Source: an uncultured Clostridia bacterium (GTDB lineage: Bacteria > Bacillota > Clostridia > Christensenellales > UBA1242). Taken from it: a DNA stretch of 64,000 nt. Location of the stretch: positions 46,910-110,909 of the forward strand of contig CAKNIB010000002.1 of NCBI GenBank assembly GCA_930979925.1. Reading direction: 5' to 3'. The position numbers and the translations under genes were made by a program. Below the pieces are notes generated by a model that worked only from the letters and a program-made list of their open reading frames with translations, did no database searches and was not told the DNA's origin. Shown here piece after piece: positions 1 to 64,000 of this stretch. Numbering within the stretch: position 1 is the first letter of the stretch; every line of letters starts with the position of its first letter.

Positions 1-44
1 TGAGATGGCTTTATTTTAGGAATAGTTATAGTATATCCTATTCG

Positions 45-89
45 CAAAAATATACAAGAATAACACTTATTTCATTCGTGTTATTCTTG
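45..89 (-). terminator. Intrinsic terminator candidate
   Basis: Perfect 12-bp stem caagaataacac/gtgttattcttg (55-89), followed on the minus strand by a T-rich run (46-54). Confidence 0.5.
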
Positions 90-104
90 CGTGCCTAAAA
101 AAGA

Positions 105-291
105 AGACTAGATTTGCTCTAGTCTCAGAGTGTAGACAATTTATCAGACTGTAGAAAAACAAGCGTAGGCTTGCGCTCGGAAAATGCCCAAAGCCAGGAG
201 TTTAGTAAACCTAAATGACTGGTTTTGGGCGTTTTACAGTAAACATAGCATTGCGACGTTTTTCTGCAGTCTGAGACTAGATTTGCTCTAG
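105..291. repeat. MITE-like palindromic element flanked by an 18-bp direct repeat
   Basis: agactagatttgctctag occurs at 105-122 and 274-291. Internal terminal inverted repeats are cagactgtagaaaaac ... gtttttctgcagtctg. About 45 nt are shared with the element at 33320-33533. Confidence 0.5.
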
Positions 292-309
292 CCTCTTGCT
301 TTCTAATAA

Positions 310-684
310 TTAATCTACTTTATCTTCTTTCTCTTCTATTACTTCAACCTTTTTGTCCTTCTTGCAAAAATCAATGATTGCAAAGACTGCGTAAACAATT
401 ACTTCTGCAATTATAGAGAGTGAAGTTATCCAAGTAAAGGCGTCTCTTGCTCCGGCGCTAACAGTATCTGCTATCGACATACAAGCAGAGTATACTGCAA
501 GAAATGCTGCAATTATGGTAAAGATTACTGTGATGATAAAGGCTTTTTTAGCTGTCTTTTTTAGTTCTTCATCGTTGCTTTTAACTATTGCATAACCTCC
601 AACAATTGCAAAAGCAACAATACTAAGATAGCCACTTATCCAAATAAGTAATTTTTTCCAGCGATTTGACCAACCTTCTTTCAT
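310..684 (-). CDS. Small multi-pass membrane protein, function unknown
   Basis: ORF with hydrophobic segments. Start moved to the internal ATG (MKEGW...), which is preceded by AAAGGAGG. Confidence 0.6.
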   Translation of the reverse strand: MKEGWSNRWKKLLIWISGYLSIVAFAIVGGYAIVKSNDEELKKTAKKAFIITVIFTIIAAFLAVYSACMSIADTVSAGARDAFTWITSLSIIAEVIVYAVFAIIDFCKKDKKVEVIEEKEDKVD

Positions 685-825
685 AAAACCTCCTTTAATC
701 TTATATTCCAATTTTTATAATATTGTACAATAAAATTAACACATTGTCAAAAGAATCTATACATTTAAGAATTCTATTGTAAAAATAATAAAAAATAGGT
801 ATTAAAAGTTAATACCTATTTATTT

Positions 826-906
<81 letters not shown>

Positions 907-1060
907 AACATTTTTAATGCTCTTAAAGATTAACATATTTTAAAGATTTTGTCAATAGATTTTCAAAGATTTTTGAGAAATCTATATAAAATAATTTATT
1001 TTTAAAATAAAAAATTTTAAATTAATCGTTTTTATTAAATATTTGGTTCTATGATGGATA

Positions 1061-1507
1061 TTACAACTCTTTGCTGTCTAAAATTATTGTGACTGGACCA
1101 TCGTTTAGAATATCTATCTTCATATCGGCTCCAAAAACACCTGTTTTTACAACAATATTTTCATTTTCTAGCAAAGATTTTGCCTCTATGTAAAGTTGGT
1201 TTGCACGGTCTGGCTTTTCTGCCATAATAAAGCTTGGTCGGTTGCCATGTTTGCAGTCACCATAGAGAGTAAATTGGCTTACTAGTAAAATTTGACCGCC
1301 AACCTCTTTGATTGAAAGGTTCATTTTGCCATTTTCATCTTCAAAAATACGTAATTTGGAGATCTTTTGACAAATTTTGTTCAAATCCTCCTCATTGTCA
1401 CCTTGTCCAACACCTAAAAAGACAACAAGACCTTTTTCAATCTCTGAAATAAGTTTTCCGTCTACTTTAAGTGATGCGGATAGTGCTCTCTGTACAACTG
1501 CTTTCAT
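1061..1507 (-). CDS. dtd: D-aminoacyl-tRNA deacylase
   Basis: 148 aa, MKAVVQR..., with SQFTLY and NDGPVT motifs typical of Dtd. Confidence 0.9.
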
Positions 1508-2001
1508 TATTCACCTTTATCCCCATGAAAAATAATATGTTCTGTGTTAAAATCTCTATTTTTTAATTTATTTTTTATTGCAAGTGGTAAAAAGTCGTAA
1601 CTATCTATTTTATCAAGTGAAAGCCATCTATAATTCATATTGATAAGTTTTCCATTATCATTTTCAATAAGCGAAAAATCTTTTTGTTTGCTTTCATATA
1701 TTTTGTCTGCTCTTAATAAATAAAAAAAACTTAACTCATGGTAAAGAACCTCGCTTTCGTAAAAATTTTCAACAATAGCAACCAGTTTTTCTATTTTAAC
1801 ACTTATTCCAGTTTCCTCTTTATATTCTCGTTCCATGGCTTGCATGGTATCCTCACCTATCATAACATGACCTCCAGGACAACACATAAAGCCCATTTTA
1901 TTCATCTCTACTGCAAGCATTTTGTCATTATTTAACAAAATACCATTAACTCTAAATTTAAATCTTTCGCTCTTCTCCTTGTCAAATAGTTTTATATCCA
2001 T
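1507..2001 (-). CDS. NUDIX hydrolase
   Basis: Nudix box [24 protein letters not shown]. Start set at MDIKL, preceded by GGGAGG. Confidence 0.8.
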
Positions 2002-2110
2002 GTGCAACCTCCCACTATAGTTATACATAAATAAATAACATAAATCAAGCAAAAATATCCATGCCAAGAAAAAAGGAGCGATTGTTGCTCCTAAAATTTA
2101 CGTTTTATTT

Positions 2111-2689
2111 CTATAAAACATGTAAATCGTTAAGTAATTTTTCCGTTTCGCGCCAGTCTTTTGCTCTAAGACCGTTATATCTTGTATCTTCTTTATTATA
2201 TTTTGTTTCCATCAAAATTGTTGGTAGAGACAAAGGTTCCAGCCCTTTGAGCACAGATACTGAGTCGTCAATAAAACAGCCAATGTTTGCTTGTCGGCAA
2301 GCGTCACTCTTTTCAAACTGCTCTACTAAAAGCTCGTCAAAAGGTATATTATATTTTTTAAGCCATTCTTCCGATATCTTGTAAGGTTCCCTGCACCATG
2401 CAACTGACCTTGCAGTTATGATATAAATTTTATTGCCTTGTTGCTTGAGTTTTGACACAATCTCACTTGCACCTTCCTTTGCAGGAACATCCACGTGTAA
2501 TGTTTCACAGTTTGCAAGATAAAACTGTCTGCAAATTTCACTGTCCCAGTCAAACATATCAATGACCATGCTGGCTTTTGGGTTAACTAGTTTATATGGA
2601 AGGTCATTTTTCTTTATATATGCTTTAGCCAACCTTTCTATATCCAATGATTGAGTTAAAGTACCATCAATATCAATTCCTATATTCAT
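2111..2689 (-). CDS. HAD-superfamily hydrolase (5-prime(3-prime)-deoxyribonucleotidase-like)
   Basis: N-terminal DIDGTLT motif, then ITAR and DD motifs. Confidence 0.65.
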   Translation of the reverse strand: MNIGIDIDGTLTQSLDIERLAKAYIKKNDLPYKLVNPKASMVIDMFDWDSEICRQFYLANCETLHVDVPAKEGASEIVSKLKQQGNKIYIITARSVAWCREPYKISEEWLKKYNIPFDELLVEQFEKSDACRQANIGCFIDDSVSVLKGLEPLSLPTILMETKYNKEDTRYNGLRAKDWRETEKLLNDLHVL

Positions 2690-3202
2690 CTAATTTTCCT
2701 TTTCCATCTCTTCGAGTTGAGCGCTGTAGTCTTTTCTTTTGTTTAAAAGTGAAGAACCAACTATGGTAAAAGTTGTCAAGGCACCAAAGGCAAGTAAACT
2801 CATTGCTCCCGCTGTGATTAACCAGTTTTTTGCATTTTCATCATGTGCTTGATAGTTAAAAGTATATGGAGTTGATGTGGATTTTAAAATTTCCTCAGTG
2901 TTTTGATGTGAGGTAATACGATCAAGCTCTTGAGAAAGTAAGGCAGGATCCTGTCCATATTTTTCCATAGCCTCGTTAGTCTGAGCGGAGATTTCTGTTT
3001 GATAGACTTCTAAAGTTTTGAAATCTTCAAGAACATCGTTTCCTTTCTTTATTTCAAACATTGATGCCCCAACGGCTGTGGAAAATCCTGACATCCCAAT
3101 TAAAAATATTATTACAGATGTGATTTCTGCTCTTTTAAAATTTTTGTTTGTTTTGCGAACAGCTTCTCTAGCCTCTGCTACAGTTTCTAGTGATTTTTTC
3201 AT
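2690..3202 (-). CDS. Hypothetical membrane-anchored protein
   Basis: 170-aa ORF with two hydrophobic segments. Abuts the downstream gene. No family recognised. Confidence 0.5.
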   Translation of the reverse strand: MKKSLETVAEAREAVRKTNKNFKRAEITSVIIFLIGMSGFSTAVGASMFEIKKGNDVLEDFKTLEVYQTEISAQTNEAMEKYGQDPALLSQELDRITSHQNTEEILKSTSTPYTFNYQAHDENAKNWLITAGAMSLLAFGALTTFTIVGSSLLNKRKDYSAQLEEMEKEN

Positions 3203-3285
3203 AAAAATCCCCCTTATATGTGAAATATTATACCATAAAAATCCCGTTTGTCAATACCTTTGAAAAAGCAAATACATAATCAGCA

Positions 3286-3320
3286 ACAAAAAAATCGCTA
3301 CCTTAAAAGTAACGATTTTT
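3286..3320 (-). terminator. Intrinsic terminator after rplQ
   Basis: The minus strand reads aaaatcgttac-ttttaag-gtagcgatttt followed by a T-run. Confidence 0.55.
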
Positions 3321-3336
3321 AACTATTTTAATTCGC

Positions 3337-3846
3337 TTAAATTAATTCTACGATTGCCATCTCAGCGCTATCGCCTCTACGTTGACCTAGCTTGATTATT
3401 CTAGTATAACCGCCAGCCTGTCCGAGTTCTTTTATTCTAGCAGCGTATTTTGGTGCATAGAGGTTGAAAATCTTTTCAAGTAATGGATGGTTGATACCTT
3501 GTGTTCTAGCCTCAAATGCCTCAAGAGACTCTTTTGGCTTTCTTTGTTCTTGTCTATCCATTACATAAGCCATGATAGCACGGCGTGCTTGCAATTTCTT
3601 TGGTCCATCGTTAGAAACAGTTTTCTTAACTTTAACACCCTTTTCATCCTTAATCTCTTTTGTAGCCTTAGCTATATCCTCATAAGAGTTGATAGCAAGG
3701 GTTAAAATCTTTTCTGCTTGACTTCTAACTGCCTTAGCTTTAGCAAGAGTAGTTTCAACCTTTCCAAACCACAAAAGGTCGGAAACAAGTCCACGTAACA
3801 TAGAATTTTTTTCTTTACTTGGTCTACCTAATTTTGCATTAGCCAT
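3337..3846 (-). CDS. rplQ: 50S ribosomal protein L17 (long form)
   Basis: L17 N- and C-terminal blocks with an internal insertion. Sits after rpoA. Confidence 0.9.
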   Translation of the reverse strand: MANAKLGRPSKEKNSMLRGLVSDLLWFGKVETTLAKAKAVRSQAEKILTLAINSYEDIAKATKEIKDEKGVKVKKTVSNDGPKKLQARRAIMAYVMDRQEQRKPKESLEAFEARTQGINHPLLEKIFNLYAPKYAARIKELGQAGGYTRIIKLGQRRGDSAEMAIVELI

Positions 3847-3867
3847 TATATTTCTCCTTTATAAAGT

Positions 3868-4818
3868 TTAGTCTTCGTCTTTGCGAAGTGAAAGTCCATA
3901 ACTTTCAAGTTTTGCAATAACCTCGTCTATAGACTTGATACCAAGGTTTTTAACCTTAAGCATATCGCCTCTTGACTTTTTGATGAGGTCTTCAACTGTG
4001 TTGATACCTGCTCTCTTTAAGCAGTTATATGATCGAACAGAAAGATCCATTTCCTCAATAGGAAGCTCAAGTAATTTTACCTGTTTATCCTCTTCGCGAG
4101 AAACCAAGATATTGCTGTTTGCAATTTGAGCGCAAAGCTCTACAAATAGATTTACGTGCTCCATGATAATCTTGCCTGCAAGAGAAACAATCTCTCTAGC
4201 TGAAGTTGTACCATTGGTTTCAACTTCTAAGGTAAGTTTATCAAAGTTAACGCTTTGACCTACACGGGTTGCCTCAACATTGAAATTAACACGTTTAACA
4301 GGTGAGAAAAGTGAGTCAATAGCGATATAGTCGATATCGTCAAACTTTTCTTTGTTTAAGGTATTTGGAACATATCCTCTACCATTGCCAACCATAAGGT
4401 CAAGGTCAAGCACGGCGCCGTCATCCATAGTGCAGATATGCAAATCTGGATTTAAGATTTCAACATCGCTGTTATCTTCAAAATCTCTAGCTGTAACTTC
4501 GCCTGCACCAGTTTTTCTTATGTGCAAATAAGTAACATAGTCACGGCTTTGGTCTTTGCATTTAAGAGCAAGACCTTTTAAGTTTAAGATTATGTCAACG
4601 ACGTCTTCGGTAACTCCTCTAATTGTTGAAAACTCGTGAGCTACGCCAGCAATTCTTACAGCAATTCCAGCTGAGCCTGGAAGAGATGAGAGAAGTGTTC
4701 TTCTCATAGCGTTTCCAAGAGTAATTCCATATCCTTTTTCAAGTGGCTCAACAACAAACTTTGCATAAGAGCCATTGTCAGTCTCTTCACAAGAGATTCT
4801 AGGTCTTTCCATTTCCAT
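3868..4818 (-). CDS. rpoA: DNA-directed RNA polymerase subunit alpha
   Basis: 316 aa with NTD and CTD blocks (GNAMRR, SVRSYNCLK). Confidence 0.97.
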   Translation of the reverse strand: MEMERPRISCEETDNGSYAKFVVEPLEKGYGITLGNAMRRTLLSSLPGSAGIAVRIAGVAHEFSTIRGVTEDVVDIILNLKGLALKCKDQSRDYVTYLHIRKTGAGEVTARDFEDNSDVEILNPDLHICTMDDGAVLDLDLMVGNGRGYVPNTLNKEKFDDIDYIAIDSLFSPVKRVNFNVEATRVGQSVNFDKLTLEVETNGTTSAREIVSLAGKIIMEHVNLFVELCAQIANSNILVSREEDKQVKLLELPIEEMDLSVRSYNCLKRAGINTVEDLIKKSRGDMLKVKNLGIKSIDEVIAKLESYGLSLRKDED

Positions 4819-4836
4819 ATTAATTTTCCTCCGTTA

Positions 4837-5463
4837 TTATCTTGAATAGAACTCGACGATAAGTTGTTCTTTGATATCGGAGTCGATATCTTCTCTGCTA
4901 GGAAGTGCTAAAATTTTCCCAGTGAGAGTGTTTGTGTCGAACTCAAGCCATTTTGGCATAACTGTTTTAACGCCCTTGAGTTCTTTGATATTAGCATTGT
5001 CTTGTTTATTCTCTTTGATACCAATTATATCACCAGCTTTTACTGTGTAAGAAGGTATATCTACGCGTTTGCCGTTTACAGTAATAAGTCCGTGATTTAC
5101 CATCTGACGGCATTGCTTACGGCTTGCGCCAATACCCATTCTATAAACAACGTTATCAAGCCTTCTTTCTATCAAGGTAAGCATAACTTCACCAGTAGCG
5201 CCTTTCATCTTGTTTGCCTTGTCATAGTATTCTCTAAATTGTTTTTCGAGAATTCCATACATTCTTTTAACTTTTTGTTTTTCACGTAATTGTGTGCCGT
5301 ATTCTGAGAATGCTACCCTTCTCTTTGAGTTGCCATGTTGTCCAGGAATAACTGGTCTTCTTTCCATAGCACATTTCTTTGATGTACATCTTTCGCCTTT
5401 AAGGAAGAGTTTGCATCCTTCTCTTCTACACTGACGGCAATCAGGTTCAATAGTTCTTGCCAT
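4837..5463 (-). CDS. rpsD: 30S ribosomal protein S4
   Basis: 208 aa with an S4 N-terminal Cys cluster and an S4 RNA-binding domain. Confidence 0.96.
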   Translation of the reverse strand: MARTIEPDCRQCRREGCKLFLKGERCTSKKCAMERRPVIPGQHGNSKRRVAFSEYGTQLREKQKVKRMYGILEKQFREYYDKANKMKGATGEVMLTLIERRLDNVVYRMGIGASRKQCRQMVNHGLITVNGKRVDIPSYTVKAGDIIGIKENKQDNANIKELKGVKTVMPKWLEFDTNTLTGKILALPSREDIDSDIKEQLIVEFYSR

Positions 5464-5474
5464 GTTCTCTCCTT

Positions 5475-5876
5475 TTATACTCTTCTAACTTTAGGAGGTC
5501 TGCAACCGTTGTGAGCGATTGGAGATACATCCTTAATCATGGTTACATTAAGTTCGCAATTTGCAAGAGAACGGATTGCAAGCTCTCTGCCACTTCCTGG
5601 ACCCTTTACAAATACTTCAACTGACTTAATTCCATGTTCTTTTGCGACTTTTGCAGCGTCTTCTACGCAAGATTGTGCAGCAAATGGAGTGCTTTTCTTA
5701 GAACCTTTAAGTCCAAGTTTCCCTGAGCTACACCAAGATAAAACATTACCATCACAGTCTGTGAAAGTTACGATAGTGTTGTTGAAAGATGTTTTGATAT
5801 GAACTTGTCCAGCAGAGATATTTCTGCTAACTCTTTTCTTAGTTGTCTTTTTGTTTTGTGTATTTTTAGTTGCCAT
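5475..5876 (-). CDS. rpsK: 30S ribosomal protein S11
   Basis: 133 aa with the conserved S11 C-terminus ...[12 protein letters not shown]. Confidence 0.97.
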
Positions 5877-5889
5877 TATCTATCTCTCC

Positions 5890-6267
5890 TTATTTACCTT
5901 TCTTAGAACTACCAGCGACAACTTTCTTAGGTCCCTTTCTTGTTCTTGCATTGTTACGAGTGTTTTGTCCTCTAACAGGGAGTCCCTTTCTATGACGAAC
6001 TCCACGATAGCAACCTATTTCGCTTAGTTTCTTAATGTCCATGTCGACTTTTTTACGAAGCTCACCTTCAACGATGAGGTTGTGCTCTATATAATTACGA
6101 AGTTTAGCAACTTGGTCGTCAGTGAGGTCTTTAACGCGGATATCTGCACTGATACCTGTTGCTTCACAGATTTTATTAGAGGTGTCTCTGCCAATACCAT
6201 AGATATAGGTAAGACCAAGCTCTAATCTTTTTTCTCTGGGTAAATCTACACCAGCAATTCTTGCCAT
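5890..6267 (-). CDS. rpsM: 30S ribosomal protein S13
   Basis: [10 protein letters not shown]... N-terminus, 125 aa. Confidence 0.97.
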
Positions 6268-6291
6268 TTAACTATTCCTCCATTTTTAATT

Positions 6292-6405
6292 TTAGCCTTG
6301 AACTTGCTTATGTTTTGGGTTTTTGCAGATGACCATAACTTTGCCATCACGCTTTATAACTCTACACTTATCGCAAATTGGCTTAACAGATGCTCTTACT
6401 TTCAT
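6292..6405 (-). CDS. rpmJ: 50S ribosomal protein L36
   Basis: Translated by hand as [37 protein letters not shown]. Not in the ORF track because it is too short. Confidence 0.93.
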
Positions 6406-6418
6406 TTTTGTCTCCTTT

Positions 6419-6640
6419 TTAACCCTTATCACGCCAAGTAATGCGTCCTTTAGTAAGGTCATAAGGGCTCATCTCGATTGTTACTTTATCACCCTCAAGA
6501 ATTTTAATATAATTTTTTCTTAATTTTCCTGAGAGATAGGTTAATATCTCATGTCCATTTGACAGACGTACTCTAAAGGTGGTATTAGGTAAAACCTCGA
6601 TAACCACTCCTTCAAATTCAATTACATCATCCTTCGACAT
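6419..6640 (-). CDS. infA: Translation initiation factor IF-1
   Basis: 73-aa S1-like fold, ...GRITWRDKG. Confidence 0.96.
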
Positions 6641-6899
6641 GACTTAACTCCTTTTTGCTTGATAAAAAATTTCTAATTTTAGCATTTAGTCGCGCGTTCT
6701 CGTCAAGAACATCGCTTTCACTTAAACTGTCTGAGCCAAAACGTCTTATATGTTTAAAGCTCTTCTTTTTAGGCTTGTCTTTTTTAAGCCTTTTGCCATC
6801 AGATAGATAAGCGTATCCATCTTCGACTTTGACAATTACAAATAATTGTCCTCTTTCCTTTCCTGCAGTAGCTATAACTACATCTCCAATTTTGTACAT
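6627..6899 (-). CDS. KOW-domain RNA-binding protein
   Basis: [17 protein letters not shown]... KOW motif with a basic tail. Lies between map and infA. Confidence 0.7.
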
Positions 6900-6908
6900 C
6901 TTTTCCTC

Positions 6909-7652
6909 TTATAATGTCAAAATTTCCACGCCATCTTTGGTCACATGGACGGTATTTTCGTAGTGAGCGGAAGCTTTACCATCTCTGGTTACCACTCCCC
7001 AGCCGTCTTCTATTAGCCACACTTCTTTGCGTCCCATGTTAATCATAGGTTCTATTGCAAGACAGGCGTTCTCAGTAATGATTGGTCCGTCAGTCACCTT
7101 GCCATAATTTGGCACATTTGGTGGCTCGTGCATGGACTTACCTATTCCATGTCCTACAAGTTCTCGTACCACCGAAAAACCATTTTTCTCTGCATACTCT
7201 TGTATGGCATGTGAGACCTCGCCTAGTCTATGACCTACTTTAAGATGTTTGATACCTTCAAAAAAGCATTGCTTAGTGACTTCAATCAGCTTTGCCTTTT
7301 CTTCAGATATCTTTCCAACAGGAAAGGTACGTGTTGCATCACCGTGGTAGCCTTTGTAGTTAACTACAAGATCTACACTGATGATATCTCCCTCTTTTAA
7401 GATGACATGATCGCTTGGAATGCCATGCACTACCATATCGTTTACCGATGCGCAGATAGTTGCTGGGTAGCCTTCATATCCCTTGCAAGCTGGGAGTCCA
7501 CCACTATTAATTATAAACTTTTCTACGAGATTGTCAAGTTCTTTTGTTGAAATACCTGGTTTTATCAGTTTTTCACAGAAGTATAAGGCGTCACGAGTTA
7601 TCTCTCCCGCCTTTTTCATAAGCACAATCTCGGCTGGAGATAGGTTATTCAA
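6909..7652 (-). CDS. map: Type I methionine aminopeptidase
   Basis: 247 aa with metal-ligand blocks (DLVVNYKGYHGD, HGIG, EP, E). Confidence 0.95.
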   Translation of the reverse strand: MNNLSPAEIVLMKKAGEITRDALYFCEKLIKPGISTKELDNLVEKFIINSGGLPACKGYEGYPATICASVNDMVVHGIPSDHVILKEGDIISVDLVVNYKGYHGDATRTFPVGKISEEKAKLIEVTKQCFFEGIKHLKVGHRLGEVSHAIQEYAEKNGFSVVRELVGHGIGKSMHEPPNVPNYGKVTDGPIITENACLAIEPMINMGRKEVWLIEDGWGVVTRDGKASAHYENTVHVTKDGVEILTL

Positions 7653-8277
7653 CTCCTGCCTCCAAATCCCTAAGAAAAGCTTTTACCGGCTCGTAAGTCT
7701 CTTCTGGCGTTCCTGCTGAAGAAACCTTAAATAGCCTATCACTGTAGAAGTTTATGAGTGGTGCAGTATTTTCTTCATAAACTTCCAGACGATGTCTAAT
7801 TGTTTCAGGCTTATCGTCATCGCGCTGTATAAGTGGAGAATTACATTTAAAGCAGAAACCAGTGTTGTTGTCGTCTGTTGAGTAGATTTCTCCACAATTT
7901 GAGCAGGTTCTTCTTGATGAAAGTCTTTCAACGATGGTGTCGTGAGAGAGCTCTACCAAGATAACGCTGTCTATTTGAGAGATTTTCTCAAGTGCCTCTG
8001 CTTGAGGAACTGTTCTTGGGAAGCCATCTAATATAAAGCCTTTTTTGCAGTCATCTTGAGAAATTCTGTTCTTTACCATTTCAACTGTGATTTCATCTGG
8101 CACAAGTCCGCCACTTTTCATAATCTCTTTGACCTTGTTTGCAAAAGGATTATCTTCTCTGACGATTGCACGGAATAAATCGCCTGTTGAAATCTGTGGA
8201 ATATTAAAATCTCTTGAAATCTTTTTTGCCAGTGTGCCTTTTCCGCTTCCTGGCGCTCCTAAAAGGATTATCTTCAT
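7645..8277 (-). CDS. adk: Adenylate kinase
   Basis: GAPGSGKGT P-loop and a CxxC...CxxC zinc lid. Confidence 0.96.
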   Translation of the reverse strand: MKIILLGAPGSGKGTLAKKISRDFNIPQISTGDLFRAIVREDNPFANKVKEIMKSGGLVPDEITVEMVKNRISQDDCKKGFILDGFPRTVPQAEALEKISQIDSVILVELSHDTIVERLSSRRTCSNCGEIYSTDDNNTGFCFKCNSPLIQRDDDKPETIRHRLEVYEENTAPLINFYSDRLFKVSSAGTPEETYEPVKAFLRDLEAGVE

Positions 8278-8404
8278 ATAAACTCCTTATCTCTCAAAAA
8301 TATTGATTAGCTAGGACAGACTTTTTCTGCCCTAGCCTTTCTATGCTTCTTCAGTAAAATACTGTTTAAGCCAAATAATATTTATGTTATAACAAAATTT
8401 TTTG

Positions 8405-9706
8405 TTAACTTAAGAAACCTTTGTGATTTCTTACAAACATCTGAGCTGAAAGTTGTTTTTCAAGTTCTAATGCAACTGAAACTACAATCATAAGACCGGT
8501 TGTAGAGAAGGCATTGATTAGTATTGCCGCGCCCGATGCATCACCTATCGCCTTAAAGGCAAGTGATGGGATGAGGGCTATTACTGCAAGGAATATAGCT
8601 CCGAAAAGTGTTATTCTCTTAGAAATCTTGCCTAAATACTCAGCTGTTGGTTTGCCTGCTCTAATTCCTGGAATAAATCCGCCTTGTTGTTGCAATCTCT
8701 TGCTGATATCGTCTGGGTCGAAGGATATCTTAGAGTAGAAGAAGGCAAATACAAGGATGAGCAGAGCTGTAAGAACGATGTATAGCCATGAGTTTGTACC
8801 AAGCCAGTCGCTATACCAAGTAACGTCTGGCCAGAATATAGAAATTATAAGTTGTGGGAAGGTTAAAAGTGCACTTGCAAAGATTATTGGCATAACGCCG
8901 GTAGCGTTGAGTTTGATTGGGATGTGTTGGCTTTGACCGCCATACATCTTGTTACCTTTAATTTGCTTTGCATATTGTACTCGTACTCTTTCTTCGGCAC
9001 CGTCCATAAAGACGATAAGTGCAAAGATAAGAACTAAAGCTACAATAAACAGAACTAAATACCAAATGTATGTGATATCAACAGTACATTGCTCAATGAT
9101 TGCTGCAACTGATGTGCCTGCTGATGATAGAATACCTACAAAGATAAGAAGGCTGGTACCATTTCCTATTCCAAGGTCGGTAATTCTTTCGCCAATCCAA
9201 ACGGTAAACATTGAACCTGCAACCATGATGATAACCATACCACATCCTACAAGCCAAGCTGGGATGGCTGATGTAAGAACGCTGTCCATTGCCTCGCCTG
9301 CATAACCTACAACTATACCAACAGCCTGAGCTATTGCAAGTATAAGGGCTGCAATACGAGTGTAAAGGCTAAGCTTTCTTCTGCCATCTTCACCACTCTT
9401 TGAAAGTCTTTCAAGGGCTGGAATAGCCACTGTTAAAAGCTGTATTACGATTGATGCTGTGATATAAGGTGAAACACCTAGTGCTAGAACGGAACAATTG
9501 GCTAGCGCACCACCGCTGACCATGTTCATAAGTTCAAAGAAGCCAAAGGTTGTACTGGAGTCTGCGCTACCAAGAGCGAACGCTGGGTCAAAGCCCACGC
9601 ATGGTATCCAGCAACCTACTCTATAAATGAAAAGAAGAAGGAGGGTGATTAAAATCTTATTCCTAATTTCTTTCACTTTAAATGCGTCAATAATCGTTTT
9701 AAACAT
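8405..9706 (-). CDS. secY: Preprotein translocase subunit SecY
   Basis: 433-aa, 10-TM protein in the spc operon position. Confidence 0.96.
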   Translation of the reverse strand: MFKTIIDAFKVKEIRNKILITLLLLFIYRVGCWIPCVGFDPAFALGSADSSTTFGFFELMNMVSGGALANCSVLALGVSPYITASIVIQLLTVAIPALERLSKSGEDGRRKLSLYTRIAALILAIAQAVGIVVGYAGEAMDSVLTSAIPAWLVGCGMVIIMVAGSMFTVWIGERITDLGIGNGTSLLIFVGILSSAGTSVAAIIEQCTVDITYIWYLVLFIVALVLIFALIVFMDGAEERVRVQYAKQIKGNKMYGGQSQHIPIKLNATGVMPIIFASALLTFPQLIISIFWPDVTWYSDWLGTNSWLYIVLTALLILVFAFFYSKISFDPDDISKRLQQQGGFIPGIRAGKPTAEYLGKISKRITLFGAIFLAVIALIPSLAFKAIGDASGAAILINAFSTTGLMIVVSVALELEKQLSAQMFVRNHKGFLS

Positions 9707-9707
9707 T

Positions 9708-10154
9708 TTACAGCTCCTCTACTTTTCCACCAACTTTTTCTATCTTCTCTCTTGCCTGTTTTGTAAATTTCTTTGCTCTTACTGTGAGAGGTTTTGTAAG
9801 CTCTCCATCGCCGAGAACTTTAAGTCCCCACTCACTGCGTTTTCCTATAAATCTTGTTGTATAAAGAAGTTCTTGGTCAATAACCGCATTTGCTTCAAAA
9901 GCCTCAAGGTCGCCAACGTTGACACAAGCATATCTCTTAGAGAAATTCTTGTTGTTAAAGCCACGAATTGGCACCTTTCTAATCATAGGAATATTTCCGC
10001 CTTCAAAGCCAGGTCTAACTCCACCGCCACTACGAGCGTTTTGTCCTTTGTGACCTCTACCGCTGGTTTTACCTATTCCACTTCCAACGCCACGACCAAC
10101 TCTAACCTTTTTGGTTGTTGCGCCTTTAGCTGGTTTTAAATTTTCAAGTTCCAT
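9708..10154 (-). CDS. rplO: 50S ribosomal protein L15
   Basis: 148 aa with a Gly/Arg-rich L15 N-terminus. Confidence 0.95.
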   Translation of the reverse strand: MELENLKPAKGATTKKVRVGRGVGSGIGKTSGRGHKGQNARSGGGVRPGFEGGNIPMIRKVPIRGFNNKNFSKRYACVNVGDLEAFEANAVIDQELLYTTRFIGKRSEWGLKVLGDGELTKPLTVRAKKFTKQAREKIEKVGGKVEEL

Positions 10155-10163
10155 TTTGACCTC

Positions 10164-10358
10164 CTATTTAACCTCTTCCACTTTTACAAGGTGAGCCACA
10201 TGGTGAAGGCTACCTCTAATGGAAGCATTGTCAGGGAGCATTCTAGTTTGACCTAGTTTTTTAAAGCCAAGAGCCTCTATAATGAGGGCTTGTTTTGCAT
10301 TATAACCAATGCAACTACGAGTCCAGGTAACTTTTAGCATTTTTTCTTTGTTTGCCAT
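10164..10358 (-). CDS. rpmD: 50S ribosomal protein L30
   Basis: Start trimmed to MANKEKMLKVT..., just after the rpsE stop. Confidence 0.9.
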   Translation of the reverse strand: MANKEKMLKVTWTRSCIGYNAKQALIIEALGFKKLGQTRMLPDNASIRGSLHHVAHLVKVEEVK

Positions 10359-10368
10359 TTTTGCCCTC

Positions 10369-10980
10369 CTATATCTCTTCGACTGCTTTGCCACGACGAC
10401 GAGCAATCTCTTCCTTAGTTTTAAGGCTGAGAAGTCCGTTCATTGTAGCCTTTACGCAGTTCATTCTATTTGAAGAACCATGTCTTTTTGTAACGATGTT
10501 TTTGATACCTGCAAGTTCGATAACCGCACGAGCAGAACCACCAGCGATAACACCAGTACCTTCTGGAGCTGGAAGCATTAAAATGCTTGTAGCTGAGAAT
10601 TTACCGATTGTATCATGAGGGATAGTACCATCAATGATTGGGATGTTAACTAGGTTTTTCTTAGCAACGATGGTTGCCTTTTCAATAGCAGAAGAAACCT
10701 CTCTGCTCTTTCCAAGTCCAATACCAACGCGTCCTTTTCTGTCGCCTACAACAACGAGTGCTGAGAAACGAAGGATGCGTCCACCTTTAACAACCTTTTG
10801 AACACGTCTAACTTGAACTACGCTCTTATCAAATTCGCTTACCTCTTTTCTTGGAGCGCGTTCTCTACGGTCGTCCTTTCTTTTGCCTGAGAAATTGCCT
10901 CTTTTTGTCTTTTTCTCGCCTGCATTTTCAGGAGCTTCGGTAGCTACATTTTCTTGCATAATTTGTTCATTTTCTGCCAT
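10369..10980 (-). CDS. rpsE: 30S ribosomal protein S5 (with N-terminal acidic/basic extension)
   Basis: S5 dsRBD and C-terminal blocks, 203 aa. Confidence 0.95.
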   Translation of the reverse strand: MAENEQIMQENVATEAPENAGEKKTKRGNFSGKRKDDRRERAPRKEVSEFDKSVVQVRRVQKVVKGGRILRFSALVVVGDRKGRVGIGLGKSREVSSAIEKATIVAKKNLVNIPIIDGTIPHDTIGKFSATSILMLPAPEGTGVIAGGSARAVIELAGIKNIVTKRHGSSNRMNCVKATMNGLLSLKTKEEIARRRGKAVEEI

Positions 10981-10989
10981 GATTTCCTC

Positions 10990-11358
10990 CTAAAATTTGA
11001 GTCCAGCTTCTCTGGCACCATCTGCCAAAGCCTGAACACGACCGATATAGATGTATCCGCCTCTATCAAAAACAACGTCGCTTATCTTCTTCTCAAGAGC
11101 GCGCTTTGCGATTGTCTGTCCAACAATCTTTGCCTGCTCTGATTTTGACTTGCCTTGGCAAAGTGCTTTAACCTCATTGTCAAGAGTTGAAGCTGAGGCA
11201 AGAGTAACTCCCTTAGTGTCGTCAATGATTTGAGCATAGATTTGACTTAAGCTTCTGTATACGCAAAGACGTGGTCTTTCGCTTGTACCAGAAACTTTAG
11301 TTCTTACTCTTTTATGACGAACAACTCTTTCTGTATTTTTATCTGTCTTGTTAATCAT
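10990..11358 (-). CDS. rplR: 50S ribosomal protein L18
   Basis: 122 aa, ...[21 protein letters not shown]. Confidence 0.96.
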
Positions 11359-11371
11359 ACTTTAAGTTCTC

Positions 11372-11920
11372 CTATTTCTTACCTTTACCAGCTGTTTTTC
11401 CGACTTTTCTAATTACTACTTGGTCAGAGTATCTGATACCGTAGCCATGATATGGTTCTACTGGTCTGATATACTTAATTTTAGAGGCAAATTGACCAAC
11501 CTTTTGCCTGTCTATACCTGAGATAACAACATCTGTTGCAGATGGAGTTGTTACGTGAAGCCCTTCTGGGATTTCAACTTCAACTGGGTGAGAGAAACCA
11601 AGGTTCATAACCAGTTTGTTTCCGCTTACACTTGCCTTGTAACCAACACCTGAGATTTGAAGTGTCTTTGAGAAACCATCAGACACGCCAACTACCATAT
11701 TGTGAGCAAGAGCTCTGTACAAGCCATGTTTTGCGTTTGACTCAGGAGTCTCTTTTGCTATTTCAAAAGAAAGGTTTTGTCCATCGATGTTTACTTTGAT
11801 TACACTGTCAATAGTCTGAGTAAGAGTACCCTTTGGACCACTAACTGTAAGTGTATCATTTTCAAATTTAGCGCTTACGCCTGCTGGCATAACGATTAAT
11901 TCTTTACCTATTCTAGACAT
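11372..11920 (-). CDS. rplF: 50S ribosomal protein L6
   Basis: MSRIGK... N-terminus, 182 aa. Confidence 0.96.
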   Translation of the reverse strand: MSRIGKELIVMPAGVSAKFENDTLTVSGPKGTLTQTIDSVIKVNIDGQNLSFEIAKETPESNAKHGLYRALAHNMVVGVSDGFSKTLQISGVGYKASVSGNKLVMNLGFSHPVEVEIPEGLHVTTPSATDVVISGIDRQKVGQFASKIKYIRPVEPYHGYGIRYSDQVVIRKVGKTAGKGKK

Positions 11921-11929
11921 ATTCCCTCC

Positions 11930-12328
11930 TTACCAAACGTAAGCTAGAACTTCGCCACCTACGCCAAGACGTCTAGCTTCCTTATCGGTAACTATACCCT
12001 TGTTTGTAGAGATGATTGCGATGCCTAGTCCGCTTATGACTTTTGGAAGTTTATCTTTTTGAGCGTAAATACGAAGACCTGGTTTAGAAATTCTCTTTAA
12101 GCCTTGTATAACACTGTCGCCAGTTTCATCATATTTGAGTGTTACAATGATGTTTTTGTGACCATTCTCTGCAACCTCTTCATATGATACGATGTAGCCT
12201 TCATCAAGAAGGATTTTTGCTATTGCGCGTTTTTCATTAGATGCTGGTATGCTAACTGTTTCATGCTTAACTTGTACAGCATTACGAATTCTTGTGAGCA
12301 TATCTGCGATTGGGTCTGTAACTAACAT
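11930..12328 (-). CDS. rpsH: 30S ribosomal protein S8
   Basis: Start trimmed to [17 protein letters not shown], preceded by AAGGAGG. Confidence 0.95.
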
Positions 12329-12342
12329 AATTTCCTCCTTAA

Positions 12343-12528
12343 TTACCAACTAGACTTCTTAACGCCTGGGATTTCACCCTTATTGGCGAGCTCTCTAAAG
12401 CAAACTCTGCAAATTCCATATTTTCTTAAAACTGCATGAGGTCTGCCACAGATAGAACATCTTGTGTACTGACGAGTTTTGTACTTTTGCGTTCTTTTTT
12501 GTTTTTCAACTAATGCTTTTCTTGCCAT
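12343..12528 (-). CDS. rpsN: 30S ribosomal protein S14 type Z (zinc form)
   Basis: 61 aa with CxxC...CxxC. Confidence 0.95.
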
Positions 12529-12539
12529 AACGATTTCTC

Positions 12540-13091
12540 CTATTTAGCAAAAGGCAAACCAAGTGCTTGTAAAAGTGCTTTTGCCTCTTCGTTGGTCTTA
12601 GCGGTTGTTACAAAAGTAATATCAAAACCTCTAATCTTTTCGACTTTTTCATATACGATTTCTGGGAAGATAAGTTGTTCCTTAATTCCCATAGAATAAT
12701 TTCCTTTGCCATCAAATGACTTATCAGAAATTCCTCTAAAGTCTCTCACCTTTGGAAGAGCGATTGCTGTGAGTCTATCAAAGAACTCGTACATTCTATC
12801 TCCTCTAAGAGTAACTTTAGCGCCAATTTTTTGTCCTTCTCTTAATCCGAAGTTAGAAATTGATTTCTTAGCAACTGTTACAACTGGCTTTTGACCAGCG
12901 ATAACTGCAAGCTCGTCAACAGCGATGTTGAAGCTTTTAGAATTGCCTTTAACTTCGCCAAGTCCCATATTTAAAACTATTTTAACAAGTTTTGGAACTT
13001 CGTTTACATTTTTATAACCAAATTCTTTAATAAGAGCTGGAACAACTTCTGTTTTGTATTTTTCTAAAATTCTGTTTTGTTCTTTAGCCAT
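12540..13091 (-). CDS. rplE: 50S ribosomal protein L5
   Basis: 183 aa with conserved L5 blocks. Confidence 0.96.
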
Positions 13092-13100
13092 GCTTTACTC

Positions 13101-13631
13101 CTATTTAGCTTCCGTTTTTGCTGTCGACTTTTTTGTTGTTGTTTTCTTTGCTGTGGTAGTTTTTGTTGCCTTTTCGCTAGTTGCAGGCTTTTCAGCTGTC
13201 TTCTCCGCTGTTTTCTTAGCTGGTTTTTCTTCGCCTACTGCTTTAAGGTTTGCGCCCTTAAGCTCGCTAGCTTTAATTGATTTTTTAGCTTCTTTCTTTG
13301 TAGCTTTTACAAACTCTTTGTCAAGAGATGCACCACATTTTTTGCAAGCACGGAATTTCTTTCCGTCTGTTTCTTTGTGAGCTACTCTTGTAGCCTTGCC
13401 ACATACTGGGCAAACTACAAGTACATTTGAAGCATCGATTGGAGCTGGTCTTTTGAAGATTCCGCCCTTGTCTTGCTGAGACTTTGGTTTTTGATGCTTA
13501 GAAACGATGTTTACATTGTCGATAAGCACTTTGCCAGAATCTGCATAAACGGCAGTAACTTTTCCGCTCTTACCTTTATCTTTACCTGTGATAACTACAA
13601 CATTATCACCGCTTTTAACTGTCATCTTCAT
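13101..13631 (-). CDS. rplX: 50S ribosomal protein L24 with CxxC...CxxC motif and long K/A/T-rich C-terminal tail
   Basis: KOW N-terminus (VKSGDNVVVITGKDKGK). 176 aa; B. subtilis L24, as I recall it, is roughly 100 aa. Confidence 0.9.
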   Translation of the reverse strand: MKMTVKSGDNVVVITGKDKGKSGKVTAVYADSGKVLIDNVNIVSKHQKPKSQQDKGGIFKRPAPIDASNVLVVCPVCGKATRVAHKETDGKKFRACKKCGASLDKEFVKATKKEAKKSIKASELKGANLKAVGEEKPAKKTAEKTAEKPATSEKATKTTTAKKTTTKKSTAKTEAK

Positions 13632-13643
13632 TAGCCTCTCCTT

Positions 13644-14012
13644 TTATATAACGTCTGGTGCAAGAGATATAATCTTCATATATCCCTTATCACGAAGCTC
13701 TCTTGCGATAGGTCCAAACACACGTGTACCTTTTGGTTGTTTTTGGTTATCAATAATAACTGCTGCGTTATCATCAAATCTAATGTGAGAACCATCAGCT
13801 CTTCTAAGGCCTTTTGAAGAGCGTACGATAACTGCTTTAACAACATCGCCTTTCTTTACAGTTCCACCAGGGATAGCCTTTTTAACAGAAGCAACGATAA
13901 CATCACCGATGTTACCACTTCTTCTGAAAGAACCACCAAGAACTCTGATACACATAATTTCTTTTGCGCCTGTGTTATCTGCAACTTTCAATCTTGTTTG
14001 AGGTTGTATCAT
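13644..14012 (-). CDS. rplN: 50S ribosomal protein L14
   Basis: [17 protein letters not shown]... Confidence 0.97.
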
Positions 14013-14024
14013 ATCTCTCTCCTT

Positions 14025-14291
14025 TTACTTAGCCTTCTCGACGATTTCTACAACGCGGAAATGTTTGTCTTTAGAAATTGGTCTTGTTTCCATAATTCTA
14101 ACGGTATCACCAATTCCGCATTCGTTGTTCTCATCGTGAGCTTTGAACTTCTTTGATCTTTGTACGACTTTTTTATAGATTGGGCTTTTTACTCTGGAAA
14201 CGACTTTGACAACAACGGTCTTGTCCATTTTACCAGCTGATACTACCTCGCCAACGCGGGTAATTCTTGTATTTCTATTTGTTTCCATCAT
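14025..14291 (-). CDS. rpsQ: 30S ribosomal protein S17
   Basis: 88 aa with S17 OB-fold blocks. Confidence 0.94.
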
Positions 14292-14493
14292 TTGCCCCCT
14301 TTTCTTGTAATTCTTTTTCTCTTAATACTGTTTTAACTCTTGCGATATCCTTTTTAACATTGTGTAGTGCCATTGGATTTGCAAGTGACCTAGTAGCGTG
14401 AGAGAAACGAAGATTAAATAATTCACTATTTAGTTCTTTGAGCTTTGCGTTTAACTCTGCTACTGACAAATATTTAATTTCATTAATTTTCAT
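14275..14493 (-). CDS. rpmC: 50S ribosomal protein L29
   Basis: 72 aa, ...[14 protein letters not shown]... Confidence 0.93.
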
Positions 14494-14923
14494 CTTTCAC
14501 ACCACCTTTTGTAGCATCTTCTTTCTTTACAAACTTAACCTTGCAAGGAAGTTTGTGCCCGGCAAGTCTGAGAGCTTCTTTTGCTACCTCTTCAGAAACG
14601 CCTTCGATTTCAAAGAGAACTCTGCCAGGTTTAACTACTGCTACCCAGAACTCTGGAGAACCTTTACCAGAACCCATACGAGTTTCTGCAGGTTTCTTTG
14701 TTACTGGCTTGTCAGGGAAGATTTTAATCCAAACTTTACCATCTCTTCTTGTGTAACGAGTAAGTGCAATACGAGCGGCTTCAATTTGGTTTGACTTTAT
14801 CCAGCATGGCTCTGTAGCAATAATTCCATAAGAGCCATAAGATAAAGTATTTCCTCTTGTAGCTTTACCTGTCATTCTGCCTCTAAAAACTTTTCTTCTT
14901 TTTACTCTTTTAGGCATTAACAT
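14483..14923 (-). CDS. rplP: 50S ribosomal protein L16
   Basis: [11 protein letters not shown]... N-terminus. Confidence 0.97.
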
Positions 14924-15594
14924 TATTCTTGTCCTCCTTTTGTATCAGACGACTTCTTGCCATAAATTTCACCCTTGTAAATCCAGCACTTAACGCCTAT
15001 CTTACCAATAAGAGTGTATGCTGCAGCTTCACCATAGTCAATGTCTGCTCTAAGAGTATGAAGAGGTACAGAACCTCTAAATTGTTTTTCAATTTGAGCC
15101 TTCTCGTTAGCTTTTGCAAGTACGCCACTTACCTGGACTTTGCATCCCTTAGCACCTGCTTTCATAACTCTCTCAACTGCCTGTTTGAGTGCTCTTTTGG
15201 CAGCAACACGTTTTTCAAGCTGAGTTGCGATTGAGTCAGCAACAAGTTGAGCATCAAGGTCTGGTCTCTTAATCTCTTTCACATTGACAAGTAAAAGCTT
15301 AACTGGTCTGATTATTTTTTGAATTTCCTTCTTGATTGTCTCAATTCCAGCACCCTTAGTACCAATTATCATACCAGGCTTAGCTGTAAAGATGTTGACA
15401 ACAAGTTTGCCCTCTGTTCTTTCAATGGTAACTTTTGAAATAGAGCATGCTTTGTATTTCTTTAAAATGAAACTTTTAACATCTTGGTCTTCTTTAAGGT
15501 TTGCGGCAAAGGTTTTCTTATCTGCATACCAAGTTGAATTCCAATCTTTGTTTATTCCTATTCTAAGTCCTACTGGACTAACCTTTTGTCCCAT
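14923..15594 (-). CDS. rpsC: 30S ribosomal protein S3
   Basis: [13 protein letters not shown]... N-terminus with a KH domain. Confidence 0.97.
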
Positions 15595-15596
15595 TC

Positions 15597-15986
15597 TTAG
15601 CCTCCTACCACTTCATCTAGCACAATTGTGATATGTGAAGTCTTTTTAAGAATAATGTTACCCTGACCTTTAGCTCTTGCGCTCATTCTCTTAAATTGTG
15701 GACCGCTTGTTGCATAGGCCTCTTTAACATATAATGTCTCAGCATTTTTGCCCATGTTGTTTTCAGCGTTAGCGATTGCACTCTTTAATACTTTAAGGCT
15801 TTCAAAAGCACCTTTATCAGGCATATTTTCAAGGATAGCAACAGCCTCTTGTGCCTTCTTTCCTCTTACGAGGTCTAAAATATAGGTTATTTTAGATGGG
15901 CTCATTCTTACATATTTAGCCTTAGCGTAAGGATATTTTGTAGCGCTATTTCTTTTTTCTGCTTTTTGTCTAATTCTTGTAGCCAT
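15597..15986 (-). CDS. rplV: 50S ribosomal protein L22
   Basis: 129 aa with L22 blocks. Confidence 0.95.
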   Translation of the reverse strand: MATRIRQKAEKRNSATKYPYAKAKYVRMSPSKITYILDLVRGKKAQEAVAILENMPDKGAFESLKVLKSAIANAENNMGKNAETLYVKEAYATSGPQFKRMSARAKGQGNIILKKTSHITIVLDEVVGG

Positions 15987-15995
15987 TTCTTACCT

Positions 15996-16289
15996 CTATT
16001 TCTTGCCTGTCTTTGAAGCAACACTTGCCGACTTTTTAGTATGTCCCTTATATGTTCTTGTTGGAGAGAATTCTCCAAGTTTATGACCTACCATATCAGC
16101 AGTACAGTAAACAGGGACATGTTTTTTACCATTGTGTACTGCAAATGTAAATCCTACAAAATCAGGATAGATAGTAGATGCTCTTGACCAAGTTTTAATA
16201 GGCCTTTTAACGCCAGACTCTTGCATCTCGGCAACCTTTTTAAGTAAACTTGGATGAACGTAAGGCTTTTTCTTTAATGATCTGCTCAT
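15996..16289 (-). CDS. rpsS: 30S ribosomal protein S19
   Basis: [11 protein letters not shown]... N-terminus. Confidence 0.97.
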
Positions 16290-16300
16290 AATCTTCTCTC

Positions 16301-17128
16301 CTAATTAACTCTCTTAACCATTAAGCGGTTAGATTTATTCTTTCTCTTTCTTGTCTTGTAACCAAGAGCTGGCTTGTTCCATGGTGTAACAGGAGATGCC
16401 ATACCAACAGGGCTCTTACCTTCACCACCACCATGCTTGTGGTCATTAGGGTTCATAGCAACACCACGGACTGATGGTCTAACACCCATGTGTCTCTTTC
16501 TTCCAGCCTTACCAAGAGAAACAAGTTCGTGGTCGATATTTCCAACTGTACCGATTGTAGCACGGCAAGTTAAAAGTACCTTTCTCATTTCACCACTTGG
16601 AAGACGAAGGGTTGCATACTTTCCTTCCTTAGCCATAAGTTGAACCTCAGAACCAGCAGAACGAGCAAGTTGACCGCCCTTCTTAGGTTGAAGCTCAATG
16701 TTGTGGATAAGTGAACCAACTGGAATTTTAGCAAGAGGTAAAGAGTTGCCGACTTTGATTTCAACATCTTCACCGCTCATAATAACGTCACCATCTTTAA
16801 GCCCAACAGGAGCAATGATATATCTCTTCTCGCCATCAGCGTAAGAAAGAAGAGCGATATATGCTGTTCTGTTAGGGTCGTACTCGATGCCTACAACTTT
16901 TGCAGGAACGTTATCTTTGTTACGTTTAAAATCGATTACACGATATTTTTGTCTGTTACCACCGCCTTGGTGACGAACGGTAACTCTGCCTTGAGCGTTT
17001 CTTCCTGCCTTTGAGTTTTTAACAGCAAGAAGTGATTTTTCAGGCTCTTTCTTTGTTATTTCTTCATAGGAAGAGGTTGTATAAAATCTTCTTCCGGCAG
17101 AAGTTGGTCTATGAATTTTGATTGCCAT
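16301..17128 (-). CDS. rplB: 50S ribosomal protein L2
   Basis: 275 aa, ...[16 protein letters not shown]... Confidence 0.97.
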
Positions 17129-17146
17129 TAGTTGTCCCCTCCCTTA

Positions 17147-17449
17147 TTATGATAAGCTGTCGAAGAAGGCGATTGTTTTTGAATCTGGAGTAAGTGTTAC
17201 AACAGCTTTTTTGTAATCACTAGTTCTTCCAACCGTTCTTCCAGCCCTTGTATTTTGAGTTTTCTTGTGACCTTTTACGATGCTTGTGTTAACTCTGGCA
17301 ACCTTTACACCGAAAAGCTCTTCAACTGCCTTTTTAATTTCTATTTTTCCAGCATTTTTTGCAACTATAAAAGAATATACTTTGTTTGCTATGCCAGAAT
17401 AACTTTTCTCTGTGAGAAGTGGTTTAATAATAATTTGTTCCTTTTCCAT
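17147..17449 (-). CDS. rplW: 50S ribosomal protein L23
   Basis: 100 aa in the L23 position, with L23 blocks. Confidence 0.94.
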
Positions 17450-18075
17450 TATTCTGCGTAAGCCTCCTCTATTTGTTTGATAGCCGATTCTGTCAAAACA
17501 ATGTTTTTGCTAGCAACAACCTCATAAGCGTTGAGGTCTGATGCTTCTTCAATGCTAAGTGATGGAATATTTGCAGTTGAAAGCTTGATATTCTTGTCGT
17601 TAGCATCGTTAACAACAAGCACTGATCCTTCAAACTTGAAAGCGTTTAAGAATGCTTGAGCGTCCTTTGTCTTAGGACTTTCAAAAGCAAACTTGTCAAG
17701 TACTACTACCTGACCGTCTTTAAGTTTTGTAGAAAGTGCTGAAAGAAGGGCATATCTCTTCTTTTGTTTGTTAACTTTCTTAGAGAAATCTCTTGGCTTT
17801 GGAGCGAATACAACTCCGCCACCTCTCCATTGCGGACCTTTTGTTGAGCCTTGTCTAGCTCTACCAGTGCCCTTTTGGCGCCAAGGTTTCTTTGCGTGGC
17901 CTCTTACCTCAGAACGAGTAAGAGTTGACTTAGTTCCCTGTCTCTGATTTGCGTTATATGCAACAACGACTTCGTGAATAAGAGGTTCGTTGTATTCTAC
18001 GGCGAAAAGGTCGTCCGGGAGATTTACTTGACCTACTTCCTCAGCCTGCATATTGTATACTTTAACTTTTGCCAT
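17449..18075 (-). CDS. rplD: 50S ribosomal protein L4
   Basis: 208 aa, ...[15 protein letters not shown]... Confidence 0.96.
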
Positions 18076-18086
18076 AACTTTCTCCT

Positions 18087-18719
18087 TTACCTTTTAACCG
18101 CTTCACGAATAGTTACAACTGAGCCCTTAGGTCCAGGTATGCAACCTTTTACGAGAAGGATATTTCTTGATGTGTCAACCTTAACAATGTCAAGGTTTTG
18201 GATAGTTACACGCTCAACACCATAGTGTCCTGGCATATTCTTGTTTTTGAATACCCTTGATGGAGTTGAGTTTGCGCTCATAGAGCCGACTTCTCTATGA
18301 ACAGGGCCGGTACCGTGAGTCATCTTAAGGCGGTGTTGGTTCCATCTCTGGATAACGCCGGTAAATCCACGACCACGAGTTGTGCCTGTAACGTCTACCT
18401 TGTCTCCCTCAGCAAAGATGTCAGCTTTGATCTCTTGTCCGAGTGAGTAATCAGCACTGTTGTCAAACCTAAACTCTTTCAAAACTCTGTATGTGTCAAC
18501 TCCGGCTTTTTTGAAAGCGCCAGTTCTAGGCTTGTTAACTCTTTGAGCCTTTTGCTTGTCAAATGCAACAACAACTGCTTCGTATCCGTCCTTTTCGTTG
18601 TTCTTAACTTGAACTACTGGGCAAGGACCAGCCTCTACAACGGTAACTGGGATAACCGCACCTTCAGGAGTGAAGACTTGAGTCATTCCTAGTTTTTTGC
18701 CGATAATCGCTTTTTTCAT
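18087..18719 (-). CDS. rplC: 50S ribosomal protein L3
   Basis: 210 aa, MKKAIIGKKLGMTQVF... Confidence 0.97.
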   Translation of the reverse strand: MKKAIIGKKLGMTQVFTPEGAVIPVTVVEAGPCPVVQVKNNEKDGYEAVVVAFDKQKAQRVNKPRTGAFKKAGVDTYRVLKEFRFDNSADYSLGQEIKADIFAEGDKVDVTGTTRGRGFTGVIQRWNQHRLKMTHGTGPVHREVGSMSANSTPSRVFKNKNMPGHYGVERVTIQNLDIVKVDTSRNILLVKGCIPGPKGSVVTIREAVKR

Positions 18720-18737
18720 AATAATGTCTTCCTCCTA

Positions 18738-19046
18738 TTATAGTTTGATTTTGATATCAACACCAGCCGGAAGGTCAATCTTCATAAGTGCGTCAACTGC
18801 CTTAGCGTTTGGTGAGTAGATATCAATAAGTCTCTTGTGAGTTCTTGACTCAAATTGCTCACGACTATCTTTGTACATGTGTGGTGAGCGAATAACAGTA
18901 ACCACCTCTCTGTCTGTTGGAAGTGGAATAGGTCCTGCAACCTTAGCGCCGAACTTTTCGGCAGTGTCGATAATTCTCTTGCAAGCATCATCGATTAAGG
19001 CATGCTCAAAGGACTTTAATTTAATTCTGATAACTTGTGTTGCCAT
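18738..19046 (-). CDS. rpsJ: 30S ribosomal protein S10
   Basis: 102 aa, ...[14 protein letters not shown]... Confidence 0.97.
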
Positions 19047-19303
19047 TAATTTTTAAACCTCCTGTAATAGCAAATCTAACCATTTTAATCACTTAATTTG
19101 ACACACCCTTTTGGTGTTTGTGTAACAAATGTGAGATTTTTGTTACCATGAAACACTTGTCCGCGTGTGTCACGCTGCTACTCATTAAAAAATGTGATTT
19201 TTGGTTAGCCGCCCGCGGTCTTGTGCCACGAACTTGTCCGCGTAAATTCTCTTTGATTGCCGGTAACCAAAGTAACCTTACGCATCAACCCATATTTCAC
19301 AGC
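19047..19303 (-). promoter_or_regulatory. Structured 5-prime leader of the S10 operon
   Basis: About 260 nt between the predicted start site and rpsJ. Contains several hairpins and an exact 12-nt repeat, acttgtccgcgt, at 19155-19166 and 19232-19243. Confidence 0.5.
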
Positions 19304-19309
19304 ATTAAT

Positions 19310-19338
19310 ATAATACCAAATACTTTTACATTTGTCAA
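19310..19338 (-). promoter_or_regulatory. Sigma-70/SigA-type promoter of the ribosomal superoperon
   Basis: The minus strand reads TTGACA (19333-19338), a 17-nt spacer, then TATTAT (19310-19315). Confidence 0.7.
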
Positions 19339-19469
19339 CGATTTTTCAAAAGAAAATTAAAAATATTTTATAAAGGCATAGTCCTAAAAAAGCAAATATA
19401 TTTTGCAGCTTTTTATCTCTCAAATTTTTAATTATAATATGAATATTAATATATAATATAATATATATA

Positions 19470-19503
19470 AATATAAAAGCATGCCCAATAAAGAGCATGC
19501 TAA
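19470..19503 (-). terminator. Intrinsic terminator after the 591-aa surface protein gene
   Basis: Stem agcatgc/gcatgct (19478-19501), followed on the minus strand by TTTTAT. Confidence 0.5.
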
Positions 19504-19619
19504 AATTTTTATTATGAAATTTTAAAATTTTTTTAAGGCTTGCAAAAGTTTTAAGTTTATTAAGTGGTTTAATTATATAATGTTTCAAATTTTCTTTAAG
19601 CTTTACGTAAATTCGGGGT

Positions 19620-21395
19620 CTATATCGGAAATTTGAAAGCTGCTCGCACCGCATACTTGTAGGTGTTGACATTAACATAAGTGAGACTGCCTAACATATA
19701 AACACGATATGCATTATTACTATTAGACGAATAAGGGGAACGGAGCCAATAAGTGCTTCCCCACTCTCTATCTGTTGTCGAACTTGATGTATCTGCTCCT
19801 AACATATGGTAGGCTTCATAATATGATAATAACCAGAATTTGTCTGTGTCTTCTTTGCTATAGGTTATCGTTGCTCCTGTCCAATCATCTGGTGAACCCT
19901 TTGGAAAATCTACATCTTGTGGGTTTGTCCCTGAATTTGACATGTCTGTATATAAATCACCAAGTGTTCTGCCTATTATGTCTGTGTATATTATATCATT
20001 ATCTGGGTCAATATGTAGGTCTGTGAACATATTTGATGATGTCCCGTTTGGAGTTACTGTTGTATTCCATGAACCTGAAAAACTCTTTTGCACATCGTTT
20101 CCATTGATATATTGACGTATATTGCTTGTTGAATAATCATTGGCATCTATATTATTCCAGCCATTGTAATTATGGGTTGCATCAGTATCGCTTCTATATG
20201 TATAATCATTATTCCATGAACAGTATAGTCCACCAACATCTGTGTTATTATAACTAGAATAATAACTTTCTAAGATAAAGTAGCCATCACCTGTTGGGCG
20301 GGTGTTTCTATCAAACTCATAGTGTGATGTTGTGTCTGAGAAATATCTCCAACGTAAATATTCGCTTTCGCGTTTGCCTTCTGCGTTATCTGTTGTGGTT
20401 GAGTATGTTCCCATTTCTACATACCAATAGCCTTCATCGGTATAGGTGCTTGTTTCTCCTTCTTCTGTTACTTGAAGCAGGTCTGTCTTTTCTTCAAACT
20501 CTACTTCTAAGCCTGAAATTGTGGTAGCAGAGCCTGTGTTATTCACTGTGATTGTAAGGTCTCGGCTTGTTCCACTTGTAAGCTGTTCACTTGGGTTTTG
20601 TGGAAGATACAAACTTGTTGAGCTTATTGTTATATTAGGAGTATCATACCATGATACAATATTCTTTATATAATTTACACTGAGTGAAGTCATGGAAATT
20701 GTTAAGGTTGTTTCTCCTGTGTTAAAGGTTATATCTGAGAGGTCAATTGAGTCATTTAAAAATTTCTCTCCTGTCAAGGCATCGTATGTATTGGTTGTTG
20801 CTCCTGTTGAGAATACTGAGGTTACCTGTAAATCTGGCTCTACATACTCCTCTATTGTAATTGTTATTCCGCTTAGGTCTATTGCGTCGCCGGCTGATAG
20901 GTTTGGAGCGGAGATTGTCAAGATAAGAGTTCCGCTAAGCTCGGTGTCTTGAGTGATTTGGTCAGAGCTTGTTAAAGTGCCAGCTGAGATTACACCGCTA
21001 TAGCTTGCGGTTACCCCCTGTGACTGCAGCTCAGATGATAAAGTTACATTTGATATTGCCCACTGGATATCAGTGGTGTTGATAATATCAAAGTAAAGTG
21101 AGAAAGAGCCAAGGGTATTGGAGTTTTCTCCAGTAAAGTCACCTATATTCATATTAAAGCCGTTCTCTCCATTTATGTAGCCTGGTAAAAATTCAGTTAC
21201 TGGTACTGGGTCAGTGCCGTTGTCTTGTTTTATCCTCACCTGTTTTACCCATAGGCTTCTATCGGCAACGTTAAAGTTTACACTACCCGTCATAGTCAGT
21301 GTCTGCTGGCTTGCCGCTAGTACACCGATTACCACTAGTCCCAGAACTAAAATAAACAGTGATATTAATGACACTAACTTCATTTTAATTGACAT
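19620..21395 (-). CDS. Secreted or cell-surface protein, function unknown
   Basis: N-terminal signal/TM segment (MKLVSLISLFILVLGLVVIGVLAA). The C-terminal WLRSP...VRAAF block resembles a DUF6273-type domain, from memory. Confidence 0.7.
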   Translation of the reverse strand: MSIKMKLVSLISLFILVLGLVVIGVLAASQQTLTMTGSVNFNVADRSLWVKQVRIKQDNGTDPVPVTEFLPGYINGENGFNMNIGDFTGENSNTLGSFSLYFDIINTTDIQWAISNVTLSSELQSQGVTASYSGVISAGTLTSSDQITQDTELSGTLILTISAPNLSAGDAIDLSGITITIEEYVEPDLQVTSVFSTGATTNTYDALTGEKFLNDSIDLSDITFNTGETTLTISMTSLSVNYIKNIVSWYDTPNITISSTSLYLPQNPSEQLTSGTSRDLTITVNNTGSATTISGLEVEFEEKTDLLQVTEEGETSTYTDEGYWYVEMGTYSTTTDNAEGKRESEYLRWRYFSDTTSHYEFDRNTRPTGDGYFILESYYSSYNNTDVGGLYCSWNNDYTYRSDTDATHNYNGWNNIDANDYSTSNIRQYINGNDVQKSFSGSWNTTVTPNGTSSNMFTDLHIDPDNDIIYTDIIGRTLGDLYTDMSNSGTNPQDVDFPKGSPDDWTGATITYSKEDTDKFWLLSYYEAYHMLGADTSSSTTDREWGSTYWLRSPYSSNSNNAYRVYMLGSLTYVNVNTYKYAVRAAFKFPI

Positions 21396-21621
21396 TTTCT
21401 TTTCCTCCTACTTTAGTATTGATAAATTATGTAATTTAATACCATAATTTATCAGAATACAGCCCTATTTTATATATTTAAAATATGGTTGTCACAGTGG
21501 TGACGTCACTATGGCGTCAAATTATTTAGCGAATTTTAAAAAAGTTTTGTTTGACAATTTGACTTAGTCCTTTAATCACTTTTTTATAATATACTTTCTC
21601 TACTTTTTTATTTTTCTATAA

Positions 21622-21649
21622 TGTGGATAAATAACCTCAGTTATCCACA
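21622..21649. promoter_or_regulatory. Inverted pair of perfect DnaA-box 9-mers
   Basis: TGTGGATAA (21622-21630) and TTATCCACA (21641-21649), 10 bp apart. Weaker copies are TGTGGAAAA (21795-21803) and AGTGGATAG (21869-21877). Confidence 0.5.
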
Positions 21650-21719
21650 ATTTTAAGCATTTTTGCCCAAAAATAGCTAAAAAAGTGATAAAAAGTATAT
21701 TTCTATAAAAAGTTAATTT

Positions 21720-21748
21720 ATTGTACCCCCCCCTGACTTTTTTGTCAA
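21720..21748 (-). promoter_or_regulatory. Promoter with a G8 homopolymer in its 17-bp spacer
   Basis: The minus strand reads TTGACA (21743-21748), aaaaagtcaGGGGGGGG, then TACAAT (21720-21725). It points towards the surface protein gene. Confidence 0.55.
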
Positions 21749-21830
21749 GTAAAATGACGGCATTTTCGAAAGTTTTGCAAAAATTTTTGAAAATTGTGGA
21801 AAAATTAGTATTTTTTTAAATTTTTGTCCA

Positions 21831-21871
21831 ACTTTTGGGGGGCACCCCACACTGGGGTGCACCCCAAAAGT
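21831..21871. repeat. GC-rich palindrome (17-bp arms, one mismatch)
   Basis: ttttggggggcacccca-cac-tggggtgcaccccaaaa. The motif acttttgggg/ccccaaaagt recurs at 28353-28379. Confidence 0.7.
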
Positions 21872-21916
21872 GGATAGATGTTTTTGCTAAACTTTTAATT
21901 ATATATAAATAAAAAA

Positions 21917-21947
21917 GAGCCCGAGGAGTTTCGGGTTCTTTGCAAAT
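21917..21947 (-). terminator. Intrinsic terminator
   Basis: The minus strand reads cccga-aactcc-tcggg followed by ctctttttt. Confidence 0.55.
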
Positions 21948-21961
21948 TAAATAAATATATT

Positions 21962-22453
21962 TTAAAAATGTTCACCTTCGTCATGGGCGGTTGCGGTTTG
22001 CGGTCTTGCGCTGACGTCTATGTTGTGCGCCTTATTCTTGTCTGCTTGAGTATAGTGCTCAAAGCCTTCAAAAGTTGGGATAAGGTATTGCTCTTTTCTA
22101 TCTTCAATATATGGCGTGATAGAAATTTTTACATAATCTACCCCTGCTGGCGAATTTGTCGATTTTACGTTAAAGCCGTAATTCTTACTGCCATCATATA
22201 CGATAACCTCTCCGCTACGGTTTCTTCTACTAGAAATATTTGCGATATAGTCTTCAAACTTTTTATTTGCCGAACTGGTCAAGTCGCTTACCAATACATG
22301 ATACGAACTTTCAAAAGCACGTCTAGCTTTTTGCAAGTCTTCATTGCCACTGCTTATTAAATTATATATTGACATAAACTTTTCTGTATCTATTACTGTT
22401 ATAGAGTCACTCTTTCTAGAAAGAATGATTATAAATCGTTTTACTTTATCCAT
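21962..22453 (-). CDS. Hypothetical protein
   Basis: ORF trimmed to MDKVKRF..., preceded by GAGGT. No family recognised. Confidence 0.55.
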   Translation of the reverse strand: MDKVKRFIIILSRKSDSITVIDTEKFMSIYNLISSGNEDLQKARRAFESSYHVLVSDLTSSANKKFEDYIANISSRRNRSGEVIVYDGSKNYGFNVKSTNSPAGVDYVKISITPYIEDRKEQYLIPTFEGFEHYTQADKNKAHNIDVSARPQTATAHDEGEHF

Positions 22454-22617
22454 TTTAACCTCGTACAATATAATAACAAAAATTTTGTAGTTTTTCAAGC
22501 CCCAAAATGTCAAAAAAGTAAGAAATTTGTCAAAAATACAAAATAAATTTTAGAAATTACATTATTTATTTTGATATTTTTTGATATTTAGTATAATCTA
22601 AATAAAGGGAGATTATT

Positions 22618-23358
22618 ATGAGTCCACAAATTTTTGGTTGGGAGCACCTAACCTTTCTTGCAATTTTTGTAGTTTTTATGGTTGTAAGTCTTGTTTTATT
22701 TAAAATTTACATAAAAGATGAGAAAATTAAGACAATTATCCTAAAAGTAACGGCTGGGCTACTTTTAATCTTTATTGTTTGGAATAGGATATCTATTGCA
22801 GTGTCTTATAAAAATTGGACGGAATTAATACCAACCTCTTTCTGCGGTATGAGCAGTTTGGTTCTTGCACTTGCAGTCTTAATAGGCAAAAAGGATAACA
22901 ATGTCTTACATTTTGTTTTCTATCTTGCTATAGTAGGTGGGTTCATAACACTTATTTATCCTGATTTTATTGGGCAAAATCCATCCCTATTTTATCCAAA
23001 TACCATATCTGGTCTTTTGCATCATGGTTTTTCCTTCTATCTTTCTATTATGCTACTTATGTTTGGTTGGTTCCATCCAAATTACAAAAAGTGGCCAAAC
23101 CTTGTTATAGGATTTATGGCGTATATAACTTTAGGTGCTTTTCAAATATCGGTATTTAATTATGAAGATGCCTTCTATATAAATAACCCTATTCTACCAG
23201 GCACACCACTCACCGTTTGGCTTATTGCCGTGATTTTTGCCGCTTTATACGCATTATTCTTTGTCATATACGAACTTGTAAAGAGAAAACTTGCAGGTAA
23301 AAAGCTAGAGTCATCTAAAAACGAAGACAAAAACCAAGCTGACGATATTTACAAATAA
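22618..23358 (+). CDS. Polytopic membrane protein (YwaF/TIGR02206-like, tentative)
   Basis: 246 aa with about 7 TM segments and SD AGGGAG. The family call is from memory only. Confidence 0.6.
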   Translation: MSPQIFGWEHLTFLAIFVVFMVVSLVLFKIYIKDEKIKTIILKVTAGLLLIFIVWNRISIAVSYKNWTELIPTSFCGMSSLVLALAVLIGKKDNNVLHFVFYLAIVGGFITLIYPDFIGQNPSLFYPNTISGLLHHGFSFYLSIMLLMFGWFHPNYKKWPNLVIGFMAYITLGAFQISVFNYEDAFYINNPILPGTPLTVWLIAVIFAALYALFFVIYELVKRKLAGKKLESSKNEDKNQADDIYK

Positions 23359-23393
23359 AAATTTCTATGTTATACTATTCTTAGAGGATACAA

Positions 23394-26300
23394 ATGACAT
23401 TTAAGAAAAAATATAGAGAAATACAAAAAATAATTAAAGATGAGCTAAATCACATAAAAGAATTTAATAAAAGTACATCGTTTGCTCTTTATGATGACCT
23501 CAATAGCTTTTTGCTCGAGATGGCATCTAGCAAAGAGGTTGAAACTGCCATTAAGGTTTTAACGTGTGGAGATATTAATAAAATAACAAATTACTTGCTG
23601 TCCGACTTTCAAACTTTGCCTCAAAGGGTGCAAAAGTTTATCTTTCACCATACAACCGATTTGACAATTGACGGAACAAGCATATATAACACTCAAAATG
23701 CGTCTATTTGGCAACTATTTAAAATGGATAGTGGCACTTTGACCAGTTTTGACCCAATTTTCTTGCAAAGGCAAAGCATATTAAATTTATTTAAAAACAA
23801 ATCATTTAGGCAGGCAGAATTATCTGACGCATTCCCGATTTTTACAAATACTTTTGATGTAGATGCTTCTTTAAACGAAGTTTTAAGCTATATAAAAGAG
23901 CTTTCCAAGATTACCACATTTAGCGAGCGCACTGGAGAAAAAGAACCATATTTTTCTAGCAAACATTTGGTAGACTTTTTAAAAAGAACATATCTCAAAC
24001 CAAATCTTACTAAAAGTTTTACAGTAAAGCAGTGTCAAGAGTTTATTGAAAAGATAGAAAAACTGCAAAAAGAATCACCAAATCTCAGAAAAATTGATTT
24101 TTCAAGTGATTGGTCCTTATATATGCCATTTTTAGTAGGCGACCATGAATACGAAAACTATTTAGAACTTACTAAAAGGTCTGAAATAAAAGAGGCATTA
24201 TTTTCGTCTAGAAATAGTTTAAATTTTAATAACGTGCTAAGATATATTCCTGATAGAGCCAAGCTGGAACTTTTATCTGAATACATACAAAGACCTGATT
24301 ACAAAATAACAGAACTAAATAACGACACCATTATTACTCAATGTTTTGCATCCATAAAAGATAAATCATTACTCCTCGATTTTGACCTGACTTTGCCTAT
24401 TTTTGAAAGGCTGGTATTTAGCAAGGCTATGGGAGCAGAATATCTACTTAAACCACACTTTTTAGATTGTTTGATAAAGCCTGACAATAGCTCTAAAAGC
24501 GAGAGAAATCTACTTGCTGAAATTTCTAGCTTAGAAACGCTAAAAGATGCAATTAAGGCCTCTGTTGATGAGTCTGAAAGGCGGGCAAAGGCAGGAGTTA
24601 AAGAGATTGACCGCGATGAGACTAAAAAGGAAAGGCTTAAAACGCTGGTTACCGAGCTTGTTACCGTGGGCTTAATTGACAAAAATACATACGAAAGAGT
24701 GTTAGAAGTCGGGCAAAAATACAACAAAAACCTTACAATAGAAAAAATAAAGGCAATGGTTCAAAAGGACGAAAACTTAAAATACTTTTTAGAAAGTGTG
24801 ACCAACCAGTGGAGAGGAACTTTTGCTGTCCGCCACAATGATTATCCGGAAAGCGTGACAAGCCCATATGAGCGCGCCATATACGACCTTGAAGTGATAT
24901 ATCCTAAGACAAGATTGCAAGGGCTACCTCATTTTGACGCCTTTAGAAAAATGTCGCTCGAACAAAAAAGAAAATTTGATTTAAAGACTTGGGATAAGTT
25001 TTCTCCCCTCCCTCTTTTCAATCAAAACGACAATACCAAAAAGGCTCTTGTTGAGTTTATTGCTGTAATGGGACTTTTTGAAGATGACGCTCAAGTTGAA
25101 GCAAGAAGGGCGCGAGCGTTTAAGATAACTCAGCTTGCTGGTAAAAAGTTTTCTAAAAAAGAGGAAAGATTACACCATATACTGATAGAATTGCATGACA
25201 AATTATATGGCTATGGCAATCTTCCGCCTGAATTTGAAGGCAAAATGGGCGTCACCTTAAAAGAAGTTGAAGAATATATCTCAAGTAAGTTTTTCCTGCC
25301 CTGCAAAGTTACTAGTTATTCTTTAAGAGAAGGTGTTTCTATTCCACAAGGGCTTGATGGTATTATTTTAAGAGAGATGTCTGAAGAGTATATGGCAAAG
25401 GTTAGAGAAAGCTCTGGCTCCTTTGGCAAGAGAGTGACCGATTTTCTATCACCTTACGCCAAAGACGGCAATGGATACAAGTTAAAGCATGGGCTAGCTA
25501 TACCTGAAGAGTTACAAGAGCTTTTAAAGCCAGAGATGAGCGAAGAGGAATATAAAAACGCTCTTTCTGAACCTAACGCCCTCCTCTTCTTAAACCCAGT
25601 CAAAAAAGAGGTGCAAGAAGGCTATCAAGTGCGCGACGACCTAAAAGGCGAAAACTTGCGAATGCTTAATTATGTCATACTTAAAAGCAATATGAGCGGA
25701 CTGCTAACCTTTGACTCCCTCCACCGTATGTTTGATGGTTGTGAGCAAAAGTTTGATAAGGATTTTTACAACTTTTTAACTGATAACCTAGACCTTATTT
25801 TGCAATCGAAAGAAATGCAAAGCCAAATTAAAAGTATGCAAAGAAGCTACGCAAGAGCAAAAAGGTATTACGCTACTCGCGGGAATAACAATCCGTCATA
25901 TTTTGATGTGATTACCTATTTAAAAGAGGTATCCTTTGAGTTTGAGTTTGGGCGAGACGAGTTTGCCGAAGAGGTCAAAAACGCCGGAGTTTTTTCTCAA
26001 GAAGTTTATGATTATTACCAACAATTATTGCCAAGGCTTGAGGCAAGAAAGCTGTCAACTATCCCAAGACATCAAAAGGTCTATGTCTACAAAGATACAG
26101 TCGGAAAAGAGTATAAAATTATGACCAAAATTTTAAGGCTGGACGACCCGCTTACCATGCTAGTTGGTGAGAGCAAGTTTACCAACTGTTGTCAGGTATA
26201 TCATAATGCTGGGCAATCCTGTATGGAACACGCCTCGACCAGCGAAAACGGAGGCATTCTTGCCACATATTTAATAGGCGAGGATGGCGTTCCTCAGATG

Positions 26301-27473
26301 TTAACTCAATCTTGGATTTGGACGAATGAGGCTAAGCTTTGTCTTGACAATGTGGAGGCGACAAGTCTTATAACGGCTAAATTTGGCAGGGAACGCAGGC
26401 TTTATCAAGATATTGCAACCTTTGGACTAATTGAAGCGTCAAAGGATTTACTTGAAAGCTCAAAGAAGGCGGTACAAAGCTATTATGACGAAGAGGCTAG
26501 CAAAATTTTAAACTCAAAGGAGCTCACCGACAAGCAAAAAGCTGAAAAAATACGCCAGCTTGACGAGTTTAAGGCAAGGCAGACGCTAAAAATTGTAACT
26601 GTAGGCGAAGGCTGTGATGACTTAAATATCAAAGAGACTTTCGCAAAAGTTGAAAGCGTCGATCGTTCGCAAGGTCCAAAAGGGTACCAAGGATATAGCG
26701 ACGCAGGTATTGACCGAGAAACTAACAAAAGTAAACAACATATCATCCTTCAAACAACTGATGAAATTTTGCCGACTAGCGAAGATTATCATGACATTGC
26801 CTTCTATCGCGATGATAGGCGGATAACTTTTGCAAAAGGCGAAAAAATCAGCCATGCTCTACTTAAAAAGATTACCGAAATTGAGAAAAAAGCGCATAGA
26901 GAAGATGTACAACGTTATACTCGAGATAACCTGCCAGTTTTGAGAAATCATAAGATACTCGCCTCCCTTTGTAACTGTGAGCCTGAAAACCTATGTATTA
27001 TAAGTGGTGAAGATTGGTATTACATCTACTCTGACAATGACAAAAATATTGAGGTTTATGATTTTGCGCGTGTTGAGCCAAGGCTTGAGGATGAAAATGG
27101 TTTGCAACAACAAGAAATGACGGTTGCGTTTAACACCATACTTCGTCAAAGCATTGTGGCAAAGGACGGAAAACTTGAAAGACTTAAGGGCATTATTGCT
27201 GACTTGCGCGAGGATACTTCCTACCTTCTATACCTCTACCAAAAGCATTTAGGTAATATTGAACAAGTGGGCGATGATATGTGCTATACTTTAGAAAACC
27301 GCTTTGACAGCGTAAATATAAGCGAGCAAGAGCAAAGAGAAATCTTGAAAAATATCTCAAAAATAAGAAAAGAGGCGCAACTTAAATTCCACAGTGTAAG
27401 TTTTGTGCCTACGCAAAGGACAATAAATCGCGCGCTAGAGCAAAGTCTTGCCGTTTATGATGAAAGGAGCTAA
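23394..27473 (+). CDS. Giant orphan protein (1359 aa), no recognised catalytic motif
   Basis: Uninterrupted 4.08-kb ORF. Has a Cys/His-rich block (KFTNCCQVYHNAGQSCMEH) and a C-terminal region with a GNAT-like pattern. Confidence 0.75.
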   Translation: MTFKKKYREIQKIIKDELNHIKEFNKSTSFALYDDLNSFLLEMASSKEVETAIKVLTCGDINKITNYLLSDFQTLPQRVQKFIFHHTTDLTIDGTSIYNTQNASIWQLFKMDSGTLTSFDPIFLQRQSILNLFKNKSFRQAELSDAFPIFTNTFDVDASLNEVLSYIKELSKITTFSERTGEKEPYFSSKHLVDFLKRTYLKPNLTKSFTVKQCQEFIEKIEKLQKESPNLRKIDFSSDWSLYMPFLVGDHEYENYLELTKRSEIKEALFSSRNSLNFNNVLRYIPDRAKLELLSEYIQRPDYKITELNNDTIITQCFASIKDKSLLLDFDLTLPIFERLVFSKAMGAEYLLKPHFLDCLIKPDNSSKSERNLLAEISSLETLKDAIKASVDESERRAKAGVKEIDRDETKKERLKTLVTELVTVGLIDKNTYERVLEVGQKYNKNLTIEKIKAMVQKDENLKYFLESVTNQWRGTFAVRHNDYPESVTSPYERAIYDLEVIYPKTRLQGLPHFDAFRKMSLEQKRKFDLKTWDKFSPLPLFNQNDNTKKALVEFIAVMGLFEDDAQVEARRARAFKITQLAGKKFSKKEERLHHILIELHDKLYGYGNLPPEFEGKMGVTLKEVEEYISSKFFLPCKVTSYSLREGVSIPQGLDGIILREMSEEYMAKVRESSGSFGKRVTDFLSPYAKDGNGYKLKHGLAIPEELQELLKPEMSEEEYKNALSEPNALLFLNPVKKEVQEGYQVRDDLKGENLRMLNYVILKSNMSGLLTFDSLHRMFDGCEQKFDKDFYNFLTDNLDLILQSKEMQSQIKSMQRSYARAKRYYATRGNNNPSYFDVITYLKEVSFEFEFGRDEFAEEVKNAGVFSQEVYDYYQQLLPRLEARKLSTIPRHQKVYVYKDTVGKEYKIMTKILRLDDPLTMLVGESKFTNCCQVYHNAGQSCMEHASTSENGGILATYLIGEDGVPQMLTQSWIWTNEAKLCLDNVEATSLITAKFGRERRLYQDIATFGLIEASKDLLESSKKAVQSYYDEEASKILNSKELTDKQKAEKIRQLDEFKARQTLKIVTVGEGCDDLNIKETFAKVESVDRSQGPKGYQGYSDAGIDRETNKSKQHIILQTTDEILPTSEDYHDIAFYRDDRRITFAKGEKISHALLKKITEIEKKAHREDVQRYTRDNLPVLRNHKILASLCNCEPENLCIISGEDWYYIYSDNDKNIEVYDFARVEPRLEDENGLQQQEMTVAFNTILRQSIVAKDGKLERLKGIIADLREDTSYLLYLYQKHLGNIEQVGDDMCYTLENRFDSVNISEQEQREILKNISKIRKEAQLKFHSVSFVPTQRTINRALEQSLAVYDERS

Positions 27474-27475
27474 AA

Positions 27476-28330
27476 ATGGAAGTTATTGAAAAGATGAGAA
27501 AGAAAATGCTATTGCCAAAAGAAGAGCTTGATATAAAAGACCTTTTTGTGGCAATAAAAAAGGCAATAGTGCAAAATGGCAAGTTAATTGAAGATTGTTA
27601 TCTTTTTGACACTGGCGCCTCTATTAGCGCAAAGACGATTGCAGATATTTTTGACAGGCCACAAAAAAATAATTATGGCAACCTGTCCGCTCCATTTATC
27701 AACGATTTTGGAAGAGTTAGCCACAACATGGTACCTTATGGTATAGTTGGAGTCAAGATCGAAGGCAAGATTAGGCTTAAAAATTATATTGATATAATAA
27801 AAGTGTGTCTTGAGACGCGAAACAGTCTAATTTTTCAAACTTTACCAGGCAAGACACTTGATGCTATTGCCAAAATCATAAACGACCTTTTAGCGCAAAC
27901 ACCTGACTTTAACGAAATAGTTTTGACAAGTCAAGACATTGAAAAAGAGGATATTGACCTTCTTATATACATCGGCGAAAAGAGTAAATTCCAAAGACTA
28001 TCCTTTGATGGCGAAAAAATATATTTAGGAATTGGCAAGTACGAGCTTTTTGTGCATAAAGTATTAGACCAAAACTTAATAGATGAGGCAAAAGCTTTTG
28101 GGGTTACAGTTTATGAAGATGAAAAAGACATCTACAAAAAAATAAACACTTTAGGTGGGAATTATTGCTCGGCTATTATGACAGACGACAAAGAAAAAGC
28201 AAGAGAATTTATAGCAAAGGTCAAGTCTTCATATATTCTTGTTAACACTAGTCCTCTTGTCGTAACTGAGACCAATCTCTTCCCCGAAATGCTTTTAAAA
28301 CGAAAAATAACCGTAATTTATGATAAATAA
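27476..28330 (+). CDS. Degenerate ProA-like (glutamate-5-semialdehyde dehydrogenase-like) protein
   Basis: Several blocks align by eye to ProA (VPYGIVGV.., IDLLIYIG, GGNYCSAIMTDD...ILVNTS). It is only 284 aa, and no Cys is evident at the aligned position of the catalytic Cys segment. Starts 2 nt after the upstream stop. Confidence 0.5.
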   Translation: MEVIEKMRKKMLLPKEELDIKDLFVAIKKAIVQNGKLIEDCYLFDTGASISAKTIADIFDRPQKNNYGNLSAPFINDFGRVSHNMVPYGIVGVKIEGKIRLKNYIDIIKVCLETRNSLIFQTLPGKTLDAIAKIINDLLAQTPDFNEIVLTSQDIEKEDIDLLIYIGEKSKFQRLSFDGEKIYLGIGKYELFVHKVLDQNLIDEAKAFGVTVYEDEKDIYKKINTLGGNYCSAIMTDDKEKAREFIAKVKSSYILVNTSPLVVTETNLFPEMLLKRKITVIYDK

Positions 28331-28352
28331 AAGACGACCAATATTGAAACGA

Positions 28353-28379
28353 ACCCCAAAAGTGTCTAACTTTTGGGGT
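28353..28379. terminator. Hairpin between convergent genes
   Basis: accccaaaagt-gtcta-acttttggggt, an 11-bp perfect stem. Confidence 0.5.
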
Positions 28380-28405
28380 TTACTACAATAAGTCGTTTTT
28401 TATTT

Positions 28406-30802
28406 TTATGCTGAAACATAATTAATACTGTCAAAGTCAACATTTGGTAGATATGTCTTTACCGTCTCTAAATCAGTTATTAAAGGCGCATTATCGCTCG
28501 CAATACTACTATTTGCATCCAAAATTGCAATTATATTAATATCTTGGCAGTTGTAACTTATATTAGATATATAAATATATTGTGCAGCACCCTGATAAAC
28601 TCTACCAAAAATAGTCGACAAAGTTATATCCCCAGTGCAAGTGAAATTGCCTGATATTATACAATTTTCAATATTTAAAACTGTATCCGAACTAATTTGA
28701 TAGGCAACAATGCCAAATCTATAGGCATTTATATCACCGTATGTTTCGCAGTTGGTGATATTACCACCGTTGGTAATAGTATATACTGCAACTTTTGCGT
28801 TTCCGTTTGCTGTTATATTGCCATAGTTAAAGCAATAATCTATTGTATTATAATTAGTTCCGCTAAAGATTGCAACTTGTGGATCATCGCTGGTGTTTAT
28901 ATCTATATTTGCATAATTTGTACAATTTTCAATGGTGCCATAGTTACTTTCAGTAAGCAAAGCAAAAGTCATATATGGTGTCCTATTATCACTGTCTATA
29001 TAAATATCGATATTTTGCTTGATTAAAGTAACATTTCTTAGAACTCCATAGTTTAATTCAACAACCGCCATACATGAGTCTCTATATAACGAATAATTGT
29101 CATTAAATTTTATTCGTATGTTTTCTAAGGTGCCTGCATATTTTTCTGCAATGGTTTTTGTAACGGTAAGCGTATACCCTCCACCATCAATATTTATATT
29201 CATCGTCCTTCGCTCACTAACCGTAAAGTAGCTATCTAACATTTCCACATCATCCATTAATTTGATATACTCACCAGCTTTAACTTGACAGCTTGCAGAC
29301 CCGGCATACATCAACTCATTAAACTGCTCGCCGTTATACACTCGGTAAGGGTCGCTTTTTGTGCCTTGCCCAAAAGCATTTGCATCGGTAGCATCATTCA
29401 CTTTTGCATAAAGGGTGGTATTTTCGGTTAGTGCCTCAATTCTTGCAACAGTAGCCTCGGTTGTATAGTTTTGGTCCATATACCATCCGTCTAAAACTAA
29501 AGGCTCATTGTACGTTGGAGCAGGCAAACTTGAAAGAACAAAATCATCGCCAACTTTATAATTTATAGAATCAACTTGACCTGAAAGCACCACTTCCGCA
29601 TAGTCAAAGGTTAAAGTTAAATTTTTACCATCAAATTGCGCCATAAACGTATAAGATATTCCACCGACACCCAAATCAGGAACGACATAACTTCCGCTAT
29701 AAATTTGGTCATCATACTCCCAGCCGAGGAAATCGTATCCTGCCCGCTCTACTGATGGAAGGGTTATTCTATCTCCATATGTCACTCTCATATCATCTAT
29801 CGACTCAGAAGCATATAGAGCGCCAAACTTTATAATGTAACTTTCTTTATTGTAAGTGCTTCGTGCTATCACTTCAGCGCCGTCCTCACCAAAGTCAGGT
29901 ACAGTTATAGTATTTGCGTAAGTTGTTCCATTTATCATCCAACCTGCGCTATAATACCCCTCCTTTGGGTCGGCTTGCCTAAGCATGCTAATACTCTCTC
30001 CATAGTTTACAGTTGCAGTGCCAAGCTGAGAGCCGTGCTCATCTTGATAAATAAGGCTATACTGCTCTGCCCTCCACTGCGCAGTAAAGGTCATGCTGTT
30101 TTGTACAGACATTTGATAGCCAGCAGGATATGAGCCACCACTTGTCTGCCAGCCCGTAAATACATAATGCTCACGGCTGATTGTTGGAAGCGTTACAAGC
30201 TCACCATCGTAAAGATATTGAGGGTCAATAGTAGCACCTCCATTTGTATTAAATTGGATAAGGTTTGCGTCCTCAAAAAGTGCTGTGAGAGTCAACTGAT
30301 AATTTGTAAAATCTTCTGCCGAGAAGATATAAGAAGCGGTGTCTGACAATAAAATATTTTGGTCATTGTCTGCCCAACCCAAAAATCTAGCGTGCTGTTT
30401 TTCTGGATTAATTGTATTTGCTAAAACTGTGCCTTCTTTGCCATAAAAGCGCCAAATTTGTCCGCCATACGAAAGTGTGAGCGCCAATAGCCTTTGACAA
30501 GAGGCATATAATGTCAAATCTTCGCTAATCGTTATCTCTCCAGTAAGAGGCTGTCCGCTAAGCTCAGCATTATCATAAAGTGCAACAACCTCATAACCTT
30601 CAATTTCTATTTGTGAGATTAAATCATCTACCTTAATACTCTCACCTTCTTGAACATCAATTTCGCTGGCAATTTGACCGTTAAAATTTATTGTAATTGT
30701 TCGCTCATCAGGTTTGGTTACCGCGCTAATAACTATGTAAGCAATAAAAGCCACTAATGCAACTGCAATAATAACGCCAAGCCAAGTAATAACCTTTTTC
30801 AT
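28406..30802 (-). CDS. Membrane-anchored surface protein with Listeria-Bacteroides (InlB B-type) repeats and a repetitive C-terminal region
   Basis: N-terminal TM segment. Repeated ...F.TNGG......Y.F.GW... units. The C-terminal N.G.I.N-type repeats suggest a beta-helix or GLUG-like domain. Confidence 0.75.
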   Translation of the reverse strand: MKKVITWLGVIIAVALVAFIAYIVISAVTKPDERTITINFNGQIASEIDVQEGESIKVDDLISQIEIEGYEVVALYDNAELSGQPLTGEITISEDLTLYASCQRLLALTLSYGGQIWRFYGKEGTVLANTINPEKQHARFLGWADNDQNILLSDTASYIFSAEDFTNYQLTLTALFEDANLIQFNTNGGATIDPQYLYDGELVTLPTISREHYVFTGWQTSGGSYPAGYQMSVQNSMTFTAQWRAEQYSLIYQDEHGSQLGTATVNYGESISMLRQADPKEGYYSAGWMINGTTYANTITVPDFGEDGAEVIARSTYNKESYIIKFGALYASESIDDMRVTYGDRITLPSVERAGYDFLGWEYDDQIYSGSYVVPDLGVGGISYTFMAQFDGKNLTLTFDYAEVVLSGQVDSINYKVGDDFVLSSLPAPTYNEPLVLDGWYMDQNYTTEATVARIEALTENTTLYAKVNDATDANAFGQGTKSDPYRVYNGEQFNELMYAGSASCQVKAGEYIKLMDDVEMLDSYFTVSERRTMNINIDGGGYTLTVTKTIAEKYAGTLENIRIKFNDNYSLYRDSCMAVVELNYGVLRNVTLIKQNIDIYIDSDNRTPYMTFALLTESNYGTIENCTNYANIDINTSDDPQVAIFSGTNYNTIDYCFNYGNITANGNAKVAVYTITNGGNITNCETYGDINAYRFGIVAYQISSDTVLNIENCIISGNFTCTGDITLSTIFGRVYQGAAQYIYISNISYNCQDINIIAILDANSSIASDNAPLITDLETVKTYLPNVDFDSINYVSA

Positions 30803-30970
30803 AATAACTCCTTTATTCTTCAGCCCTTTTCTTAGGTTTGCTATTTTTTCTTATATTATACTTTTCTTTATAAATATTGTCAATATATTATGGCTATAAA
30901 TACACACTTAAAAACAATTAAAGATTTATAAAAATATTAAAAGCAATAAGAAAAAATATATTATGTATTT

Positions 30971-31050
30971 TTATTTAGGTTTTAATAAATTTTATTTAAT
31001 TATTTTTTATTTATGTTTTAATAAATTTTATTTAATTATTTTTTATTTAA
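30971..31050. repeat. AT-rich tandem repeat, 36-bp period, about 2.2 copies
   Basis: ttatttaGgttttaataaattttatttaattatttt then ttatttaTgttttaataaattttatttaattatttt then ttatttaa. Confidence 0.85.
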
Positions 31051-31059
31051 AAATATTTT

Positions 31060-31386
31060 TTATTTTGCATGTTTTTTATACTCTTTTCCGAAATCTGCAA
31101 GGGCGTTTATTATGGGGCGCATTTTTTCGCCTAGTTCTGTCAAAGAATACTCTACCCTCAATGGTACTTCGGCATAAACCTCGCGCTTTATTATGCCGTC
31201 CTCTTCCATTTGTTTTAAATTTTCAGTTAACACTTTAGGGCTAATTCCGTCTATCCCGTACTGCAAGTTTTTGTATCTTACCTTCCCCTGCATAAGGTCG
31301 CGCAAAATAAGTGGTTTCCATTTATTCCCAATAAGTCCGACCGTTGTCGCTACTGGGCACTCCGGCAATTCTTCTTTTCTTAGCAT
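31060..31386 (-). CDS. HxlR-family winged-helix transcriptional regulator
   Basis: CPV...IGNKWK..IL..L...RY..L......ISPKVLTENLKQMEEDGII.R pattern. Confidence 0.9.
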   Translation of the reverse strand: MLRKEELPECPVATTVGLIGNKWKPLILRDLMQGKVRYKNLQYGIDGISPKVLTENLKQMEEDGIIKREVYAEVPLRVEYSLTELGEKMRPIINALADFGKEYKKHAK

Positions 31387-31399
31387 AAATCCTCCTTAA

Positions 31400-31464
31400 T
31401 ATACTTACTTACAAAAAGATACTTAGGTTACAAAAATGCGCATATGCACTTTTAGTAAGTATAC
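31400..31464. promoter_or_regulatory. Inverted repeat, candidate HxlR operator
   Basis: tatacttacttacaaaaag (31400-31418) against cttttagtaagtatac (31449-31464), in the divergent intergenic region. Confidence 0.4.
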
Positions 31465-31526
31465 ATGCTATAATACCACTGACAAACAGAAAAGTCAACA
31501 ATGTTTGTTTAAAAGGAGAAAAGAAT

Positions 31527-31840
31527 ATGAAAGAGTTAAAACAAATTAAATTACAAAAGGGAGAGATAGAGCTTTATGACTTCGGAGAGATAAAATTACA
31601 CGCCTACAAAACAAATGACCCGCTTGCTGACGAGGTATTTATTGTCGAGAAAAATGGCAAAGTGGTTGTAATTGAAAGCCCTTGCTTCTATGACAATAGA
31701 TTGCTTATCTAGAAGATTTAAAAGCTATTGCAAAAGCCTCAAAAAATGGTAAAGAATTTAAAACAATTGTAAAAAATAAATACCCAAATTATTCTGGAGA
31801 AAATTATCTTGATATGACAACAGATTATTTCTTTAATTAA
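31527..31840 (+). pseudogene. Internally deleted remnant of a conserved gene (possibly MBL-fold hydrolase)
   Basis: About 58 N-terminal codons run into a stop. A C-terminal tail (LEDLKAIAK...DYFFN) is readable in another frame. Confidence 0.4.
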
Positions 31841-31894
31841 TAAAATAAATTAATAAAAAATTATTAAAAAAATATAAAAAATTATTAATATAAT

Positions 31895-31945
31895 ACAAAA
31901 AAAGACGGATTTACAGATTTATTATCTATTTTCCGTCTTTTTTAA
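31895..31945. terminator. Bidirectional terminator hairpin
   Basis: aaagacgga...tccgtcttt, flanked by A-runs and T-runs. Confidence 0.5.
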
Positions 31946-31987
31946 TTAATTAAACAATATTTTTGTTTAAAATAAAATTATTTATTT

Positions 31988-32251
31988 TTACTTAAGATTT
32001 TTTATATTTTCAAGCCATTTGTCTATTACACTTTCTTTGGTTGCTAGGCTTTCGCCGTCTGTAGAAAATTCTATGCTAAGTTCATTTTTAACATTACCCT
32101 TGCATAGGCTTTTTATCTCTTTAAAAGTTGAGCCCAGCCAGCCGGCATTGGTAGCAAAAGGTATAACTATTTTGCCTGTAAAGTCATGCTCTTTTAATAA
32201 TGTCCTAACAGGAGGCGCAATTGTATACCACCAAACAGGCGAACCTAACAC
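31988..32251 (-). pseudogene. 5-prime-truncated flavodoxin-family gene
   Basis: The ORF has only the C-terminal part (..DDYDVIVLGSPVWWYTIAPP..). There is an in-frame stop immediately upstream and no N-terminal FMN-binding loop. Confidence 0.6.
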
Positions 32252-32253
32252 AA

Positions 32254-32700
32254 TTACATCGTAATCGTCAAGATTAACGTTAAGTTGGTATTTAGCATTT
32301 TAAGGTAGCTATTGCCTTTAAAATACTTGGCAAAGTTGACATTAGGCTCGCCAAGCCCGAATAGTGAGTCCGAGTTATTTGCCTTGCTATCTGCATATAC
32401 CTCTCTCACCATTGGAAAAACTGCCCATGCATTAGGCCAGCCAACATAGAAAGCAAGGTGCGTTATCATTTCAATCATCTCTTCCTTGGTAACTCCGTTA
32501 TTCTTTGCATTTGTAAGGTGCGATTTTAAAGAGTTATCAAAATTCCCTTGCTCATAAGAGCGGTAACTGTAATCATGCTTCGGTCGCGAAGAGAAAGTTT
32601 ATCCTCGCGCGCCCAAACCTCTCCAAATAACACATCGTCATTAAGCTGGGCAAACTTAGGCGCTAAGTCCCCTAAATTATCTCTTCCTGCAGTTTGTTTT
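32254..32700 (-). pseudogene. Frameshifted carboxymuconolactone-decarboxylase-family gene fused to a truncated cupin N-terminus
   Basis: MKKQTAGRDNLG...ALMSKG runs into a stop near 32538-32550. The same family resumes in another frame (NFDNSLKSHL...ITHLAFYVGWPNAWA), then a cupin-like FGLGEPNVNFAKYFKGNSYL breaks off. Confidence 0.6.
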
Positions 32701-32701
32701 T

Positions 32702-33076
32702 TCATCTTGTATCTCCTTTTAACTTATTATTCCCATTTTCATAAAGTAAATTTATTTTATAGTCTAGTCTGTCAATAGCTTTTTTAAGCTCGTCTGCCTT
32801 CTGAGCCAAATTGTTTCTTTGGTCCTTCAACAATTTGAGACGCTCCTCTTTAGTGCTTTCGCCTTCGTCAAGTAGCTTTAGATACTGGGCAAGGATTTTA
32901 ATAGGAAGTCCAGCACTTCGCATACATTTGACAAACTCAATGTTTGCAATCTCCGCCTCGCCATATTGTCTTATACCGTTTTTTCTAGTAACCGGACGAA
33001 TTAACCCGACTTTTTCGTAATATCTTAAAGTATCTTCGGCAATCGAATATTTTTCGCTTACCTCTTTGATAGTCAT
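32702..33076 (-). CDS. MerR-family transcriptional regulator
   Basis: N-terminal HTH (MTIKEVSEKYSIAEDTLRYYEKVGLI) followed by a coiled coil. Confidence 0.9.
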   Translation of the reverse strand: MTIKEVSEKYSIAEDTLRYYEKVGLIRPVTRKNGIRQYGEAEIANIEFVKCMRSAGLPIKILAQYLKLLDEGESTKEERLKLLKDQRNNLAQKADELKKAIDRLDYKINLLYENGNNKLKGDTR

Positions 33077-33097
33077 ATTTTATCCTCCTATGTTAAT

Positions 33098-33128
33098 ATT
33101 ATAAAACTTGGAGTAAACTCCAAGTCAA
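33098..33128 (-). promoter_or_regulatory. MerR-type promoter with 19-bp spacer and perfect dyad
   Basis: The minus strand reads TTGACT, tggagtttactccaagttt, then TATAAT. The dyad is CTTGGAGT-AA-ACTCCAAG. Confidence 0.7.
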
Positions 33129-33319
33129 GCAAATTAAAAAAGATTTAATAAAAAATTAAAATTTTAAGTTGTATTTATTATATTTTAGTATTTAATTTAT
33201 ATAAAGAAAAATTATTACAAAAAATCAGCTATTAACGGCTGATTTTTTGTAATTTTATCAATTTTTACGTGATTTTTATTGTAATTTAAGCATTTTTTAT
33301 TAATATAAAACAACTTATC

Positions 33320-33533
33320 AGGCTGCAGAAAAACGAGCGTAGGCTTGTGCTCGGAGTGGCTTAGCCACTTTCTAGAGGTCCCCGAAAATGCTTGACATTT
33401 TTGGGGATAAGGAAAAAGCGAGCGTTTCCGCAAATGTTTTGCATTAGCAAAACTTGCATAAGCGTAGTTTTTGACGCAACGCAGCAAGAAAAATTATTTT
33501 TAATTTTTCGGTCGCGACGTTTTAATGTAGCCT
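33320..33533. repeat. Second copy of the MITE-like element
   Basis: Left end caggctgcagaaaaacgagcgtaggcttgtgctcgga matches 146-181. Right end gcgacgttttaatgtagcctg is the inverted counterpart. Confidence 0.5.
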
Positions 33534-33538
33534 GTAAA

Positions 33539-35590
33539 TTATATCTTTTCAGCGACTTTCCACGCACGCCAAACTACAGTTCTTAAATTGCCAACTGAGA
33601 GCGCGTCACCTACTATGTGAACGTGTTTTGAAGGTTTTGCAATTGGCGCTGGATTATAGCCTATTGCAGTTATCACGCTGTCCGCTTTAATCTCAACTTT
33701 GTTTTTATCTTTGTCTTCTATTAGCACGCTTTCGTCTTTTATCTCTAAAACTCTGCTTTCAAGATAAACTGGCACATTTTTATACTTAAAGTAGTCGCGC
33801 AAATATGAAGAGTTTGCAAGGCAGAGACCATTTGCAATCATAAGGTCATTTTGCGCCTCAACAATTATTGGATGTTTACCTTTTAAGAAAAGCTCATAGG
33901 CAATTTCGCAACCGCTTAAACCGCCACCGATGATAACCACATTTTCACCAACTTCTTTGCCGTTGAGATAATCTATTGCCTCAATAGCTTTTTCTACTCC
34001 GCTTATAGGCAATTTTTTAGGTTTTGAGCCAGTTGCAATAACGATTTCATCGGCGACAATATCTTTAAGGTTGGTAATTTCGCTATTGTACTTTACCTCT
34101 ATATTTAGTTTGTCAATCTGTCTGCGGTACCAGTCGAGGAGCATTTTATCCTTTTCTTTAAAACTTGGCATGGATGCAGGTATAAATACGCCACCAAGTC
34201 TATCAGTCTTTTCATAAATTGTAACCTTATGACCTCTTAAGGTGGCAATACGTGCAACTTCCATTCCGCCAACTCCGCCACCGATTACCGCAACAGTCTT
34301 TTTCTTTTTAGCTGGGATAATATCAAATTTATGATTTTGCATGGTCTCTGGATTTATTGCACAGCGCGACATATGCTTTGTGTCATTCATAGAACCAGCA
34401 TTCGCTACCCCCTTGTAATGAGAGATTGGGAAACAACCATTATGGCAACAAATACAAGGCATGATATCCTCAAGCCTATCTTCCATAAGTTTGGTTACCC
34501 AGTGATGGTCGGTCAAGAACTGCCTAGCAACGCCCATAGCATCAATATCGCCCGCTTTTATTGCTTTAGCGGCTACGCCAGGTTCCATTCTACCAGCGCA
34601 AACAACAGGGATATCCACCGCCTTCTTAACCTTTTTGACATCTTCTAAGTTGCAGTTTTCAGGCATATACTCAGGTGGATGTGCCCAGTACCAAGCGTCA
34701 TAGGTGCCATTATCTGCGTTGAGCATATCATAGCCCGCCTCTTGAAGATAACGTGCTGCCTTGATACTCTCCTCCATATCTCTTCCGACCTCGGTATATT
34801 CCTCGCCAGGAAGAGCGCCTTGATAGAAACCTTTTGTTTTGCTTACTGCCGAGTATCTTAGCGAAACAGGATAGTCACTACCGCACTCAGCTTTGATAGC
34901 CTTTACAACTTCTACTGGGAAACGGTAGCGATTTTCAAAACTCCCGCCATACTCATCGGTACGATTGTTTGTGTATTTAGTAGTAAATTGGTCAAGAAGG
35001 TAGCCTTCATGCACAGCGTGAACCTCAACGCCATCAACGCCTGCCTCCTTGCACATCTTAGCAGTTTTCGCAAAAGCCTCTATCATCTTTTGTATTTCTT
35101 TTTTGGTTACGGCACGTGTTAAAACACCCTCCGCCCACCTTGATGGCAATTTGCTTGGTGATGCACAAAGATATTGTACGTCAATGATAGGTTTAACAAG
35201 TGCATTTAGTGCTCTGTGTTTAAGCATTGGAACAAGTGCGTTTGGTATGGAAAAGCTTCTACCAAAGCCAGCCGTCAACTGCACAAACAATTTAGCACCC
35301 GTCTTGTGCAACTCCTCCATATATGGTTTTAATTTTTTAAATGATTTTTTACTTTTATAAAGCCACTGTCCACCTATCAAATTTTTTAAAGGTGCAATAC
35401 CAGGTATTATAAGACCAACATTGTTCTTTGCAAGGTCCATAAAAAAGTCGGCAGCGTCCCTATCAAAGTGATGAGGTTCCATCCAGCCAAACAGTGATGT
35501 TCCGCCCATAGGACAAAGTACAATCCTATTTTTAATTTCAACATTGCCAATCTTCCAAGGTGTGAAAAGTGGCTCAAATTTTTTATCCAT
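33539..35590 (-). CDS. OYE-family NADH:flavin oxidoreductase fused to an FAD/NAD(P)-binding domain (2-enoate or 2,4-dienoyl-CoA reductase type)
   Basis: 683 aa. TIM-barrel OYE N-terminus, Cys cluster CICCHNGC, and two GxGxxG Rossmann motifs (VIGGGVGG, IIGGGLSG). Confidence 0.9.
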   Translation of the reverse strand: MDKKFEPLFTPWKIGNVEIKNRIVLCPMGGTSLFGWMEPHHFDRDAADFFMDLAKNNVGLIIPGIAPLKNLIGGQWLYKSKKSFKKLKPYMEELHKTGAKLFVQLTAGFGRSFSIPNALVPMLKHRALNALVKPIIDVQYLCASPSKLPSRWAEGVLTRAVTKKEIQKMIEAFAKTAKMCKEAGVDGVEVHAVHEGYLLDQFTTKYTNNRTDEYGGSFENRYRFPVEVVKAIKAECGSDYPVSLRYSAVSKTKGFYQGALPGEEYTEVGRDMEESIKAARYLQEAGYDMLNADNGTYDAWYWAHPPEYMPENCNLEDVKKVKKAVDIPVVCAGRMEPGVAAKAIKAGDIDAMGVARQFLTDHHWVTKLMEDRLEDIMPCICCHNGCFPISHYKGVANAGSMNDTKHMSRCAINPETMQNHKFDIIPAKKKKTVAVIGGGVGGMEVARIATLRGHKVTIYEKTDRLGGVFIPASMPSFKEKDKMLLDWYRRQIDKLNIEVKYNSEITNLKDIVADEIVIATGSKPKKLPISGVEKAIEAIDYLNGKEVGENVVIIGGGLSGCEIAYELFLKGKHPIIVEAQNDLMIANGLCLANSSYLRDYFKYKNVPVYLESRVLEIKDESVLIEDKDKNKVEIKADSVITAIGYNPAPIAKPSKHVHIVGDALSVGNLRTVVWRAWKVAEKI

Positions 35591-35736
35591 ATTCCCTCCA
35601 AAATAGATTTATAAGAATATTATAATTAATTTTCAAATATTTACAAAGTAAATTAAAAAAGTAATACAAAAAAGCAGGAGTAATTTCCATCTTTTTTTAG
35701 CTAAATAGAGGTTTTTGTCCTGCTTTTAATTTTATG

Positions 35737-37959
35737 TTATGCGGTTTGGAGCGACTCAAGTCCAAGCACAGCGCCTACTTGGCATGATGCGTTTATAGGA
35801 TAAACAAAGTATAATAGGTCGCCATCTAAGTGATTAGCCGTACCAGCATCATTTAAGAAAGTAAGATTGCTTCCATTAAATAATGATGCATCGCCTGCGT
35901 TTGTCATAAATATTGGTGCCCGATTTCCACCAGCAGTTAAAGCTTGATCAACGATAGTGCTATAGGTAGAGAATGGTACGTTGTCTGCGCCAGTTTCACC
36001 CCAAGCAAAGTCGCCATACACGTGATCTTCTCCGCCTAAATATCCTTGATCCATGATAAGACAAATTAGGTTGATATAATCGTTAGTAGAGCCATTAACC
36101 TCGCGCTCGTAAAGCATAGTGTTTTGATAAGCATTCAGCACTGCATCAAGTCCTATCAGCTGTGTAGCGATTTGAGATGCGCCTGTCTGCATTGCAAACC
36201 AAGCTTCGTTACCTGCAACGTAATTTTCAATTATTGTATTTTCGTCCACTGTTACGCCACCGTAGCGAATATCTTCTTCTGAAACATTGTCATCTTGTGC
36301 CTGGTCAGCGTCGCTAACAAGAAGGATTGCAGGACCACCAAAACGTTTAAACTCAGAGTTTTGTATGGTATTATCGTCAGATGCAAATGAGAAGAAAGCA
36401 GAATTGAAGCAGTCATATGTCTTTACATAGTCTAAATGCATATTGCCTACATCGTTAAACTGTGTGCTCTCTGGGAACCATGCAATAAGGTATTCTTTTG
36501 CGATACAATTGTCAATATATGTTGTTCCATGTATTGATTTTACAAAGATAAGTCCGCCAGATGCTGTAAGAAGCTCGTTTTGGTCTGTGCCTTCACCGGC
36601 AGAAAGTACATTGCCAGTATTGCCGATGGTATTAATATTCTTAATCGTTGCTGTGTGAGTTGACGAGTTGTCTAATAGCCCGCTAAAGGCAAATACTGTA
36701 GAGTGCCCTGCATCGTGGTCGTTAAGACTGGTGTAGACAAATCCATCCTTTCTTGTATTTGATAGACCTACTGGGATATCGCTTAAATTAAGCATAAAAT
36801 AGTTGCCGTTAATAGTAAAATCATCGTCAAGTAGGTGAGAGTATAAGAAGGTAAAGTCACGAAGAGAGCCTTGAGCGTAAGAACTTTCCTCTGGAGAGAT
36901 GAAGAATATTTCTGGAAGGTCAGTTGTTGTCACCGAAATATTGCTATGGAAATATATTCCGTTGATAGCTGATAAATCTCCGCCAATTTTGTCTTGAAGA
37001 TACTCTTCCCAAATTGTGTAAAAACTTCTTGACTCATAACCGCTAGCGCCTGGGAAGATAGCTTGAGATGTTGCTCTTGCATAGCCTGTTGGGTCTACAT
37101 CTGTGATGTTTATTCTGGCAAGGTCGAGCGCGTCATAGGCATTCCAGCCATCCTCAACCTTAAAAGTAAAGGTAATTGGGTCAATTGTAGTTCCGTCAAG
37201 ATATTTATCAAAGTCGGTCATTGTCATGGAAATCTCAAAAGTATTGCCAATCGCTTTCTCAGTAAAATCAAACTCAAAGTTATCAAATACATAGTAGCTG
37301 TCATCATCTGTCACGCTAGCTCTTGTATTGTCGCCGAGCATATATACCTCAGCGTCAACATTATAGTTTGTTGGCACTATAAACTGACCAGTACTTTTCT
37401 CGCTAAAAGTAACGTCAGGTTTAAACCTAAAACCATTATCATCGCCTATTGTGTAGACTTCGGTTGTGTTATAGAAAGAGTCCTCGGCGCCTGTTGCTGA
37501 TATGTTATTGTTGTATGTAGAAACAAATTGAGGCTCGAAAAAGTTTATAACATCATAGATAAGGTTTTGATTGTCAGATACGGTAATTGTTCCGAGAGTT
37601 AGCTCCCCGTCAAAGCCAAGAACCACGCAGGTTATATTGTAACTTCCTATTGTAAGCTCTCCTGCTGGCATAGAAGAAAGTCCGTCAGTGTAGATAATAA
37701 ACTGAGTATTCTCTTGCGCGTTTTCTACTGGAACGTCAATCTCCTTTACTGTCAAAGTCTCGCTATCTTCATTGTCATAGACAACATCGACAGTTACGTC
37801 ACTAAAGTTTACAGTATCTGTAACATGATAATAACTTGGCAAATTGTTTACATTGTAGCTCTCAATAGCCTCAGGGTCCTTTTTGCCACAGCCGACAGTT
37901 AGAACTCCAACTAAGGTTAGCATGCAAACGCAAGCCAAAGATAATAGTGTCTTTTTCAT
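35737..37959 (-). CDS. Large lipoprotein, function unknown
   Basis: Signal peptide with lipobox LTVGC. 740 aa. Confidence 0.75.
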   Translation of the reverse strand: MKKTLLSLACVCMLTLVGVLTVGCGKKDPEAIESYNVNNLPSYYHVTDTVNFSDVTVDVVYDNEDSETLTVKEIDVPVENAQENTQFIIYTDGLSSMPAGELTIGSYNITCVVLGFDGELTLGTITVSDNQNLIYDVINFFEPQFVSTYNNNISATGAEDSFYNTTEVYTIGDDNGFRFKPDVTFSEKSTGQFIVPTNYNVDAEVYMLGDNTRASVTDDDSYYVFDNFEFDFTEKAIGNTFEISMTMTDFDKYLDGTTIDPITFTFKVEDGWNAYDALDLARINITDVDPTGYARATSQAIFPGASGYESRSFYTIWEEYLQDKIGGDLSAINGIYFHSNISVTTTDLPEIFFISPEESSYAQGSLRDFTFLYSHLLDDDFTINGNYFMLNLSDIPVGLSNTRKDGFVYTSLNDHDAGHSTVFAFSGLLDNSSTHTATIKNINTIGNTGNVLSAGEGTDQNELLTASGGLIFVKSIHGTTYIDNCIAKEYLIAWFPESTQFNDVGNMHLDYVKTYDCFNSAFFSFASDDNTIQNSEFKRFGGPAILLVSDADQAQDDNVSEEDIRYGGVTVDENTIIENYVAGNEAWFAMQTGASQIATQLIGLDAVLNAYQNTMLYEREVNGSTNDYINLICLIMDQGYLGGEDHVYGDFAWGETGADNVPFSTYSTIVDQALTAGGNRAPIFMTNAGDASLFNGSNLTFLNDAGTANHLDGDLLYFVYPINASCQVGAVLGLESLQTA

Positions 37960-38051
37960 ATTTTCTCCTTTTAACTTTAATTATTGTAACATATTATTTG
38001 TAAAAATCTAAACAAATAACCAACAATTCTCAAAAAAATTTTATAATGTTA

Positions 38052-38477
38052 CTATCTACACACTATTGTAACACTATCTGACAGCTTAGAGCCGTCCGTG
38101 CTTGTTATAGTAAGCCTTACTGTACGTCTTGAGTAGAACACCACCTCGCCTGTCACTGAGACCTGTGCGTAATAGGCGGTTTCTCCCTCTTCATTTGTGT
38201 ATGTGTTGTTTATAAGCGAAAAACTTACTCCGTCAGGATAAGAGGCATTTGACGGTGCATAGTCGTACTCTATAACAACACTTGCATAGCCCTCTGAGTC
38301 ATTAAAATTGATGGTCAGATATTTGTTTTGATTGACCAGTTGGTCATAGCTTGTAATGCTAAGTGAGGTCATATACACTTGAAATTGGTCGACAGAAATT
38401 TGTAGCCCAAAGAATGAAACGACTACAATTGATATTAGATAAAGCACTGCTATCAAAAATATTACCGACTTTTTCAT
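38052..38477 (-). CDS. Small membrane-anchored protein
   Basis: 141 aa with an N-terminal TM segment. Abuts the permease gene. Confidence 0.6.
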   Translation of the reverse strand: MKKSVIFLIAVLYLISIVVVSFFGLQISVDQFQVYMTSLSITSYDQLVNQNKYLTINFNDSEGYASVVIEYDYAPSNASYPDGVSFSLINNTYTNEEGETAYYAQVSVTGEVVFYSRRTVRLTITSTDGSKLSDSVTIVCR

Positions 38478-40121
38478 TTAAATCTCCTTGTATAAGACCT
38501 TTGTCTTGTAGTAGAACAAATATATCCTAAGCAGTAAAAAAGCTAGGCTAAGCACAAAAAGTTTAATCCAGACGCCACCAAGTCCGTCCATTAAAAAGAA
38601 TAATACAAGTCCGAAGAAAATTAAGCTTAACGCAAAGGCTAGAATGGTTGATTTAACTTCATTAGAATTTACTGTGGCAGAGCCCTCAAGCGCGTATTTA
38701 TCACCCTTTGGATGAAGAAAGTCAAACTCAGCGCTCCAAAGCAGATGTGCAAGCATTATAAACCACAAAATAAAGAAGATTAATATTCCATTTGCACCAA
38801 GTCTTGAGCTTGACAAGAATATCGAGCTTGTAACTATTAAAATAAGGGTGCTTGTTACAAAGTTATAAAATAGATATGGTAGCAAAATTTGTAGTGGCTT
38901 TTTAGGCTTAGTTTTATTAAGTACATTCGCCCGTCCATCTCTGCTAAATATGTAAGAAACGCTGATATTGTGGGCAAGGATAAATAGCAAGATAACCAAA
39001 ATATTAAAAGATATAGTAAGATAATCGCCCATTAGTCTTGTATTAATTGCAGAATAAATGGTATTTAATAGTAGTATAGCAATTGGCGCTATGATTGCTG
39101 TTGCAGTAGTTACCGTTAGAACGCTAGGGTTTCTTATTGATTTTTTACTTTCATACAAACAACTTGAGAAAAAGCCGTTGTAGCTATAGTTAGGCTTGCT
39201 TTTCTTGCGAAAGTTTTTATCAAACTCAAATTGACGTGACGCCATTTTGAGATATAGCGGTCGAGAGATTAAGAAGTTAAGTAGTACAAGCACAGCAATT
39301 ACCGCTAACATGACTAGTAAGACGATATATGAGTATTCGGTAAAAAAGTTGACTCTTAAGTTCTCATATTGTCCGCATAAAAAGATTATAAATGCATAGA
39401 AAATGAAAAACTTATCGCTAAACCAGGCTAAAAACTCTCTAATTGCTTGAGATATAGAGCGCCAACTTTGTATTAGATTGATATCTTCAGGGATGGCGGT
39501 TAGTGCGAAGACGACCATAGTTATTATAAGTGCAAGAATGGCTAGCAAAAGAATATATTTTATAACAGGATATCTATTTAAAAACCTCATTATAAAGTTG
39601 ACAGGTAGTGAGAGAAGAGCGCCAATAAGCACAGGTATAAGAGTATAGATTGTTATCATGACGATTAACCAGAGATAATAGTAAGCAGGCAGTCCTGATA
39701 ACATTCCATAGGCGAAAAATATTGGCACAACAAAGGTAAAACTTCTTTTAACCTCATTAATGTAATATACAACAAGTTTTGACAAAAAGAGTGTGCTAGA
39801 GTTTACTGGATAGGTAAGAAATATTTGATTGTCTTTGGCATAATATAACGTTTTACTTAAGCCAACCATACAGGTAAACAGGCTAAACAAAAACATTATA
39901 AAAAATATAACGCTCATAAGACTAAGTGGCAGGTGATTTATTGCAGAAAATATATTTAATCTTTGGAAAATATATAGTACGACATAGGCAAGTGCGGTTA
40001 TCGCAACAAAACCAAGGAGTGCAAAAATAACTTTAAAAAGCAGTTGTTTCTTGCTTTTTAAAAAGGACAAATCTATCTTCTCTTTTAATTGCATTATTAC
40101 AAGCGTTTTAAATTGATCCAT
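38478..40121 (-). CDS. Polytopic membrane protein, putative ABC exporter permease
   Basis: 547 aa with more than 10 TM segments. Lies immediately downstream of the ABC ATPase fusion. Confidence 0.55.
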   Translation of the reverse strand: MDQFKTLVIMQLKEKIDLSFLKSKKQLLFKVIFALLGFVAITALAYVVLYIFQRLNIFSAINHLPLSLMSVIFFIMFLFSLFTCMVGLSKTLYYAKDNQIFLTYPVNSSTLFLSKLVVYYINEVKRSFTFVVPIFFAYGMLSGLPAYYYLWLIVMITIYTLIPVLIGALLSLPVNFIMRFLNRYPVIKYILLLAILALIITMVVFALTAIPEDINLIQSWRSISQAIREFLAWFSDKFFIFYAFIIFLCGQYENLRVNFFTEYSYIVLLVMLAVIAVLVLLNFLISRPLYLKMASRQFEFDKNFRKKSKPNYSYNGFFSSCLYESKKSIRNPSVLTVTTATAIIAPIAILLLNTIYSAINTRLMGDYLTISFNILVILLFILAHNISVSYIFSRDGRANVLNKTKPKKPLQILLPYLFYNFVTSTLILIVTSSIFLSSSRLGANGILIFFILWFIMLAHLLWSAEFDFLHPKGDKYALEGSATVNSNEVKSTILAFALSLIFFGLVLFFLMDGLGGVWIKLFVLSLAFLLLRIYLFYYKTKVLYKEI

Positions 40122-40127
40122 TGACTT

Positions 40128-42491
40128 TTATTTTTTATCTCCTTCTTTGCTATCCTTATTTTCTTCAGCTTTTAAAGGCTCTTTATCCTTCTCTTTCAGT
40201 TTTTTATTCTTTCTTTTTTTCTTTAGTTTTTTAAGCCAGCCCTCTTTTTCTTCAAAAAATTTGCTTTCTGGCTCTTTTGTAGGCAGCTCTTCTTCTACAA
40301 CAATAGAGTCCTCGCTCTTCTCCTCTTCTCTATCAATAATATCTAGATAATATTTTTCAAGGCTGAGTTTCTTTTTCTTAAGTTCTTTTAAAGTGGTGCT
40401 GTCAACTATGTGCCCATTTTTTACTATTATAATTCTATCGCAAAGTTTCTCCACAATATCTATAATGTGGCTTGAAAAAAATACTATATTGCCATTCTTT
40501 GCATGTTCTTTCATACACTCCTTGACTTCAAAAATAGAGTTTGGGTCAAGCCCTGTGAGAGGCTCGTCAAGTATCCATAGCTTTGGATTATGTACAAGCG
40601 CTGATATAATGGCTATCTTTTGTTTCATACCATGACTGTATGTGCGTATTTTGTCGTCAAAGGCGTCTTTTAGATTTAAAAGGGTTATGTATTTTTCTAT
40701 GCGCTCTTGCCTGTCCTCTTGGCTGACGCCATAGATATCGGCTATATAGTTGATATATTCTCTACCTGTCAGGTTTTCATAGAGCGCGTAATGGTCTGGC
40801 ACAAAGCCGAACTGCTCTTTTGCTTTGAGTGGCTGTTTTTCTATATCATAACCATTAATTTCAATGCTACCCTTGCTAAGAGGTTGCACGCCTACAATAC
40901 ATTTTATAAGCGTACTTTTGCCTGCGCCATTTGGACCTAAAAAGCCCAGTATCTCTCCAGCGTTGACCTCAAATGAGGCATTGGTAAGCGAATATCGTTT
41001 GTTGTTTCCATAGCGTTTATAGGCATTTTTAACTACAAGTTTATTGACGCTTTCTTCATTCATACAAGCATTAACCTCCTTTTGATTATACTTTAAACAC
41101 AAGATATTTTCGTCTAGTTTAATCTTTCTATTTTTCTCGGCAAGCGCGGTGTAAAAGTCTTGAAAGGTAAATATCCAAACATATAAAAACCACATGCCAA
41201 GCCCTAAGATTACGTAAACCACAAAAAATAGGAATTGATAGAGCGGATAAAAGGTAAATGTCAGCGAGCCGATTTTAATGTTCCAAACATTATTCATTGT
41301 GTTTTCTGCCCACTGCCCTAGTTTTGAGACTATAAAATCAGAATTTAAAAAGAAAAAGTCAACTGACGTGTCATAGTTTTCAAACCAGGCATTAATTACA
41401 AGCACTAGCAGAAAATATATTAAAAATCCAACCATGGAATATTTAAACTCTCTTAGTCTTGGTCTGCGATATATTCCAAGCAGTATGATAAGTACAGGCA
41501 TTGCAAACGCCATTGAGTGATTTATCCAAAATCTAACAACGTTTGGCGTAAAGAAACCAAAATTGTCATTATAGTTTGGCATGAGCATTGCAAGAAAAGC
41601 GCCAAGCACATTTATAAAAAGTGTAAAATAGAAAAGTTTATCCATGCGGAAAATCAGGCATAGCGGTATTATAAACATTGCCGTATTGCATAGATGTAAT
41701 GGCCAGCGAGTAGGTTCTATAAAAATAGCAAAATCATAGTTATAGCAATAGGATATCAGGGTGACAAGCGATATATACAATAGTGCCATGCGGATATATT
41801 CTCTATCTTTAATCCTCTTGAGAAGAAAATACATACCTATTAAGAAAATCATTGCAAGATAAAGATAAATTCGGTGGTACAGTGAAAAATCTTTCATGTT
41901 TTGCGAGGCAAAGTTGCCAAATAGAGCTTGAGGCAGGTATGGTGGTACTGAAAGAATAAGAATTATAGGCAGAGCTATAAGCATTTCAATAAGTTCTTTC
42001 TTTGGCATTTTAAAATAATGGTCAGTCAAAAACAAATAAAGGCTATAAAGCAAAGACAATGCAACCTCTATTGATAGAAAAGCTCCACAAAGTGTTATCT
42101 CATATGTACCAGTAAAAGAATAGGCAATATTTGAAAGAAGAATAGTATTTACTATATTTACTATAAGGCAAAAGGTTTTAGCATAGTATTTTAAAATTTT
42201 ATATTTAAAGAAAGGTTGCAGTATTATTATAACTACTGAGGCTATAGATAGCCAAGACTGCAGGGCGACCATAAAGCAGAGAAAAGATGACGAAAAAGGA
42301 TTGCCCTCATTTAATCCTACCACTCCATTTAAAAGGCTGTCGCCAGCAAAGTATCTAATAAAAAAGCATAATGCCAAAAAAAGTGCAAGGCATTTTTTAA
42401 CTATAACTAATTTTTTGCTTATAAACTTTCTAAAGATAAAATAAAGAGAGATAAACAAAACTATAGTAACTGCAAAAATTATGTAATTCAT
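40128..42491 (-). CDS. ABC transporter ATP-binding protein fused to a ~470-aa polytopic N-terminal domain
   Basis: Walker A GPNGAGKST, signature YSHGMKQK, Walker B LWILDEPLTGLD. The N-terminal domain contains RWPLHLCN (YwaF/TIGR02206-like, tentative). Lys/Glu-rich tail. Confidence 0.8.
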   Translation of the reverse strand: MNYIIFAVTIVLFISLYFIFRKFISKKLVIVKKCLALFLALCFFIRYFAGDSLLNGVVGLNEGNPFSSSFLCFMVALQSWLSIASVVIIILQPFFKYKILKYYAKTFCLIVNIVNTILLSNIAYSFTGTYEITLCGAFLSIEVALSLLYSLYLFLTDHYFKMPKKELIEMLIALPIILILSVPPYLPQALFGNFASQNMKDFSLYHRIYLYLAMIFLIGMYFLLKRIKDREYIRMALLYISLVTLISYCYNYDFAIFIEPTRWPLHLCNTAMFIIPLCLIFRMDKLFYFTLFINVLGAFLAMLMPNYNDNFGFFTPNVVRFWINHSMAFAMPVLIILLGIYRRPRLREFKYSMVGFLIYFLLVLVINAWFENYDTSVDFFFLNSDFIVSKLGQWAENTMNNVWNIKIGSLTFTFYPLYQFLFFVVYVILGLGMWFLYVWIFTFQDFYTALAEKNRKIKLDENILCLKYNQKEVNACMNEESVNKLVVKNAYKRYGNNKRYSLTNASFEVNAGEILGFLGPNGAGKSTLIKCIVGVQPLSKGSIEINGYDIEKQPLKAKEQFGFVPDHYALYENLTGREYINYIADIYGVSQEDRQERIEKYITLLNLKDAFDDKIRTYSHGMKQKIAIISALVHNPKLWILDEPLTGLDPNSIFEVKECMKEHAKNGNIVFFSSHIIDIVEKLCDRIIIVKNGHIVDSTTLKELKKKKLSLEKYYLDIIDREEEKSEDSIVVEEELPTKEPESKFFEEKEGWLKKLKKKRKNKKLKEKDKEPLKAEENKDSKEGDKK

Positions 42492-42604
42492 CTTTCTCCT
42501 AGGCTTTTAAGATTTTAACATATTTACATTTATTATGTCAAAATATAATAAAATAAATTTAATTTTGATAATAAATTCGTAAAAAATAACATAAAAAAAT
42601 TATA

Positions 42605-43411
42605 CTAAAATTTAATGACAAGTCCGGCAAACAAAAACTCTACTTTCATGCTACCGTTAAGCTTTTGTTTGAAGTAATCACAAACCTCGTCAGACGTACA
42701 ATGACCAAGATATAACTCTTTGACCTTTATTTTTTCAAAGTATTCTATAGTCTTTTCTACTTGATTATTGATGGTCTTTAGGTGAAAACCGCCAAGGACT
42801 GCTAAAACTTCCTTGCAACCAGTGACCTTTCTAGCCTGCTCCACAGTGTTACAAATACCGCTATGGCCACAACCTGAGATAACAATAAGTCCGCGTGAGG
42901 TTTTTATTGCAATGCCGGTATCGTCTAGTGCTATATCGTCTGAGCCGTCCTCTATGGTAGATGGAAACTCTTTACACTCAAAGTCGGTCTTTCTCTCAAT
43001 TTGACCTAAAAAATAAATATCTTCACTGATTTTAACAGGCTCCTTTGAAAAGGTCACATCAAACCTTGACGTAAAGTCCTCTTTGCTGTAAGGCAGCCCA
43101 TTATACTTGCCTGTCTTTTTCGCCCTACGCCATATAGTACAATTTGGATGGCATATAATTTTGCTACCCTCCTTTAGATAAACAAGCCCATCACTATGGT
43201 CATAGTGACCATGGCTCAATACAAGACATTTCGCCTCGTCTAGATTGAGGCCAAGCGTCTTTGCATTATGAAAATATGAGTCATCCTGTCCAACGTCAAA
43301 CAAGACTTTTGCATGCTCTGTCTCTACAAAAAGCGAAAGTCCATGACAATGTTTAAAAAGGTCGTTAAAACATCTATCGTCATTTAATACTGAAATCTTT
43401 ACGTTTCCCAT
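42605..43411 (-). CDS. MBL-fold metallo-hydrolase
   Basis: HGHYDH motif. Start set to the ATG of MGNVKISV. Confidence 0.8.
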   Translation of the reverse strand: MGNVKISVLNDDRCFNDLFKHCHGLSLFVETEHAKVLFDVGQDDSYFHNAKTLGLNLDEAKCLVLSHGHYDHSDGLVYLKEGSKIICHPNCTIWRRAKKTGKYNGLPYSKEDFTSRFDVTFSKEPVKISEDIYFLGQIERKTDFECKEFPSTIEDGSDDIALDDTGIAIKTSRGLIVISGCGHSGICNTVEQARKVTGCKEVLAVLGGFHLKTINNQVEKTIEYFEKIKVKELYLGHCTSDEVCDYFKQKLNGSMKVEFLFAGLVIKF

Positions 43412-43634
43412 ATTTTTATTATACCACTTGCCCAAAATATTGTCAAAGATAAATAAAAGATTACGCTTAAAAATATATTTGGATATTTTTTGTTTATGAT
43501 ATAATAATAAAAAACTATTTGGGTTTGCAAATTATCAAGCAGGGCTTGTAAAATTATAGCGCTATTGCAAATGTGACGGATAGTGTCGGAAAAAGTTACC
43601 AGTCTTGTGGTATAATACTTGTGGAGGCAGAAAA

Positions 43635-44132
43635 ATGAAATTTAGTGAAAAATTAAAAAAATTACGCAAGGACAATAATTTAACTCAAGACCAGCTGGCT
43701 AGCAAGCTTTATGTTACAAGAACGGCAATTTCAAAGTGGGAGACTGACAAAGGCTATCCTAATATTGAAAGTTTAAAGCTTATAGCAAATACATTTCATA
43801 TGACGCTTGACCAGCTTATAAGTGATGAGGATATTGAAAATAAAAGACTTTTAGAAGAGCAAGTCGCAAGAAAATGCTATTATGTCGCGCTTGCAAGTTT
43901 TATCGTGACATTAATTTTCGCGCTTGTTTCTTACCTAACCGACATCCCATACTTTTTAATTCCAAGTTTTATCGGCGTTATAAGTTATGCTATCTTTGCC
44001 TTTTTATCAACGCCAAAATACAAACGCGCACGGGCAAAAAATGACAATCATACAAAATATATAATCACAAAAGTCATTGCGTTTGCCATACTTCTTCTTG
44101 CAATTATAACAACCGCATGGCAAGTTTTTTAA
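43635..44132 (+). CDS. XRE-family HTH regulator with C-terminal TM segments
   Basis: MKFSEKLKKLRKDNNLTQDQLA...ISKWE. SD GGAGG. Extended -10 element TGgTATAAT upstream. Confidence 0.85.
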   Translation: MKFSEKLKKLRKDNNLTQDQLASKLYVTRTAISKWETDKGYPNIESLKLIANTFHMTLDQLISDEDIENKRLLEEQVARKCYYVALASFIVTLIFALVSYLTDIPYFLIPSFIGVISYAIFAFLSTPKYKRARAKNDNHTKYIITKVIAFAILLLAIITTAWQVF

Positions 44133-44175
44133 TAACACACATTGAAAACAAAAAATAGCAATAATGCTTTTATTA

Positions 44176-45180
44176 CTATTTTTTATTTTCTTCTATATCG
44201 TTTCTAGCCTCGTCAACTACCTCTACGTTAGTTTTAGGCTTTTTCCTTAGGTTAACGTTTTCTTTGATAACGCCCTTTGGAAGAGTATCATTTATTACAT
44301 CGCTGATAAATGCTTTTATTTTTTCTAGAGCAAACAACCCCTCTTTATCAGACAAATTATATATTATAAAGTCATGCCCCAAGTGCTTGCCGGTGACAAA
44401 GTTATAACTTTGCACGTCAAGTCCTAATTCCTCTGCTTTTCTGCAAAAGATAATGTCATGTATTCTTATAAAATCGTTGTTTGCCGAGAATATTATTGTT
44501 GGCGGGAATTTGTCAGTCAAAATATCTAAATTTTGACAATAACTTTGTAGTTTGCTCCCCGCATACTTGCCAAAGACAATCTCTTCAAAGTCCCTCTTTA
44601 TTATCGGAAGATTGCCAAAACGAAAGGCTCCAAATACAGGGCTGTTTAAAATTAGACCGCTTATTTTAGGTCCTCCGTTCACCCTAAAGTGTTCTTTTAC
44701 TGACGGGTTACACTGGATATTTGCAACAGTGCTTGCAATATGTCCGCCTGCACTGTCTCCAGCTAAAAAGAGGTGGTCATAATCTATATGCTCCTCTATG
44801 TCTTTATTCTTCTCTAGAAATTGGAAAAGGTCAAAGACCTCAAAGACAGGTTTTGGGAAGCCCTCTTGCTCTGACAAGGTGTACTCCATGTTAAGCACAA
44901 AGTAGCCCTGCTCGGCAAGCTTCCTTGAGTATTCAGACAAATTCTCCTTTGACCCAGCGACATAACCGCCACCATGTATATTTATTATGGTTGGCAGTTT
45001 CTTGTGGCTATATTTTTTAAGATAATAGATATCAACTCTATTTCTCTCGCTATCGCCACCATAGACGATGTCAAGCTCTTCCTTTAAATAACTTGGAGTT
45101 TTTAAGCCTGACGACAACCTTTTCTTCACAATATTTCTATCAGCTAGTTTAAAAATCTTGGCGTATAATTTCTTTATCAT
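44176..45180 (-). CDS. Alpha/beta hydrolase (esterase/lipase type)
   Basis: HGGGY oxyanion motif and GDSAGG nucleophile elbow. Confidence 0.85.
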   Translation of the reverse strand: MIKKLYAKIFKLADRNIVKKRLSSGLKTPSYLKEELDIVYGGDSERNRVDIYYLKKYSHKKLPTIINIHGGGYVAGSKENLSEYSRKLAEQGYFVLNMEYTLSEQEGFPKPVFEVFDLFQFLEKNKDIEEHIDYDHLFLAGDSAGGHIASTVANIQCNPSVKEHFRVNGGPKISGLILNSPVFGAFRFGNLPIIKRDFEEIVFGKYAGSKLQSYCQNLDILTDKFPPTIIFSANNDFIRIHDIIFCRKAEELGLDVQSYNFVTGKHLGHDFIIYNLSDKEGLFALEKIKAFISDVINDTLPKGVIKENVNLRKKPKTNVEVVDEARNDIEENKK

Positions 45181-45292
45181 TGTATCCCCGTTTTAAGCAA
45201 TTATAGTCAATTTCTTTTATAATGTCAATATTTGACGATTAAGGTTTAGCTTAAACATATCGGGTTTTTGATTTTAAATTATCAATATTTTT

Positions 45293-46231
45293 TTAAAAAG
45301 CTACCACTTCAGACGAGCCGTTAGAGTAGTTAAACAAGTACCCTTCGCTTGTTACAGTAATAGTAAAGGTCTCGCCTGTTGCAACGCCATCTGTTGCACT
45401 CTTTACTCTGACATTAAATACATTTTCATTGCTTGGTGCCTGCACTATTTCATACTTTAGCTTGCTTTGGCTTGTTTGAGAACTTGTAACAAACTCAAGC
45501 TCGAGCTTTTTCTCGTTACGTTCATTTTCAAACTCAACCTCAGTCACGCTTCTCTGTCCATTTTGGAATATTGTATATTGATACTCAACCTCGCCGTCTT
45601 CCATCTCGTGCTCAATTAAAATGTAGTCAGTATTGTTGATATACGCTCTAAACTCAATAGAGATTTCCTCTTCTCTGCCCTCTTTTTCGTATTCTCGCTG
45701 ACCTACAACATTAAAAACATCCTCGCCACTTATAATAATACCCCTTAAAGTGGTGTCTATCTCAAGCTCAAGCTCATTATCGTCTATTTCCTCTTCAGTA
45801 TTTGTGTATACCTCGTTGTAATACATACTAAAGCTTTGTTGTCCTCCGTCTAGTGAAGGAACGGTTAAAGTCATTTTAAAATTATACACTCCAGCATATT
45901 GATCGTTAGCGTCTACCGTGCCGTTAGTATAATAATCGGTTGTATCACTTGCAAGCATATCCTGGAACATTCCCATGTATCCTGCGATGTTTTGCACATC
46001 ACCCTCTTGCATTCCTGTTGGTCTTTGCACCTGTGCGACTGCAGTACTTTGAGAGCCTTCGCTATTTTGCAAAAAGTTAAAGCTCGATATTGCCGACATT
46101 GCATAAAAATCTTGAGCATAATGTTGATTGCTACCAGACTTTCCACCGCACGCTGTCAAGCCCACCATTGCTAGCGCTCCAACACAAACTGACAAAGCCA
46201 GTGTGATAAATCTTTTCTTTTTTATTACCAT
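45293..46231 (-). CDS. Lipoprotein, function unknown
   Basis: Lipobox GLTAC. 312 aa with an acidic repeat-like body. Confidence 0.7.
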   Translation of the reverse strand: MVIKKKRFITLALSVCVGALAMVGLTACGGKSGSNQHYAQDFYAMSAISSFNFLQNSEGSQSTAVAQVQRPTGMQEGDVQNIAGYMGMFQDMLASDTTDYYTNGTVDANDQYAGVYNFKMTLTVPSLDGGQQSFSMYYNEVYTNTEEEIDDNELELEIDTTLRGIIISGEDVFNVVGQREYEKEGREEEISIEFRAYINNTDYILIEHEMEDGEVEYQYTIFQNGQRSVTEVEFENERNEKKLELEFVTSSQTSQSKLKYEIVQAPSNENVFNVRVKSATDGVATGETFTITVTSEGYLFNYSNGSSEVVAF

Positions 46232-46668
46232 ATTCCCCTCCTTGGTTATATACTAACATATATTTATCGTTTTAAGCAACTAAATTTTTAATAAACTATT
46301 TATAATTGGGCTGGATTTATTTCCCCAATATTTGTAGCGAAAAGGCAGGCATAGAAAATAATCTATTTTTAATTTCAAAAAATATAGCAAACAAAACTAG
46401 TAAAACAACCTTTTATCTTATAAAGCTTAAATAAATGATAAATGCTAAAATAAATAGTACAAAAAGGAAAATTATCATTAGAACAAACACAAAAATAACG
46501 AACTGTGCATAGCGACAGAATACTGATAGCGATATGGTCAAGCTTAAAAAACTTGATGAAGGAAGAAGCTTGTTTGGTTGGTATAGAGATTAAAAGATAT
46601 TATATGATAAAATTAATACCGTAAAAATTCAGAACGCAAACAATATTTGTAAAAACCATTTTAAATGC

Positions 46669-46699
46669 TTGACTTAAAGTTAACTCCATGTTTTATACT
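46669..46699 (+). promoter_or_regulatory. Promoter with 19-bp spacer (MerR-type geometry)
   Basis: TTGACT (46669-46674), 19 nt containing the palindrome AGTTAACT, then TATACT (46694-46699). Confidence 0.45.
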
Positions 46700-46717
46700 T
46701 CTAAAAAAGGAGAAATC

Positions 46718-47255
46718 ATGAAAATTGTTGTTTTAATTGGAAGTCCAAACAAAAATGGCTCAACAAATTTAATTGCAAAGGAGTTTGAAAAGGGCGCGGT
46801 TGAAGCCGGTCATCAGGTGGTTATGCTTGACGTTGCACACGCAAATGTGGGTGTTTGTGGTGGTTGTGTGGCTTGTGGATATAATGGTCCATGTGTCAAA
46901 AAAGATGATATGAAAATGATAAAACAGGAAATTTTAAGTGCGGATATGCTTGTTTTCGCCACCCCGTTTTACTATTACGGAATGTCTGCTCAACCTTAAA
47001 AAAGTTGTCGATAGATTTTGTTCTTTCAACAGCTCCCTTCAAAGCAAACATATGAAATCTGCTCTACTTGCAGTTGCGTGGAACAGAGATAGCTGGACAT
47101 TTGATGCACTCGAGAGCCACTACAAAACACTTGTTCGCTATCTCAATCTTAAAGACCAAGGAATGATTTTAGGTCGTGGTTGTGAGACGCCAGGAATGAC
47201 CGCCCGCTCTATCTATATGAGTAAGGCATACCAGCTTGGGAAAAGTTTAAGATAA
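46718..47255 (+). pseudogene. Frameshifted flavodoxin-like NAD(P)H-dependent FMN reductase / iron-sulfur flavoprotein
   Basis: MKIVVLIGSPNKNGST...FYYYGMSAQ stops at 46997-46999. The family continues in the +1 frame (LKKVVDRF...). The break looks like one extra C in caaCCttaaa. Confidence 0.7.
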
Positions 47256-47263
47256 AACCGATA

Positions 47264-47292
47264 TTGACTTACAGGGTAAAATATTATATAAT
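47264..47292 (+). promoter_or_regulatory. Consensus promoter placed for a leaderless transcript
   Basis: TTGACT, 17 nt, TATAAT. The ATG of the next gene begins 7 nt after the -10 element, and no SD is present. Confidence 0.6.
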
Positions 47293-47298
47293 CTTACT

Positions 47299-48627
47299 AT
47301 GAAAACAAAGTTTAATGGGGAAATTCATATAGTTTATGATGGAATGTGGGGGTCTTGCGGAAAAGGTAAATTCTGCGGGGAACTTGCACTAGACCCACAA
47401 TTAAATATTCAGGTTTGCGTAAATAACAACGCCCCAAATGCTGGGCATAGTTTTGTTTTTGATGATGGGCGAAAAGTAATAACAAAACATATCCCCATCG
47501 GTTTTGTAAATAAAAATATTCCATATTTAGTGATTGGTGAAAGTGCAATAATTGATTATGAAAGACTATTGCAAGAAATTACTGAGTATAAAGACATTTT
47601 AAATGGCAGGAAAATTTATATCGCCGACACTGCTGCAGTAATATCGGACAGACATAAAGAGCAGGAAATTGAAACAATTAAATCTGGAAGCACATTTAGT
47701 GGTGCTGGTGCTGCCCTTGTTGATAAGATAATGCGAAAAGATGTTTTGGTGCGTGATGATGAAAGGTTTTTGGAATTGCAGAAAAATGGACTAATTAAAA
47801 TTGTCAATTCAAAAACATTTTTCCCAATGATTTATAATGGAATTTTCCCTTTTAATGGAAGTGAAAACATTCTCGTTGAACTTTCACAAGGTGATGCTCT
47901 AGGCTTAAACAATAGTGCAAATTACCCTAACACAACTTCAAGAGATTGCTCCCCTGCACAAGCGTTGAAAGATATTCATGCCACTGATTATAGCTTGCAG
48001 GTGAAAAAATATTGTGTGTTTAGACCATATCCAATTAGAATTAACAACAATAGTAGAGCTGGTTTCATATACACTGGTGATTTTGAAGGCGCAAAAGAAA
48101 TTTCTTGGGAAGAAGTTTGTGAAAGATGCGGGCTTGCAAGTGAAGAAATAAAGAAACTTGAGCACACCACAGTCACGCACAGGCTTCGACGAGTAGCAGA
48201 ATTAAGCATAAAACAATTTGCTGAAATGCTTTTAGATACAAAACCTGATGAATGCTTTTTAAATTTTGCTCAATACATTGATGGCGAAATTGCTGGTTTG
48301 ACAAGCAAAGGGGCAAGAGATATTCAAAGAAAGTTCGAAAATTGTTCTGATACAATTTCAAAGTCAGAAGAAGAATTTATTAGCATAACAAAAAAAAATT
48401 ATGCGATAGAACATATTCTTGGCTATATTCAAGATATTGAAGATTATTTTAACAACCTTTTTGATGGCAACTTTTTAAAAATAACAAAAATTGGAACAGG
48501 TGCAAAATTATCTCAAACAATCACAAGAAAAGATATAACTCAAGTTGCTGATGTAAGGCATGCAATTAAAGATATAAATCCACTTGATTATGCAGATAAA
48601 GAAAATATGCCAGATTTTGAAATGTAA
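47299..48627 (+). CDS. Divergent adenylosuccinate-synthetase (PurA) family paralog
   Basis: Aligns by eye along the whole length of PurA (GMWGSCGKGK against GTQWGDEGKGK; NAGHS; GSTFSGAGAALVDK; VELSQGD; TTVTHRLRR). The P-loop Asp-Glu is replaced by Ser-Cys, and no TKLD guanine motif is evident. Confidence 0.7.
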   Translation: MKTKFNGEIHIVYDGMWGSCGKGKFCGELALDPQLNIQVCVNNNAPNAGHSFVFDDGRKVITKHIPIGFVNKNIPYLVIGESAIIDYERLLQEITEYKDILNGRKIYIADTAAVISDRHKEQEIETIKSGSTFSGAGAALVDKIMRKDVLVRDDERFLELQKNGLIKIVNSKTFFPMIYNGIFPFNGSENILVELSQGDALGLNNSANYPNTTSRDCSPAQALKDIHATDYSLQVKKYCVFRPYPIRINNNSRAGFIYTGDFEGAKEISWEEVCERCGLASEEIKKLEHTTVTHRLRRVAELSIKQFAEMLLDTKPDECFLNFAQYIDGEIAGLTSKGARDIQRKFENCSDTISKSEEEFISITKKNYAIEHILGYIQDIEDYFNNLFDGNFLKITKIGTGAKLSQTITRKDITQVADVRHAIKDINPLDYADKENMPDFEM

Positions 48628-48682
48628 ATTAATATACAAATAGAAGCACAAATGTGTTACAATAACTTAAAGGTGAATAGTA

Positions 48683-49306
48683 ATGGAATTTAAATTTAAG
48701 ACGGGAGACTTGGTGCGCATCAACATGCAATATGGAATTTTTCAAGTCGTTAAACCTATTAAGTTTGAAGATGTAGAAGAAAAAAATTGTATAAAATATT
48801 ATGTTAGACAGGTGTTTGACAAAAACGACCAATTAAATATTCAGACTTGTATTCTTTGCCATGAAAGTTGGCTTGATATATTGTCGCAAAACTCAAAATT
48901 ATACAAAAAGGTGGAAGATAAAATAAATTCACCCGAGATAAAAAATATAGTTTTAGACCCTAGTATGGAATATAGCTATTTTCTTCAATTTCAAAATTCA
49001 GCCTTTATATGCTGTAATAATGCGATTTACAAAGAAATCTCTAGGCGCTTTGAAGAGATGTCGGGAGAAATCTTGGATTTAAAGAAAGTGGTAGAGACTC
49101 TAAATGATTTTTATAACGATAAAAAAATAAAATCATTCAATATTTTAAAGCCACAAGAATACTCATTAGAAAAAGATGAAAATGCCTACGTCATTGAAGT
49201 TGGACGATTTGTTAATGATTTTAAAGTTGAAGATAAGGATAGTACACGTTTTTATAGAAATATAAGACTAAGAAAAAGACCAGTAAAAGATGTTAAAAGG
49301 AAATAA
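48683..49306 (+). CDS. Hypothetical protein
   Basis: 207-aa ORF with an SD. No family recognised. Confidence 0.55.
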   Translation: MEFKFKTGDLVRINMQYGIFQVVKPIKFEDVEEKNCIKYYVRQVFDKNDQLNIQTCILCHESWLDILSQNSKLYKKVEDKINSPEIKNIVLDPSMEYSYFLQFQNSAFICCNNAIYKEISRRFEEMSGEILDLKKVVETLNDFYNDKKIKSFNILKPQEYSLEKDENAYVIEVGRFVNDFKVEDKDSTRFYRNIRLRKRPVKDVKRK

Positions 49307-49473
49307 AAAATGATAAATTAGATGTGAAATAATTTATAAATATATAGTAGAAAATGTTTCACATTTTTATTTTTGTGCTATAATTTTGGATATAAAAAGT
49401 TTTTTTTAAAAAAAGAGGTAAAAATTATAAATACCCTATTAAAATATAGAAACAATATAAAAAAAGGATAAAA

Positions 49474-50409
49474 ATGATTTTAAGTGTTAGTCGTAGAACA
49501 GACATTCCTGCGTTTTATAGTGATTGGTTTTTTAAACAGTTGGACCAAGGCTTTGTTTTGGTGCCAAATCCTATTGCACACGAAAAAATTGCAAAAATCG
49601 CACTCAAACCATTAAAAATTGAGAATGTTGAAACAAACTTACTTGGCAAAAATAAAGTTGAAACATCTGGCACACTAGAAGGTATCGTTTTTTGGACAAA
49701 GAACCCAAAACCTATGCTTGAAAAACTTGACAGACTAAAAGACTACAAATATTATTTTCTTTACACTCTCAATGCCTATCCAAAAGAAATTGAAGCAAAT
49801 CTTCCACCGCTAGAAGAGAGAATTGAAAGTTTTAAAATTCTTTCAAAATCTTGTCCTGTCATCTGGCGCTATGACCCAATTTTAGTGACAGAAAGCATAG
49901 ATGAAAATTGGCATATTGAAAAGTTTGAATATTTGGCAAAGGAATTGAAAGGACACACTAAACATTGCAAAATCAGTTTCTTGATTGAAAGTTATAAAGG
50001 TTGTGATAAGAATTTACATAAACCAAGCGAAAATCAAAAAGATAAAATTTTATCTGCCATTTCTAAAATTGCAAAAGGAAATGGAATTCAAATCGAAGCA
50101 TGTGCTGAAAATGACTATTCAAAATATGGCATTGTTCCAAGTAAGTGCATCGATGGCGAAATTTTCGAATATCTTTTAACTGAAAAATATAAGGATTTGG
50201 GAATTCAAGTCAAACGCAAAAACAATAAACTTGATGGACAACGCAAAAATTGCCTTTGTATGCCGTCAGTTGACATTGGGCAGTATGACACTTGCTTTCA
50301 CGACTGCAAATATTGCTATGCAAAAAAATCTCACCAAAAGTCAATGAGAGATAAACTTGTCGGTACTATATACGAACGCAAAACCGAACTTGAATTTGAG
50401 TATAAGTAA
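49474..50409 (+). CDS. DUF1848-like protein with C-terminal Cys cluster
   Basis: N-terminus ILSVSRRTDIPAFYSDWF and C-terminus CLCMPSVDIGQYDTCFHDCKYCYA match my memory of DUF1848. Confidence 0.65.
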   Translation: MILSVSRRTDIPAFYSDWFFKQLDQGFVLVPNPIAHEKIAKIALKPLKIENVETNLLGKNKVETSGTLEGIVFWTKNPKPMLEKLDRLKDYKYYFLYTLNAYPKEIEANLPPLEERIESFKILSKSCPVIWRYDPILVTESIDENWHIEKFEYLAKELKGHTKHCKISFLIESYKGCDKNLHKPSENQKDKILSAISKIAKGNGIQIEACAENDYSKYGIVPSKCIDGEIFEYLLTEKYKDLGIQVKRKNNKLDGQRKNCLCMPSVDIGQYDTCFHDCKYCYAKKSHQKSMRDKLVGTIYERKTELEFEYK

Positions 50410-50533
50410 TGCTATGAAAAACTGCTCAAAGAAAAGTAAGCCAGAAGGAAAAGGAATAAAGATTTTGAAATGTAAAGTTTGACATCAATTTTGACATCAA
50501 ATAGCACATTTTTAGATAGTTTTAGATAGAATT

Positions 50534-57561: not shown

Positions 57562-58617
57562 ATGAGCATTATTGAACAAGTTAAAAATGAATTATTAAGA
57601 AGAAATCAAGATTATATTGAAAAAGTTGATAGTTATGATTTTTGGAATAATCATATCAAATTTGTAGTTGATGAAGCATTAAAACTTGCAAGTGTCTATG
57701 GTGCTGATAAGGAAATAGTAGAACTTGGAGCATTATTGCACGATATTGCCCTTGTTTCTAATGTTGGAACAAAAGCAGACCACCATACAAATGGAGCAAA
57801 AATTGCTGAGGAAATCCTAACTAACTTAAAATATTCACAAGATAAAAGAGAAAGAGTTGTAAATTGTGTTTTGCACCACAGAAGCTCGAAAAATGCAGAA
57901 AATATAGAAGAATTATGCGTTTGCGATGCCGATATTCTTGCCCACTTTGACAATATTCCAATGATTTTCTTCAAGTCTTTTACTATGGGCAAAATGACTT
58001 TAAATGATATGGGTGTGTTCATTCAAGGCTTTCAAAAAGATTTTGATGATTTAAGTGACAAAACAAAAGAAACTTTTAAAGATAAATACGAAAATATAAT
58101 GCAAGTTCTTTTCGGTGAAAATTGGAGACAACCTATAAGTTTTGAAGAAAGAGATACTAAATCTAATCATATTGAAACTATAATTCACAAAATTGCCGAC
58201 TTGTGCAAAAATGACATTAAATCTTTCCCAGAAATAAAGTGTATGGATTATGTGGATATTTTCCCAAGAAGTGAAGAAGATAGAGTGCTTTTAAATGATG
58301 AAGCAATTAAAATAGGCAACATCATTGAGAAAAACGAAAGAGGAACAACATATCGTTTAAATAAACCAATATCAACTGAACTTGGGAACATTGAATTGTT
58401 GAAAATCCGTAAATTTGATGAAACAAGATTGCCTTGGCTTGGTGCAGGTGATTTTATTGTAAATGATTTTGATAAATTTAAAAACAAATATCAAAATGCA
58501 AAAAATTGCAAATATGTTGAAGCTCCAACTTATAATGCAATTGAAATAAAAACTGATAATACCCTTGCTTATGTTATGGACATACCAACAAGCGAATATT
58601 ATAAAACTAAATCTTAA
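57562..58617 (+). CDS. HD-domain phosphohydrolase with a ~160-aa C-terminal extension
   Basis: H...LHDIA...H...D pattern (GALLHDIALVS, VLHHR, CDADILAHFD). Confidence 0.75.
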   Translation: MSIIEQVKNELLRRNQDYIEKVDSYDFWNNHIKFVVDEALKLASVYGADKEIVELGALLHDIALVSNVGTKADHHTNGAKIAEEILTNLKYSQDKRERVVNCVLHHRSSKNAENIEELCVCDADILAHFDNIPMIFFKSFTMGKMTLNDMGVFIQGFQKDFDDLSDKTKETFKDKYENIMQVLFGENWRQPISFEERDTKSNHIETIIHKIADLCKNDIKSFPEIKCMDYVDIFPRSEEDRVLLNDEAIKIGNIIEKNERGTTYRLNKPISTELGNIELLKIRKFDETRLPWLGAGDFIVNDFDKFKNKYQNAKNCKYVEAPTYNAIEIKTDNTLAYVMDIPTSEYYKTKS

Positions 58618-58691
58618 CAATTTAAAAGCAACCTTTTTGACTTTGAAGATAGACAAAGCTCCACAAAAGAGAAAATTGATTTTGAAAAATA

Positions 58692-58720
58692 TTGACTTTT
58701 TGAGATAATTTGGATATAAT
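58692..58720 (+). promoter_or_regulatory. trpS leader promoter
   Basis: TTGACT, 17 nt, TATAAT. Confidence 0.7.
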
Positions 58721-58748
58721 AAAAATATCTTAATCAAAAGGAGTAAAT

Positions 58749-58784
58749 ATGTTTAGTTCATTTATTTGGTGGCGCAAAAAATAA
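58749..58784 (+). CDS. Trp-codon leader peptide MFSSFIWWRKK
   Basis: AAGGAG SD 6 nt upstream. Tandem TGG TGG at 58767-58772. Lies between the promoter and a terminator upstream of trpS. Confidence 0.65.
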   Translation: MFSSFIWWRKK

Positions 58785-58873
58785 AAGCGTTCGCAAAATG
58801 TTTTGTGAATGCTTGTCTTTGCGTCACAAAACATATAAATGGATTAAATGTTTTCAAATATAATCTTTAAATT

Positions 58874-58917
58874 TCCCGTTGGTATGTTTTGTAGGAAAAC
58901 AATCAACGGGATTTTTA
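58874..58917 (+). terminator. Attenuator terminator upstream of trpS
   Basis: cccgttg...caacggg with an inner gtttt/aaaac helix, followed by ATTTTT. Confidence 0.75.
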
Positions 58918-58942
58918 ATATCAAAAAAAAGGAGATTATATT

Positions 58943-59135
58943 ATGAAAGAAAAAGTAATGCTCACAGGAGTTAGACCAAGCGGAAATATAACTCTTGGAA
59001 ATTATTTAGGAGCAATCAAAAATTTTGTTGATAGACAAGACACATACAAAAGTTATATATTTATTGCGGATTTGCACGCAATCACAAGTCCGCAAAATCC
59101 ACAAAAACTTAAAGAAGCGGTATATAACTGTGTGA
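58943..59135 (+). pseudogene. trpS: Tryptophanyl-tRNA synthetase, N-terminal fragment
   Basis: MKEKVMLTGVRPSGNITLGNYLGAIKNF... Homology to TrpRS ends near residue 62. Confidence 0.8.
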
Positions 59136-59350
59136 CATTAAAAAAGTGTGGGCAGACATATCTCACCGATGTGAAAAATCAAAAAAAGACGCTAGGTATA
59201 CTAGTCCTTCGCTCAATATTTCTTGCTACAGTCAGTTTTATTTTTGGTATCATCTTAAAGGCAATATTTAAATCATGATAAATTAAAAACATAATTTTTG
59301 AAAATATATCGATAATAAATAAAGAAAATGTGGTAAGTTTTGAAATTTAG

Positions 59351-59379
59351 TTGACAAATCCACCCCCCCGTTTTATAAT
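59351..59379 (+). promoter_or_regulatory. Promoter with a C7 homopolymer in its 17-bp spacer
   Basis: TTGACA, aatccaCCCCCCCgttt, then TATAAT. Confidence 0.65.
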
Positions 59380-59409
59380 GGCGGTGAGAGTGAATTTAAG
59401 GAGGTTAAA

Positions 59410-60144
59410 ATGCAAAAAACAAAATCTAGAAAAATTTGGGCGGTGCTCGCTGTTTCTGTTATGCTTGTTGCATTCATGTTTTTAGCAACTGCCTGTGGTG
59501 GTTCAAAGACTGAAAGCGTTTCCACATATCAGGAACTTGTTGACGCCCTTGCTGGAAATTGCGACATCGTTAAACTTGAAAACGACATCGTTGTTGAAGA
59601 TGGCTTGGTTGTTACAAGAGAAGTTGTGCTTGACATGAATGGAAAAACTCTTTCTAACAATGAGGACATTTGGCATGAAGTACAGCCGGGAGAAGAGGGA
59701 GTTAGCACTCTTTCTATCATCGCTGTTGAAGAAGGTGGAGATTTGACCGTTAGAGGCAACGGAACAATTCGCGCGAAAGAAAATGACTGCTACGCGTTTG
59801 ATGTTTCAGGTGGCGGACACCTTGTTATTGAAGACGGCACATATGTTGGAAATATAAGCGTTGTTTATGTTTTAGATGGTTCTGCTGAAATTAAAGGTGG
59901 AAGATACTCTATTCAACAACTCGATAATAAAAAAGACTATCAGTTCACATTAAATTTACAAGGTGAGTGCTATGAAAATGGAACAGGAAGCATTGTTGTG
60001 ACAGGTGGAACTTTTGAGAATTTTGATCCATCAAAAAACGCCGCTGAAAGTGATGACCTTTCCACAAACTTTGTTAAAGAAGGATATATTTCAACTTTAA
60101 CTATGGAAGGTGATTTGATAACATACGTTGTGACAGAGGCGTAA
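59410..60144 (+). CDS. Lipoprotein (cassette inserted in trpS)
   Basis: Lipobox LATAC, SD AAGGAGG, 244 aa. Confidence 0.75.
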   Translation: MQKTKSRKIWAVLAVSVMLVAFMFLATACGGSKTESVSTYQELVDALAGNCDIVKLENDIVVEDGLVVTREVVLDMNGKTLSNNEDIWHEVQPGEEGVSTLSIIAVEEGGDLTVRGNGTIRAKENDCYAFDVSGGGHLVIEDGTYVGNISVVYVLDGSAEIKGGRYSIQQLDNKKDYQFTLNLQGECYENGTGSIVVTGGTFENFDPSKNAAESDDLSTNFVKEGYISTLTMEGDLITYVVTEA

Positions 60145-60168
60145 TTTAACTTTAGTATTTTTAAAAAG

Positions 60169-60201
60169 TTGTATGAGTTGCTCTCCTCATACAATTTTTT
60201 T
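60169..60201 (+). terminator. Intrinsic terminator of the cassette
   Basis: ttgtatgag...ctcatacaa followed by TTTTTTT. Confidence 0.8.
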
Positions 60202-60217
60202 ATTGCTATTAAAACTT

Positions 60218-60832
60218 TTTGTTTATCCACCTCTTATGGTCGCAGATATTTTGCTTTACAACACAAGTATTGTACCGGTCGGAAAAGACCAACAGCAACA
60301 CGTTGAACTTACTCGTGATTTAGCGGAAAGATTTAATAAGCGTTATGGCAAAACTTTTCTTATGCCAGATGTCTATATTGCGCCTATTGGAAACAAGATT
60401 TTAAATTTGCAAAATCCACTTGAAAAAATGAACAAATCCGACAACGGTGACAACAAAGGCACAATCTTTCTTATGGATAATGTTGAAACTGTCAAAAAGA
60501 AGATTATGAGTGCAAAAACAGATAGTTTAGGAACTATTCACTTTGATGAAGAAAATCAACCCGGAATTTCCAATCTTATGAGCATTTTATCCAAAATCAC
60601 AAATGAGAGTTTTGAAAGCATTGAGGCTCGCTATAAAGGAAAAGGATATGGCGAATTTAAAAGGGAAGTTGCGGAAGTTGTTGCAAATTTATTAAATGAA
60701 ATTCAATTAAGATTTAAGAAGTTTAATGATAAAAATTTACTTGATGAAATTCTATCGAGCGGAGCAAAGCAAGCACAAGTTGTGGCGAACGAAACTCTAA
60801 AAAGAGCAACAAAAGCACTTGGATTGAATTAA
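60218..60832 (+). pseudogene. trpS: Tryptophanyl-tRNA synthetase, C-terminal fragment
   Basis: YPPLMVADILLY...VPVGKDQQQHVELTRD...KMNKSD... About 60 residues of the Rossmann/CP1 region are missing between the two fragments. Confidence 0.8.
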
Positions 60833-60858
60833 AAGTTGTAAAAATTTTGTATCAAGTC

Positions 60859-60887
60859 TTGACAACTTTTCAAAATATGATTATAAT
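60859..60887 (+). promoter_or_regulatory. tyrS leader promoter
   Basis: TTGACA, 17 nt, TATAAT. The downstream AAAAATAT.TTA resembles the trpS leader. Confidence 0.7.
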
Positions 60888-60908
60888 AAAAATATATTAG
60901 GAGAAAAT

Positions 60909-60956
60909 ATGAAAAAATTATTTGCAAACAACTCATATTATTACTACTACATTTAG
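60909..60956 (+). CDS. Tyr-codon leader peptide MKKLFANNSYYYYYI
   Basis: AGGAG SD. Five consecutive Tyr codons at 60936-60950. Confidence 0.7.
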   Translation: MKKLFANNSYYYYYI

Positions 60957-61035
60957 ATTGCTATATGTAGGAGTTTTTGTGAGCACAAATAATTAAATAT
61001 TTCAAAAAACATCTGTCATATAGCAAAATCGCTAT

Positions 61036-61090
61036 GTGGCAGTTTTTATTTTAATTCTGCCACGAGTGAAAACTTATGGCAGATTTTTTA
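61036..61090 (+). terminator. Antiterminator/terminator pair upstream of tyrS
   Basis: GTGGCAG (61036-42) pairs with CTGCCAC (61057-63). Alternatively TCTGCCA (61056-62) pairs with TGGCAGA (61077-83), followed by T6. Confidence 0.7.
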
Positions 61091-61105
61091 TTATAAGGAG
61101 TTTTT

Positions 61106-61186
61106 ATGAAAAGATTTATTTTTAGAACATACGCCCATTTGGGCGTGAAAACGATTTTATTTTTTAATAAAAATTTGATAAAATAA
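61106..61186 (+). CDS. Second upstream ORF (26 aa, MKRFIFRTYAHLGVKTILFFNKNLIK)
   Basis: SD AAGGAG. Ends 14 nt before the tyrS ATG. Contains the hairpin acgccc-attt-gggcgt. Confidence 0.3.
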   Translation: MKRFIFRTYAHLGVKTILFFNKNLIK

Positions 61187-61200
61187 AAAAGGAGTTAATT

Positions 61201-62430
61201 ATGAGATTTAAAAATAACGCTTTTGAGCAATTGGAGAATAGAGGATTTGTTTTTCAAACAACGAACTTGGAAGAAACAAAAAGAATTTTAAGTGAAGGTC
61301 CTATAACTTTTTACATCGGCATTGACCCAACAGCCGATGACCTGCACATTGGTCACTTTTTTGGCCTTCAAATGGCAAGAATATTACAAGATTGTGGACA
61401 TAAATGTATTGTGCTTATTGGTGGAGCAACCGCTCTTATTGGCGATCCAAGCAACAAGACAGATATGAGAAAAATGCTAACAAAGGAAGAAGTTGCCCGT
61501 AATGCAAAAGAAATTAAAGGACTTCTTGAAAGGTTTATCGTGCTTGAAGGTGAAAATCCTGCAATTATAGTTGATAATGCCGACTGGCTTAAACCAATAA
61601 CCTACATCGACTTTCTTCGTGGTGTTGGAGTGAATTTTAATGTGAGTGAAATGCTTAAAAAAGACTTATACAAAAATAGATTGAAGCAAGGCGGGTTGAC
61701 CTTTATGGAAATGGGATATATGCTTATGCAAGCCTTTGATTTCATTCATCTTAATGATAAATTTGGCTGTGTCCTGCAAATTGGTGGCTCTGACCAATGG
61801 GGAAACATCGTTGCAGGAACAGAACTTAGCCGAAAAATGAATTTTAAAGATGGAACCGAAAGACCGCTTATGATGGGCTTAACTTGTCCACTTCTCACAA
61901 ATGCTGAAGGGATAAAAATGGGCAAAACTGAAAAAGGCACTTTATGGGTGTCAAGAAGTAAAACATCAGCGTTTGATTTCTTCCAACATTTTGTAAATTG
62001 CCTTGATGCCGATGTTGAAAGATTGCTTCGATTTTTCACGAAGATTGATGTCAAAGAAATTCAGAAGATGTGCAAAGAAGATATTGTGAAAGCCAAAAAA
62101 CTTATGGCTTTTGAAGTGACAAAACTTGTTCATGGTGAAGTTGAAGCTGAAAAAGTGAGAAAGACAAGCGAAGAGCTTTTCTCAAAAGGTAAAGCCGATG
62201 AAAATATGCCAACCGAAGAAATTAAACTTTCTGGCAAGATAAATGTTGTCGATTTCCTTTCGCAACTTTCAATATTTAATTCAAAGTCTGAAATAAGACG
62301 ACTTATTGAGCAAAGCGGAATTATGATTGATGATAAAAAAGTTGAAAATATAAATGAAAACATTGACCTAACAAAGAAAGAAATAATTGTCAAAAAAGGC
62401 AAGAAAACCTTTTTGAAAGTAAAGTTGTAA
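61201..62430 (+). CDS. tyrS: Tyrosyl-tRNA synthetase
   Basis: HIGH motif (DLHIGH), KMGKT (KMSKS-like), and a C-terminal S4-like domain. Confidence 0.95.
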   Translation: MRFKNNAFEQLENRGFVFQTTNLEETKRILSEGPITFYIGIDPTADDLHIGHFFGLQMARILQDCGHKCIVLIGGATALIGDPSNKTDMRKMLTKEEVARNAKEIKGLLERFIVLEGENPAIIVDNADWLKPITYIDFLRGVGVNFNVSEMLKKDLYKNRLKQGGLTFMEMGYMLMQAFDFIHLNDKFGCVLQIGGSDQWGNIVAGTELSRKMNFKDGTERPLMMGLTCPLLTNAEGIKMGKTEKGTLWVSRSKTSAFDFFQHFVNCLDADVERLLRFFTKIDVKEIQKMCKEDIVKAKKLMAFEVTKLVHGEVEAEKVRKTSEELFSKGKADENMPTEEIKLSGKINVVDFLSQLSIFNSKSEIRRLIEQSGIMIDDKKVENINENIDLTKKEIIVKKGKKTFLKVKL

Positions 62431-62450
62431 TGATTTACAACAAAACAAAA

Positions 62451-62488
62451 AAGAGTGTTAAAGGCATTTTGCCGATGACACTCTTTTA
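62451..62488 (+). terminator. Intrinsic terminator after tyrS
   Basis: aagagtgt...acactctt followed by TT(T). Confidence 0.6.
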
Positions 62489-62635
62489 ATATATATAACT
62501 AATTGTTCTTTTTATTCTTTGTTTTGTGTTGAAAATTAATATTTTTAAAAGAAATTAAAATAAAGAAAAGTTTTCTTATTCGTTAGTAGAAGTAAGTTTT
62601 TGCTTGCTTCTTTTTTTGTTGTGTAAATTTTTTTA

Positions 62636-62900
62636 AATTATTTTTAAGAAAATTGCCAAAATGGCCCCACGAAATTAAAAAAGTGTTGGTTATATAAGTA
62701 GAGGGATATTTTGATTTTGGGATATGAAAATGGCAAAAATAAAAATTTTTTAAACTTTTTTTGCAAAAATGGGCAAAAATACCCTTACGATTTTAAGTTT
62801 TATGTCCTTATATAAGTAGAGGGGTAAAAATTTTTTAAGAAAATCGCTCAAAATAGGTTAACGATTTTGAAAATGCGTTGGTTATATAAGTAGAGGGATA
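62636..62900. repeat. Three dispersed-tandem units ending in GTTGGTTATATAAGTAGAGGGATA
   Basis: Motif copies at 62685-62708, 62808-62826 (diverged) and 62877-62900. Each is preceded by tttttaagaaaat...acgatttt-type sequence. Confidence 0.7.
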
Positions 62901-62936
62901 TATCTTTGCAGAAGCAGAGATATTTTTTCTTAACAA

Positions 62937-63225
62937 ATTTTTCCGCAGGTTCAAATGGTGAGCCAGCGAGAATGTTAAAGTGTAAAAAAGTTGAAAAACT
63001 TTTTCCGCTTGACCAAATGTTAGTCAAGCGATTATGCAATAATGTTGCCGAAAATTTAAAAAAGCTTTCCCGCAGGGACAAATGCTGTCCCCGCGACAAT
63101 GTTAAAGTAAATAAAAAATATTTCCCGCTGCACACAATGTATGTGCAGCGACAATGCTAAAATCTTTGCGAAAACTATTTCCGCATTATCAAATGGTGAT
63201 AACGCGAGAATAGTAAAATCATTTA
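62937..63225 (+). repeat. Five tandem 55-65-bp units, each a stem-loop with a covarying stem between conserved flanks
   Basis: TTTCCGC-stem-AAATG-stem-GCGA(C/G)AATGNTAAA. Stems at 62944/62959, 63006/63023, 63071/63086, 63126/63142 and 63182/63197. Confidence 0.75.
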
Positions 63226-63289
63226 AAAGGAGGTGTGAAATGTAAAATTAAAATTTAAACTCAAAATCTAAAACTAAAAAGGAGGAAGT

Positions 63290-63520
63290 ATGAAGTCAGA
63301 CAAAATTAAGTGCGAGAATATGCTCAGAATTCACGATTTGAAGCTCTTAGATAAATTACAAGAGATTTATCAAAAAAGCCGATACAGGTCGATTAACGAG
63401 TTTCTAAATGCGTGTTTAAAGCAGTTCGCCGAGAGAGAAAGTAAAGAAGATGAGATTTTGGAAGGAATTGACGAAATCAAAGATGTTGTTAATGCAATCT
63501 ATGAGAGTGTGAAAAGATGA
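63290..63520 (+). CDS. Small putative ribbon-helix-helix / relaxosome accessory protein
   Basis: 76 aa (MLRIHDLKLLDKLQEIYQKSRYRSINEFLNACL). ATGA-coupled to the relaxase-like gene. Confidence 0.45.
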   Translation: MKSDKIKCENMLRIHDLKLLDKLQEIYQKSRYRSINEFLNACLKQFAERESKEDEILEGIDEIKDVVNAIYESVKR

Positions 63521-64000
63521 GAGATAACATTGTTTTTATTTGCAAGTATTACAAGCCAAGTGATAAATACAACGCAAAGCAGGAAGATAAAATTCATAAA
63601 CGAGAATTTTTAAGTTGTAATGGTGGTTATAACTATGTCAGTTATGTTGACACTGGTAGCCTTGACAGTGTGCCGAAAGACTATACCGAATATGTTGGCA
63701 ATAGTGAGAAGTCTTGTGGTGTGTTTGGCACAAAAGGTCTTTTAAGTGATGATGAGAAACGAGAGTTAAGGGAGATGTTAAGGAATACTCAAAGTTGTAT
63801 ATGGGATTGTGTGATTTCATTTCGTGAAGAATTTGGAGATGAATATTGCAGAGATTATGAACAAGCATACAACTTTTTGAAGAAGGAACTACCAAAATTC
63901 TTTACTCGTGCAGGACTTGATAAGGATAACATTGTTTGGTATGCAGGACTTCACGAGAATACCGAGAACAAGCATATTCACATATCATTTTTTGAGAAAG
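63517..64000 (+). CDS. Relaxase-like protein (MobL/MOBP-type histidine motif), truncated by the window end
   Basis: Open frame to position 64000. ...WYAGLHENTENKHIHISFFEK resembles the HxDxxxxHxH relaxase motif. Confidence 0.55.
   Translation, partial: MRDNIVFICKYYKPSDKYNAKQEDKIHKREFLSCNGGYNYVSYVDTGSLDSVPKDYTEYVGNSEKSCGVFGTKGLLSDDEKRELREMLRNTQSCIWDCVISFREEFGDEYCRDYEQAYNFLKKELPKFFTRAGLDKDNIVWYAGLHENTENKHIHISFFEK

What the first reader, a model, noticed from the sequence alone, without database searches (positions are those of the whole stretch)
58692..58942. Trp-codon leader peptide attenuator, not a T-box, upstream of trpS
Order of elements:
- A consensus promoter (58692-58720).
- An AAGGAG SD and an 11-codon ORF, ATG TTT AGT TCA TTT ATT TGG TGG CGC AAA AAA TAA (MFSSFIWWRKK), with two adjacent Trp codons.
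- A chain of mutually exclusive helices.
- An intrinsic terminator (cccgttg/caacggg plus a T-run, 58875-58916), 26 nt before the trpS ATG.

Helix relay, derived by hand:
- ATGTTTTGTGA (58798-58808) pairs with TCACAAAACAT (58824-58834).
- AAAACAT (58828-58834) can instead pair with ATGTTTT (58849-58855).
- TGTTTTC (58850-58856) can instead pair with GAAAACA (58895-58901), inside the terminator.

The first segment starts 14 nt after the stop codon. A ribosome at the stop would mask it, and one stalled on TGG TGG would not. This is the logic of E. coli trpL, but applied to an aminoacyl-tRNA synthetase gene in a low-GC Gram-positive-type genome, where T-box riboswitches are the textbook mechanism. 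I see no specifier-loop or T-box architecture here.
Basis: partly seen in the sequence, partly recalled or inferred. Interest (0 to 1): 0.8.

Follow-up and report, generated by a model that had tools for sequence, protein, structure and literature searches.

The report
Tryptophan leader-peptide attenuator before trpS
A tiny upstream gene with two adjacent tryptophan codons, followed by RNA hairpins that cannot all form at once, most likely lets uncultured gut Bacillota switch on their tryptophanyl-tRNA synthetase gene when charged tRNA-Trp runs low; this is the classic E. coli trp attenuation mechanism, found where a T-box riboswitch would be expected.

Summary
The described elements are all present: promoter 58692-58720, SD, 11-codon ORF MFSSFIWWRKK (58749-58784), terminator 58874-58916, trpS ATG 58943. 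There is no T-box, although the same search finds T-boxes before trpS, valS-like and pheS-like genes in relatives.

In 40 related genomes a 10-13 codon ORF with an invariant ATG and two in-frame Trp codons sits before trpS, or before trpB-trpS; 38 of 40 also have an SD. So the core reading, a Trp leader-peptide attenuator, is well supported.

Helix ATGTTTTGTGA:TCACAAAACAT is conserved (99% paired). The other two helices are at control level.

The conserved logic is:
- The ORF itself pairs with 58818-51.
- A nested hairpin spans 58785-58814.
- The antiterminator is 58826-42 paired with the terminator 5' arm, 58876-92.

In constrained folds, a ribosome on UGG gives the antiterminator in 34/34 leaders, and a ribosome at the stop gives it in only 4/34.

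Other points:
- tyrS, 2 kb downstream, has its own leader, MKKLFANNSYYYYYI.
- trpS in this window is broken by a 1.08-kb cassette, whereas another strain has it intact.

This is a new member of a known kind, and the evidence is computational only.

The parts
58692..58720 (+). Sigma-70-type promoter, TTGACT-17-TATAAT.
   Evidence: Scores 11/12. A match of at least 10/12 ends 18-38 nt before the leader ATG in 38 of 40 homologous leaders.
58738..58743 (+). Shine-Dalgarno AAGGAG of the leader ORF, 5 nt before the ATG.
   Evidence: Read. An SD is present at this distance in 38/40 homologues, although the surrounding sequence is not conserved.
58749..58784 (+). Leader ORF MFSSFIWWRKK plus stop. Most of it (58749-58778) is also segment 1, the 5' arm of the long hairpin.
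   Evidence: The ATG is invariant in 34/34 aligned leaders. ORFs of 10-13 codons occur in 40 relatives.
58767..58772 (+). Tandem Trp codons UGG UGG, the proposed sensing codons.
   Evidence: WW occurs in 38 of 40 leaders and W.W in 2; 11 leaders have a third Trp codon. They are the last codons, give or take one, at which a stalled ribosome still gives the antiterminator.
58785..58814 (+). Nested hairpin S1:S2, AAGCGUUCGCAAA / UUUGUGAAUGCUU, -14.7 kcal/mol. It sequesters segment A unless a ribosome at the stop codon melts S1.
   Evidence: 92.7% of cells are paired and 5 pairs have changes on both sides. RNAalifold predicts it independently.
58798..58808 (+). Segment A, AUGUUUUGUGA.
   Evidence: 99.2% of cells are paired and 2 pairs have changes on both sides. 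It forms with P = 0.99 when the ribosome is at UAA, and in 30/34 homologues.
58818..58851 (+). Segment 2, containing B (ACAAAACAUAU.AAUGG, 58826-58842). Its alternative partners are the leader ORF, segment A, or the terminator 5' arm.
   Evidence: The ORF:segment-2 helix is 80-90% paired and 9 pairs have changes on both sides.
58876..58892 (+). Segment C, the 5' arm of the terminator, which pairs with B to form the antiterminator.
   Evidence: UAUGUUUU is invariant in 34/34 leaders, while its terminator partner on the 3' arm varies. B:C is 98.4% paired over 11 pairs and 95.0% over 16 pairs, against 32-65% for slid controls.
58874..58916 (+). Intrinsic terminator: a 16-bp stem with one bulge, followed by A and UUUUU.
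   Evidence: Folds at -19.7 kcal/mol. 85.5% of cells are paired and 6 pairs have changes on both sides.
58943..59134 (+). trpS, N-terminal 64 codons. This is the regulated gene, truncated here. Its SD AGGAG is at 58930-34.
   Evidence: TIGR00233 trpS matches residues 2-65. Aligns to residues 1-71 of the intact L001 TrpRS.
59135..60213 (+). Foreign cassette that replaces 179 nt of trpS. It carries its own consensus promoter (59351-79), a 244-aa lipoprotein-like ORF (59410-60144) and a terminator (60163-60200).
   Evidence: GC content is 38-43% against about 30% in the flanks.
60214..60832 (+). trpS, C-terminal 205 codons.
   Evidence: 91% identical to residues 126-330 of L001 TrpRS.

Best explanation
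This is a ribosome-mediated (leader-peptide) transcription attenuator that reports the supply of charged tRNA-Trp.

Transcription starts about 20 nt before a translated 11-codon ORF. Three states follow.
1. No ribosome, or the ribosome has been released. The ORF (58749-78) pairs with 58818-51, the nested hairpin 58785-58814 forms, the terminator 58874-58916 forms, and transcription stops 26 nt before trpS.
2. Trp-tRNA is scarce. The ribosome stalls with UGG in the A site and holds the ORF single-stranded, but it leaves the nested hairpin intact. Segment B (58826-42) is then free and pairs with the terminator 5' arm (58876-92) before the 3' arm is made. RNA polymerase reads through into trpS.
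3. Trp-tRNA is plentiful. The ribosome runs to UAA and melts the 5' half of the nested hairpin. This frees segment A (58798-808), which captures B, so the terminator forms.

What is shown: the anatomy, its conservation, its covariation and its thermodynamic plausibility. What is inferred: translation of the ORF, the kinetic choice between structures, and the response to Trp.

In relatives the same leader precedes trpS or a trpB-trpS operon.
For: Conservation:
- A 10-13 codon ORF with two in-frame Trp codons lies about 190 nt before trpS in 38 loci including the window (a wider scan).
- It lies before trpB-trpS in L030 and L036 (TrpB matches TIGR00263 at 562 bits).
- The ATG is invariant. An SD is present in 38/40 and a promoter in 38/40.
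- L033 and L035 (MVNSF.LWIWRL) and L037 (MIFKNLWWQEVIK) keep in-frame Trp codons despite different surrounding sequence.

Structure:
- z = -10.7.
- The termination-state structure is 86.9% paired against 40-46% for slid controls, and 21 pairs have changes on both sides.
- B:C is 98.4% paired (95.0% over 16 pairs) and A:B is 99.2% paired.
- The 5' arm of the terminator is invariant while its 3' partner varies. This is expected if that arm has a second partner.
- RNAalifold independently recovers the UGGUGG:B helix, the nested hairpin and the terminator.

Ribosome-mask folds of the transcript cut before the terminator 3' arm:
- In the window, P(B:C) is 0.03 free, 1.0 with UGG in the A site, and 0.0 at the stop, where P(A:B) is 0.99.
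- Over 34 leaders, B:C exceeds 0.5 in 34/34 (first Trp codon), 33/34 (second), 4/34 (free) and 4/34 (stop).
- The result holds for footprints of +10 to +18 nt.

Specificity:
- tyrS in the same window has an unrelated leader with five Tyr codons and its own antiterminator/terminator logic. It is conserved in L085 and L084.
- These are the only WW and YYYY short ORFs in the 64 kb.

There is no T-box.
Against: - There are no expression, Term-seq or Ribo-seq data; everything is computational.
- At equilibrium the full-length leader always folds into the terminator, whatever the ribosome position. The switch must therefore be kinetic, as it is in E. coli trpL.
- The fold model does not single out the Trp codons. 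A stall anywhere from codon 2 to two codons past the first Trp gives the antiterminator. Trp specificity rests on codon identity alone.
- A:B and B:C are nearly invariant, so they show conserved complementarity with only 1-2 pairs changed on both sides.
- The conserved peptide sequence is confounded with the RNA pairing of the ORF.
- In B. subtilis, transcription outruns translation (reviewed in PMC7858274). That would disfavour this mechanism if it also holds in this lineage.
- In this window the regulated trpS is disrupted.
Confidence: 0.85

Rival explanations
1. The element is a divergent T-box riboswitch that binds uncharged tRNA-Trp through a UGG specifier. The short ORF is incidental.
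For: T-boxes are the usual control for synthetase genes in Bacillota. They exist in this very clade: before a valS-like gene in L047 at 110 bits and before a pheS-like gene in L041 at 76 bits. UGG is the Trp specifier codon.
Against: There is no RF00230 match at the gathering score or at E <= 10. The same search finds T-boxes before trpS in L045 and L043 at 138-144 bits. No T-box sequence, Stem I or specifier loop is visible in the 34-leader alignment. The invariant ATG and the conserved SD would be unexplained.
Confidence: 0.01
2. The element is a transcription attenuator switched by an RNA-binding protein or a small ligand. The sensor recognises the thrice-repeated motif AUGUUUUGU/ACAAAACAU. 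The ORF is not translated, and UGGUGG is conserved only because it pairs with GCGUCAC.
For: The motif and its complement are nearly invariant. That degree of conservation exceeds what helices strictly need. Most of the ORF is base-paired, so RNA constraints alone could conserve its sequence.
Against: - The three motif copies are mutually complementary, and conservation of the alternative pairings explains them.
- SD and ATG are conserved at a fixed distance within otherwise variable sequence.
- In-frame Trp codons are kept in divergent leaders.
- The unrelated tyrS leader carries YYYYY.
- There are only 4 (G/U)AG triplets, so this is not a TRAP site.
Confidence: 0.08
3. The element encodes a regulatory arrest peptide of the TnaC type. 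The nascent MF(N/S)SFIWWR peptide, together with free tryptophan, stalls the ribosome, so free Trp rather than tRNA charging is sensed.
For: The peptide sequence is well conserved. Trp-containing arrest peptides are known (TnaC; from my own knowledge).
Against: - The peptide has 10-13 residues, too short to fill the exit tunnel.
- Its conservation is accounted for by pairing with 58835-51, including pairs changed on both sides.
- Induction of trpS or trpB by excess Trp makes no physiological sense.
- The terminator is intrinsic rather than Rho-dependent.
- There is no conserved C-terminal Pro.
Confidence: 0.03
4. In this particular genome the attenuator is an orphan. Because trpS is broken, it now controls only a TrpRS(1-64) fusion ORF. 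A separate hypothesis is that it also controls the inserted lipoprotein gene.
For: In the window, 179 nt of trpS are replaced by a 1.08-kb cassette; L038 and L091 share the cassette. L081, from the same species, has trpS intact. The leader is 100% identical between the window and L091, so nothing has decayed yet.
Against: This concerns the present target, not the nature of the element. The cassette carries its own consensus promoter. A second trpS elsewhere in the genome cannot be excluded from a 64-kb window.
Confidence: 0.5

Closest known systems
E. coli trp operon leader (trpL attenuator; Rfam RF00513)
   Same: It has a short translated ORF with two adjacent Trp codons. Segment 1 overlaps the ORF. 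An antiterminator competes for the 5' arm of an intrinsic terminator. A ribosome at the stop codon favours termination. The terminator is thermodynamically dominant, so the choice is kinetic.
   Different: There is no sequence or covariance-model similarity. The target is trpS or trpB-trpS rather than trpEDCBA, and the host is a low-GC Bacillota lineage. The ribosome at the stop cannot reach segment 2 directly; an extra nested hairpin (58785-58814) relays its position by releasing segment A.
E. coli pheST leader (pheM), and the attenuators predicted for Streptomyces trpS2 and leuS (Seliverstov et al. 2005, PMC1262725)
   Same: These are leader-peptide attenuators that control aminoacyl-tRNA synthetase genes through codons cognate to the enzyme.
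   Different: The phyla differ (Proteobacteria, Actinobacteria) and the sequences are unrelated. PMC1262725 states that no Firmicutes synthetase gene was then known to be regulated by classical attenuation.
Salmonella / E. coli his leader (multi-hairpin relay; from my own knowledge)
   Same: More than four segments form a chain of alternative hairpins, so the ribosome position is passed on through intermediate helices.
   Different: The his leader has seven His codons and controls a biosynthetic operon. Its sequence is unrelated.
His leader-peptide attenuators predicted in the Bacillus cereus group, Peptostreptococcaceae and Erysipelotrichales (Ashniev et al. 2022, PMC9413887)
   Same: They are classical attenuators predicted by comparative genomics in Firmicutes, in lineages where they replace T-box or HisR control.
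   Different: They control his biosynthesis operons rather than synthetase genes, they sense a different amino acid, and their sequence is unrelated.
T-box riboswitch (RF00230)
   Same: It has the same regulatory position and output: an intrinsic terminator before a synthetase gene, relieved when the cognate tRNA is uncharged. T-boxes coexist in the same clade, and one lies in the same locus, L047.
   Different: A T-box senses tRNA directly without translation. None of its defining elements is present here.

Membership tests
Classical leader-peptide (ribosome-mediated) transcription attenuator | A short ORF with a start codon and Shine-Dalgarno at the 5' end of the leader transcript. | tested here: met
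   AAGGAG is 5 nt before ATG 58749 and the ORF has 11 codons. The ATG is invariant in 34/34 aligned leaders and an SD is present in 38/40.
Classical leader-peptide (ribosome-mediated) transcription attenuator | Tandem or clustered regulatory codons cognate to the regulated gene. | tested here: met
   UGG UGG is at 58767-72 before trpS. Forty of 40 leaders have at least 2 in-frame Trp codons. The same leader precedes trpB-trpS in L030 and L036.
Classical leader-peptide (ribosome-mediated) transcription attenuator | An intrinsic terminator between the leader ORF and the structural gene. | tested here: met
   Terminator at 58874-58916, -19.7 kcal/mol with a U-run. It is conserved, with pairs changed on both sides.
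Classical leader-peptide (ribosome-mediated) transcription attenuator | An antiterminator that is mutually exclusive with the terminator, and an upstream segment overlapping the ORF that sequesters it. | tested here: met
   B:C is 95-98% paired. The ORF:segment-2 helix is 80-90% paired.
Classical leader-peptide (ribosome-mediated) transcription attenuator | The position of the ribosome (regulatory codons versus stop) selects antiterminator versus terminator. | tested here: met
   Tested in silico only. B:C forms in 34/34 leaders with UGG in the A site and in 4/34 at the stop. The result is robust to the assumed footprint.
Classical leader-peptide (ribosome-mediated) transcription attenuator | Read-through depends on translation of the leader and on the supply of the cognate charged tRNA. 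| not testable with these tools
   This needs reporter fusions, Term-seq or Ribo-seq.
T-box riboswitch (Rfam RF00230) | A match to the T-box covariance model (Stem I, specifier loop, T-box sequence, antiterminator bulge). | tested here: not met
   No hit at the gathering score over the whole window, nor at E <= 10 over 58600-61300. Positive controls scored 76-144 bits.
Trp_leader (Rfam RF00513, enterobacterial trpL) | Sequence and structure homology to the family model. | tested here: not met
   No hit at E <= 10. It works like trpL but is not a homologue.
TRAP-dependent attenuation (Bacillus trp leader) | Nine to eleven (G/U)AG triplets separated by 2-3 nt and overlapping the antiterminator. 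| tested here: not met
   Only 4 scattered (G/U)AG triplets occur in 58727-58942.
TnaC-type regulatory arrest peptide | A peptide of about 24 residues with conserved W12, D16 and P24, and Rho-dependent termination downstream. | tested here: not met
   The peptides have 10-13 residues and no conserved terminal Pro. The terminator is intrinsic. The defining features are taken from my own knowledge.

The most novel reading that the evidence does not exclude
In a Bacillota lineage that still uses T-boxes for valS-like and pheS-like genes, the T-box at trpS has been displaced by a translated leader. The same has happened, through an unrelated leader, at tyrS. The trpS scaffold may also be re-targetable by codon swapping: L083 carries the same RNA scaffold with the ORF MFNSFTCWRRRR before an ArgE-like gene. 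If these leaders work, the pioneer ribosome must keep pace with RNA polymerase in this lineage, unlike the uncoupled transcription reported for B. subtilis.
Probability: 0.3. Interest if true: 0.65.

Novelty: new member of a known kind. Interest (0 to 1): 0.5.

Why it matters
The textbook division is that Proteobacteria use leader-peptide attenuators while Firmicutes use T-boxes or TRAP. This division has been rationalised by the weak coupling of transcription and translation in B. subtilis (reviewed in PMC7858274).

Here a well-conserved family of leader-peptide attenuators controls trpS, trpB-trpS and, in an unrelated version, tyrS, across at least 40 species-level genomes of uncultured gut Bacillota. 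These genomes retain T-boxes for other synthetase genes.

If confirmed, this would:
- give a natural system for asking whether ribosome-polymerase coupling operates in these bacteria;
- supply an un-annotated RNA family for genome annotation;
- illustrate how one tRNA-charging sensor can be replaced by another at the same gene.

The mechanism itself is not new, so the interest is moderate.

Tried and rejected
- T-box and every other Rfam family: no match.
- A helix between 58857-67 and the trpS SD region 58932-42, seen in the MFE fold: 63% paired against 67% for a slid control, in a poorly aligned stretch. This is inconclusive and not used.
- Equilibrium folding of the full leader with ribosome masks: the terminator always wins. 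The switch could only be modelled on a transcript cut before the terminator 3' arm.
- Lineage-wide loss of T-boxes in favour of leader peptides: rejected. L047 has a T-box before a valS-like gene in the same locus as its Trp leader, and L041 has one before a pheS-like gene.
- More copies of the motif elsewhere: a pattern search of the window and the 90 loci then held finds it once per locus, always at the trpS or trpB-trpS leader, except in L083.
- A scan for other leader ORFs with amino-acid runs plus a terminator in the related loci: only the W and Y leaders were convincing.
- tyrS next to trpS in relatives: not the case, so tyrS leaders had to be fetched separately.
- The L083 RRRR variant as an Arg sensor: only UGG and the first Arg codon fall in the antitermination window of the fold model. 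This is left open.
- Pfam for the inserted 244-aa ORF: no family.
- Repeats at the cassette borders: no mobile-element signature.

Full report
**Observation.**
- promoter TTGACT-17-TATAAT at 58692-58720 (11/12);
- AAGGAG at 58738-43;
- an 11-codon ORF, ATG..TGG TGG..TAA, at 58749-58784 (MFSSFIWWRKK);
- a hairpin CCCGTTG...CAACGGG followed by A and TTTTT, spanning 58874-58916 (-19.7 kcal/mol);
- the trpS ATG at 58943.

The leader is far more structured than chance: -73 kcal/mol against -33.7 +/- 3.7 for shuffles, z = -10.7. In the whole 64-kb window, on both strands, this is the only short ATG ORF containing WW. Rfam gives no T-box or any other leader family, either at the gathering score or at E <= 10 in 58600-61300.

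The minimum-energy fold is one long hairpin in which the leader ORF itself is the 5' arm. AUG..UGGUGGCGCAAA (58749-78) pairs with 58818-51. A nested hairpin at 58785-58814 sits inside it, and the terminator follows. Three copies of one motif stand out:
- A = AUGUUUUGUGA (58798-808);
- B = ACAAAACAUAU (58826-36), the complement of the motif;
- C = UAUGUUUUGU (58883-92), inside the terminator 5' arm.

B can therefore pair with the ORF, with A or with C.

**Relatives.**
One scan of GTDB species genomes with the C-terminal TrpRS fragment returned 80 loci. About 40 share 67-99% TrpRS identity. All of those are uncultured gut or rumen MAGs, variously labelled Clostridia, Bacilli, Ca. Caccovivens and so on. 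NCBI places Ca. Caccovivens in Bacillota, Clostridia.

Wherever enough upstream sequence exists, a 10-13 codon ORF with two in-frame Trp codons lies about 190 nt before trpS: 38 loci including the window. In L030 and L036 the same leader precedes trpB-trpS (TrpB matches TIGR00263 at 562 bits). L018 has the same operon but is cut off inside trpB.

Across the 40 leaders:
- 38 have WW and 2 have W.W;
- 11 carry a third Trp codon (for example WWRW);
- the residue before the stop is free to vary.

The ATG is invariant in the 34-sequence alignment A1. An SD is present in 38/40, and a promoter scoring at least 10/12 ends 18-38 nt before the ATG in 38/40.

More distant trpS genes (about 50% identity; L043 and L045) carry a T-box at 138-144 bits. 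This serves as a positive control for the negative result in the window.

**Structure tests on A1.**
- The termination-state structure (ORF:segment 2, nested hairpin, terminator) is 86.9% paired against 40-46% when partners are slid. Twenty-one pairs have changes on both sides.
- B:C, the antiterminator, is 98.4% paired over 11 pairs and 95.0% over 16 pairs when extended to AAUGG:CCGUU.
Neither is better than the slid controls.
- The terminator 5' arm UAUGUUUU is invariant, while its partner on the 3' arm varies. This is the signature of a strand with a second partner.
- RNAalifold, which owes nothing to the window's own fold, recovers the UGGUGG:B helix, the nested hairpin and the terminator.

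**Mechanism model.**
With the full leader at equilibrium the terminator always forms. As in E. coli trpL, the decision must therefore be kinetic.

I folded the transcript cut at 58896, before the terminator 3' arm emerges. A ribosome was modelled as an unpaired stretch from P-12 to P+14, counted from the first nt of the P-site codon.

| Ribosome | Structures formed | P(B:C) |
|---|---|---|
| none | ORF:segment 2 plus nested hairpin | 0.03 |
| A site on either UGG | nested hairpin plus B:C | 1.0 |
| A site on UAA | S1 masked, A:B at P = 0.99 | 0.0 |

The same three-state calculation on all 34 leaders gives B:C above 0.5 as follows:
- 34/34 with the first Trp codon in the A site;
- 33/34 with the second Trp codon;
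- 4/34 for free RNA;
- 4/34 at the stop, where A:B forms in 30/34.

Footprints from +10 to +18 nt give the same picture.

The model does not single out the Trp codons structurally. Any stall from codon 2 to about two codons past the first Trp gives the antiterminator, and the flip happens at the last codon or the stop. Trp specificity rests on codon identity, as in every classical attenuator. The extra nested hairpin acts as a relay. A ribosome at the stop cannot reach B, which lies 40 nt away, but by melting S1 it releases A, and A captures B.

The data do not support this.

**Independent support from tyrS.**
Two kilobases downstream, tyrS (61201-62430; Pfam tRNA-synt_1b) has:
- a perfect consensus promoter at 60859-87;
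- an SD;
- the ORF ATG AAA AAA TTA TTT GCA AAC AAC TCA TAT TAT TAC TAC TAC ATT TAG (60909-56, MKKLFANNSYYYYYI);
- a terminator at 61013-42.

Masked folds give an antiterminator (60958-67 with 61017-26) when the ribosome sits on the Tyr codons, and not when it is at the stop. The leader has no sequence similarity to the Trp leader. It recurs as MTKTFALNSYYYYYI in L085 and MKGLQKYCYNYYCYI in L084. More distant tyrS genes (L088, L090) have T-boxes at 80-86 bits. Two unrelated leaders, each carrying the codons cognate to its synthetase, are hard to explain without translation-based sensing.

**The lineage has not lost T-boxes.**
L047 carries an RF00230 match at 110 bits before a valS-like gene, in the same 10-kb locus as its Trp leader. 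L041, a close relative of the window, has a T-box before a pheS-like gene (76 bits, E = 2.5e-15). The gene names valS and pheS are my reading of the N-terminal sequences and were not checked against a family library. The leader peptides are therefore specific replacements at trpS and tyrS, not part of a general switch.

**Rivals.**
- T-box: excluded (see above).
- TRAP-type site: excluded, with only 4 (G/U)AG triplets.
- A protein- or ligand-switched attenuator with an untranslated ORF: this cannot be formally excluded, because the ORF is largely base-paired and its sequence conservation is confounded with structure. It leaves the invariant ATG, the positionally conserved SD, the in-frame Trp codons in divergent leaders and the tyrS parallel unexplained.
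- A TnaC-like arrest peptide: unlikely, given 10-13 residues, an intrinsic terminator and the wrong regulatory sign.

**Comparison with what is known.**
Functionally this is the E. coli trpL design, with an added relay hairpin reminiscent of the multi-hairpin his leader (the his comparison is from my own knowledge). It is not homologous to RF00513.

Leader-peptide control of synthetase genes is known for E. coli pheST and was predicted for Streptomyces trpS2 and leuS. The same paper states that no Firmicutes synthetase gene was known to use classical attenuation (PMC1262725). Classical His attenuators have since been predicted in some Firmicutes (PMC9413887). My full-text searches found no description of trpS or tyrS leader peptides in Firmicutes, although absence from that library is not proof. 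The reported uncoupling of transcription and translation in B. subtilis (PMC7858274) makes a working ribosome-dependent attenuator in Bacillota somewhat unexpected.

**Caveat specific to this window.**
The regulated gene is broken. Residues 72-125 of TrpRS (179 nt) are replaced by about 1.08 kb (59135-60213). The insert carries its own consensus promoter, a 244-aa lipoprotein-like ORF and a terminator. L038 and L091 share this arrangement. L081 is from the same species: its left flank, including the leader, is 99.9% identical to the window, and TyrRS is 99% identical. L081 has an intact 330-aa trpS behind an identical leader. The attenuator here is intact, but its present target is a truncated gene. 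Whether these strains have a second trpS cannot be seen from 64 kb.

**Verdict.**
The core interpretation is supported and the helix relay is corrected. This is a new, well-conserved member of the classical attenuator class, in an unusual host and at an unusual gene. The evidence is computational only.

Noticed in passing
window 60859-61200: tyrS has its own leader-peptide attenuator. It has a consensus promoter at 60859-87, an ORF at 60909-56 (MKKLFANNSYYYYYI, five Tyr codons), an antiterminator (60958-67 with 61017-26) and a terminator at 61013-42. It is conserved in L085 and L084, whereas distant tyrS genes (L088, L090) have T-boxes.
   Followed up: partly
window 61049-61190: After the first tyrS terminator there is a second terminator-like hairpin (CTGCCA..TGGCAG plus a T-run, 61049-82). 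Its 5' arm can pair with the 3' arm of the first terminator. A second SD-preceded small ORF follows (61106-61186, MKRFIFRTYAHLGV...), which contains the hairpin GCCCATTTGGGC. L085 has a similar second ORF and hairpin. The role is unknown.
   Followed up: no
window 59135-60213: trpS is interrupted. 179 nt (TrpRS residues 72-125) are replaced by a 1.08-kb cassette of higher GC content. The cassette carries a perfect consensus promoter (59351-79), a 244-aa ORF with a signal peptide and lipobox (59410-60144; no Pfam family; about 120 uncharacterised homologues in gut metagenomes) and a terminator (60163-60200). L038 and L091 share it. L081, from the same species, has trpS intact.
   Followed up: partly
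window 59410-60144 compared with L091 3001-3735: The inserted ORF is only 90.7% identical between the window and L091, while 1.5 kb of left flank (the HD gene, the leader and the trpS N-fragment) is 100% identical. The gene is locally hypervariable, whether through recombination or diversifying selection. A 69%-identical homologue sits in a different context, between radC and uvrB (L092-L094).
   Followed up: partly
L036 2201-3597; L030 32-1429: In two relatives the same Trp leader precedes a trpB-trpS operon. TrpB stands alone, which suggests indole salvage. L018 has the same operon but its contig ends inside trpB.
   Followed up: yes
L083 1465-1760: A metagenome contig carries the same RNA scaffold (A, B, C and terminator), but the ORF is MFNSFTCWRRRR, with one Trp and four Arg codons. 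It lies before an ArgE/DapE-family deacetylase gene rather than trpS. This could be re-targeting by codon swap. In the fold model only UGG and the first Arg codon lie in the antitermination window. There is a single example, and the contig may be chimeric at its 3' end.
   Followed up: partly
L047 421-623; L041 8661-8884: T-box leaders precede a valS-like gene (110 bits) and a pheS-like gene (76 bits, below the Rfam cut-off but E = 2.5e-15) in genomes that use the Trp leader peptide for trpS. The two mechanisms therefore coexist.
   Followed up: yes
L034 about 2394, minus strand: A small ORF, MVYSFVLLHHHR, with an SD and a downstream terminator-like hairpin lies divergent from the trpS leader. 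Its peptide resembles the MVYSFAWWHHN leaders of L031 and L039, but it lacks the A/B/C motif.
   Followed up: no
window 59351-59379, 60859-60887 (compare 58692-58720): There are two perfect 12/12 promoters (TTGACA-17-TATAAT) and one 11/12 promoter within 2.2 kb. Promoter-like sites in 57500-62500 number 35, against 19.6 +/- 4.6 in shuffles.
   Followed up: no

What the first reader, a model, noticed from the sequence alone, without database searches (positions are those of the whole stretch)
60859..61200. Five consecutive Tyr codons in a leader peptide upstream of tyrS, with a readable attenuation relay
A consensus promoter is followed by an AGGAG SD and the ORF MKKLFANNSYYYYYI (TAT TAT TAC TAC TAC at 60936-60950).

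Alternative pairings:
- CTACAT in the Tyr codons (60947-52) pairs with ATGTAG (60965-70).
- TTGCTATATG (60958-67, beginning 2 nt after the stop codon) pairs with CATATAGCAA (61017-26), 10 bp.
- CATATAGC (61017-24) can instead pair with GCTATGTG (61031-38), which overlaps the first 3 nt of GTGGCAG.
- GTGGCAG (61036-42) pairs with CTGCCAC (61057-63). This is the antiterminator.
- TCTGCCA (61056-62) pairs with TGGCAGA (61077-83) followed by T6. This is the terminator.

Model: a ribosome reaching the stop codon masks 60958-67. This favours the anti-antiterminator and therefore termination. A ribosome stalled on the Tyr run leaves 60958-67 free, which gives read-through.

The trpS and tyrS leaders also share promoter-proximal sequence (TATAATAAAAATAT.TTA), suggesting one regulatory family that replaces T-boxes for aaRS genes in this lineage.
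Basis: partly seen in the sequence, partly recalled or inferred. Interest (0 to 1): 0.85.

Follow-up and report, generated by a model that had tools for sequence, protein, structure and literature searches.

The report
Tyrosine-codon leader attenuator controlling tyrS
Upstream of the tyrosyl-tRNA synthetase gene of an uncultured gut Clostridia bacterium sits a conserved 15-codon leader with five tyrosine codons and switchable RNA hairpins, most likely a trp-operon-style attenuator where Firmicutes normally use a T-box, followed by an unexplained second mini-ORF that seems to sense the same amino acid.

Summary
A consensus promoter and AGGAG precede the ORF MKKLFANNSYYYYYI (60909-60956).

A Tyr-rich leader peptide is present in 34 of 35 related tyrS loci that have upstream DNA. 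Both the terminated and the read-through folds stay paired across 34 leaders, with compensatory changes that link three or four segments at once. Folding with a masked ribosome footprint flips the structure between Tyr codons 4 and 5. No T-box was found here or in about 426 kb of this lineage.

The best explanation is classical ribosome-mediated transcription attenuation (confidence 0.85; no experiment).
- Hairpin B has its own conserved U-tract, so there are two terminators in a relay.
- The whole leader ORF is sequestered in a covarying long stem.
- A second SD-ATG mini-ORF (61106-61186) places an in-frame Tyr codon at the base of a GC hairpin.
- A second promoter lies just before tyrS.

The family is wider than tyrS. 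trpS has a conserved Trp-Trp leader, aspS-gatCAB and asnA have Asn runs, and one tyrS-trpS operon has YYWWTY. In each case the mini-ORF codon matches. I rate this a new variant of a known kind.

The parts
60859..60887 (+). Promoter P1: -35 TTGACA (60859-64), 17-nt spacer, -10 TATAAT (60882-87)
   Evidence: 12 of 12 consensus match. A TTGAC-17-TATAAT promoter is visible in most relatives.
60899..60903 (+). Shine-Dalgarno AGGAG of the leader ORF
   Evidence: Sequence. An (A)AGGAG 5-8 nt before the ATG is conserved in relatives.
60909..60956 (+). Leader ORF MKKLFANNSYYYYYI plus TAG
   Evidence: A Tyr-rich homologue is present in 34 of 35 related loci with upstream DNA, and 25 of those have YYYYY.
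60936..60950 (+). Regulatory codons: five consecutive Tyr codons (TAT TAT TAC TAC TAC)
   Evidence: Unique in the six-frame translation of the window, expected 0.014. Masking a ribosome on Tyr1-Tyr4 flips the fold.
60916..60994 (+). Stem 1:2. The leader coding region (60916-60956) pairs with 60961-60994. This is the default fold when the leader is not translated.
   Evidence: MFE. The inner helix is 92% paired across 34 leaders. An outer stem is present in the MFE of 34 of 34 leaders with different sequences: UUAUUUGCA/UGCAAAUAA, AUUUACACA/UGUGUAAA, UUUCGCA/UGCGAAA.
60958..60967 (+). Segment 2 (TTGCTATATG). It starts 2 nt after the stop codon and is the 5' strand of antiterminator 1.
   Evidence: It pairs with 61017-26, 95% of cells paired over 34 leaders. 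GCTGTATG/CATACAGC is a compensatory change in L025 and L042.
61013..61026 (+). Segment 3 (CTGTCATATAGCAA). It pairs either with segment 2 or with segment 4.
61031..61052 (+). Segment 4 (GCTATGTGGCAG, 61031-42) plus U-tract TTTTTATTTT (61043-52). With segment 3 it forms hairpin B, terminator 1. Alternatively it pairs with segment 5.
   Evidence: Terminator-like site. The helix is 97.5% paired. A U-tract follows in 33 of 33 leaders.
61056..61063 (+). Segment 5 (TCTGCCAC). It pairs with segment 4 (antiterminator 2) or with segment 6.
   Evidence: The 4:5 helix is 98.7% paired, with compensatory changes in L011 (GGTAG/CTACC) and L021 (GGCGG/CCGCC).
61077..61089 (+). Segment 6 (TGGCAGA) plus T6. 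With segment 5 it forms hairpin C, terminator 2.
   Evidence: The helix is 98.7% paired. A U-tract follows in 33 of 33 leaders.
61095..61186 (+). Second module: SD AAGGAG (61095-61100) and uORF2 ATG 61106 to TAA 61186 (MKRFIFRTYAHLGVK...). An in-frame Tyr codon TAC (61130-32) sits at the 5' base of the GC hairpin ACGCCC-ATTT-GGGCGT (61131-46). Function unknown.
   Evidence: Present in 30 relatives by an automated scan. The Tyr codon is always in frame although 6-8 codons precede it. The ORF end is not conserved. The stem covaries CG<->UA and has U:G wobbles on the + strand. The codon is Asn in Asn-regulated operons, and Tyr and Trp in the tyrS-trpS operon.
61156..61184 (+). Putative second promoter P2: weak -35 TTTATT 61156-61, TG 61176-77, -10 TAAAAT 61179-84
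   Evidence: TTGAAA-17-TGnTAnAAT is conserved at this place in most relatives, read by eye. It was not called by the consensus scan in the window.
61189..62430 (+). tyrS: SD AAGGAG 61189-94, ATG 61201, 409 aa, tyrosyl-tRNA synthetase
   Evidence: PF00579, PF22421; homologues are named tyrosine--tRNA ligase.
58692..58916 (+). Sister element, the trpS leader: promoter 58692-58720, ORF MFSSFIWWRKK 58749-58784 (TGG TGG 58767-72), relay segments W 58786, X 58799, Y 58825 and Z 58883, terminator 58875-58910 plus a U-tract.
   Evidence: The WW leader is conserved in 9 of 9 relatives. Masked folding at the decision point gives P(Y:Z) 0.01 with no ribosome, 0.98 with a Trp stall and 0.13 at the stop codon.

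Best explanation
This is a classical ribosome-mediated (leader-peptide) transcription attenuator that couples tyrS transcription to the supply of charged tRNA-Tyr.

Transcription starts at P1, near 60894. The short leader ORF is translated while RNA polymerase moves on. What happens next depends on where the ribosome is.

1. Tyr-tRNA plentiful. The ribosome runs to the TAG at 60954-56, and its footprint covers segment 2 (60958-67). Segment 3 therefore pairs with segment 4 (hairpin B plus U-tract, terminator 1). If polymerase escapes that, segment 5 pairs with segment 6 (hairpin C plus T6, terminator 2).
2. Leader not translated. Segment 2 is held in the long 1:2 stem. The outcome is the same as in case 1.
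3. Tyr-tRNA scarce. The ribosome stalls on one of the first four Tyr codons. This opens 1:2 but leaves segment 2 free, so 2:3 forms. Segment 4 is released and pairs with segment 5. Neither terminator forms, and polymerase reads into tyrS.

Shown here: the anatomy, its conservation, the covariation, and the thermodynamic switch.

Inferred: that ribosome position decides the outcome in vivo, and that both U-tracts terminate.

Downstream, a second small ORF with one in-frame Tyr codon abutting a GC hairpin probably adds a second Tyr-dependent step. Its mechanism is unknown. A proximal promoter, P2, probably supplies basal tyrS expression.
For: Anatomy and chance:
- Anatomy is read.
- The Tyr5 run is unique in the window, expected 0.014.

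Conservation:
- 34 of 35 related tyrS loci with upstream DNA carry a Tyr-rich leader. TyrS identity across these is 73-95%, and each locus is one genome per species.
- A more distant genome (L127) also has one.

Structure across 34 leaders:
- Read-through fold (2:3 plus 4:5): 96.5% of cells paired, 5 pairs with changes on both sides. Slid controls give 22-52%.
- Terminated fold: helices are 92%, 97.5% and 98.7% paired.
- The outer 1:2 stem appears in 34 of 34 leaders with different sequences.

Linked compensatory changes across partners:
- L025 and L042: segment 2 GCTGTATG, segment 3 CATACAGC, segment 4 GTTGTGTG.
- L011: CTACC / GGTAG / CTACC / GGTGG.
- L021: CCG.. / ..CGG / CCGCC / GGTGG.

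Terminators: U-tracts follow both hairpins in 33 of 33 leaders.

Masked folding of the window:
- A-site on Tyr1-Tyr4: P(2:3) 0.63-0.95, P(4:5) 0.58-0.95, P(5:6) 0.04-0.40.
- A-site on Tyr5, Ile or stop, or no ribosome: P(3:4) >=0.95 and P(5:6) >=0.92.
- Means over 33 leaders move the same way.

Amino-acid specificity across the family:
- In L034, where trpS follows tyrS in one operon, the leader is MTTILTSNLYYWWTY.
- trpS leaders have WW in 9 of 9 relatives.
- aspS(ND)-gatCAB and asnA leaders have runs of 6-8 Asn codons.

No T-box anywhere.
Against: - There is no experimental evidence. All organisms are uncultured MAGs.
- Sequence variation in the core segments is low, so the number of independent compensatory events is small. 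The shuffle control overstates significance for related sequences.
- Masked folding at equilibrium gives a clear switch in the window but only a partial one in several relatives. L007, L011, L014 and L044 stay terminator-prone, so kinetic (co-transcriptional) control has to be assumed.
- One relative (L003) lacks the attenuator altogether.
- With a 15-nt rather than a 12-nt downstream footprint, only Tyr1-Tyr3 stalls give read-through.
Confidence: 0.85

Rival explanations
1. Same leader-peptide attenuator, but wired. Hairpin B is only an anti-antiterminator that frees segment 5, and termination happens only at hairpin C.
For: The relay logic (2:3, 3:4, 4:5, 5:6) is identical, and 4:5 complementarity is conserved. 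Hairpin B contains two G:U pairs, and its U-tract is interrupted (TTTTTATTTT).
Against: Hairpin B is a 12-bp stem directly followed by at least 6 T in 8 nt in 33 of 33 leaders. That is not needed for a mere anti-antiterminator. The Asn leader of L034 shows the same two hairpins, each with a U-tract.
Confidence: 0.25
2. A protein-mediated or otherwise ribosome-independent attenuator. An RNA-binding protein, for example TyrRS itself, chooses between the alternative hairpins, and the short ORF is incidental.
For: The alternative hairpins alone do not say what sets the switch. Segments 2-6 are very conserved in sequence, as a protein site might be.
Against: - SD, ATG, reading frame and the Tyr run are conserved while other leader codons vary.
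- The stop codon lies 0-7 nt before segment 2 in all leaders.
- The run changes to Tyr+Trp, Trp or Asn exactly with the regulated gene.
- The high sequence conservation is expected for segments that must each pair with two partners.
Confidence: 0.05
3. A divergent T-box or other tRNA-binding riboswitch that uses the UAC codons as specifier.
For: tyrS is the archetypal T-box gene in Firmicutes (own knowledge; cited in PMC1262725). Segment 4 contains UGGC.
Against: - No match to RF00230 at gathering score, or at E<=10 with relaxed filters, nor in 58 related loci.
- At about 190 nt, the leader has no Stem I-like long helix.
- The conserved SD-ATG and reading frame indicate translation.
Confidence: 0.02
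4. The ORF encodes a functional small peptide, for example a toxin or a membrane peptide, and the hairpins are ordinary terminators of that small gene.
For: The N-terminus MKxLFA is fairly conserved.
Against: - Synonymous positions of the Tyr run are almost invariant, and the N-terminal codons covary with a downstream strand. This points to an RNA-level constraint.
- Alternative pairings that abolish both terminators are conserved.
- The element always sits directly upstream of tyrS.
Confidence: 0.02

Closest known systems
E. coli trp operon attenuator (trpL leader peptide)
   Same: - A short translated leader carries consecutive cognate codons close to its stop codon.
- Stall versus completion selects between antiterminator and intrinsic terminator.
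- An untranslated leader defaults to termination through a 1:2 stem.
- The window's trpS leader even ends ...WWR, like TrpL (own knowledge for the E. coli details).
   Different: - It regulates an aminoacyl-tRNA synthetase, not a biosynthetic operon.
- It uses Tyr codons.
- It has six segments with two U-tract hairpins in a relay, instead of four segments with one terminator.
- There is no sequence or Rfam homology. No Trp, His, Leu, Thr or Phe leader family hit was found.
- A second uORF-hairpin module follows.
Leader-peptide attenuators of aaRS genes: E. coli pheST (pheM), Streptomyces trpS and leuS
   Same: An aaRS gene is controlled by a leader peptide rich in the cognate codon plus terminator and antiterminator (PMC1262725).
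   Different: - Different phyla (Proteobacteria, Actinobacteria) and different amino acids.
[quoted passage not shown]
- No tyrS or Tyr case was found in 8 full-text searches.
His leader peptide upstream of hisS paralogues (hisZ, hisS*) in the Bacillus cereus group; His leaders of his operons in some Firmicutes; Leu-rich leader of S. aureus ilv-leu
   Same: These are 'regular' leader peptides in Firmicutes that take the place of T-boxes (PMC2965389, PMC9413887, PMC5794164).
   Different: - Other amino acids and other genes.
- None concerns tyrS, trpS or aspS-gatCAB.
- None is described with tandem terminators or with a second codon-matched uORF.
T-box riboswitch of B. subtilis tyrS, and of the aspS2-gatCAB-type operon in Clostridium acetobutylicum
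   Same: It has the same physiological logic, sensing the charging of the cognate tRNA. It has the same output, read-through of a leader terminator. It controls the same genes. (The C. acetobutylicum case is from my own knowledge and was not checked here.)
   Different: The sensor is a translating ribosome on a codon run, not direct binding of uncharged tRNA. The T-box model does not match.
Translational attenuation leaders of cat, cmlA and erm genes (ribosome stalled just 5' of a hairpin)
   Same: The uORF2 module places a defined stall codon directly at the 5' base of a hairpin, as in those drug-inducible leaders. ermB is reported to use two leader peptides (PMC8274638).
   Different: Here the hairpin does not contain the SD of the downstream gene. 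tyrS's SD is about 45 nt further on, and no consistent SD sequestration is predicted. The stall signal would be amino-acid supply, not an antibiotic.

Membership tests
Classical leader-peptide (ribosome-mediated) transcription attenuator | Short ORF with its own SD and start codon in the 5' leader of the regulated gene | tested here: met
   AGGAG 60899-903 and ATG 60909, 15 codons. SD plus ATG are conserved in relatives.
Classical leader-peptide (ribosome-mediated) transcription attenuator | Cluster of codons for the amino acid cognate to the regulated gene | tested here: met
   Five Tyr codons before tyrS. This is conserved in 34 of 35 loci. The run switches to WW, YYWW or N6-8 with trpS, tyrS-trpS or asn genes.
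Classical leader-peptide (ribosome-mediated) transcription attenuator | Intrinsic terminator (GC-containing hairpin plus U-tract) between the leader ORF and the structural gene | tested here: met
   There are two: 61013-42 plus U-tract and 61056-83 plus T6. Both have U-tracts in 33 of 33 leaders.
Classical leader-peptide (ribosome-mediated) transcription attenuator | Mutually exclusive antiterminator pairing, supported by conservation or covariation | tested here: met
   2:3 and 4:5 are 96.5% paired, with 5 pairs changed on both sides. Slid controls give 22-52%.
Classical leader-peptide (ribosome-mediated) transcription attenuator | Geometry: a ribosome at the regulatory codons frees the antiterminator strand, and a ribosome at the stop codon masks it | tested here: met
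   Segment 2 starts 0-7 nt after the stop codon in all leaders. Masked folding switches between Tyr4 and Tyr5. The 33-leader means move in the same direction.
Classical leader-peptide (ribosome-mediated) transcription attenuator | Read-through depends on leader translation and on charged-tRNA level | not testable with these tools
   This needs reporter assays, in vitro transcription-translation assays, or Term-seq under Tyr limitation.
T-box riboswitch (RF00230) | Match to the covariance model (Stem I with specifier loop, conserved T-box sequence in the antiterminator bulge) | tested here: not met
   No hit at gathering score in the window. None at E<=10 in 58500-61500. None in 58 related loci.
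Curated Rfam amino-acid leader families (Trp, His, Leu, Thr, Phe leaders) | Sequence and structure homology to one of the models | tested here: not met
   No such family appears among hits up to E=10. It works like these leaders but is not a homologous member.

The most novel reading that the evidence does not exclude
In this uncultured Christensenellales-related lineage, T-boxes on aaRS and asparagine-pathway operons have been replaced by a modular, two-tier, ribosome-based sensor.

- Tier 1 is a cognate-codon run that drives a two-terminator relay.
- Tier 2 is a second mini-ORF in which a single in-frame 'specifier' codon abuts a GCCC-loop-GGGC hairpin. That codon is Tyr, Asn, Trp and possibly Asp.

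The specifier codon is swapped to match the regulated gene, much as T-box specifier codons are. Two hairpins with two codons occur where two aaRS genes share one operon. Tier 2 would be a previously undescribed stall-dependent control step, acting on mRNA stability, processing, or factor-dependent termination.
Probability: 0.4. Interest if true: 0.8.

Novelty: new variant of a known kind. Interest (0 to 1): 0.68.

Why it matters
tyrS is the founding example of T-box control, and the literature held here states that Firmicutes aaRS genes are regulated by T-boxes and not by classical attenuation (PMC1262725). The only reported exception concerns hisS paralogues in bacilli (PMC2965389).

This element shows that a whole clade of gut Clostridia uses ribosome stalling instead, for at least tyrS, trpS and aspS-gatCAB. 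One natural hybrid carries Tyr and Trp codons before a tyrS-trpS operon, which amounts to a specificity-swap experiment done by evolution.

It adds an amino acid (Tyr), and a pathway (the indirect Asn-tRNA route), to the list of leader-peptide attenuators. It gives a compact two-terminator relay design. It also exposes a second codon-matched uORF-hairpin module whose mechanism is not explained by current models.

Practically, these short ORFs should not be annotated as hypothetical proteins. The absence of T-boxes should not be read as absence of aaRS regulation.

Tried and rejected
1. T-box or any Rfam family: nothing found.

2. Outer 1:2 stem on the MAFFT alignment: only 55-71% of cells paired because of indels. 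I replaced this with per-sequence folding.

3. Equilibrium masked folding of the full-length trpS leader: the terminator wins in every state. This was uninformative. Folding at the decision point, with RNA polymerase just past segment Z, was informative.

4. uORF2 hairpin as a sequester of the tyrS SD or start: no consistent pairing in 17 leaders. The hairpin is the only recurrent structure.

5. uORF2 hairpin as an intrinsic terminator: no U-tract directly after it in most relatives.

6. uORF2 hairpin as a DNA operator: U:G wobbles on the + strand argue for an RNA-level structure.

7. uORF2 as a frameshift site or a fusion to tyrS: the tyrS frame is closed by TAA at 61168-70, and a slippery heptamer is not general (read).

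8. Scan of all 128 loci plus the window for further codon-run leaders followed by terminators: only Tyr, Trp and Asn cases were convincing.

9. Other aaRS genes in the window: none among the ten largest remaining ORFs scanned against Pfam.

10. The large-scale attenuator survey by Lopatovskaya et al. 2010 (PubMed 20198868) is not held. I could not check whether it lists tyrS.

11. The shared 18-mer at the two promoters: real, but it is the -10 box plus the start region. It is only partly conserved in relatives, so I do not count it as part of the RNA mechanism.
Full report
**What is there**

The window comes from an uncultured, low-GC (35.7%) member of the Bacillota. Its TyrS is 95% identical to that of 'Candidatus Caccosoma faecigallinarum' and 73-82% identical to MAGs labelled Ca. 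Onthoplasma, Christensenellales or Clostridia.

- -35 TTGACA 60859-64, 17-nt spacer, -10 TATAAT 60882-87.
- AGGAG 60899-903.
- ATG 60909, then MKKLFANNSYYYYYI, with TAT TAT TAC TAC TAC at 60936-50 and TAG at 60954-56.

All five listed pairings are at the stated coordinates. A run of five Tyr occurs once in the six-frame translation of the 64 kb, against about 0.014 expected. The leader folds far better than shuffled sequence, z = -5.65.

**Anatomy**

The minimum-energy fold has three hairpins.
- Stem 1:2. The leader coding region (60916-56) pairs with 60961-94 in a long stem.
- Hairpin B (61013-24 with 61031-42, 12 bp), followed by TTTTTATTTT.
- Hairpin C (61056-62 with 61077-83, plus an inner stem), followed by T6.

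The terminator scan calls hairpin B as a terminator-like site. It did not list hairpin C, which has an internal mismatch. C's terminator status rests on its conserved stem and its U-tract.

The alternative fold uses segment 2 (60958-67) with segment 3 (61017-26), and segment 4 (61036-42) with segment 5 (61057-63). That fold removes both hairpins. Its U-tract makes it a probable first terminator.

**Is it a T-box?**

No. Rfam finds only a tRNA in the window at gathering score. Relaxed filters on 58500-61500 find nothing resembling a T-box or a curated amino-acid leader at E<=10. None was found in 58 related loci, about 362 kb.

**Comparative test**

One scan of the species-representative genome collection with TyrS returned 45 loci.
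- 39 of them have 73-95% TyrS identity, and 35 of those hold enough upstream DNA to judge.
- 34 of the 35 have a Tyr-rich leader ORF of the form MKxLFAxxSYYYYY[I/K].
- 25 of those have YYYYY. The rest have one position changed (YYYCY, YYCYY, YYGYY, YHYYY), and there is one shortened variant.
- The exception, L003, has a different upstream gene and has lost the attenuator.
- A more distant genome (L127) also has MNVLSSVFAYYYYCI with the same segments.
- Loci with 46-55% TyrS identity have neither a leader nor a T-box.

**Structure conservation**

These counts are on a MAFFT alignment of 34 leaders.
- The read-through fold (2:3 plus 4:5) is paired in 96.5% of cells, with five pairs changed on both sides. 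With the partners slid by 1-3 columns, only 22-52% of cells pair.
- In the terminated fold, the Tyr-codon/segment-2 helix is 92% paired, hairpin B 97.5% and hairpin C 98.7%.
- The outer 1:2 stem is badly aligned by MAFFT. It is nonetheless present in the MFE of all 34 leaders, with different sequences: UUAUUUGCA/UGCAAAUAA, AUUUACACA/UGUGUAAA, UUUCGCA/UGCGAAA, ACAAGCAA/UUGCUUGU.

The changes that run through several partners at once are the most telling.
- L025 and L042 have GCTGTATG in segment 2, CATACAGC in segment 3 and GTTGTGTG in segment 4.
- L011 has CTACC / GGTAG / CTACC / GGTGG in segments 3 to 6.
- L021 has CCG.. / ..CGG / CCGCC / GGTGG.

The otherwise strong sequence conservation of segments 2-6 is what one expects of strands that must each fit two partners. 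Both hairpins carry a U-tract (at least 6 T in the first 8-9 nt) in 33 of 33 leaders.

**Masked-ribosome folding**

I forced everything up to 12 nt past the first base of the A-site codon to be unpaired, and computed pairing probabilities for the window.

| Ribosome position | P(2:3) | P(4:5) | P(3:4) | P(5:6) |
|---|---|---|---|---|
| A-site on Tyr1-Tyr4 | 0.63-0.95 | 0.58-0.95 | n/a | 0.04-0.40 |
| A-site on Tyr5, Ile or stop, or no ribosome | n/a | n/a | >=0.95 | >=0.92 |

With a 15-nt footprint the boundary moves by one codon.

Over 33 leaders the mean P(2:3) rises from 0.06 to 0.56 and the mean P(4:5) from 0.15 to 0.50 on a Tyr stall. Both stay low at the stop codon. Several relatives switch only partly at equilibrium, so co-transcriptional kinetics must contribute. 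In all leaders segment 2 begins 0-7 nt after the stop codon, inside the footprint of a terminating ribosome.

**Specificity shown by relatives**

- L034. Here trpS lies 21 nt downstream of tyrS, and the leader peptide is MTTILTSNLYYWWTY, with Tyr and Trp codons together.
- trpS. The window's own trpS has a separate leader, MFSSFIWWRKK (58749-84). Its relay is W 58786, X 58799, Y 58825, Z 58883 and terminator 58875-58910. The WW peptide and these segments are conserved in 9 of 9 related trpS loci from metagenomes. At the decision point the antiterminator Y:Z has probability 0.01 without a ribosome, 0.98 with a Trp stall and 0.13 with a ribosome at the stop codon.
- Asn. A scan for codon-run leaders followed by terminators also found runs of 6-8 Asn codons. 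One precedes an asnA operon (L034). The others precede aspS(non-discriminating)-gatCAB operons (L019, L126, L128). Protein identities are from NCBIfam and Pfam.
- L034 Asn leader. It shows the same design: two U-tract hairpins, with the 3' arm of the first complementary to the 5' arm of the second.

I could not reach the other aaRS genes.

**Mechanism**

The best explanation is classical ribosome-mediated transcription attenuation, with two terminators in a relay, at confidence 0.85. The steps are set out in the Best explanation section. What is shown is anatomy, conservation, covariation, thermodynamic switching and amino-acid-matched codon runs. What is inferred is that ribosome position decides the fold in vivo and that both U-tract hairpins terminate.

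Rivals are made unlikely by the conserved SD, ATG, frame and run, and by the gene-matched change of codons. The rivals considered were a protein-set switch, a cryptic tRNA-binding RNA and a functional small peptide.

**A second module, not part of the original finding**

Directly after terminator 2 there is a strong SD (61095-61100) and a second small ORF (61106-61186). Its only conserved coding feature is an in-frame Tyr codon (TAC 61130-32). The last two bases of that codon open a GC-rich hairpin, ACGCCC-ATTT-GGGCGT (61131-46).
- The module is present in 30 relatives by an automated scan. The number of codons before the Tyr varies from 6 to 8, yet the Tyr is always in frame.
- The ORF end is not conserved. 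In three leaders the stop codon lies in the hairpin loop.
- The stem covaries (CG<->UA) and shows U:G wobbles on the + strand.
- In the Asn-regulated leaders, the equivalent ORF has AAT or AAC at that position (L019, L034, L126, L127, L128).
- In the tyrS-trpS leader of L034, one ORF carries TAT before one hairpin and, in frame, TGG before a second hairpin.
- L127 has a second hairpin preceded by AAC-GAT.
- The trpS leaders lack the module.

The codon at the hairpin base thus follows the regulated amino acid. A ribosome stalled there would hold the hairpin open. What the closed hairpin does is unknown. It has no adjacent U-tract and does not sequester the tyrS ribosome-binding site.

Downstream, most relatives have a conserved TTGAAA-17-TGnTAnAAT promoter-like element (window 61156-84) a few bases before the tyrS SD. 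It would give basal expression of this essential gene.

**Comparison with what is known**

- Leader-peptide attenuation of aaRS genes is documented or predicted for E. coli pheST and for Streptomyces trpS and leuS. [quoted passage not shown] - His and Leu leaders before biosynthetic operons are known in Firmicutes (PMC9413887, PMC5794164).
- Eight full-text searches found no Tyr leader, no tyrS attenuator and no Asn leader for aspS-gatCAB.
- One relevant survey could not be read.

The element works like the trp and pheST attenuators. It is not homologous to any curated leader family.

**Verdict**

As a leader-peptide attenuator it belongs to a known kind. Four things make it a new variant:
- the amino acid and gene it controls;
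- the phylum in which it occurs;
- the two-terminator relay;
- above all, the codon-matched second uORF-hairpin module.

Interest is 0.68.

Noticed in passing
window 61095-61186 (SD, uORF2, Tyr codon 61130-32, hairpin 61131-46): A second conserved mini-ORF follows the attenuator. Its in-frame Tyr codon opens a GC hairpin. The equivalent codon is Asn in Asn-regulated leaders, and Tyr plus Trp (two hairpins) in a tyrS-trpS leader. Function unknown: it is not a terminator and does not sequester the SD.
   Followed up: partly
window 61156-61184: A putative second promoter (TTGAAA-17-TGnTAnAAT in relatives; a weaker -35 in the window) lies just upstream of the tyrS SD and downstream of the attenuator. 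It probably gives basal expression.
   Followed up: partly
window 58692-58916: The trpS leader is a consensus-like promoter, the ORF MFSSFIWWRKK with two Trp codons, a multi-segment relay and a strong terminator. It is conserved in 9 of 9 related trpS loci, and the masked fold at the decision point behaves as an attenuator.
   Followed up: yes
window 59135-60213: trpS is interrupted. About 180 nt (roughly codons 65-125) are replaced by about 1.08 kb. The insert carries its own consensus promoter (59351-79), a 244-aa lipoprotein-like ORF (59410-60144; no Pfam or NCBIfam hit) and a terminator (60163-60200). Near-identical contigs have intact trpS (L046, L047). Another (L048) has the same replacement, so this is a strain polymorphism that should inactivate this trpS copy.
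   Followed up: partly
L034 2664-5310: A tyrS-trpS operon has the hybrid leader peptide MTTILTSNLYYWWTY. Its uORF2 (2874-2969) carries TAT plus a hairpin and TGG plus a hairpin, both in frame.
   Followed up: yes
L034 462-800; L019 2904-3334; L126 9714-10001; L127 40-254; L128 9591-10001: Asn-run leader peptides (6-8 Asn codons) with terminators and an Asn-codon uORF2-hairpin lie upstream of asnA and of aspS(non-discriminating)-gatCAB operons in the same lineage. L127 has a second hairpin preceded by AAC-GAT (Asn-Asp).
   Followed up: partly
window 58715-58732 and 60882-60899: The 18-mer TATAATAAAAATATNTTA (-10 box plus the first transcribed bases) occurs only at the trpS and tyrS leader promoters in the window, against 0.02 expected. 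A similar string precedes the Asn leader in L034. It may be a lineage-typical strong promoter and start region rather than part of the switch.
   Followed up: partly
L037 6963-7224: An OLE (ornate large extremophilic) RNA match, 132.8 bits and cut by the locus end, lies about 2.7 kb downstream of tyrS in a Ca. Onthoplasma MAG.
   Followed up: no
L002 1817-2047 and L005 ~2781-3017: In two close relatives an extra ORF of about 76-78 aa (MKKNVEITL...), with its own promoter-like element, is inserted between uORF2 and tyrS.
   Followed up: no
L003 2840-3001: One close relative (90% TyrS identity) has lost the Tyr leader and both terminators. It keeps the GC hairpin and the proximal promoter before tyrS.
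   Followed up: partly
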